A stretch of DNA of 32,000 nt from Mesoplasma florum L1 (GTDB lineage Bacteria > Bacillota_I > Bacilli_A > Mycoplasmatales > Mycoplasmataceae). The DNA lies in assembly GCF_000008305.1 (NCBI RefSeq), contig NC_006055.1:510001-542000 (forward strand), read 5' to 3'. The notes beneath the pieces are model-generated. The model had not been told where the DNA came from. It worked only from the letters and a program-made list of their open reading frames with translations, and did not search any database. The position numbers were made by a program, and so were the translations under genes. Positions 1 through 32,000 of this stretch are shown here, piece by piece; within the stretch, counting starts at the first letter, position 1, and every line of letters begins with the position of its first letter.

Positions 1-8512: not shown

Positions 8513-11500
8513 TTAGTTAGAATATTTATCTGAAATTATTGAGTATGAGAATATAGAAAGAGCTTCTGATTCTGGTTCTTCACCATTACCTGAGTCTGTT
8601 GATCAAGTTACAACAAAAGTTACTTTAGAACCATCAACAACTTTATCTGAACCTTTTCCTGTTATTTCAACACTTGTTGTTGCTTCATCATCAGTACGAG
8701 CAACTGTAAAGTCTACATAATCAGTTCCATTTACTAATCCAGCTGCAGTTAACACAGTTTCAATTTGTGTTTTAACAGTTGAAACATCATTTCCTTTAGC
8801 AGCTGAAATTTTTAAATCATCAGCTTTAATAATATCTGCTAAATCTTTTGAAAAGTCTGTTGATCAAGTTACAACAAAAGTTACTTTAGAACCATCAACA
8901 ACTTTATCTGAACCTTTTCCTGTTATTTCAACACTTGTTGTTGCTTCATCATCAGTACGAGCAACTGTAAAGTCTACATAATCAGTTCCATTTACTAATC
9001 CAGCTGCAGTTAACACAGTTTCAATTTGTATTTTAACAGCTGAAGCATCATTTCCTTTAGCCGCTGAAATTTTTAAATCATCAGCTTTAATAATATCTGC
9101 TAAATATTTTGAAAAGTCTGTTGATCAAGTTACAACAAAAGTTACTTTAGAACCATCAACAACTTTATCTGAACCTTTTCCTGTTATTTCAACACTTGTT
9201 GTTGCTTCATCATCAGTACGAGCAACTGTAAAGTCTACATAATCAGTTCCATTTACTAATCCAGCTGCAGTTAACACCGTTTCAATTTGTGTTTTAACAG
9301 CTGAATCATCATTTCCTTTAGCAGCTGAAATTTTTAAATCATCAGCTTTAATAATATCTGCTAAATCTTTTGAAAAGTCTGTTGATCAAGTTACAACAAA
9401 AGTTACTTTAGAACCATCAACAACTTTATCTGAACCTTTTCCTGTTATTTCAACACTTGTTGTTGCTTCATCATCAGTACGAGCAACTGTAAAGTCTACA
9501 TAATCAGTTCCATTTACTAATCCAGCTGCAGTTAACACAGTTTCAATTTGTGTTTTAACAGTTGAAACATCATTTCCTTTAGCAGCTGAAATTTTTAAAT
9601 CATCAGCTTTAATAATATCTGCTAAATCTTTTGAAAAGTCTGTTGATCAAGTTACAACAAAAGTTACTTTAGAACCATCAACAACTTTATCTGAACCTTT
9701 TCCTGTTATTTCAACACTTGTTGTTGCTTCATCATCAGTACGAGCAACTGTAAAGTCTACATAATCAGTTCCATTTACTAATCCAGCTGCAGTTAACACA
9801 GTTTCAATTTGTGTTTTAACAGCTGAAACATCATTTCCTTTAGCAGCTGAAATTTTTAAATCATCAGCTTTAATAATATCTGCTAAATCTTTTGAAAAGT
9901 CTGTTGATCAAGTTACAACAAAAGTTACTTTAGAACCATCAACAACTTTATCTGAACCTTTTCCTGTTATTTCAACACTTGTTGTTGCTTCATCATCAGT
10001 ACGAGCAACTGTAAAGTCTACATAATCAGTTCCATTTACTAATCCAGCTGCAGTTAACACAGTTTCAATTTGTATTTTAACAGCTGAAACATCATTTCCT
10101 TTAGCAGCTGAAATTTTTAAATCATCAGCTTTAATAATATCTGCTAAATCTTTTGAAAAGTCTATTGATCAAGTTACAACAAAAGTTACTTTAGAACCAT
10201 CAACAACTTTATCTGAACCTTTTCCTGTTATTTCAACACTTGTTGTTGCTTCATCATCAGTACGAGCAACTGTAAAGTCTACATAATCAGTTCCATTTAC
10301 TAATCCAGCTGCAGTTAACACAGTTTCAATTTGTATTTTAACAGTTGAAACATCATTTCCTTTAGCAGCTGAAATTTTTAAATCATCAGCTTTAATAATA
10401 TCTGCTAAATCTTTTGAAAAGTCTGTTGATCAAGTTACAACAAAAGTTACTTTAGAACCATCAACAACTTTATCTGAACCTTTTCCTGTTATTTCAACAC
10501 TTGTTGTTGCTTCATCATCAGTACGAGCAACTGTAAAGTCTACATAATCAGTTCCATTTACTAATCCAGCTGCAGTTAACACAGTTTCAATTTGTGTTTT
10601 AACAGTTGAAACATCATTTCCTTTAGCAGCTGAAATTTTTAAATCATCAGCTTTAATAATATCTGCTAAATCTTTTGAAAAGTCTGTTGATCAAGTTACA
10701 ACAAAAGTTACTTTAGAACCATCAACAACTTTATCTGAACCTTTTCCTGTTATTTCAACACTTGTTGTTGCTTCATCATCAGTACGAGCAACTGTAAAGT
10801 CTACATAATCAGTTCCATTTACTAATCCAGCTGCAGTTAACACAGTTTCAATTTGTGTTTTAACAGTTGAAACATCATTTCCTTTAGCAGCTGAAATTTT
10901 TAAATCATCAGCTTTAATAATATCTGCTAAATCTTTTGAAAAGTCTGTTGATCAAGTTACAACAAAAGTTACTTTAGAACCATCAACAACTTTATCTGAA
11001 CCTTTTCCTGTTATTTCAACACTTGTTGTTGCTTCATCATCAGTACGAGCAACTGTAAAGTCTACATAATCAGTTCCATTTACTAATCCAGCTGCAGTTA
11101 ACACAGTTTCAATTTGTGTTTTAACAGCTGAAGCATCATTTCCTTTAGCAGCTGAAATTTTTAAATCATCAGCTTTAATAATATCTGCTAAATTTTGTGA
11201 AGAATTACCAACTCTAGCTTTTACACTAAAATCATTTTTTCCTTCAATTACATAATTTTCTTTAAATGTAACAGTAAATTTAATTGTTTCATCGTTTCAG
11301 TCTTTTGGTGTTTCTGTTGGATAAATAACACTATCAACACCAGTAATAGCTTGTACTGCATTTGTAATATCTTCTTGAGCTGCTTCAATGTTTGCATATG
11401 ATTTTCCGTTAATAGCAACTTCAGCCGCTGTTTGAATATCACTAGCTAAAACTTTATATGATTTTCAAGTATGAGGTAAAGTTACATCTCCTGTATAAAC

Positions 11501-12931
11501 AAATTCGTTTTCATCATTAGAATTACCAATAAATTTTCATTCTTTTGTATTTTTTACTACATTTGAATTATCATCTTTTAACAGAATAACTTCCTCTACT
11601 GTAATTTGCCCTTTATTAAATTCAGTATCAACAGCTTTTTGCAATTCATCTAGAGTTCATGTTTTTTCTTCATAATCTTTATCCTTTAAGATAGTTTCTA
11701 ATTCATTTTTAATTGTACTTATATTGGCAGTAACTTTATAATCATGAGTAACTTTAAGTTCTCCTTGATATTGTTTGTTATTTTCTTTTGAACCTTGACC
11801 TGTAATAACAAATTTTTCTGTTTTTTTACCTAGTTCAGAATTATCATAAGTTACAGTTGAATCATCTTCAGTAACATCAAATTCTTCAGAACCATATTTA
11901 GTATTTAATGCAGATTGCAATCCATCTTTAGTTCAAGCTTGATTTTTATGTGCTTCATCATTAACAAAACTTGTTAATTCTTGTTTAAATTCTTCATTAG
12001 TTGATATATCTGTTCTTGACATTAAATTTACAGTAACTTCTACTGTGTTAGTTGTTTGTTCTAAAACATAACCAGTTGATAATGTTAAAGTAACTGTAAA
12101 ACTTGATTTATCATCTTCAACAGATTTATTATATTTAGCCTCAGCTTTTTCAATACCTTTAATTCCTGTTGGTTCTGCATCACTTGCTGCTTCTTTATAA
12201 GCAAATGCAGCTTCAATAGCTGATTTAGCAGCTTCTTTATTATCAAATTTATCGTGATTTGCTAAATCAGTAACAACAGTATTTATTTGTGCATTGCTAA
12301 TTACAGTTTGTTTTGTATATGTATGAGTTAATGTTATTTCACCTATATACTTTAATGTATTTTCTGGATCTGTTGTTGCATTACCTGTAAATGTAAATTC
12401 AGCTTTTTTCTTTGTTTCACCAGTATAGTTATTATCGTCACTATAAGTTCCACCAGAAACTGCTATTTCACCATTTCCAAATTCAGAATCTATCTTAGTT
12501 TGTAAATCAGTAACAGTTCATTCATCATGAGGTTTTTCAGATAGAATGCTTGTCAGTCTTGTTGAAATAACTGAAATATCTTCAGCTTTATTATCTTTTA
12601 CTTCATAAGTTTGAGTTAATGTTAATTGACCTGTATATTTTTTATTATTTGCTTTAAATATAAATTCAGCTTTAGCTATACTTGTTACTTTAGTATAGTC
12701 TTTAAATGAAACTGTAATTTCACCTTCACCAAATTCAGTATCTACTTTTTTTTGTAATTCTGATACATCTCATTTTGCATCAGTTTTTGATTTTAAAATT
12801 GCTTCCAATTTTGATTGCAAGATTCTAATATCGTTTTGCTTTTTCTTGTCTGCATTAGCTATAGCTACACCAGCTACAACAACGTTTGTTGTTAATGTAA
12901 CAACCACTAATAATGCTAATAATTTTTTCAT
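8513..12931 (-). CDS. 1472-aa surface protein: signal/anchor peptide, several ~75-aa mollicute-lipoprotein-type modules, then 10 tandem 87-aa repeats
   Basis: ATG 12931: MKKLLALLVVVTLTTNVVVAGVAIANADKK… (hydrophobic signal, no lipobox Cys). The length of 4419 nt is divisible by 3 and includes track ORF 11657..11920 in frame. The repeats have no Met and one TGA each, which explains their absence from the track. The gene ends …VTWSTDSGNGEEPESEALSIFSYSIISDKYSN* at TAA 8513-8515. Confidence 0.85.
8594..11193 (-). repeat. 10 tandem copies of a 261-bp (87-codon) unit, near-identical
   Basis: The marker gatcaagttacaac recurs at 8601, 8862, 9123, 9384, 9645, 9906, 10167, 10428, 10689 and 10950, exactly 261 bp apart. 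Unit: DLADIIKADDLKISAAKGND[V/A/D]S[T/A]VK[T/I]QIETVLTAAGLVNGTDYVDFTVARTDDEATTSVEITGKGSDKVVDGSKVTFVVTWSTDFSK. Confidence 0.97.
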
Positions 12932-13043
12932 ATAAACCCCCATATTTAATTGTTTTTTTACAATAAATACTCCAATTTTAGATTATTAATTCAAAAAAAA
13001 CTCCAAAATGGGAATTTTTTCGTCTTTTTTTATTGAATTTACC

Positions 13044-13083
13044 AAAAAAAAAAAAAAAAGGCCAAAAACACTACTTTTTGACC
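13044..13083 (-). terminator. hairpin + T16 module (minus strand), 112 nt upstream of the large surface-protein start codon
   Basis: The plus strand shows A16 (13044-13059), then ggccaaaaa-cactac-tttttgacc (8 of 9 bp stem). On the minus strand this is a GC-clamped hairpin followed by T16, i.e. intrinsic-terminator architecture with an unusually long homopolymer. Confidence 0.6.
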
Positions 13084-13117
13084 CTTTTTTGACATTAAAA
13101 TAAGCTATAACCATAGG

Positions 13118-13335
13118 TTAAAAAATAGCTTTTTTATCACTAATTAAATATACTAATGATCAAATTCAACTAAAAATATTAATTGATATTACTGATGTAA
13201 CTATAAATAGTATTTAAATAACTCTATTTTTAGATAATTTTAATCTTCATGCAAATATTATATTTAATAAATTAATAGCAGTTAAACTAGTTGCAACAAT
13301 TACTATAATCATCATTATTTGATTAAAGTAAGCAA
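13118..13335 (-). pseudogene. 3' remnant of an 'INLLNIIFAW' family membrane-protein gene, cut off by the IS and carrying internal stops
   Basis: …FNQIMMIIVIVATSLTAINLLNIIFAWRLKLSKNRVI*ILFIVTSVISINIFSWI*SLVYLISDKKAIF* aligns with the C-terminus of the intact gene 19927..20652. There are two TAA/TAG stops inside, and the upstream part is replaced by IS sequence. Confidence 0.75.
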
Positions 13336-14541
13336 TAAACTGGGAAAAATAAAATTTACATTTCTGAAAAAGAAAGGTAGATTTTTTTATGTCTAAATTT
13401 TTAACAAAAAAACAAAGAATAAATATTATAAAAATAAATGATGAATTAAGTATTAATAAAGCAGCTATAGAGTATTTAAAAATAACTGGAAAAGAGGTTG
13501 GTCTAAAAGAATTAGAAATAAAAGTTTTTTTTAGATAATAAAGGTATGAAAGCACTACAAAGAAAAGCAGGTAATTTTAGACCGCCAAAAAGAGATGATT
13601 CTGATATTCCTTCAATTATTGATAAATTAAATGAAAACAAAAAATGAAATAATTGAAGCTTGAATTAAAGAACAAAGAAATAATAAAGAATAAAAACTCT
13701 GTAAAGAAAATTAAGTCATTAAATAATACTTTAAGATCAAAAATTTCTACAATACATAGAACAACTTTTTATATTACGTAAAAAGAAAGGAATTATAAAT
13801 TTGACTATTTGAAAAATAAAGTAATTGATATTTTTAATAACAGCAAAGGATTTTATGGAAGCAGAAAAATAGCAATCATTTTATCTCAAAATGGGTTATA
13901 TATAAACGATAGAACTTTGAGAAATTACATGATTAGATAAGGTTTAATAACACTTACATGTAAAAAGAAACGCAAAGCAGAAATTAAAAATACAAAAATT
14001 AAATAAAGAGATTAATCAAAAGAAATTATAATCCCGAATTAGATAATATCGTAGCTACAGATGTTTCTTATATACCTGCAACATCAACATATAATGATGT
14101 TTATTTATCAGTTGCGATTAGTCACAAAACTAAAAAAATAGAATCATGAAAAATTTCTGAAAATATGATGTAAAATTAGTTTTTGATACTTTAGATAAGC
14201 TAAACTGAAAAGGGTTTATTTTGCATTCTGATCATGGTTTTCAATATTCTTCTTATGAAGTTACTAAAAAGTAAAAAAATCAATTCACAAATATCTATGA
14301 GTAGAATTGGAAACTCATTAGATAACAGAGAAGTTGAATATTTCTTTAGTGTGTAAAGGGCGAATACTTAAATAGAATAAATACTCAAAAAATGAAAATT
14401 TAAATAAATTTATAAACACATGCAATGATATATAAGTTGATACAATAATCATAGAATATAGAAAGTTTTAAATTGAAAAACGCCAGCATGAGCTAGCGTT
14501 AATTAATTATTTAAAGTGTAGATTTATTTTTTCCCAGTTTA
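13336..14541 (+). mobile_element. decayed IS3-family insertion sequence (about 1.2 kb), transposase riddled with stops
   Basis: Imperfect terminal inverted repeats: taaactgggaaaaataaaatttaca (13336-) versus the reverse complement of tgtagatttattttttcccagttta (-14541). The OrfA-like start MSKFLTKKQRINIIKINDELSINKAAIEYLK is at 13389. OrfB-like fragments are …GFYGSRKIAIILSQNGLYINDRTLRNYM…, …TDVSYIPATSTYNDVYLSVAISHKTKK…, …LHSDHGFQYSS…, …SRIGNSLDNREVEYFF…, the DDE pattern of IS3. Many TAA/TAG stops and frame changes persist even under code 4. Confidence 0.8.
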
Positions 14542-14740
14542 TGATGCAAATGAAAATTTTAAATAATTAATTCTTAAAAAAGTATTCTTAATAAATTATA
14601 CATTTAAATAAATATTTTCTTGTAAAAAGACACTAATGAAAATATTAATTGATTATTAAAATATAATTAGCTAAAAAAACTAATTTTGCCAATTAAGGAA
14701 ATGATAATATAATTAAAATATTGAAAAATTAATATCTGAT

Positions 14741-14775
14741 AAAATACCTAAACCTAGAATTAACTTAGGTATTTT
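14741..14775 (-). terminator. hairpin terminator downstream of the DUF285-like gene
   Basis: aaaatacctaa (14741-14751) pairs with ttaggtatttt (14765-14775), an 11-bp perfect stem with A/T runs on both sides. Confidence 0.65.
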
Positions 14776-14856
14776 GTGATAATTCTAACAAGAAATATGA
14801 CACTTTAAAAACACTAATCTATACTTTGAGATAGTCAAAAAAATTATTTTCATTTA

Positions 14857-17580
14857 TTAATTATTTTCAGGAAATTTTGGTTGTCTTTCCTTGGCTCAAT
14901 TTCCCCCTTGATGATAAAAATTAGCAAAATATTCAACATTTTTAACATCTCAATTAGAAATATCAACATTAAAAGCTTGAGCACGATAAAACATATAACT
15001 CATGTTAGTTACACTTGAGATATTTCATTTTGAAATATCTTGATTAAAAGCTTGAGCACCAAAAAACATACTACTCATATCTGTTACCTTTGATGTATCT
15101 CATGCTACATATTTTTCATTATTTTTTTCTACTTCTTTTGTTGAAATATCACAATTAAAAGCTTGAGCACCAGAAAACATATTACTCATGTTAGTTACAC
15201 TTGAAGTATTTCATTTTGAAATATCACCATTAAAAGCATAAGTTTCAGAAAACATACTACTCATATCAGTTACTTTTGATGTATCTCATGCAACATATTT
15301 TTCATTATTTTTTTCTACTTCTTTTGTTGAAATATCACCATTAAAAGCTTGAGCACCAGAAAACATACTACTCATATCAGTTACACTTGAAGTATTTCAT
15401 TTTGAAATATCACCATTAAAAGCTTCAGCTTCAGAAAACATACCACTCATATTAGTTACTTTTGATGTATCTCATGCAACATATTTTTCATTATTTTGAT
15501 CTACTTCTTTTGTTGAAATATCACCATTAAAATTTTGAGCACCTAAAAACATATTACTCATGTCAGTTACACTTGAAGTATTTCATTTTGAAATATCACC
15601 ATTAAAAGCATAAGTATGATAAAACATATTACTCATATCAGTTACTTTTGATGTATCTCATGCAACATATTTTTCATTATTTTGATCTACTTCTTTTGTT
15701 GAAATATCACCATTAAAAGCTGAAGCATCAGAAAACATACTACTCATGTTAGTTACACTTGAAGTATTTCATTTTGAAATATCACCATTAAAAGCATAAG
15801 TATGATAAAACATATTACTCATATCAGTTACTTTTGATGTATCTCATGCAACATATTTTTCATTATTTTGATCTACTTCTTTTGTTGAAATATCACCATT
15901 AAAAGCTGAAGCACGAGAAAACATATTACTCATGTCAGTTACACTTGAAGTATTTCATTTTGAAATATCGCCATTAAAAGCATAAGTATCAGAAAACATA
16001 CCACTCATGTTAGTTACACTTGAAGTATTTCATTTTGAAATATCACCATTAAAAGCTGAAGAACCAGAAAACATATTACTCATATCAGTTACTTTTGATG
16101 TATCTCATGCAACATATTTTTCATTATTTTGATCTACTTCTTTTGTTGAAATATCACCATTAAAAGCTTGAGCACCATAAAACATATTACTCATGTCAGT
16201 TACACTTGAAGTATTTCATTTTGAAATACCAAAATCCACAATATCACTTTGTGCAAAAATTCAATTCATATTAGTTACATTCGAAACATTTCAACCTGAT
16301 AAGTCAATATTACTAAATGTTGTAAGTTTGAATGTTCCTTCCATGGAATTTACATTTGAAGTATCTCATTTTTTGATATCACTTAAATGATCTCCAGAAT
16401 TAGAATTAGCATAAAATAAATAGTTCAAAGATTTTATGTTTTCATTTAATTTATTTGGATAAACTATATCCTCTGAAAAACGAGTAAAAATGTTTATTGG
16501 TTCATTATTGTCTTCTTCAAAAAATATTCCACAAACTTGACCATTATTATATCAACCAAACTCGATTATTTCAGTAAATTCAATTTCATCTCAATCTTTA
16601 GAACTTGTTCCTTTAAATTCTTTGCTATGGATATTTTCATCTTTATCTATTTTATAAAACATAAGTGTTGAATTTAAAACTGTTTTTATTTTAAATTCGC
16701 CATCAAATTCTGATTTTCATTCATAGTTATGGGTGTTTAATGATACTTTTATTGTAATTTCGTGCTCCTTATCTCATTCCACTTCTCCTAATTTTTTAAT
16801 TTCAATCTTTGGTTCAGTTGTTAAATCAGGATTTATTATTTTATTGAAAGTTTCAATAATAGCTTTTTTAGCTTCACTCTCATCATATTCTTGAAGAATA
16901 GCTGATTTAAAAGATTTTTCCATTACATTTTGATCAATTTTAATAACTTTAGATACTGAAATATTCACATTAAATTTACCTTCAAATGATAAATCATCTC
17001 AAACATAATTTTCTTCGAGCATTACTTTAACTTCAAAAGTTTTTTCCTCAAATGCATATGATGTTAATATTTTAGCTTCAACAGTTTTAATTCCAGAAAC
17101 ATTTTTTAATGAATTATTAAGTTCAGCAATAGCTTCATCCTCAGTTAAATTTTTACCCTGAATTGATTCATTTAACATAGTTTGAATTTCTTCTTTTTTA
17201 ATGACATCATAAGTTCCAACTTTTGCTGAAACTGTGAATTCACCATTAAATGATAAATCATCTCAAATATAATTTTCTTCGAGCATTACTTTAACTTCAA
17301 AAGTTTTTTCCTCAAATGCATATGATGTTAATATTTTAGCTTCAACAGTTTTAATTCCAGAAACATTTTTTAATGAATTATTAAGCTCAGCAATAGCTTC
17401 ATCTTCAGTTAAATTTTTATTCTTAATAGATTCTTCTAATTTCTTTTGTATTTCATTCTGATCAATTTTATTATAAGCAGGGGGTTTATTTAATTTTTTC
17501 ATCGACTCATAAGAAACAATTCCTGTAAGAACACTTGCTGTTAAAGATAAAACAGCTAATAATTGTAATAATTTTTTCAT
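14857..17580 (-). CDS. 907-aa surface protein with BspA-like / DUF285-type 26-residue repeats
   Basis: Track ORFs 17263..17580 and 16774..16968 are in the same frame as stop TAA 14857-14859. The signal peptide is MKKLLQLLAVLSLTASVLTGIV. The C-terminal two thirds consist of …F.ga.aFNGDISKWNTSSVT[DN]MSNMF… units, the 'bacterial surface protein 26-residue repeat' (DUF285) common in the mycoides cluster and Entomoplasmatales. One TGA occurs per unit. Confidence 0.85.
14930..16390 (-). repeat. array of about 26-aa DUF285-type units organised in a 186-bp (62-aa) higher-order repeat
   Basis: The marker ttgttgaaatatcac recurs at 15138, 15324, 15510, 15696 and 15882 (spacing 186 bp), then at 16143 (spacing 261 bp, one extra unit). 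Confidence 0.9.
16975..17500 (-). repeat. 2 x 264-bp (88-aa) tandem duplication in the N-terminal part of the DUF285-like protein
   Basis: aaatcatctcaaa[c/t]ataattttcttcgagcattactttaacttcaaaag occurs at 16991 and 17255. The repeated peptide is …KNLTEDEAIAELNNSLKNVSGIKTVEAKILTSYAFEEKTFEVKVMLEENY[IV]WDDLSF…. Confidence 0.9.
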
Positions 17581-17598
17581 ATTTCTCCTTTATATTTT

Positions 17599-18456
17599 TT
17601 AATTTTTAATTTCATTTTTTACTTTTTTCATATAAGCAATTAATTCTTTTTTTGTCAGGTTTCTCAAATTAACTTTTTGTAATTTTTTTGATAATTCTTT
17701 TTCAATCGCAATGCTTCTTAATTTATTTGAGTATTTTTGCAATTCATTTCTTTGTTCATCAATATTGCGTGATCCATCAATTTTAGCTCTTTCAGAGACT
17801 GACATTTTTGGCGTAACTTCTTTTTTAGCTATAGTTTTTCTCTCTTTAAAGTTGACTTCTTCAATATACTCCTCAGCGGTTTCCACTAAGCTATCTTTAT
17901 ATTTTGTTTCCATTTTTGAAACAAAGTCATGTGCATCTTCATCAGAAACATTAGAGTCTTTTTTAAAATTGATTTTTTTTATTTTGTTACTTGAATTGGC
18001 TGTTTTTTTACTTTTGTCATTTTGATTAGATGCTGGTTCAATTTCCAATATATTATTATTATTATTATTATTTAAAAGCTCATAAATAATAAAACCTAGC
18101 ATGCAGGTAATTCCAACGATTAGAATTCAGTTGATTAATAAATCTCAAAAAATTGGAAGTAAGAATATATATCCACCGTTTACACTGTATAATAATCGAA
18201 ATTCTGAAAATGACTTTGAACCTATTGGTCCTGTGAAAAAAGAACTTGTTATTTTTCCATTAGCAAATCAGTTAACATCTGTCTTGTTTATTAAACTAAA
18301 TTCTGATTCAAAAATTACTTTTCATTGACTAGTTCCATTTATTGCCTGATTTATCATCTTAAACATGAATGCTAAAATTATCAAGATAATTATCATTAAG
18401 AATCAAGTTAAGATATTTTTAAATTTATTTTGATTTACTTTTAGTATTTTTTTCAT
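17599..18456 (-). CDS. two-TM membrane protein with long charged C-terminal region; truncated paralog of the TM-HU protein at 26837..27970
   Basis: ATG 18456 with RBS aaaggag. Product MKKILKVNQNKFKNILTWFLMIIILIILAFMF… (triplets checked) runs through TGA into track ORF 17599..18102. It contains an (AAT)7 Asn run and ends …LTKKELIAYMKKVKNEIKN*, which matches …MTKKELILFMKKIGNELRK… of the 26837 protein. Confidence 0.75.
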
Positions 18457-19274
18457 TTTATCTCCTTTTATTTCCTTTTCATTTTGTTATTTTTTTGTTG
18501 AAATCCTGATTAAAAGTTTTGTTTTCTTTATTTTTATAAAGTAAAATTAAGTTTTTATTTTATTTAAATATTCACTAATATTCTAATTAAATTCATTAAT
18601 TTAGTAAAACCTGGAGAAGTAAGGGCTAGGAAATTTTAAACTAATATATTATTATATAAATTGAATCTTCTTTAAAGATTTTTTCATGTATTTTTTTATA
18701 TATAATAATAATTAATTTAGCACGATATAGGTTTTTTCACTTCTTTAAGACTAGATTCTGAACTATAAACTCCACTAGCTCTTAAAGTATGAAATGTTAG
18801 TTTTTATTAAATTTTGGTTTTGTGTTTAAATGATCCTATATGAATAAAATTTTATTTAAACTCAATGTTTTGGTAGATATTTTACTAAAATACTTTCAGA
18901 TACTAAAGAAATAATATTGCAATTAAAAAAGCTAAAAGTAGAATCATTATTTCTATTTATTTTGATAACATTCTTCAGAAAATTAAAATTTTGTGAATTA
19001 ATTTTTCAATTTATTTTGAAGATGATAATTAATTTATAATAAAGCCCATATTTTAAATAAATGCTCATTTTACTATCCACCTTTATTTTTTAAAGATCTA
19101 AAAGTTTAGTAAACTTAATTAATAATTATTTTTGTGTAAATTTTATTTTTTAAGTTACTGTTTGCTACTTTCAATTCTTTAATTTCTAAAAGATATAATT
19201 TATGCTAGGTATTTTTTATATATAGTAATCTTTATAATAAATACACTTATAAGGTGGTTATTTATAATGTTAGC

Positions 19275-19312
19275 AAAAAAAAAAAAAAAAGGCAAATTAC
19301 CTAATAATTTGC
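19275..19312 (-). terminator. orphan hairpin + T16 module (minus strand) with no convincing gene on either side
   Basis: Plus strand: A16 (19275-19290), then g-gcaaatta-cctaa-taatttgc (8-bp perfect stem). Same architecture and same tract length as 13044 and 23892. Confidence 0.55.
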
Positions 19313-19926
19313 TTATTCAAGAAACCTTTCCTCAAATTCCAACACACAAAATGTATTATTTGCCAATCACTTAAATTATGATTTTAATTTTTATTGATGC
19401 TTGAAATACATTTTATACAACAATAACATTTAAAAAAGAAATATTTCATCATGTTTGAAATTTTGATACTCTAATAAATAAGAATTAGTATCTTGTTTGA
19501 ATATATAATAATTTCGAACATGAAAAATATTATGGATGCTTTTAATTTTGCAAAGCAAAAAACAATTGAGTCTTTCACAAAATACTATAAGTTTTATAAG
19601 TAAAAGTTATCTTATAAAATCTTTTAATAATATATGTTATTACTTGTTTTTTGGTATGTCTCTAACTATATTTTTTATAAACCTAATTTATTAAAGGTGC
19701 ATTACCTAGTCCTGAATTACATCCAAATAAAATTGCTCTTATATAATTATTTGGTAATTCTACTTGCCATCTTTAAAAAAATTTTATGAGAAATATTTTA
19801 AAACAAATTCAAAATAATTTAAATTGATAAATTAATATTTATTAAAATATTGAATATATTTTCTAATCTTTTTCTTTATTATATTTTTAAAATATATTTA
19901 AAACTATTAAATTAAAAAATTATATT

Positions 19927-20652
19927 CTAAAATACTTCTTTTCGATCATTAAATAAATATACTAATGATCCAATTCAGCTAAAGATATTAATTGATAATA
20001 CTGATGTAATTATAAATAGAATTTTAATTACTTTATTTTTAACTAACATTAATCTTCAAGCAAAGATAATGTTTAATAGATTAATTATAGTTACACTAGT
20101 TGAAACAATTACTATAATAAACATAATTTCATTAAAGTTATCTAACTTTAACTTTTTAATTAAATCTCTTAAGAAATCTAAATTAACATTATCAGGAATT
20201 TTAATTTCACCAAAGTCTAAGAAGTCATTAATTAATTTTACAAAATCATCTTTTGGTAATATTTGATTAAATAAATCCTTAACTTCTTGAGCCGATAGTG
20301 TTACAACTTCATTTTTAATTTTTACTGTTATATCACCTTTTAAGCTATCTAATACTTTTTGATAAATCTCTTCAGGATTAGTTTTATCTTTAACTGTTTG
20401 TATTGCATCATTGATCAATTTCTCTATATTAGTCTTTAAATCTTTTTCTAAATTATCAACTAAAGTTATAAAGTTTTCTTGACGTATATAAATAAAAATT
20501 AAGATAGAAATTAAAGAAAACATTATTAGTCCAATAATTGTAGTAGAAGAACCAAATAAGTTAAGTAGAATCCCATTCTTTCTACGTATGACTTTTTTAT
20601 TAAATTTCTTTTCCTCTTTTGAAGGTTTTTGCTTAATTACTTTTTCTTTCAT
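19927..20652 (-). CDS. membrane protein of the 'INLLNIIFAW' family (intact copy, 241 aa)
   Basis: Track ORF 20056..20652 (MKEKVIKQKPSKEEKKFNKKVIRRKNGILLNLFGSSTTIIGLIMFSLISILIFIY… has a basic N-terminus and a TM helix). It reads through TGA: …FIIVIVSTSVTIINLLNIIFAWRLMLVKNKVIKILFIITSVLSINIFSWIGSLVYLFNDRKEVF*, ending at TAG 19927-19929. Confidence 0.75.
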
Positions 20653-20719
20653 TTAATAGTTTCCTTAATTCTAATTAACTTGATTTTACTTGTTTAAAAA
20701 ACAAAAGTAATGAAAATCA

Positions 20720-21476
20720 CTAATAATATGAATACAAAACAAAAAAACAGTAATTAAAAAACTGTTTTTTTATCATTAACCATAAATACCAACATTCCAA
20801 TTCATTTATAATATTGATTGATAATATTGAAGTAATAATAAATAAAGGTTTTGAAATTTTGCCTTTAACTACAATTAATCTTGAAGAAAAAATAATATTT
20901 AATAAATTAATAGCTGTTAATACTGCTGCAACTATTACTAAAAGAAAATCCATATTTTTAACTATATCTAAATCTAGTTTAACAATTACTGTATTTATAA
21001 ATTCTGCATTAACAGTTTCATGTAATTGTACAGAACCACCATTGTCTAGTGAATTTTGAATTACTTGTGTTAATGTTGTTTTATCAAATACAGTTCCAAA
21101 AACATCTTTTACTTGTTCAAGACTTAAATGTTTTTTACCAAAGTTTAATCCGTTATCTTGAATTAATAATATTATTTTATTATAGATTTCTTCAGCTGAT
21201 AAACCTTGTTGTGGATTAGCATCTCTTATTAATTGTTCTAAAGTATCTTGAATTTTTGTTTAAGTTAAATTATTTAATATTTCTAAATATTTATAATTAA
21301 TCCTACTTTTCTTCTTTTAACATTTTTATTAAATTTCTTTTACTTCTTTGTTTTTATTTACAATCTCAAATTTTTTTAGCTATTGGTTGAATAACTTTTT
21401 TAGTTGATTTTGTTGCTGGTTTTTTTGTCGTTGATTCTTTTGTGGTTTGTGCACTTGTTTTCTTAGTGTTTGCCAT
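20720..21476 (-). pseudogene. decayed paralog of the 'INLLNIIFAW' family (N-terminal piece and C-terminal piece separated by stops in all frames)
   Basis: 21354..21476 encodes only MANTKKTSAQTTKESTTKKPATKSTKKVIQPIAKKIWDCK*. All three frames are closed between 21260 and 21353. 20720..21259 is open without a start: …EQLIRDANPQQGLSAEEIYNKI…VKNMDFLLVIVAAVLTAINLLNIIFSSRLIVVKGKISKPLFIITSILSINII…. The N-terminal TM segment present in the intact copy is missing. Confidence 0.65.
20741..20771 (-). terminator. perfect 11-bp hairpin (symmetric A/T-flanked terminator) inside the tail of the decayed paralog
   Basis: aaaaaaacagt (20741-20751) pairs with actgttttttt (20761-20771). Confidence 0.6.
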
Positions 21477-21511
21477 AAAAAATCCTATTTTCTATTTTTA
21501 AATTAAAATAT

Positions 21512-21537
21512 AAAAAACTTACTATTTCTAGTAAGTT
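21512..21537 (-). terminator. terminator overlapping the ABC permease stop codon
   Basis: aacttacta pairs with tagtaagtt, followed by T6 on the minus strand. Confidence 0.6.
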
Positions 21538-22379
21538 GCTTTACGATTTTGTAATGTTCATAATCAAATGAATAAAATGATAAATGCAATATTATATGCA
21601 TACCCTGCAAATATTAATCAGTTATTAGCATTTCATCAAAAACTTGACCCTGATGAAACTGATGGAATCATAAATAAAATTCAGCCAATTATACTTCGAT
21701 AAAAATTGTCTACTAATAATAACGGAATTAACGAAAAGTTAGCACTAACTAATAAATATTGAATGAAAAAGAAAGCGATAATAATAATTACTTTTATAGC
21801 TCCTTTTTTCGGTAAAGCTTGAATTAATACTGATAGTAATAAACCTAAGAAATAAGCTGATAGTACTTTTAATACTAAAGTTGCAAAGAATTGTAAATTC
21901 ATTAGTTCAATTACTTTAACTGACGAAATAGCTGTAGTTAAACCAAATATAATAATTATTATTAGAGTTGCTATAATTGCTTGTGCTATTAATAATATTG
22001 CATTATAGATTAAGCCAAAGTTTTTAATTTGGTATCTTTTGATTCCACCAAATAAGAATATACGGTTAACTTTTTTGCTTATATTATCATTAAGTGTGCT
22101 TTTCATACTTGTGATTGAAAAAACTAGCATTAAAGCACCAACTATCATCATAACAACACCCACTGTTAACTCTGTTTTATCTGGTTCATCAACTAAAGCC
22201 ATTTTAACAGCAACATAGCTTAATAAACTAATAGTTCCAATTAAAGCTATTGTAAATAAAGATAAAATTACAAAACCAGATTTGAAGCCATTAAAGAAGT
22301 TATATTTAAAATAAATAGCAAATTTATTTTTAGTAGGAAATTTTGCACTTAAATGCATTTTTTTATTATTTGATCTCAT
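21528..22379 (-). CDS. ABC-2-type transporter permease (283 aa)
   Basis: Track ORF 21681..22379 is extended through TGA (…RSIIGW-ILFMIPSVSSGSSFWWNANNWLIFAGYAYNIAFIILFIWLWTLQNRKATY*) to TAG 21528-21530 (triplets checked). It has six or more hydrophobic segments, and its start lies 3 nt after the ATPase stop. Confidence 0.75.
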
Positions 22380-22381
22380 AA

Positions 22382-23089
22382 TTAAAAATCCCCTATTTCA
22401 GTAAATTCATAAAATGATTTAAAGCTTTCTCTTAAATTTGATTTATGATCTTTAATATTTACATCTTTAACAATAGTGTTATCTTTAATAATTAATCCAC
22501 GATCACAAAATTTTTCAACTTCGTCTAGAATATGACTACAATAAATAATAGTTAAATCTTTTTCTTTTAATTTATCCATAATTTTTTCAAATAATTCTAC
22601 AGCAATTGGATCTAATCCTCTTGTTGGTTCATCAAAAATTAAAATTTCTTTATCTCCAGATATTGCTAAAATAATTTTTAATTTTTGTACCATACCAGAT
22701 GATAAACTACCAATTAATGAACTATCATTTAAATCAAATGCTAATACTTTAGCAAACATTTCAATGTTAGTGTTAAATTTTTCACTATTTTCTAATTCTT
22801 TAATATATCCTACATACTCAGATACACTTAATTTTTTAGGAATATCTAAATTAGCTGATATATAGCCAATTTTACTAATATCAAAATTCTTATCTGTTGA
22901 CTTAATACCATTAATAAGAATTTCACCTTTTCTTGGTAAGTGAAAACCTAATAATAGTTCAATAAAAGTTGTTTTACCAGCTCCATTAGGACCAACTAAA
23001 CCTATTTGTTCTTTATCAATAATAATATTTACACCTTTTAATCCTTTATTAGATGCAAACATTTTATCTACGTTTTTAAATTCAATCAT
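22382..23089 (-). CDS. ABC transporter ATP-binding protein (ABC-2/DrrA-like single NBD)
   Basis: Walker A GPNGAGKTT, signature LSSGMVQK, Walker B ILIFDEPTRGLD, H-loop CSH. Confidence 0.93.
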   Translation of the reverse strand: MIEFKNVDKMFASNKGLKGVNIIIDKEQIGLVGPNGAGKTTFIELLLGFHLPRKGEILINGIKSTDKNFDISKIGYISANLDIPKKLSVSEYVGYIKELENSEKFNTNIEMFAKVLAFDLNDSSLIGSLSSGMVQKLKIILAISGDKEILIFDEPTRGLDPIAVELFEKIMDKLKEKDLTIIYCSHILDEVEKFCDRGLIIKDNTIVKDVNIKDHKSNLRESFKSFYEFTEIGDF

Positions 23090-23141
23090 AAATAATACCT
23101 TTAACCTTATTTAAAATAGATTATAACTAAATATAAAATAA

Positions 23142-23161
23142 AAAAGACCATATGGTCTTTT
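23142..23161 (-). terminator. palindromic hairpin terminator after the 200-aa lipoprotein gene
   Basis: aaaagacca-ta-tggtctttt, with A/T runs on both sides. Confidence 0.65.
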
Positions 23162-23192
23162 AAAAAATATTTAATTTAAGTATTTTTATAAA

Positions 23193-23795
23193 TTATTCAG
23201 CTAGCTGAGCAATAGTTAAAACTAATTGACCTTCAACTAACTCTGATGAATCGTTTGCTTTAATTGTAATTGTTCCTGTAGCTTCATTTGTTGCATCTAC
23301 TTTAGTAATTGTTACATCTTCAGCTTTTAAACCAGATAAACCTTCTACTTTAACTAATTCTGCAATTACAGCTAAGTCTTCAGTATCATTTTTTGCTACA
23401 AAATCAGTTAATTCAATTTTTGATAAATCTACTTTAGTAACTTCTGGATTAGTGTTTTCTTCTGTCCCTTTGTAAGTTACATTGTAAACAGTTTCACCAT
23501 CTTTGATTTTAGCACCTTTTAAAGTGATTCCTTCAACAGTTGCTTGTTCACTAACAGTTAAATCTTTATTCTTAGCTTTAAAAGCATCTAAAATAACTGC
23601 TGCATTAGTTTTACCCTCTTTATTTTTTGCATCTGCTTTGTATTGTTCTCTAATTGGTGTACCAGCAATTGTGATATCTCCCAACGCTAAAATAACTTTG
23701 TCCCCTGGATCTGTAGTATTGCTACATGAAACAGCAACTGAAGCTCCTGTTGCTGTTAAACCAACAGCTCCTAATATTGATAATAATTTTTTCAT
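23193..23795 (-). CDS. lipoprotein (200 aa) carrying one module related to the 87-aa repeat of the large surface protein
   Basis: MKKLLSILGAVGLTATGASVAVS-C-SNTT is a signal peptide plus lipobox. The C-terminal …LAVIAELVKVEGLSGLKAEDVTITKVDATNEATGTITIKANDSSELVEGQLVLTI follows the pattern of …VKTQIETVLTAAGLVNGTDYVDFTVARTDDEATTSVEITGKGSDKVVDGSKVTFVVT. Confidence 0.9.
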   Translation of the reverse strand: MKKLLSILGAVGLTATGASVAVSCSNTTDPGDKVILALGDITIAGTPIREQYKADAKNKEGKTNAAVILDAFKAKNKDLTVSEQATVEGITLKGAKIKDGETVYNVTYKGTEENTNPEVTKVDLSKIELTDFVAKNDTEDLAVIAELVKVEGLSGLKAEDVTITKVDATNEATGTITIKANDSSELVEGQLVLTIAQLAE

Positions 23796-23891
23796 TATTT
23801 ATCCCCTTTTCTTATTAAATATTAAAAGCAAGAAAAATCTTACCTTGCATAAATTATAAAACTAAATTTTTTCAAATTGTGAGTTTGGAAT

Positions 23892-23939
23892 AAAAAAAAA
23901 AAAAAAAGCAAAATTTTGGAAAAAATTCTCAAAATTTTG
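23892..23939 (-). terminator. hairpin + T16 module (minus strand), 96 nt upstream of the lipoprotein start and just after the upstream membrane-protein stop
   Basis: Plus strand: A16 (23892-23907), then g-caaaattttg (23909-23918), loop gaaaaaattct, caaaattttg (23930-23939), a 10-bp stem. Confidence 0.6.
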
Positions 23940-23958
23940 ATCTTTTTACTCTTTTTGG

Positions 23959-24684
23959 CTAAGTTATTGATAAAACAAAACGTTTATATTTAATACTTTG
24001 AATTAAGTTATTATTATAAACTAATCATAAATGTTGCAATGAAAATCAAACAAAGAAGGTTATTATTAAATACAATACATATAATCAAACTGAATTACCT
24101 ATAAATAAGTTTTGAAAGTCTACAAATGGATAAGGATATCTTCCTGTATTAAGGTTTTGTAAATATAACTCTCCCCTTATATATACATATGCTAAATAAC
24201 TTGCTGCATAGATAAATACAATGTAGATATCTCATTTCTTATAAAAGTTATATTCATATCTTTCATTGCCCATACTAAATTGATAGATAATAAATAATAA
24301 TATAGGACAAATTAAATGCGTTACTATGGTACAGATTATTTGATTAGTACCATAGTTAACTATACTATCTTCTCCAGACTTAACATAATATACTACACCC
24401 ATTCAAAATATTAAAAATACTAACATATTTAAATTCATAATAGCCATTCTAAAACGATCAGTTAATATTCCATGCTTTTCTTTTTTATCAAAATTAATGA
24501 TATAGATAATTAATCAAACTATTGTCATAATATTAACTTGCACTGAAAAGAAACTCATTAAGATATCATAATTTGTAAATGCATTTTTACTATATCAATA
24601 TTCAACAAAGCTTGAAAGGTAAAATCCTCAGCATAAAAAACCTATAAATAGTAGACAAGCTATTAAATGATAATATCAAATTCA
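23959..24684 (-). CDS. polytopic membrane protein (YPYPF motif; possibly Pr6Pr / AIG1-like family), N-terminus apparently frameshifted
   Basis: The frame is open from 24684 (TTG) to TAG 23959-23961: …NACLLFIGFLCWGFYLSSFVEYWYSKNAF…RGELYLQNLNTGRYPYPFVDFQNLFIGNSVWLYVLYLIITFFVWF…. The only ATG with a sensible N-terminus (24710, MKTKPYYKNWIWYYHL) is in another frame and stops after 22 codons. Confidence 0.6.
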
Positions 24685-24734
24685 ATTTTTATAATATGGT
24701 TTTGTTTTCATACTATAATTTAATCATAAAAAAA

Positions 24735-24758
24735 CAAAAGACTATAGTGAGTCTTTTG
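24735..24758 (-). terminator. rho-independent terminator after lipoprotein gene 24791..25627
   Basis: caaaagact pairs with agtcttttg, loop atagtg, followed by T7 on the minus strand. Confidence 0.7.
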
Positions 24759-24790
24759 AACTTATTATTAAAGTTAAATAAATTTTGCAT

Positions 24791-25627
24791 TTAAACATTT
24801 ATAGTTGTATTAAAGTAATATTTAAGCATTACACTACCTTGATAATATTCATCATTATCATCAACATTTATAATTACATAAAAAAGATTTGGTTCTACTT
24901 CTTCTTTATAAATAACAAATAATCTATTTATAAGTTGTGGTACTAATTTATAAACACTATTTAAGATTCCTTCATCAGTATTTTCTTCAACTTGAATAAA
25001 ACTTCCTTCTTCTATTAAAGAATTAATTTCAATTTGAAATTTTGGTATTTCTTCTTCTTTATAAATAGTTATGTTGATAATAACATTACCTTGATATATT
25101 GGATCTTTATCATATACAGATAAATTTCATTCTAATTCAGTTAATCTTTCAAGTAGTAAATTAGTAGAAATTAATTCGGGATAAATTTCTTTAATTTTGT
25201 TTAAGATATTTAATTCATTTAGTTCACTATTTTCATCTAATATAATGTTTTTGTCTAAAACTATATCAATCAATTCTTTTTTAACTGATGGTAATTTTGG
25301 TATCTCTTCATTTTTAATTAAACTAAACTCTTTAAAACCTTCATAGTATAAATCATTATCATCAACATGGACTTCTCACTCTAGTTCAAAGGAAACTAGT
25401 TTTAATTTACAATCATTTAATTTTGGATATGCTACTTTTATTGCGTTTAAAATATTATCTTTATTTATTTCCATTCAATAAGGTATCTCAATATAATTGT
25501 CAGTAAATATTGTTTTTATATCAGTTTTTACAATTATTGGTATCTCTTTTGTGTCACAACTAATTACTATTGTTGATGTACACATTGTTAAAGTTAAACC
25601 TGTTAATAAATTAAGTAATTTTTTCAT
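24791..25627 (-). CDS. lipoprotein (278 aa) built of three ~85-aa modules
   Basis: Start chosen at MKKLLNLLTGLTLTMCTSTIVIS-C-DTKE (RBS aaaggaaag). The track ORF's 12 extra residues lack an RBS. The gene reads through 3 TGA to TAA 24791-24793. Repeated module: I(L)N.IK..YP.L……E(L)EW.(V/L)…D(D)…YY/YQG. Confidence 0.8.
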
Positions 25628-25686
25628 AAACTTTCCTTTGTGAGGTGTTACCCTCAACTTCATTTTATGACTTAAAAATAAATAAA

Positions 25687-25707
25687 AAAATGGTTTTAAA
25701 CCATTTT
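25687..25707 (-). terminator. terminator after lipoprotein gene 25709..26476
   Basis: The palindrome aaaatggttt-t-aaaccatttt is followed by a T-run on the minus strand. Confidence 0.6.
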
Positions 25708-25708
25708 G

Positions 25709-26476
25709 TTAAATATATAATTCTATAATACATTCACCATAATAAAGCACTTCATTTGAATCTATAATAATTGATCAATGAGATTTGTCTAATTTAATCG
25801 CTGACATTTTAATATTATTTAATTCAGGATAGCTATTTCTAATTAACTTTAAAACTAATATCTCGTGTGTGTTTAAAGTTGTTACTTTAAACTCTTTTTG
25901 ATTTATGACTTCTTGTATATCTTTAACAATGAAAACTTTTAATATTAAATAGCCATCATAATTTTCATCACTTGTTTCAGCTAATATTTTTCAAGTATTA
26001 TTATATTTCTCACAAATTAAATTAGCATTTTCTAAAATAGGGTTATTCTTTTTAAAATTGTAAATTATCGTATCTGGATTTTCTTCTGCTAATTTTAAAT
26101 AAATGTTTGGATAAAAGATATTGATATTAGTTTTTTGTTTTATTTCTATTTGTATAAAACCAATGTAAATATTCTCATTTAAACTGGTTAAGAAATATTC
26201 TTCATTTTTAATTACAGATAATTCATTTCAATCTATGTTAATTTCTTTATTTAAAAAAATGAACTTTTCTAATATTAATTTTTCATTGAGTTCTTCATCA
26301 CTTAATAATACAACTTTTGTTATTAAATCTAAAGACTTTAAGTCTATTGGTTCATTGTTAATTTCTGGTTGTTCAATATTATTTTTATCATAATCATTAG
26401 TAGTACAAGCAACCAGACTACTAATTACAATTGTTGAAAGACTAATTCCTGTTATAAATAGTAATAATTTTTTCAT
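25709..26476 (-). CDS. lipoprotein (255 aa), paralogous module type to 24791..25627
   Basis: MKKLLLFITGISLSTIVISSLVA-C-TTND is a signal peptide plus lipobox. Track ORF 26228..26476 is extended through TGA to TAA 25709-25711. Modules: …ILVLKLIRNSYPELNNIKM…, …LICEKYNNTWKIL…DENYDGY…. Confidence 0.8.
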
Positions 26477-26561
26477 AATTTTATTCCTTTATACTTTCTA
26501 ATTGTTATTAAGTATTAGAAAAGCAAAAAAGCAATTAATATAATGATTTTTATTTTTAAAT

Positions 26562-26591
26562 AAAAAAGAACCTTACAGTAAGTAAAGTTCC
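26562..26591 (-). terminator. imperfect hairpin + T-run downstream of the XRE gene
   Basis: Minus strand: ggaac-ttta-cttac-t-gtaag-gttc-tttttt. Confidence 0.4.
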
Positions 26592-26622
26592 TTAAATATA
26601 TTTTTTCAGTATAAAGTACAAA

Positions 26623-26850
26623 TTAAGCTTTTAATAATTCTTGAGGTGTTGTTTCAAGTCCTTCAATAAGTTTTTGTAAAATTTTAATTGTTATATTTCT
26701 TCTTCCTCTTTCAAAATCAGAAATATAATTTTTTGAAATGCCACATCTAAAGCCTAATTCTTCTTGAGTTAAACCTTTACTAGATCTAATCTTTCTTAAA
26801 TTAGCTGCAATAATCAAAATTAAATCGTCTTCACCACTATACTTTTTCAT
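26623..26850 (-). CDS. XRE-family helix-turn-helix transcriptional regulator (75 aa)
   Basis: …LRKIRSSKGLTQEELGFRCGISKNYISDFERGRRNITIKILQKLIEGL… is a classic Cro/C1-type HTH. The ATG lies inside the last codons of the upstream gene (14-nt overlap). Confidence 0.88.
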   Translation of the reverse strand: MKKYSGEDDLILIIAANLRKIRSSKGLTQEELGFRCGISKNYISDFERGRRNITIKILQKLIEGLETTPQELLKA

Positions 26851-27970
26851 TATTTAAACTTTCTCTTAAACCTTTTAAAGATTTAAACTTGATTGTCTTA
26901 CGTGAAGGAACCATTTTTAATTCACCAGTTTTCATATCTTTCATTGTTGTTTCATCTACAAAAACAGTTGAAAACTTAGCAAAATTATTAATTTTGATTT
27001 CTGAACCTTCATTAACTAAATTGTTTTCCATTAATTCAAATAAACTATCAACAATTTTTTTAATTTTAACTTTTGTCAATTTATTTTCATTATTTGAAAA
27101 AATTGAATTAACCAAATCATTTTTTGTTACCTTATTTTTTCTTATTACGGGCTTTTTTTGATTTATTTTACCTGCCTCAACAACATCAATATTTTCTGAT
27201 TGTTTTTTTTCATTAATTTGATTTATATTTTCATTTTCAGTAATTTTAATTTCTCCGTCTGTTGAAGCATCTTTAAAATTAAGATATTGATATTCAACTT
27301 TTCTTAATTCATTACCTATTTTTTTCATAAATAGAATTAATTCTTTTTTAGTCATTTCTTCTAAAACTACATCATCAACTTCTATATTATTTAAAATTGC
27401 GTAATTTCTAATTTTATAAGCATTTTTAACTAACTCACTTAAATTTTCTTTGATTAAAACTGATCCATCTGTTTTTGCTCTTTGTTGTAACAAAGTCAAA
27501 TCGTTATCACTTTCATTATTAATTTCTTCAAAAAATGTTTTGTCTTCCTCAAAATGAGGATATAAATCAATATCAGGATTTTCAACTTCTAATACTATTT
27601 CAGTTTCAACTTTTTGATTTTTTATTGAAGCTTTAAAATCTTTTTTTGCTTTTTTTGCTTTTTTGTTTTTAAATTTAATAATTAGAACAATTCAAGTAAG
27701 TACTAAAATAGGTAAAACTATTAGCAAAATAATATTCGATATATAATCAATTAAATTTGGCAAACTTAGATCTGTTGGGGGAATTATTCCAATAGTTTTA
27801 AATGCATCTAAAATATCCGTATTATTTACTAATGCATTTACTATTTTCATTAAAAAGAAAATAACTATTGTAATTAATACAGAAAACGCCAAGCTTACTT
27901 TAATTACATTACTTTTTGATTTTTTTAAAAAATTATTTTTTTGCTTTTTATTTTTTTCTTGTTTTTCCAT
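26837..27970 (-). CDS. two-TM membrane protein with C-terminal HU/IHF-like DNA-binding domain (377 aa)
   Basis: Track ORFs 27692..28021 and 26837..27499 are joined through one TGA (…PILVLTW-IVLIIKFKNKKAKKAKK…). Start chosen at MEKQEKNKK (27970, RBS gaaagga), because the longer ORF start lies inside the upstream terminator hairpin. The C-terminal 90 aa, VTKNDLVNSIFS…LTKVKIKKIVDSLFELMENNLVNEGSEIKINNFAKFSTVFVDETTMKDMKTGELKMVPSRKTIKFKSLKGLRESL, follows the HU pattern (K.eLi…v..vl..i…L..G..v.l.gFG.F……r.p.TGe.i.ip…v.FK.gk.Lk). Confidence 0.65.
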
Positions 27971-27991
27971 TAGTATCCTTTCTAAATACAA

Positions 27992-28018
27992 AACCCTTCT
28001 TTTATTTAAAGAAGGGTT
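27992..28018 (-). terminator. terminator hairpin after the 78-aa gene
   Basis: aacccttct pairs with agaagggtt, followed by a T-rich tail on the minus strand. Confidence 0.6.
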
Positions 28019-28047
28019 CAAAGTTATTTTTGATAAACCATTTCTTA

Positions 28048-28284
28048 TTATAAATTTATTCGATTTATAATATCTTCTAAATCATTAATCAATTTATTTA
28101 ATTGTGAGTTAATCATTTCAGCATCTGATATAGAAATTCTAAATTCACCTAATTTAAGTAAATTTTTATTTGAACTAACTTCATTAATTAAATTTTTACT
28201 TAATTGTTTTTTAAATTTAATTAAATCTTCTAAATTAGTTTCTACATCATGACCACTAAAAAATTTTTTAATTTGTTCTGTCAT
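28048..28284 (-). CDS. small helical (coiled-coil-like) hypothetical protein, 78 aa
   Basis: Track ORF MTEQIKKFFSGHDVETNLEDLIKFKKQLSKNLINEV…LNKLINDLEDIINRINL. The start lies 19 nt after the upstream lipoprotein stop. No recognisable family. Confidence 0.55.
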   Translation of the reverse strand: MTEQIKKFFSGHDVETNLEDLIKFKKQLSKNLINEVSSNKNLLKLGEFRISISDAEMINSQLNKLINDLEDIINRINL

Positions 28285-28303
28285 AATCTTTTATCTTTCT
28301 ATT

Positions 28304-29896
28304 TTAATCAACTACAGCAATTTCTTGAAGTAGAACATTTAATGTTCTATTTGCAGCTTTATATGTACCATTACTGTTTTTTGTTAAAAATACTGCGTAA
28401 TAACTAGTATTTTGAGTATTTTCAATAGTTGTTCTAGTCAATGCGTTGCTTGAAGAAACAAACTCATCTATTGATTTAGTTTGCCCTAAAACGCTCTCAA
28501 TATTATTATTTAAGTTTTCTTGAGTTTTATCAAAGAATAAAACTTCATCAACTTTAAATAAACTTTCACTTGCATCAGAACCATAGTTAAATGCAGTTGT
28601 ATTCGTAAAGTAATAACTGTTAACAGATTCACTTATTTTTTTGTCTTTATCATCACCAGTAAAAATATTTAAACTTTTTACAAATTCTTTTTGTTGAAGT
28701 TTATCATTATCTTGGTTTCATTCATTAGTAATTTGTTGATTTGATAAATATTCTTTTTGAATTTTACTTGTTGTGTTAACATTTTTATCAAACTGAATAA
28801 ATTGTGGTTCAATGTATTTATTACCTTTACTTGTCAAGACATGTCATTTTAAAGGATTTGATTGTATTTTTAAAATTTCAATCTCTGTTTTTATTTTATA
28901 TTGTTCACTTTCAATTACTTCTTTTGAAAATTCATAACCAACATTTGGTTTTAAATTGACACTAACTTGATTTGTTCAATAAATTGAATCAATATTTGTT
29001 TCATTTTCAGTTATTCCTGAATCAGTAATACTATCAATTGCAATTTGTTCGTTTGCTAAAATTTCTTTTTGTTGAGTTAAAAGCTTATCATGAAAATCAT
29101 TATAATCGCTAAATTTTTCGTTTTTAATTCAATCATTGATTGATTTTGTTGCTTCAGTTATAACAGTGTCTTCTATAATAACTGCATCTACAATTGTTCC
29201 TTGACATGTAAATTTTTTATCTTCCTCAGTAACTTCATCTTCAAATTCATAGTATCCATCATCATTATTTTTAATTCCAATTGTTCCACTTATTTCAAAT
29301 TTTGTAAGTTTTGGAATTGATGGATCAGTTGGCTGAGTTGAATCAAGAATTGTTACTGTAATAGTTTTAAAAACTAATCCTTCAGCTGGAGTGCCTGGAA
29401 TATTTGCATTTGGTACAAATGTACTTCTAACAGCATTTTCACTTTTGAAATAAATTGTATCTAAAAAGCTTTGTAACGCTGTTATAGTTGTGGCCAATTC
29501 TTGTTGACTTATTTTTTTCTTAGGTGCTGGTTTGTTTCCACCAAAGTTATAAATTAAAGTTATTGAGCCTGTATATTTGTAACCATTTTTTGAAGTACCA
29601 TTACCAGTAAATACAATACTTTGTTGTTTATTGGTAATTGTTCCTTCTTTTATTTCATCACTAGCTTTTACACTAATTCCACCAGCTTCATCAACCTTTT
29701 GATTAACAAGTTCTGCTTCTAGTTCATCATTAGTTCAAGGCTCTTGATCATTTTCTTTACTATGCAATATTATAGTCAAAAATCTTTCAATTGAATCAAT
29801 ATTTTGTTTTTCCGCTTTAGTAGAACATGATACAGCAATCGTTGATGCTGAACTTGTAACTACTAAAGATGATAACACTAATAATAATTTTTTCAT
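28304..29896 (-). CDS. lipoprotein (530 aa)
   Basis: ATG 29896: MKKLLLVLSSLVVTSSASTIAVS-C-STKAEKQ. It contains track ORF 29129..29497 in frame and ends …NVLLQEIAVVD* at TAA 28304-28306. The N-terminal module ILHSKENDQEPWTNDELEAELVNQKVDEAGGISVK…YKYTGSITLIYNF is the same type as the modules in the 1472-aa protein. Confidence 0.85.
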
Positions 29897-29921
29897 TTTC
29901 AGCTTCCTCTCTTATTTTTAA

Positions 29922-31943
29922 TTATTGAACTCTTTCAATGAAAGTATATCTACCATGTGATTGAATATCAAATCTTTGACCTTTACCAAAAGAAACGTCT
30001 AATAAATCAGTTGAAATACCAAAAGTTAAAGCTGAATTATTTCTTGTAGACATTGATAAACCACTCATTAACATTGTTCCATTGTTACCTGTATATGATG
30101 AATCTGCAATTGTTGCGCTTCTTACACCTCTATAATTTGATTGAGATGAATTTCTGTTTACATCTGAATAAGTTAAGTTTAAATAAGTTAAACCTTCGAT
30201 TTTTGAAATTAAGTTTTGTTCTTTAATTTGTTGAGCTTCAACTCCTGTGTTTAAACTTAATGCATTTGCAAAATTAGTTCCATTAATTGTTCCATTCATT
30301 GCGCCTGTTTCTTTTCAGTAATCTCAAATATTAAAATCTGTTCCATCTTCTTTTTTGACACCTGTTTTACCTGACATTTTAAATTTATTTTGTTTTTGTT
30401 GCAATGAGGCATTTGGTGATGATCAAATATCACTTTCAGAAATACCATAGAACTTGTGGAATGTATTTAACATTTGTTCAATTCCTTTATAGTATGCACT
30501 AAATATTTTTGATGTTTGGGGGCTATTTACTTCAGAAGCTGATGTTGCTTTATTGTCAATAGCGATTGAATATGTGAAACCAACATCACTTAATCTTTGA
30601 GTATATCCATTTCGTAAAGAAATAGTTAAACCTTTATTTGTAATTGTTTCACTTGAAATTGACATTGCTAATAAATCAGGAGTTCTTTCATTTTCTTGAA
30701 TCACTGATGTTTGAACTCTTCTGTCATATTCACTTTTTAATTTATTATTATAATTTTGTAAAACTTGTTGTCATTGATTTTCAAGAGATTTATATAATAC
30801 TTGATCTCCATTAACTCTTGAACCGTCTAATTGAATTTGATCTGTTGTCTTAACTTTTCCAAAGAAAGTATTTCATTCAGGTCATGCGCCTTGATCAAAC
30901 TCAACACTAATTTTTCCTGTGTTGCTGAAATGATTTGTTTGCTCTTGTCTAATAATATCATTTTCATTATAGTAACTTACATTTATTGCGTTAACAACAG
31001 CAGAGCTAGTATTTCTAAAGTATTTGTTTTCAATAGTTGAAGTCATAGATTTTGCAAAGCTTTGATTGTACTTATTAATTGCTGATTTATAAGTTGTTGT
31101 ATTAGCAGTTAATACATCTTGAATTGTTAAGCTTGGCTCTAGAGCTTTTAATGTTTCAAAATCAATGTAAACTTTTGAATTTGCTTCTTTTAACATGTCT
31201 CCTGCTAATTCATTACTAATTTTGTTAATTGCAGCAATAATTTCACCATTATCAGAAACAGTAATAACAACTGTTCCTCTTACAGTATTTGTCACAGTAG
31301 CTTGTTCAGCATCTCTGTATCTATAAGTTGATGAGAAGTTTAGGTTCATACCTGATATAAATCCTTCACCATCAGCTCCTGTATTACCATAAGTCATTTC
31401 TGCATTTTCATAGTCGAATTTAATATCATCAATTCATCTTGAACCAAAGCTTCCAATTAAAACGCTATATGTTGAAGTACTAATAGCATTTCTTAAATCT
31501 ACCATTGCTTTAGCAGGACTTAATAGTGATTCAACATTTGAAGTTAAATCTTTTTGTTGATCAGGTGTTAAAACATCATAAAACTTAACTGATTGTTCAT
31601 TTGCATATGTTGAAGTTTCAGGCCCTGTTTCTCCACCACCTGTTCCAGCTGATGCTTGATCATAAATTGATTTTAAATTATCTTTTTGGAAGAAAATTAA
31701 ACCATTATTTGAGGCTTCTGTATCTAATAGAGTTGATCTTGTTGCCATTGGAGATGAAACAATTGTTGAAAATTTAGTTTGAACTTCAGATTCAAATTGT
31801 CTTATTAATTGTCTTATTGCTTCTTTTTCTTTTTCTGCTGGATCAACTGGTGGCTCAACTGGATCTTTTGAACATGAAATCACAGCCATTGATGAAGTAC
31901 CAACTACAGCGAATGATGATAATATTAATAATAATTTTTTCAT
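29922..31943 (-). CDS. lipoprotein (673 aa)
   Basis: Four track ORFs (31434..31943, 30882..31397, 30423..30704, 29922..30299) share one frame and are separated only by TGA. N-terminus: [39 protein letters not shown]. Confidence 0.85.
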
Positions 31944-32000
31944 TTTTATTTTTTTCCTTTTCTTTCTTAATTGTGTGTATTTTTAAAATTTTATTTTAAA

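Follow-up and report, generated by a model that had tools for sequence, protein, structure and literature searches.

In the 32,000-nucleotide window of Mesoplasma florum L1 that we analysed (NC_006055.1, 510001-542000), positions 13044-13083 most plausibly act as an intrinsic terminator or as an insulator that marks off, on its upstream side, the promoter block of mfl444, a gene for a giant surface protein. We give this reading a probability of roughly 0.6. As a terminator, the element would have an unusually long U-tail and would border the conserved mfl444 promoter and leader block on its upstream side. Its main job would be to stop transcription coming from upstream, such that mfl444 is expressed solely from its own promoter. 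The first-pass annotation of this DNA had offered a terminator or insulator, a length-dependent expression switch, or both; the terminator side of that proposal has gained support, while no promoter was found where the switch would need one at this site. The question is of practical interest, as M. florum serves as a chassis for minimal-genome work and synthetic biology, with promoters that have no -35 box and whose determinants of strength are not understood.

The window has a GC content of about 24%, and its long open reading frames exist only under genetic code 4. On the minus strand, the terminator stem-loop GGTCAAAAA-GTAGTG-TTTTTGGCC occupies positions 13060-13083 and is recognizable from its sequence, including one G.U pair. 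Directly at the base of the stem begins a run of 16 T (13044-13059, A16 on the plus strand), and this combination of stem-loop and U-tract is the one expected of an intrinsic terminator. In the RNA the stem could be extended further by pairing of the A stretch at 13085-13090 with the first U's of the tract. The predicted fold has an energy of -16.0 kcal/mol with a z-score of -3.4, and a terminator scan detects the hairpin. Past the tract follow GG and the hexamer TAAATT (together 13036-13043, the hexamer at 13041-13036), a -10-like box with a TGn-type extension in which the A5 position of the TAWAAT consensus is broken. The succession of hairpin, T16 and, 112 nt after the tract, the ATG of mfl444 had been read from the letters at the outset and is confirmed on the sequence (start codon 12931-12929). 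The same is true of two more T16 runs on the minus strand, at 19275-19290 and 23892-23907 and here called sites 2 and 3, each of which is preceded by an inverted repeat and G/C. Rfam and tRNA scans at the three T16 sites gave no match.

Published 5'-RACE, RNA-seq and terminator data for L1 (Matteau et al. 2020, PMC7745072) were read onto the window to relate the element to mapped transcripts. A window coordinate equals the L1 coordinate minus 510000; this conversion was verified against the letters of the window at one -10 box, one TSS and one terminator tail, and coordinates match across rplU, peg.444, peg.447/mfl444 and peg.451-463 (PMC7745072 datasets). The mfl444 gene (peg.447; 8513-12931, minus strand) encodes a secreted repeat protein of 1472 aa behind the ribosome-binding site GGGGG at 12937-12941. 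It reaches an FPKM of about 1248, and the protein is detected (PMC7745072 data). Repeats of 87 aa, nearly identical to one another, occur about ten times in the product, and there seems to be no basis for the 'chitinase' label that RAST gives it.

These data contradict the idea that TTGGCC-T16-GG-TAAATT is the mfl444 promoter. The -10 box has the sequence TAAAAT and lies at 12975-12980, with experimental support (Dataset EV1 of PMC7745072, row 522974-522980), and 5'-RACE places the TSS, an A, at 12968, with an RSPM of 628 and a 5' UTR of 37 nt. The real promoter and TSS are found 63-76 nt downstream of the tract, which in turn covers positions -76 to -91 relative to the TSS. Datasets EV1, EV3 and EV4 of PMC7745072 (the TSS, TU and orphan-TSS tables) hold no TSS or -10 coordinate of the form 5230xx, and TAAATT next to the site-1 tract is therefore no detectable promoter in L1. 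The first-pass annotation had named a transcription start mapped well downstream as an outcome that would speak against a promoter role, and this is nearly what the data give, with the mapped promoter and start beginning 63 nt past the tract. Thus, the giant L1 surface protein is not driven through T16, and a vlp-like switch is not to be assumed from sequence resemblance alone. The promoter in use has a region of its own on its upstream side that is rich in A-tracts (13001-13035, minus strand), with A7 at -63..-57 and A6 at -52..-47. Across the region 5' of the TSS, A/T tracts are phased at about 10.5 bp with centres at -28.5, -38.5, -49.5 and -60. A T8 run at 12993-13000 (-25..-32 of the real promoter; minus strand) is T9 in BARC 787 and MQ3, and constitutes a second, shorter length-polymorphic tract that lies nearer to the active -10 box than T16 does.

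Comparison between strains shows to which side the hairpin belongs. Exact matches to ribosomal protein L27 were found in ten genomes, seven of which (CP022505, -06, -08, -09, -10, -12, -14) belong to the M. florum strain set of Baby et al. 2018 (PMC5893858). The site-1 hairpin is kept in BARC 787, GF, W23, MouA-2 and MQ3, and in BARC 786 its loop is inverted. The tail measures T15 in BARC 787, T16 in GF, T17 in W23 and MouA-2, T14 in BARC 786 and T7 in MQ3. Variation in tract length, which had been suspected from the homopolymer itself, is thereby borne out between strains, and the length is 16 in the L1 reference and in three later L1 assemblies. MQ3 combines this hairpin with no more than T7, which shows that a tail of normal length is viable in that strain. 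Between strains, homology breaks off where the hairpin begins on its 5' side (window 13083-13090) and the upstream genes differ, so the hairpin travels with the downstream gene block and not with the upstream genes. W20 has a divergent upstream neighbour and is missing both hairpin and tract, and it keeps the leader from cccattttggag to the ATG with the TAAAAT promoter. In the strains with an upstream stop codon on the same strand, the distance from stop to hairpin is 30 nt (BARC 787), 76 nt (W23) and 73 nt (BARC 786). As far as sequence can tell, an insulating terminator tied to the block of genes downstream would be expected to leave just such a strain pattern.

Several details of the locus deserve mention in their own right. 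The inverted loop of BARC 786 (L007 2491-2513) is a reverse complement, cactac instead of gtagtg, within a retained stem, and looks like a hairpin 'flip' inversion. BARC 787 (L001 1869-4576) and GF (L006 2049-4756) carry genes for an OLD-family ATPase/TOPRIM protein and a UvrD-like helicase immediately 5' of the hairpin. The two genes make up a Gabija-like defence pair, and the locus is therefore a variable island of defence and surface genes. In L1, the only same-strand 'gene' 5' of the hairpin is the decayed 3' end of an mfl448-type 241-aa gene (13129-13329, minus strand), which has visible stop codons and is 83-86% identical to the 3' ends of the 241-aa gene in other strains. Intact 241-aa genes are present upstream of the giant-gene block in other strains. 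A gene of this length, 241 aa, also precedes another long tract of L1, that of peg.32.

Rho is absent from M. florum, and RNA-seq signal drops where hairpin terminators are predicted in its genome (PMC7745072). In this context, the terminator or insulator reading is supported by the hairpin with its U-tract, the lack of Rho, the same-strand stops 30-76 nt upstream in other strains and the absence of the element from W20, and we infer that termination occurs at site 1. For L1 as a whole, 298 intrinsic terminators of the de Hoon type have been predicted (PMC7745072); site 1 is absent from that list (Dataset EV2) because no gene is annotated upstream. The element shares with intrinsic terminators of Firmicutes and Mollicutes the short stem-loop with a U run, the A-rich stretch on the 5' side, the orientation along the strand of the flanking genes and the Rho-free setting. 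It differs from the L1 terminators in having 16 T instead of the usual 5-8, and in its hairpin, which in evolution has stayed with the block of genes downstream and not with the gene upstream. What argues against a terminator role is that L1 offers little to terminate: upstream of the hairpin lie the pseudogene remnant and a few silent small ORFs, where BARC 787, W23 and BARC 786 have a same-strand stop codon. The early remark that 6-9 U are enough for termination stands, and, to our knowledge, nothing in termination theory calls for a tail longer than about 9 U.

The length of the tail can be judged against other homopolymers. A/T runs in the window tail off at a length of 8, and the only longer ones are the three of 16. 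A first-order Markov model of the window predicts 0.0075 A-runs of at least 16, and 3 are seen; about 18 runs of 9-15 are expected, and none is seen. A dinucleotide shuffle on T14 words, which is cruder and weaker, reaches the observed count in 1 of 100 shuffles. Unique T runs counted over about 270 kb of DNA from the M. florum group number 1399, 623, 224 and 56 at lengths of 5, 6, 7 and 8, followed by two runs of 9, one of 10, none of 11-13, one each of 14 and 15, six of 16 and one of 17. All nine long runs in this DNA adjoin a hairpin, compared with 12% of all runs. On the basis of the length distribution and the hairpin adjacency, the long tracts are a distinct class, tightly centred on 16. 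Their 3' flanks are also distinctive. A TAWAAT-like hexamer 1-2 nt past the tract accompanies six of the nine unique long tracts and 10 of 279 hairpin-associated short runs (Fisher 8e-7), and one of 53 gene-end terminators has such a hexamer directly past its tail. G is the next base in 7/9 long tracts versus 27%. The genes on the 3' side of long tracts mostly encode signal-peptide or lipoprotein products. The long tracts are not described in the M. florum literature that we searched.

The first-pass annotation counted three T16 tracts. All three are present in the window, but the L1 terminator table lists three further terminators whose U run measures 16 or more, and in total about 6 of about 300 L1 terminators are of this kind. 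Two of the additional tracts abut a functional promoter. Behind the pgi terminator (at least 16 U), TAGAAT lies within 5 nt and a TSS with an RSPM of 212 follows 7 nt later; the gene behind this tract, mfl255, encodes an ABC ATPase whose RNA is stable in six replicates, and the tract between the two genes has a length somewhere within 16-21. Similarly, the malate-permease terminator (at least 16 U; mfl378 to mfl377) has TACAAT within 3 nt and a TSS with an RSPM of 220, and mfl377 encodes a prolipoprotein. Behind the third, the peg.32 terminator (peg.32 to PTS), the tables of PMC7745072 hold no mapped TSS. The architecture of a tract abutting a promoter, which had been proposed for site 1, is hence right for the class, with a mapped -10 box and TSS at two other L1 tracts, but not for site 1 itself. 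Active abutting boxes retain A4-A5-T6 of TAWAAT, from which the silent boxes depart, with TAAATT at site 1 and TAACAT at site 2; the broken consensus suffices to explain their silence, with no need to invoke tract length. The position of the tracts relative to mapped TSSs is not uniform either, with -17..-34, -46..-61 and -76..-91 all represented, so no single promoter-element role fits all members. The erratic RNA-seq replicates of mfl377 (2124, 31, 7, 2, 2, 2) were considered as a sign of phase variation and set aside, since housekeeping genes such as trmB scatter alike.

A relative provides a natural comparison for the pgi junction. In M. grammopterae ATCC 49580 (L015 11283-11330), pgi is 98% identical to that of L1, and both the ABC cassette mfl255-256 and the hairpin, T-tract and promoter are absent; pgi is followed directly by the terminator that ends the ABC cassette in L1. 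With cassette and tract missing together, the module travels with the accessory cassette. M. grammopterae was the sole relative returned by a contig scan with the pgi N-terminus, and a pgi protein search returned no M. florum entry. The ABC paralogue P0052 was rejected as a candidate for the same locus because it lies at a different one.

The other two T16 sites in the window differ strongly from each other. At site 2 (19275-19312, minus strand), the hairpin GCAAATTA/TAATTTGC (19292-19312) is followed by C and T16 (19275-19290) and then by GC and TAACAT (19267-19272). Its fold is weak, with a centroid energy of -7.1 kcal/mol and a z-score of -0.45. The PMC7745072 tables give neither a TSS nor a predicted terminator here, and there is no gene for about 800 nt downstream. 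A blastx search with 1.5 kb of downstream sequence found no decayed gene, and exact-protein look-ups with the 77-aa and 52-aa ORFs nearby gave no match. Site 2 is part of a region of about 1.5 kb (18457-19926) with 18-21% GC, no convincing ORF and no homologue in the loci of other strains. The flanking genes mfl447 and mfl448 are near-silent (FPKM 0.3 and 3) despite a strong TSS 5' of mfl448 (RSPM 527). Site 3 (23892-23956, minus strand), on the 3' side of mfl452, is a long A/U-rich hairpin followed by T16 (23892-23907), with a fold of -18.2 kcal/mol and a z-score of -3.8. RNA folding at sites 1 and 3 pairs the A-rich stretch 5' of the stem with the T tract. The main TSS of the lipoprotein gene mfl451 lies at 23846, behind a perfect TATAAT at 23853-23858 with no -35 and no TGn, and the tract falls at -46 to -61 of this TSS. 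With 78,912 read starts and an RSPM of 11,335, it is by far the strongest among the about 35 rows seen, in which the next values are 9,294, for a TSS with no motif, and 3,362. The gene has an FPKM of about 13,900 and about 4,800 protein copies per cell. An exact-protein look-up of the lipoprotein gave no match, and a contig scan with it found no relative. We see in this promoter with its T16 (23846-23907) a candidate UP-like element of natural origin and a strong part with which to engineer M. florum.

Exactly 16 T occur at five independent loci, which points to selection on length, something that a plain terminator does not explain. Membership in a class of compact terminator-promoter junctions may be the reason why the element at site 1 has retained the extra 7-8 T's; in such a class, the T run would serve both as U-tail and as T-rich DNA directly 5' of a -10 promoter without -35; TAAATT would then be a weak or decayed copy of the abutting box. 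We tentatively extend this to a more general proposal, to which we attach clearly less confidence than to termination itself: runs of about 16 T might be a selected, length-constrained dual element, namely a terminator U-tail and the DNA that activates -35-less promoters from upstream. Hairpin and run together could constitute a portable 'insulated expression boundary' that borders cassettes of accessory and surface genes on their 5' side, where slippage would lead to an occasional heritable change in expression level. If this were true, the junction would offer a compact natural part that combines insulator and promoter, with the tract as both terminator tail and promoter-strength element, and could account for the exceptional output of the mfl451 promoter.

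A related but rather doubtful explanation puts the weight on activation alone. Here, the rigid 16-bp dA:dT tract would be a UP-element or curved-DNA enhancer, or a substitute for the -35 box, that boosts -35-less promoters of highly expressed surface and membrane genes, its use as a U-tail being secondary. Classical UP elements sit at about -40 to -60, and E. coli rrnB P1 is an example of a strong promoter with a UP element or upstream A-tract curvature. The site-3 tract occupies this position in front of the exceptionally strong mfl451 promoter, and like these systems it places A/T-homopolymeric DNA 5' of a very strong start. The four mapped TSSs on the 3' side of long tracts (RSPM 212, 220, 628 and 11,335) all rank within the top third of the about 35 values seen, although these RSPM values are a non-random handful of rows. 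Two tracts, at -17..-34, stand directly 5' of active -10 boxes, and the helical phasing of the A/T tracts 5' of the mfl444 TSS fits as well. Site 1, however, at -76..-91, lies beyond any known direct contact of RNA polymerase; W20 and MQ3 retain the promoter without a long tract; and two L1 tracts, at site 2 and between peg.32 and PTS, have no TSS downstream. Moreover, a pure T16 is unlike the mixed A/T consensus of UP elements. A UP-like activating role is thus attractive for site 3 and possible for the tracts abutting -10 boxes, but by position it does not suit site 1, for which the terminator reading is preferred.

The tracts might also be neutral by-products, which we consider improbable. 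With no mismatch repair, a T-tail that drifts past about 9 T would expand by slippage to a mutational equilibrium length and have no function beyond its first 8 T's. The bimodal length distribution with its empty 11-13 class would fit such a process, as would the T7 and T14-17 alleles that share the same hairpin, the very high indel rate of M. florum (PMC4978911) and site 2, with no gene, no TSS and no obvious role. A random walk, however, should give broad lengths, and 16 T are found at five independent loci with 14-17 at a sixth; drift also leaves the excess of -10-like boxes at +1/+2 and of G after the tract unaccounted for, and the tract is constant at 16 in L1 across independent data sets.

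Similarly small is the chance that the tract acts as a phase-variable switch of the vlp type, in which T16 would space the two elements of a promoter TTGGCC-T16-GG-TAAATT and slipped-strand events that alter the length of the tract would turn the surface protein on and off. The proposal has an evident appeal. The orthologous tract varies between strains, mfl444 downstream encodes a hypervariable surface protein, and in PMC4978911 M. florum has the highest indel rate of all prokaryotes listed. Switching by spacer length is established for vlp, maa2 and vmm (PMC2268961), and T16 plus GG would make an 18-bp spacer, one above the canonical 17. At site 1 it is nevertheless unsupported, because the TSS lies at 12968 and is served by another -10 box, 63 nt past the tract, with no TSS on record for the TAAATT beside the tract. 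Even W20, which has no module, keeps that downstream promoter with its leader, M. florum promoters have no conserved -35, and the hexamers 5' of the tracts, read by eye, share no -35 consensus across loci. Furthermore, independent loci cluster at exactly 16 with no scatter over ON and OFF lengths. Data from L1 itself point in the same direction: three L1-derived Logan read-set assemblies are 100% identical to the window with 16 A at site 1, and the consensus length has been 16 since the 2004 reference, this being an assembly consensus in which minority variants are invisible. A fourth assembly, ERR2531096, has a contig break inside the site-1 tract with 17 A, which leans the other way. We know of no ON/OFF phenotype in M. 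florum, and phase variation via tract length is unproven. A sequencing or assembly artefact was rejected, as the same lengths appear in the 2004 Sanger genome, the Illumina/PacBio genomes and the Logan assemblies.

Known tract systems of related organisms place the preferred reading, a terminator whose long tail belongs to a class of junctions, in a wider frame. In M. agalactiae, a poly-T lies immediately 5' of the vpma -10 box and was shown not to phase-vary (Flitman-Tene 2003, as cited in PMC2268961). M. florum likewise has a coding-strand T run adjoining a -10 box 5' of surface lipoprotein genes, and the exact relation, a T run within a few nt of a functional -10, recurs at pgi/mfl255 and mfl378/mfl377 and is not found at site 1. 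The differences are that the M. florum tract doubles as the U-tail of a terminator and that the abutting box at site 1 is not an active promoter. With the poly(A) of vlp in M. hyorhinis, maa2 of M. arthritidis and the (TA)n of vmm in M. mycoides, the M. florum tracts have in common a slippage-prone stretch of about 16-18 bp 5' of a -10-like hexamer, beside variable surface-protein genes, and M. florum is the sister lineage of the mycoides cluster. In contrast to these switches there is no -35 partner, the TSS lies elsewhere and the L1 consensus length is stable. The tract-promoter junctions of M. florum resemble the vpma poly-T, and the vlp, maa2 and vmm switches less closely.

Some minor observations concern other parts of the window. 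In the read set SRR9399841, two contigs (L011 3160-3186 and L099 1-27) carry the same foreign 27-mer AGCTGAAGCTCCAATGTGGTGGAATTC joined to window positions 20079 and 12125; these joints are probably transposon-insertion junctions in L1 mutants. The 130-aa product of mfl442 (7292-7684, minus strand) starts with MQKLKVDELKDIKGG and looks like a double-glycine leader peptide, as in a class II bacteriocin or peptide pheromone precursor; the gene adjoins rplU in all strains and has erratic RNA-seq counts (0, 4213, 0, 0, 3, 10). Upstream of rplU, an ordinary L21 leader (Rfam RF00559, 41.5 bits) lies at 7135-7214 on the minus strand. Finally, the 907-aa product of mfl446 (14857-17580, minus strand) contains DUF285/PARCEL repeats, and mfl446 is the only PARCEL ORF of L1 (PMC2996958).

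What the first reader, a model, noticed from the sequence alone, without database searches (positions are those of the whole stretch)
26623..27970. Membrane-tethered HU/IHF-like protein translationally coupled to an XRE regulator
The 377-aa product has a basic N-terminus and two TM helices. A poly-Lys stretch follows immediately (KFKNKKAKKAKK), and by the positive-inside rule this places the rest in the cytoplasm. An acidic, low-complexity linker comes next, and then a C-terminal ~90 aa that follow the HU/IHF fold pattern (…FAKFS…KTGE…FKSLKGL…) but lack the usual R-N-P arm residues. Its last 14 nt overlap the ATG of a 75-aa XRE HTH regulator. HU proteins are normally small and soluble. A fusion to a membrane anchor, paired with a repressor-like protein and embedded among lipoprotein genes, looks like a nucleoid or DNA-to-membrane tether, or a membrane-sequestered regulator. 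I am not aware of a described equivalent.
Basis: partly seen in the sequence, partly recalled or inferred. Interest (0 to 1): 0.7.

Follow-up and report, generated by a model that had tools for sequence, protein, structure and literature searches.

The report
Membrane-anchored HU paralogue in Mesoplasma
This is a real, expressed but dispensable gene of Mesoplasma florum (mfl456) that fuses a two-helix membrane anchor to a divergent copy of the bacterial DNA-packaging protein HU; it closes a conserved transporter and lipoprotein operon and overlaps a small repressor gene, so it more likely acts locally at that operon than as a general chromosome anchor.

Summary
The window is Mesoplasma florum L1, genome 510,001-542,000. 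TGA encodes Trp here (62 in-frame TGA, 0 TGG), so the 377-aa ORF (mfl456) is intact. It has two strong hydrophobic helices with K-rich flanks (N-in/C-in). Its C-terminal domain matches Pfam Bac_DNA_binding over the whole profile (65 bits, E 6e-18). The arm lacks the canonical Arg residues and the intercalating Pro. The gene overlaps a 75-aa XRE gene (mfl455) by 14 nt.

- The protein is already annotated as HU family.
- Membrane-anchored HU domains were predicted in Bacteroidetes and haloarchaea in 2017.
- Published M. florum data argue against a general nucleoid tether: about 9 molecules per cell versus about 9,500 for the canonical HU, and the gene is non-essential and non-core.

The conserved unit is an eight-gene module: an ABC ATPase, an ABC-2-like permease, three lipoproteins, a 78-aa protein, TM-HU and XRE. 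M. florum also has two more two-TM HU paralogues (mfl428, mfl670).

The most likely role is a local, membrane-proximal DNA-architectural or regulatory partner of the XRE protein. This is inferred, not shown. I rate it a new variant of a known kind, of moderate interest.

The parts
26837..27970 (-). mfl456 coding sequence (377 aa, code 4): a two-TM membrane anchor, an orphan helical domain and a C-terminal HU/IHF-family domain. The stop codon TAG is at 26837-26839.
27976..27981 (-). Shine-Dalgarno-like AAAGGA, 5 nt upstream of the mfl456 ATG; conserved in all orthologous loci.
27899..27970 (-). Basic cytoplasmic N-tail, aa 1-24 (9 K/R, 2 D/E).
27839..27898 (-). TM helix 1, about aa 25-44.
   Evidence: hydropathy; long helix in the AF2 model
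27743..27838 (-). Predicted extracellular loop, aa 45-76 (1 K/R, 4 D/E), with the conserved motifs IPP and PN(I/L)IDY.
27677..27742 (-). TM helix 2, about aa 77-98. It contains Trp93, encoded by the TGA at 27692-27694.
27611..27676 (-). Poly-Lys juxtamembrane segment, aa 99-120 (KFKNKKAKKAKK...; 11 K/R, 1 D/E); cytoplasmic by the positive-inside rule.
27569..27610 (-). Variable acidic linker, aa 121-134. With the poly-Lys segment it forms the region aa 99-134, which has dN/dS of about 0.5-1.8.
27296..27568 (-). Conserved orphan cytoplasmic helical domain, aa 135-225 (YPHxEEDKTFFEE...QQRAKTDGS...MTKKELILFMKKIG). It is the most constrained part of the protein (dN/dS 0.11-0.38). It is shared with the window paralogue at 17599-18456 and matches no Pfam family or PDB sequence.
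27170..27295 (-). Unconstrained linker, aa 226-267 (dN/dS 1.0-3.3; length variable).
27122..27169 (-). Conserved basic extension preceding HU helix 1, aa 268-283 (KINQKKPVIRKNKVTK). It aligns with the RRPKVTK extension of Borrelia Hbb.
26852..27130 (-). HU/IHF-family domain, aa 281-373 (PF00216, 65 bits). The beta-arm, aa 334-362 (26885-26971), has V, T, K, D and M in place of R55, R58, R61, N62 and P63. The core aromatic residues (F330, F333, F362) and the lateral basic residues (K363, K366, R369) are kept. dN/dS is 0.24-0.32.
26623..26850 (-). mfl455: a 75-aa XRE/Cro-C1 HTH protein consisting of a DNA-binding domain only.
26837..26850 (-). 14-nt overlap between the end of mfl456 and the start of mfl455 (ATGAAAAAGTATAG). 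The same overlap is conserved in M. grammopterae, M. tabanidae and M. entomophilum; in M. coleopterae the overlap is 1 nt.
27991..28019 (-). Intrinsic terminator hairpin that ends the upstream six-gene transcription unit TU_255 (mfl462 to mfl457). It lies about 20 nt upstream of the mfl456 ATG, and its sequence is conserved in 6 of 7 loci.
   Evidence: Matteau 2020 Datasets EV2 and EV3
26565..26593 (-). Intrinsic terminator hairpin downstream of mfl455, closing the pair.
28048..28284 (-). mfl457: a 78-aa predicted coiled-coil protein, always found immediately upstream of the TM-HU gene.
28304..29896 (-). mfl458: a 530-aa lipoprotein of the conserved module.
29922..31943 (-). mfl459: a 673-aa lipoprotein of the conserved module. 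The rest of the module (mfl460 to mfl462) lies beyond the window end.

Best explanation
mfl456 is a genuine, expressed, dispensable membrane protein of Mesoplasma florum.

Architecture. A two-helix hairpin anchors it in the cell membrane with both ends in the cytoplasm. The cytoplasmic part consists of a conserved orphan helical domain, a floppy linker, a conserved basic stretch and a divergent HU/IHF-family domain. Like all HU-fold proteins, that domain should work as a dimer.

Context. The gene is the seventh of a conserved eight-gene, Mesoplasma-specific module:
- an ABC ATPase with a long coiled-coil tail;
- a lipoprotein;
- an ABC-2-like permease with a large ectodomain;
- two further lipoproteins;
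- a 78-aa coiled-coil protein;
- TM-HU (mfl456);
- a minimal XRE repressor (mfl455).

A conserved terminator separates mfl456 from the transporter genes, and mfl456 overlaps the XRE gene.

Proposed mechanism (inferred). A few TM-HU dimers per cell sit at the membrane. They hold or bend DNA through the basic extension and the lateral lysines of the HU body. The XRE dimer, made in step with TM-HU from the overlapping gene, supplies sequence specificity. Together they would form a membrane-proximal nucleoprotein complex at the module's own control region. Such a complex could set the module's expression, possibly in response to the state of the membrane or of the transporter, and could keep this membrane-protein locus near the membrane.

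It is not the cell's general nucleoid organiser or tether.

Shown: the ORF, the genetic code, the HU-family domain, the altered arm, the overlap with XRE, the conserved synteny, purifying selection on three modules, and (from published data) low abundance and dispensability.

Inferred: the topology (from hydropathy and charge), dimerisation, DNA binding, cooperation with XRE, and the target locus.
For: - Code 4 and an intact ORF.
- Identity to M. florum L1 mfl456.
- PF00216 at 65.4 bits over the full profile. A family profile hits only HU/IHF chains in the PDB.
- Core aromatic and lateral basic residues are kept, and the basic extension is conserved.
- Two hydrophobic helices with strongly basic cytoplasmic flanks.
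- dN/dS is 0.24-0.32 for the HU domain, 0.11-0.38 for the middle domain and 0.28-0.63 for the TM hairpin, against about 0.5-3.3 for the linkers.
- The eight-gene synteny is conserved in M. florum, M. grammopterae, M. tabanidae, M. coleopterae and M. entomophilum, with different flanking genes in each species.
- The TM-HU/XRE overlap is conserved.
- An XRE remnant in W. somnilux shows that the pairing is ancestral.
- Terminators bracket the pair. Published data place the end of TU_255 at the upstream terminator and assign no TSS to mfl456, although its mean expression is 310 FPKM. This fits read-through of that terminator. The hairpin is conserved.
- Four validated MS peptides, about 8.6 molecules per cell, against 9,543 for the canonical HU mfl201.
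- Non-essential and non-core.
- The XRE protein is a bare 75-aa HTH domain most similar to small autoregulatory controller proteins.
Against: - No direct evidence of DNA binding, dimerisation, interaction with XRE or regulation of the module.
- The arm lacks two of the three conserved arginines and the intercalating proline, and has gained acidic residues. DNA binding may therefore be weak, different in kind, or lost.
- The XRE gene is absent in M. chauliocola, where the full-length TM-HU persists. TM-HU can therefore function without it.
- RNA-seq counts for the short mfl455 gene are erratic (about 0 in five of six replicates) and the protein was not detected, so co-expression is unproven.
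- The module's promoter lies outside the sequence I could fetch, so no operator could be sought.
- Both AF2 models are of low confidence (pLDDT 49.5 and 52.7).
- The MS copy number of a membrane protein is probably an underestimate.
Confidence: 0.45

Rival explanations
1. The HU fold is repurposed for protein binding. The divergent HU domain no longer binds DNA. With the conserved middle domain, it serves as a cytoplasmic protein-interaction platform. It could be a subunit or adaptor of the ABC-transporter and lipoprotein complex, for example docking the coiled-coil ATPase mfl462 or the 78-aa mfl457. Alternatively it could be a membrane sink that sequesters the XRE repressor, as the PtsG transporter sequesters the repressor Mlc.
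For: - The arm arginines and the intercalating proline are replaced, and acidic residues have been gained.
- The most constrained part of the protein is the orphan middle domain, not the HU domain.
- The W. somnilux homologue keeps the TM hairpin and middle domain but has lost the HU domain.
- The window paralogue at 17599-18456 has a TM hairpin and the middle domain but no HU domain.
- Linkage to the transporter genes is strict.
- Burroughs 2017 proposed a shift away from DNA binding for some membrane-anchored HU-CCDC81 proteins.
Against: - The HU domain is under purifying selection (dN/dS 0.24-0.32).
- It keeps the lateral basic residues K363, K366 and R369, and a conserved basic extension resembling that of DNA-binding Hbb.
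- It scores far above the Pfam threshold for the DNA-binding family.
- In W. somnilux the loss of HU coincides with decay of the XRE gene, which suggests that HU and XRE work together.
Confidence: 0.27
2. General tether between nucleoid and membrane. The protein anchors chromosomal DNA non-specifically to the membrane, either as a homodimer or as a heterodimer with the abundant canonical HU mfl201. This would help organise or segregate the chromosome in a wall-less cell, as predicted for TM-linked HUs of Bacteroidetes and haloarchaea.
For: - The architecture places an HU-family domain on a long flexible tether at the inner face of the membrane.
- There is an in-silico precedent (PMC5499826).
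- The dimer-core residues are compatible with HU-type dimerisation.
- M. florum has three such proteins, which suggests a general theme.
Against: - About 8.6 molecules per cell, against 9,543 for HU and about 522 for the paralogue mfl670. With its H1-like AKKP repeats and an intact GINPS arm tip, mfl670 is the far better candidate for a general tether.
- Non-essential and non-core, and confined to a handful of species.
- Strict operon context and coupling to XRE point to a local role.
- The arm is degenerate.
Confidence: 0.15
3. Annotation artefact or decaying gene. The long ORF would be a chance fusion of a membrane ORF and an HU pseudogene, caused by misreading a stop codon or by a recent deletion, and would have no function as a single protein.
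For: - Under the standard bacterial code the ORF is split at the TGA.
- The gene is non-core and non-essential.
- One species (W. somnilux) has a truncated version.
Against: - TGA is a sense codon here (62 TGA, 0 TGG).
- Full-length orthologues occur in at least six species, with all three modules under purifying selection.
- The protein was detected by mass spectrometry with four validated peptides, and the mRNA averages 310 FPKM.
Confidence: 0.01

Closest known systems
Canonical bacterial HU (for example M. florum mfl201/hupB, Spiroplasma melliferum HU 5L8Z, B. subtilis HBsu)
   Same: The C-terminal domain belongs to the same Pfam family, with full profile coverage. It is 36% identical to mfl201 over 96 aa. 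The order of secondary-structure elements is the same, and the core aromatics and lateral lysines are conserved.
   Different: - 377 aa with a two-TM anchor and an extra domain, against about 90 aa and soluble.
- The arm lacks R55, R58 and P63.
- About 9 molecules per cell against about 9,500.
- Dispensable rather than essential.
- Operon-linked and coupled to an XRE gene.
Borrelia burgdorferi Hbb (PDB 2NP2) and IHF: site-preferring, strongly bending members of the family
   Same: Hbb is the best profile match in the PDB (E 4e-9). The basic extension before helix 1 (RKNKVTK against RRPKVTK) is shared. Like IHF, the proposed role is as an architectural partner of a sequence-specific factor.
   Different: Hbb and IHF are soluble and keep the intercalating proline and the arm arginines. 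NCBIfam IHF-alpha and IHF-beta equivalog scores (33 bits) are far below their cut-offs (111-120), so this is not an IHF orthologue.
Membrane-anchored HU-superfamily proteins predicted by Burroughs, Kaur, Zhang and Aravind 2017 (PMC5499826): Bacteroidetes HU-CCDC81-TM-SPOR/LysM proteins, and halobacterial HUs with N-terminal TM helices
   Same: The idea is the same: an HU-fold domain held at the cytoplasmic face of the membrane. Some of those proteins also have degenerate DNA-contact residues, and they were proposed to act in DNA-to-envelope tethering. The halobacterial versions also have the TM helices N-terminal to the HU domain.
   Different: - Different lineage (Mollicutes).
- The domain order is opposite to the Bacteroidetes type, and there is no peptidoglycan-binding ectodomain (the organism has no wall).
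- An extra orphan domain, an ABC-transporter and lipoprotein operon context, and XRE coupling.
- The TM and middle module has no detectable homologue outside Mesoplasma and Williamsoniiplasma, so the resemblance is convergent.
- None of these proteins has been studied experimentally, as far as I could find.
M. florum paralogues mfl428 and mfl670 (two TM helices, a linker and an HU domain)
   Same: The overall plan is the same, and both are also non-core and non-essential.
   Different: - Their TM hairpin is of a different type (NGxxxW...LxPIFxDxxINW), with no significant similarity to that of mfl456.
- They keep the INPS arm tip.
- They lack the middle domain and an XRE partner.
- mfl670 is about 60 times more abundant and has H1-like AKKP repeats.
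Membrane-integrated one-component transcription regulators (ToxR/CadC; BcrR of Enterococcus; VtrA) and the membrane-anchored nucleoid protein Rv3852 of M. tuberculosis
   Same: These also have a DNA-binding domain tethered to the membrane and acting on nearby or specific loci. In these systems DNA binding pulls a locus to the membrane and couples envelope signals to transcription (PMC6320335, PMC10082841 and PMC8233713, found).
   Different: They use unrelated DNA-binding folds (winged HTH, XRE HTH, H-NS-like) and have one TM helix plus a periplasmic sensor, or four TM helices. Here the tethered domain is an HU fold, and the sequence-specific HTH is a separate soluble protein. BcrR is cited from my own knowledge and was not checked here.

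Membership tests
HU/IHF family (Pfam PF00216 Bac_DNA_binding) | Sequence matches the family HMM above the curated threshold over the full domain length. | tested here: met
   65.4 bits against a cut-off of 22.4, E 5.7e-18, aa 281-373, profile positions 1-90 of 90. PHROGs phrog_379 'DNA binding protein' at 8e-13. All 14 significant PDB profile hits are HU/IHF-family chains.
HU/IHF family (Pfam PF00216 Bac_DNA_binding) | The alpha1-alpha2-beta1-beta2-arm-beta3-alpha3 fold. | tested here: inconclusive
   The AF2 secondary structure has the right order of elements (H12-20, H29-44, E57-59, E62-73, E80-91, H94-105), but mean pLDDT is 52.7. The Foldseek top hits are HU/IHF chains, but only at E about 0.02 and TM about 0.3.
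HU/IHF family (Pfam PF00216 Bac_DNA_binding) | A conserved hydrophobic dimer core (equivalents of the GFGxF motif and F79). | tested here: met
   NNFAKF aligns with GFGKF (F330 and F333 kept; the two Gly become N and A). F362 aligns with F79. Dimerisation itself was not tested.
HU/IHF family (Pfam PF00216 Bac_DNA_binding) | DNA-contacting arm: R55, R58, R61 and the intercalating P63 (the 'RNP' motif). | tested here: not met
   The aligned residues are V, T, K (D at N62) and M. This pattern is conserved across the family (TMKD(I/M)KTGE).
HU/IHF family (Pfam PF00216 Bac_DNA_binding) | Binds and bends DNA. | not testable with these tools
   This needs EMSA or ChIP. The lateral basic residues K363, K366 and R369 and a conserved basic extension are present.
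IHF alpha/beta orthologues (NCBIfam NF001401, NF001222, TIGR00987, TIGR00988) | Score at or above the equivalog cut-off. | tested here: not met
   23-33 bits against cut-offs of 111-120.
XRE / Cro-C1 HTH regulators (PF01381), for mfl455 | An HTH_3 domain above threshold. | tested here: met
   59.9 bits against a cut-off of 23, E 2.5e-16, aa 18-72, profile positions 1-55 of 55.
Restriction-modification controller (C) proteins, for mfl455 | A small XRE dimer encoded with, and regulating, an adjacent R-M system. | tested here: not met
   The sequence resembles PADLOC Control_protein (5.8e-16). However, no restriction or methylase gene lies in the module or next to it in M. florum.
Bacteroidetes membrane-anchored HU-CCDC81 clade (Burroughs 2017) | N-terminal HU-CCDC81 domain(s), then a TM helix, then an extracellular SPOR/LysM domain. 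| tested here: not met
   The domain order is reversed and there is no SPOR or LysM domain. Pfam HU-CCDC81_euk_1 scores only E 0.098, 13 bits against a cut-off of 26.
Halobacterial N-terminal-TM HU proteins (Burroughs 2017, supplement) | Homology of the whole protein, including the TM module. | tested here: not met
   An exhaustive HMMER search of 1.84 billion representatives with the HU-less homologue P0017 found only this family (3 representatives). The architectural analogy stands. The halobacterial sequences themselves were not examined.
ToxR/CadC-type membrane one-component regulators | A cytoplasmic OmpR-type winged-HTH domain, one TM helix and a periplasmic sensor domain. | tested here: not met
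   No winged-HTH or sensor domain was found by Pfam. The protein has two TM helices and only a 32-aa loop outside the cell.

The most novel reading that the evidence does not exclude
Mesoplasma may have evolved its own small family of membrane-tethered HU proteins (mfl428, mfl456, mfl670, plus an HU-less relative). These would physically couple particular chromosomal loci that encode surface proteins and transporters to the cell membrane.

Within that family, mfl456 together with its overlapping XRE gene would form a two-protein, membrane-coupled switch. The HU-fold dimer at the membrane would provide DNA bending and anchoring, and the soluble XRE protein would provide sequence recognition. 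Transcription of the ABC-transporter and lipoprotein operon, and co-transcriptional insertion of its products, would then be controlled at the membrane.

This would be the first experimentally tractable case of an HU-fold domain used as the output of a membrane-bound regulator, in a near-minimal cell.
Probability: 0.2. Interest if true: 0.75.

Novelty: new variant of a known kind. Interest (0 to 1): 0.5.

Why it matters
Little is known about how wall-less, near-minimal bacteria organise their chromosome relative to the membrane, or how they regulate their many lineage-specific surface lipoproteins. M. florum is a leading chassis for whole-cell models and genome design.

Membrane-anchored HU-fold proteins have been predicted in other phyla, but I found no experimental study of any of them. 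Here the gene is dispensable and its product has been detected by mass spectrometry. The organism also has transformation, transposon and ChIP-exo tools, so the idea can be tested directly.

Whole-cell chromosome models of mycoplasma-like cells currently count only the soluble HU. Three membrane-tethered HU paralogues exist in M. florum, and one of them (mfl670) is present at about 500 copies per cell. This is relevant to those models even if mfl456 itself proves to be a local regulator.

If mfl456 is simply an accessory regulator of one non-essential operon, the finding is of limited, lineage-specific interest.

Tried and rejected
1. Standard-code ORF calling split the gene at the TGA. Rejected after the codon count showed code 4.
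2. A homologue search with the HU domain alone returned nothing, not even the family itself, because of the limits of the word index. I therefore could not build a deep alignment for structure prediction.
3. AF2 on the full-length protein and on the HU domain alone gave low confidence (pLDDT 49.5 and 52.7). The Foldseek result is consistent with HU but is not independent evidence. I did not run fold searches on the middle domain because the model is unreliable there.
4. I tested whether the middle domain is a degenerate HU half or a known fold. Pfam found nothing. The PDB profile search gave a best E of 0.036. hhalign against the HU profile gave 1.3% probability, with only the 10-residue TKKELI motif aligning. 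Rejected. A resemblance to SAP/HeH-type motifs that I recalled from memory has no HMM support.
5. I considered a phage, mobile-element or defence-system origin. PADLOC gave no hit for mfl456 or mfl457. PHROGs gave only the generic HU and XRE families. No integrase or transposase lies in the module. The differing flanks between species remain unexplained.
6. Weak Pfam hits of the TM region to T4SS_pilin and TcpE (E 0.06-0.9) were dismissed as an effect of hydrophobic composition.
7. I looked for an internal or dedicated promoter for mfl456 and mfl455. The consensus scan found fewer promoter-like sites than in shuffled sequence (10 against 14.7). No TSS is listed for either gene in Matteau 2020.
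8. The module's main promoter (genome position about 548,670) lies outside the window and outside every locus I could fetch, so I could not search for an XRE operator.
Full report
**What is there.** The window has 18-32% GC. Its large ORFs contain 62 in-frame TGA codons and no TGG, so the organism is a Mollicute that uses genetic code 4. With that code, the minus-strand ORF at 26837-27970 encodes a 377-aa protein with a single TGA (Trp93, 27692-27694). The protein is 100% identical to AAT75814.1 / WP_011183354.1 of Mesoplasma florum L1. Coordinates in the supplements of Matteau et al. 2020 place the window at genome positions 510,001-542,000. They identify the gene as mfl456 (peg.463) and the downstream gene as mfl455 (peg.462).

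**Checking the observation.**
- Two 19-residue hydropathy peaks (2.64 and 3.35) define helices at about aa 25-44 and 77-98.
- The N-tail has 9 K/R and 2 D/E. The 32-aa loop has 1 and 4. The segment after TM2 (KFKNKKAKKAKK...) has 11 and 1. By the positive-inside rule both termini are cytoplasmic.
- Residues 121-160 are strongly acidic (14 D/E, 1 K/R).
- Pfam assigns aa 281-373 to PF00216 Bac_DNA_binding at 65.4 bits (cut-off 22.4), E 5.7e-18, covering all 90 profile positions. A profile built from the family's own HU domains hits only HU/IHF-family chains in the PDB. The best are Borrelia Hbb 2NP2 (E 4e-9) and Spiroplasma melliferum HU 5L8Z (E 3e-7).
- In the alignments to 5L8Z and to M. florum's own HU, the arm positions R55, R58, R61, N62 and P63 are V, T, K, D and M. 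The core aromatics (F330, F333, F362) and the lateral basic residues (K363, K366, R369) are retained.
- The XRE gene (26623-26850, 75 aa, HTH_3 E 2.5e-16) starts 14 nt before the mfl456 stop codon.
- The flanking genes mfl451, 453, 454, 458 and 459 all carry lipoprotein signal peptides.

An alignment of ten family members shows that the best-conserved parts are the TM hairpin with its loop and a segment at about aa 135-225. Nei-Gojobori estimates give the following picture.

| Region | dN/dS |
|---|---|
| Middle domain (aa 135-225) | 0.11-0.38 |
| HU domain (aa 284-373) | 0.24-0.32 |
| TM hairpin (aa 25-98) | 0.28-0.63 |
| Two linkers (aa 99-134 and 226-267) | about 0.5-3.3 |

The protein is thus three constrained modules on two floppy tethers, plus a conserved basic patch (aa 268-283) that aligns with the RRPKVTK extension of Hbb. 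The middle domain is predicted to be helical. It matches no Pfam family and no PDB sequence, and it does not match the HU profile (hhalign probability 1.3%). An exhaustive HMMER scan of 1.84 billion representative proteins, using the naturally HU-less Williamsoniiplasma homologue as query, found only this family. The TM and middle module is therefore a clade-restricted orphan.

**Structure prediction.** The results were weak. The full-length model has pLDDT 49.5 and the HU domain alone 52.7. The causes are a shallow alignment and the folding of an obligate dimer as a monomer. The order of secondary-structure elements is that of HU, and the Foldseek top hits are HU/IHF chains. At E about 0.02 and TM about 0.3, this is only consistent with HU. 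The fold assignment rests on the HMM evidence.

**Genomic context.** In M. florum, M. grammopterae, M. tabanidae, M. coleopterae and M. entomophilum the gene is the seventh of a strictly conserved eight-gene array:

1. ABC ATPase of about 955 aa with a roughly 700-aa acidic coiled-coil tail (mfl462)
2. 623-aa lipoprotein (mfl461)
3. 604-aa membrane protein with 5-6 N-terminal TM helices, a large ectodomain and a C-terminal TM helix (mfl460)
4. 673-aa lipoprotein (mfl459)
5. 530-aa lipoprotein (mfl458)
6. 78-aa coiled-coil protein (mfl457)
7. TM-HU (mfl456)
8. XRE (mfl455)

The genes downstream of the array differ in every species. The TM-HU/XRE overlap is conserved: 14 nt in four species and 1 nt in M. 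coleopterae. M. chauliocola has a full-length TM-HU but no XRE gene. W. somnilux has lost the HU domain, and a remnant of the XRE N-terminus follows directly after the truncated gene (tblastn E 5e-4). The pairing is therefore ancestral but has been lost twice.

**Published functional data.** Matteau et al. 2020 (PMC7745072) reconstruct a transcription unit, TU_255. It runs from a mapped TSS at genome position 548,666 through mfl462 to mfl457 and ends at the terminator at window 27993-28016, about 20 nt before the mfl456 start codon. No TSS is assigned to mfl456 or mfl455. My own scan finds that hairpin and a second one after mfl455, against 0.1 expected by chance. The upstream hairpin is conserved in six of seven loci. 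mfl456 mRNA averages 310 FPKM, against 229-1,153 for the large upstream genes. This fits partial read-through of a built-in attenuating terminator. Counts for the short genes mfl455 and mfl457 are erratic, and I do not interpret them.

By mass spectrometry, mfl456 is detected with four validated peptides and estimated at about 8.6 molecules per cell. mfl455 is not detected. The canonical 90-aa HU (mfl201) is at 9,543 molecules per cell. Baby et al. 2018 (PMC5893858) class mfl456 and mfl455 as non-core among 13 strains, non-essential by transposon mutagenesis and absent from JCVI-syn3.0. They class mfl201 as core and essential.

**Paralogues.** M. florum has two further proteins with two TM helices, a linker and an HU domain. 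These are mfl428 (271 aa, about 21 molecules per cell) and mfl670 (441 aa, H1-like AKKP/VEE repeats, about 522 molecules per cell, with its own TSS). Both keep the INPS arm tip. The window ORF at 17599-18456 (285 aa) combines their type of TM hairpin (48% identity to mfl670, E 7e-26) with the mfl456 middle domain (43% identity, E 2e-9), and it has no HU domain. It lies 18 nt upstream of a 907-aa DUF285/BspA-like repeat surface protein. The modules have thus been shuffled within a lineage-specific family whose members lie next to surface-protein genes. The HU domain of mfl456 is about as close to canonical mfl201 (36%, E 5e-13) as to the other TM-HUs.

**Interpretation.** The abundance, dispensability, narrow distribution, strict operon linkage and coupling to a bare XRE HTH domain point to a local role. 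I favour a regulatory or architectural role at this module, carried out at the membrane. They argue against a general nucleoid tether, for which mfl670 is the better candidate.

The altered arm leaves two possibilities open. One is atypical DNA binding through the basic extension and the body lysines, with XRE providing specificity (my best explanation, confidence 0.45). The other is loss of DNA binding in favour of protein interactions through the HU and middle domains, including membrane sequestration of XRE (confidence 0.27). The second is supported by the higher conservation of the middle domain and by the existence of HU-less relatives. The first is supported by continued purifying selection on the HU domain and by the joint loss of HU and XRE in W. 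somnilux. None of the functional steps is shown.

**Comparison with what is known.** The domain is a member of the HU/IHF Pfam family but fails the arm-residue criterion, and it is not an IHF orthologue. Membrane-anchored HU-superfamily proteins were predicted computationally by Burroughs et al. 2017 in Bacteroidetes (HU-CCDC81-TM-SPOR/LysM) and in halobacteria (N-terminal TM helices plus HU), with a proposed nucleoid-tethering role. The present protein resembles the halobacterial plan but shares no detectable homology in the anchor.

Functional analogues with unrelated DNA-binding folds include ToxR/CadC, VtrA and the membrane-anchored nucleoid protein Rv3852. No paper in the searchable library names mfl456, mfl455 or mfl428. 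The 2024 M. florum review lists mapping of regulator binding sites as future work.

**Verdict.** This is a new, convergent variant of a known kind: a membrane-tethered HU-fold protein, uncharacterised experimentally but readily testable in a model near-minimal bacterium. Interest 0.5.

Noticed in passing
window 17599-18456 (-), with neighbour 14857-17580 (-): A 285-aa two-TM protein with no HU domain. Its C-terminus carries the same orphan 'middle domain' as mfl456 (43% identity over 65 aa, E 2e-9). Its TM hairpin and loop match mfl670 and mfl428. It lies 18 nt upstream of a 907-aa DUF285/BspA-like repeat surface protein, with its own RBS.
   Followed up: partly
outside the window: M. florum genome 502,912-503,728 (mfl428) and 778,356-779,682 (mfl670): Two further paralogues with two TM helices, a linker and an HU domain. 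mfl670 has H1-like AKKP/VEE repeats and keeps the GINPS arm tip. It is present at about 522 molecules per cell with 56% MS coverage, and may be the real tether between nucleoid and membrane. Neither seems to be discussed in the literature I could search.
   Followed up: partly
L004 8001-8984 (Williamsoniiplasma somnilux): The orthologue is truncated at 305 aa, keeping the TM hairpin and middle domain but not the HU domain. A remnant of the XRE N-terminus (aligning to aa 6-27) follows directly after its stop codon. A deletion therefore removed the HU domain and disabled the XRE gene together.
   Followed up: yes
L005 1-12806 (M. entomophilum CG007): The module is present twice, in inverted orientation. 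Two identical inverted 201-aa ABC_tran fragments at 11757-12806 mark a rearrangement junction. The copy shown lacks the 78-aa gene and part of the hairpin.
   Followed up: no
L006 1-2238 (M. florum mfl462; beyond the window end): The ABC ATPase at the head of the operon carries a roughly 700-aa, highly acidic, repetitive coiled-coil tail with no TM segment. This is an unusual architecture for an ABC ATPase.
   Followed up: partly
window 27991-28019 (-) and the orthologous loci in alignment A5: The terminator hairpin between mfl457 and mfl456 is conserved almost base for base across species, together with the RBS. It may act as an attenuator that sets the ratio of TM-HU/XRE to transporter transcripts.
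   Followed up: partly
window 7292-7684 (-), mfl442: A 130-aa ORF begins MQKLKVDELKDIKGG, which looks like a double-glycine (bacteriocin-type) leader peptide. This is unexpected in a Mollicute. Its RNA-seq counts are near zero in most replicates.
   Followed up: no
L002 11746-15160 (M. chauliocola): About 2.6 kb downstream of the module in this species lies an Eco57I-type restriction-modification gene followed by an AIPR (abortive-infection) gene. This suggests the region is a variable or defence-prone part of the genome.
   Followed up: no
L008 14116-14343 (M. coleopterae): A second 75-aa XRE paralogue lies 3 kb downstream of the first, again among hypothetical surface-protein genes. Small XRE genes may commonly accompany lipoprotein clusters in this genus.
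   Followed up: no
Matteau 2020 Datasets EV5 and EV6 (PMC7745072), as held as text: In Dataset EV6 the last two columns (conserved domains and amino-acid sequence) are out of register with the gene rows. In Dataset EV5, genes shorter than about 300 nt (mfl455, mfl457, mfl201) have erratic read counts between replicates. Values for short genes should therefore not be over-interpreted.
   Followed up: partly
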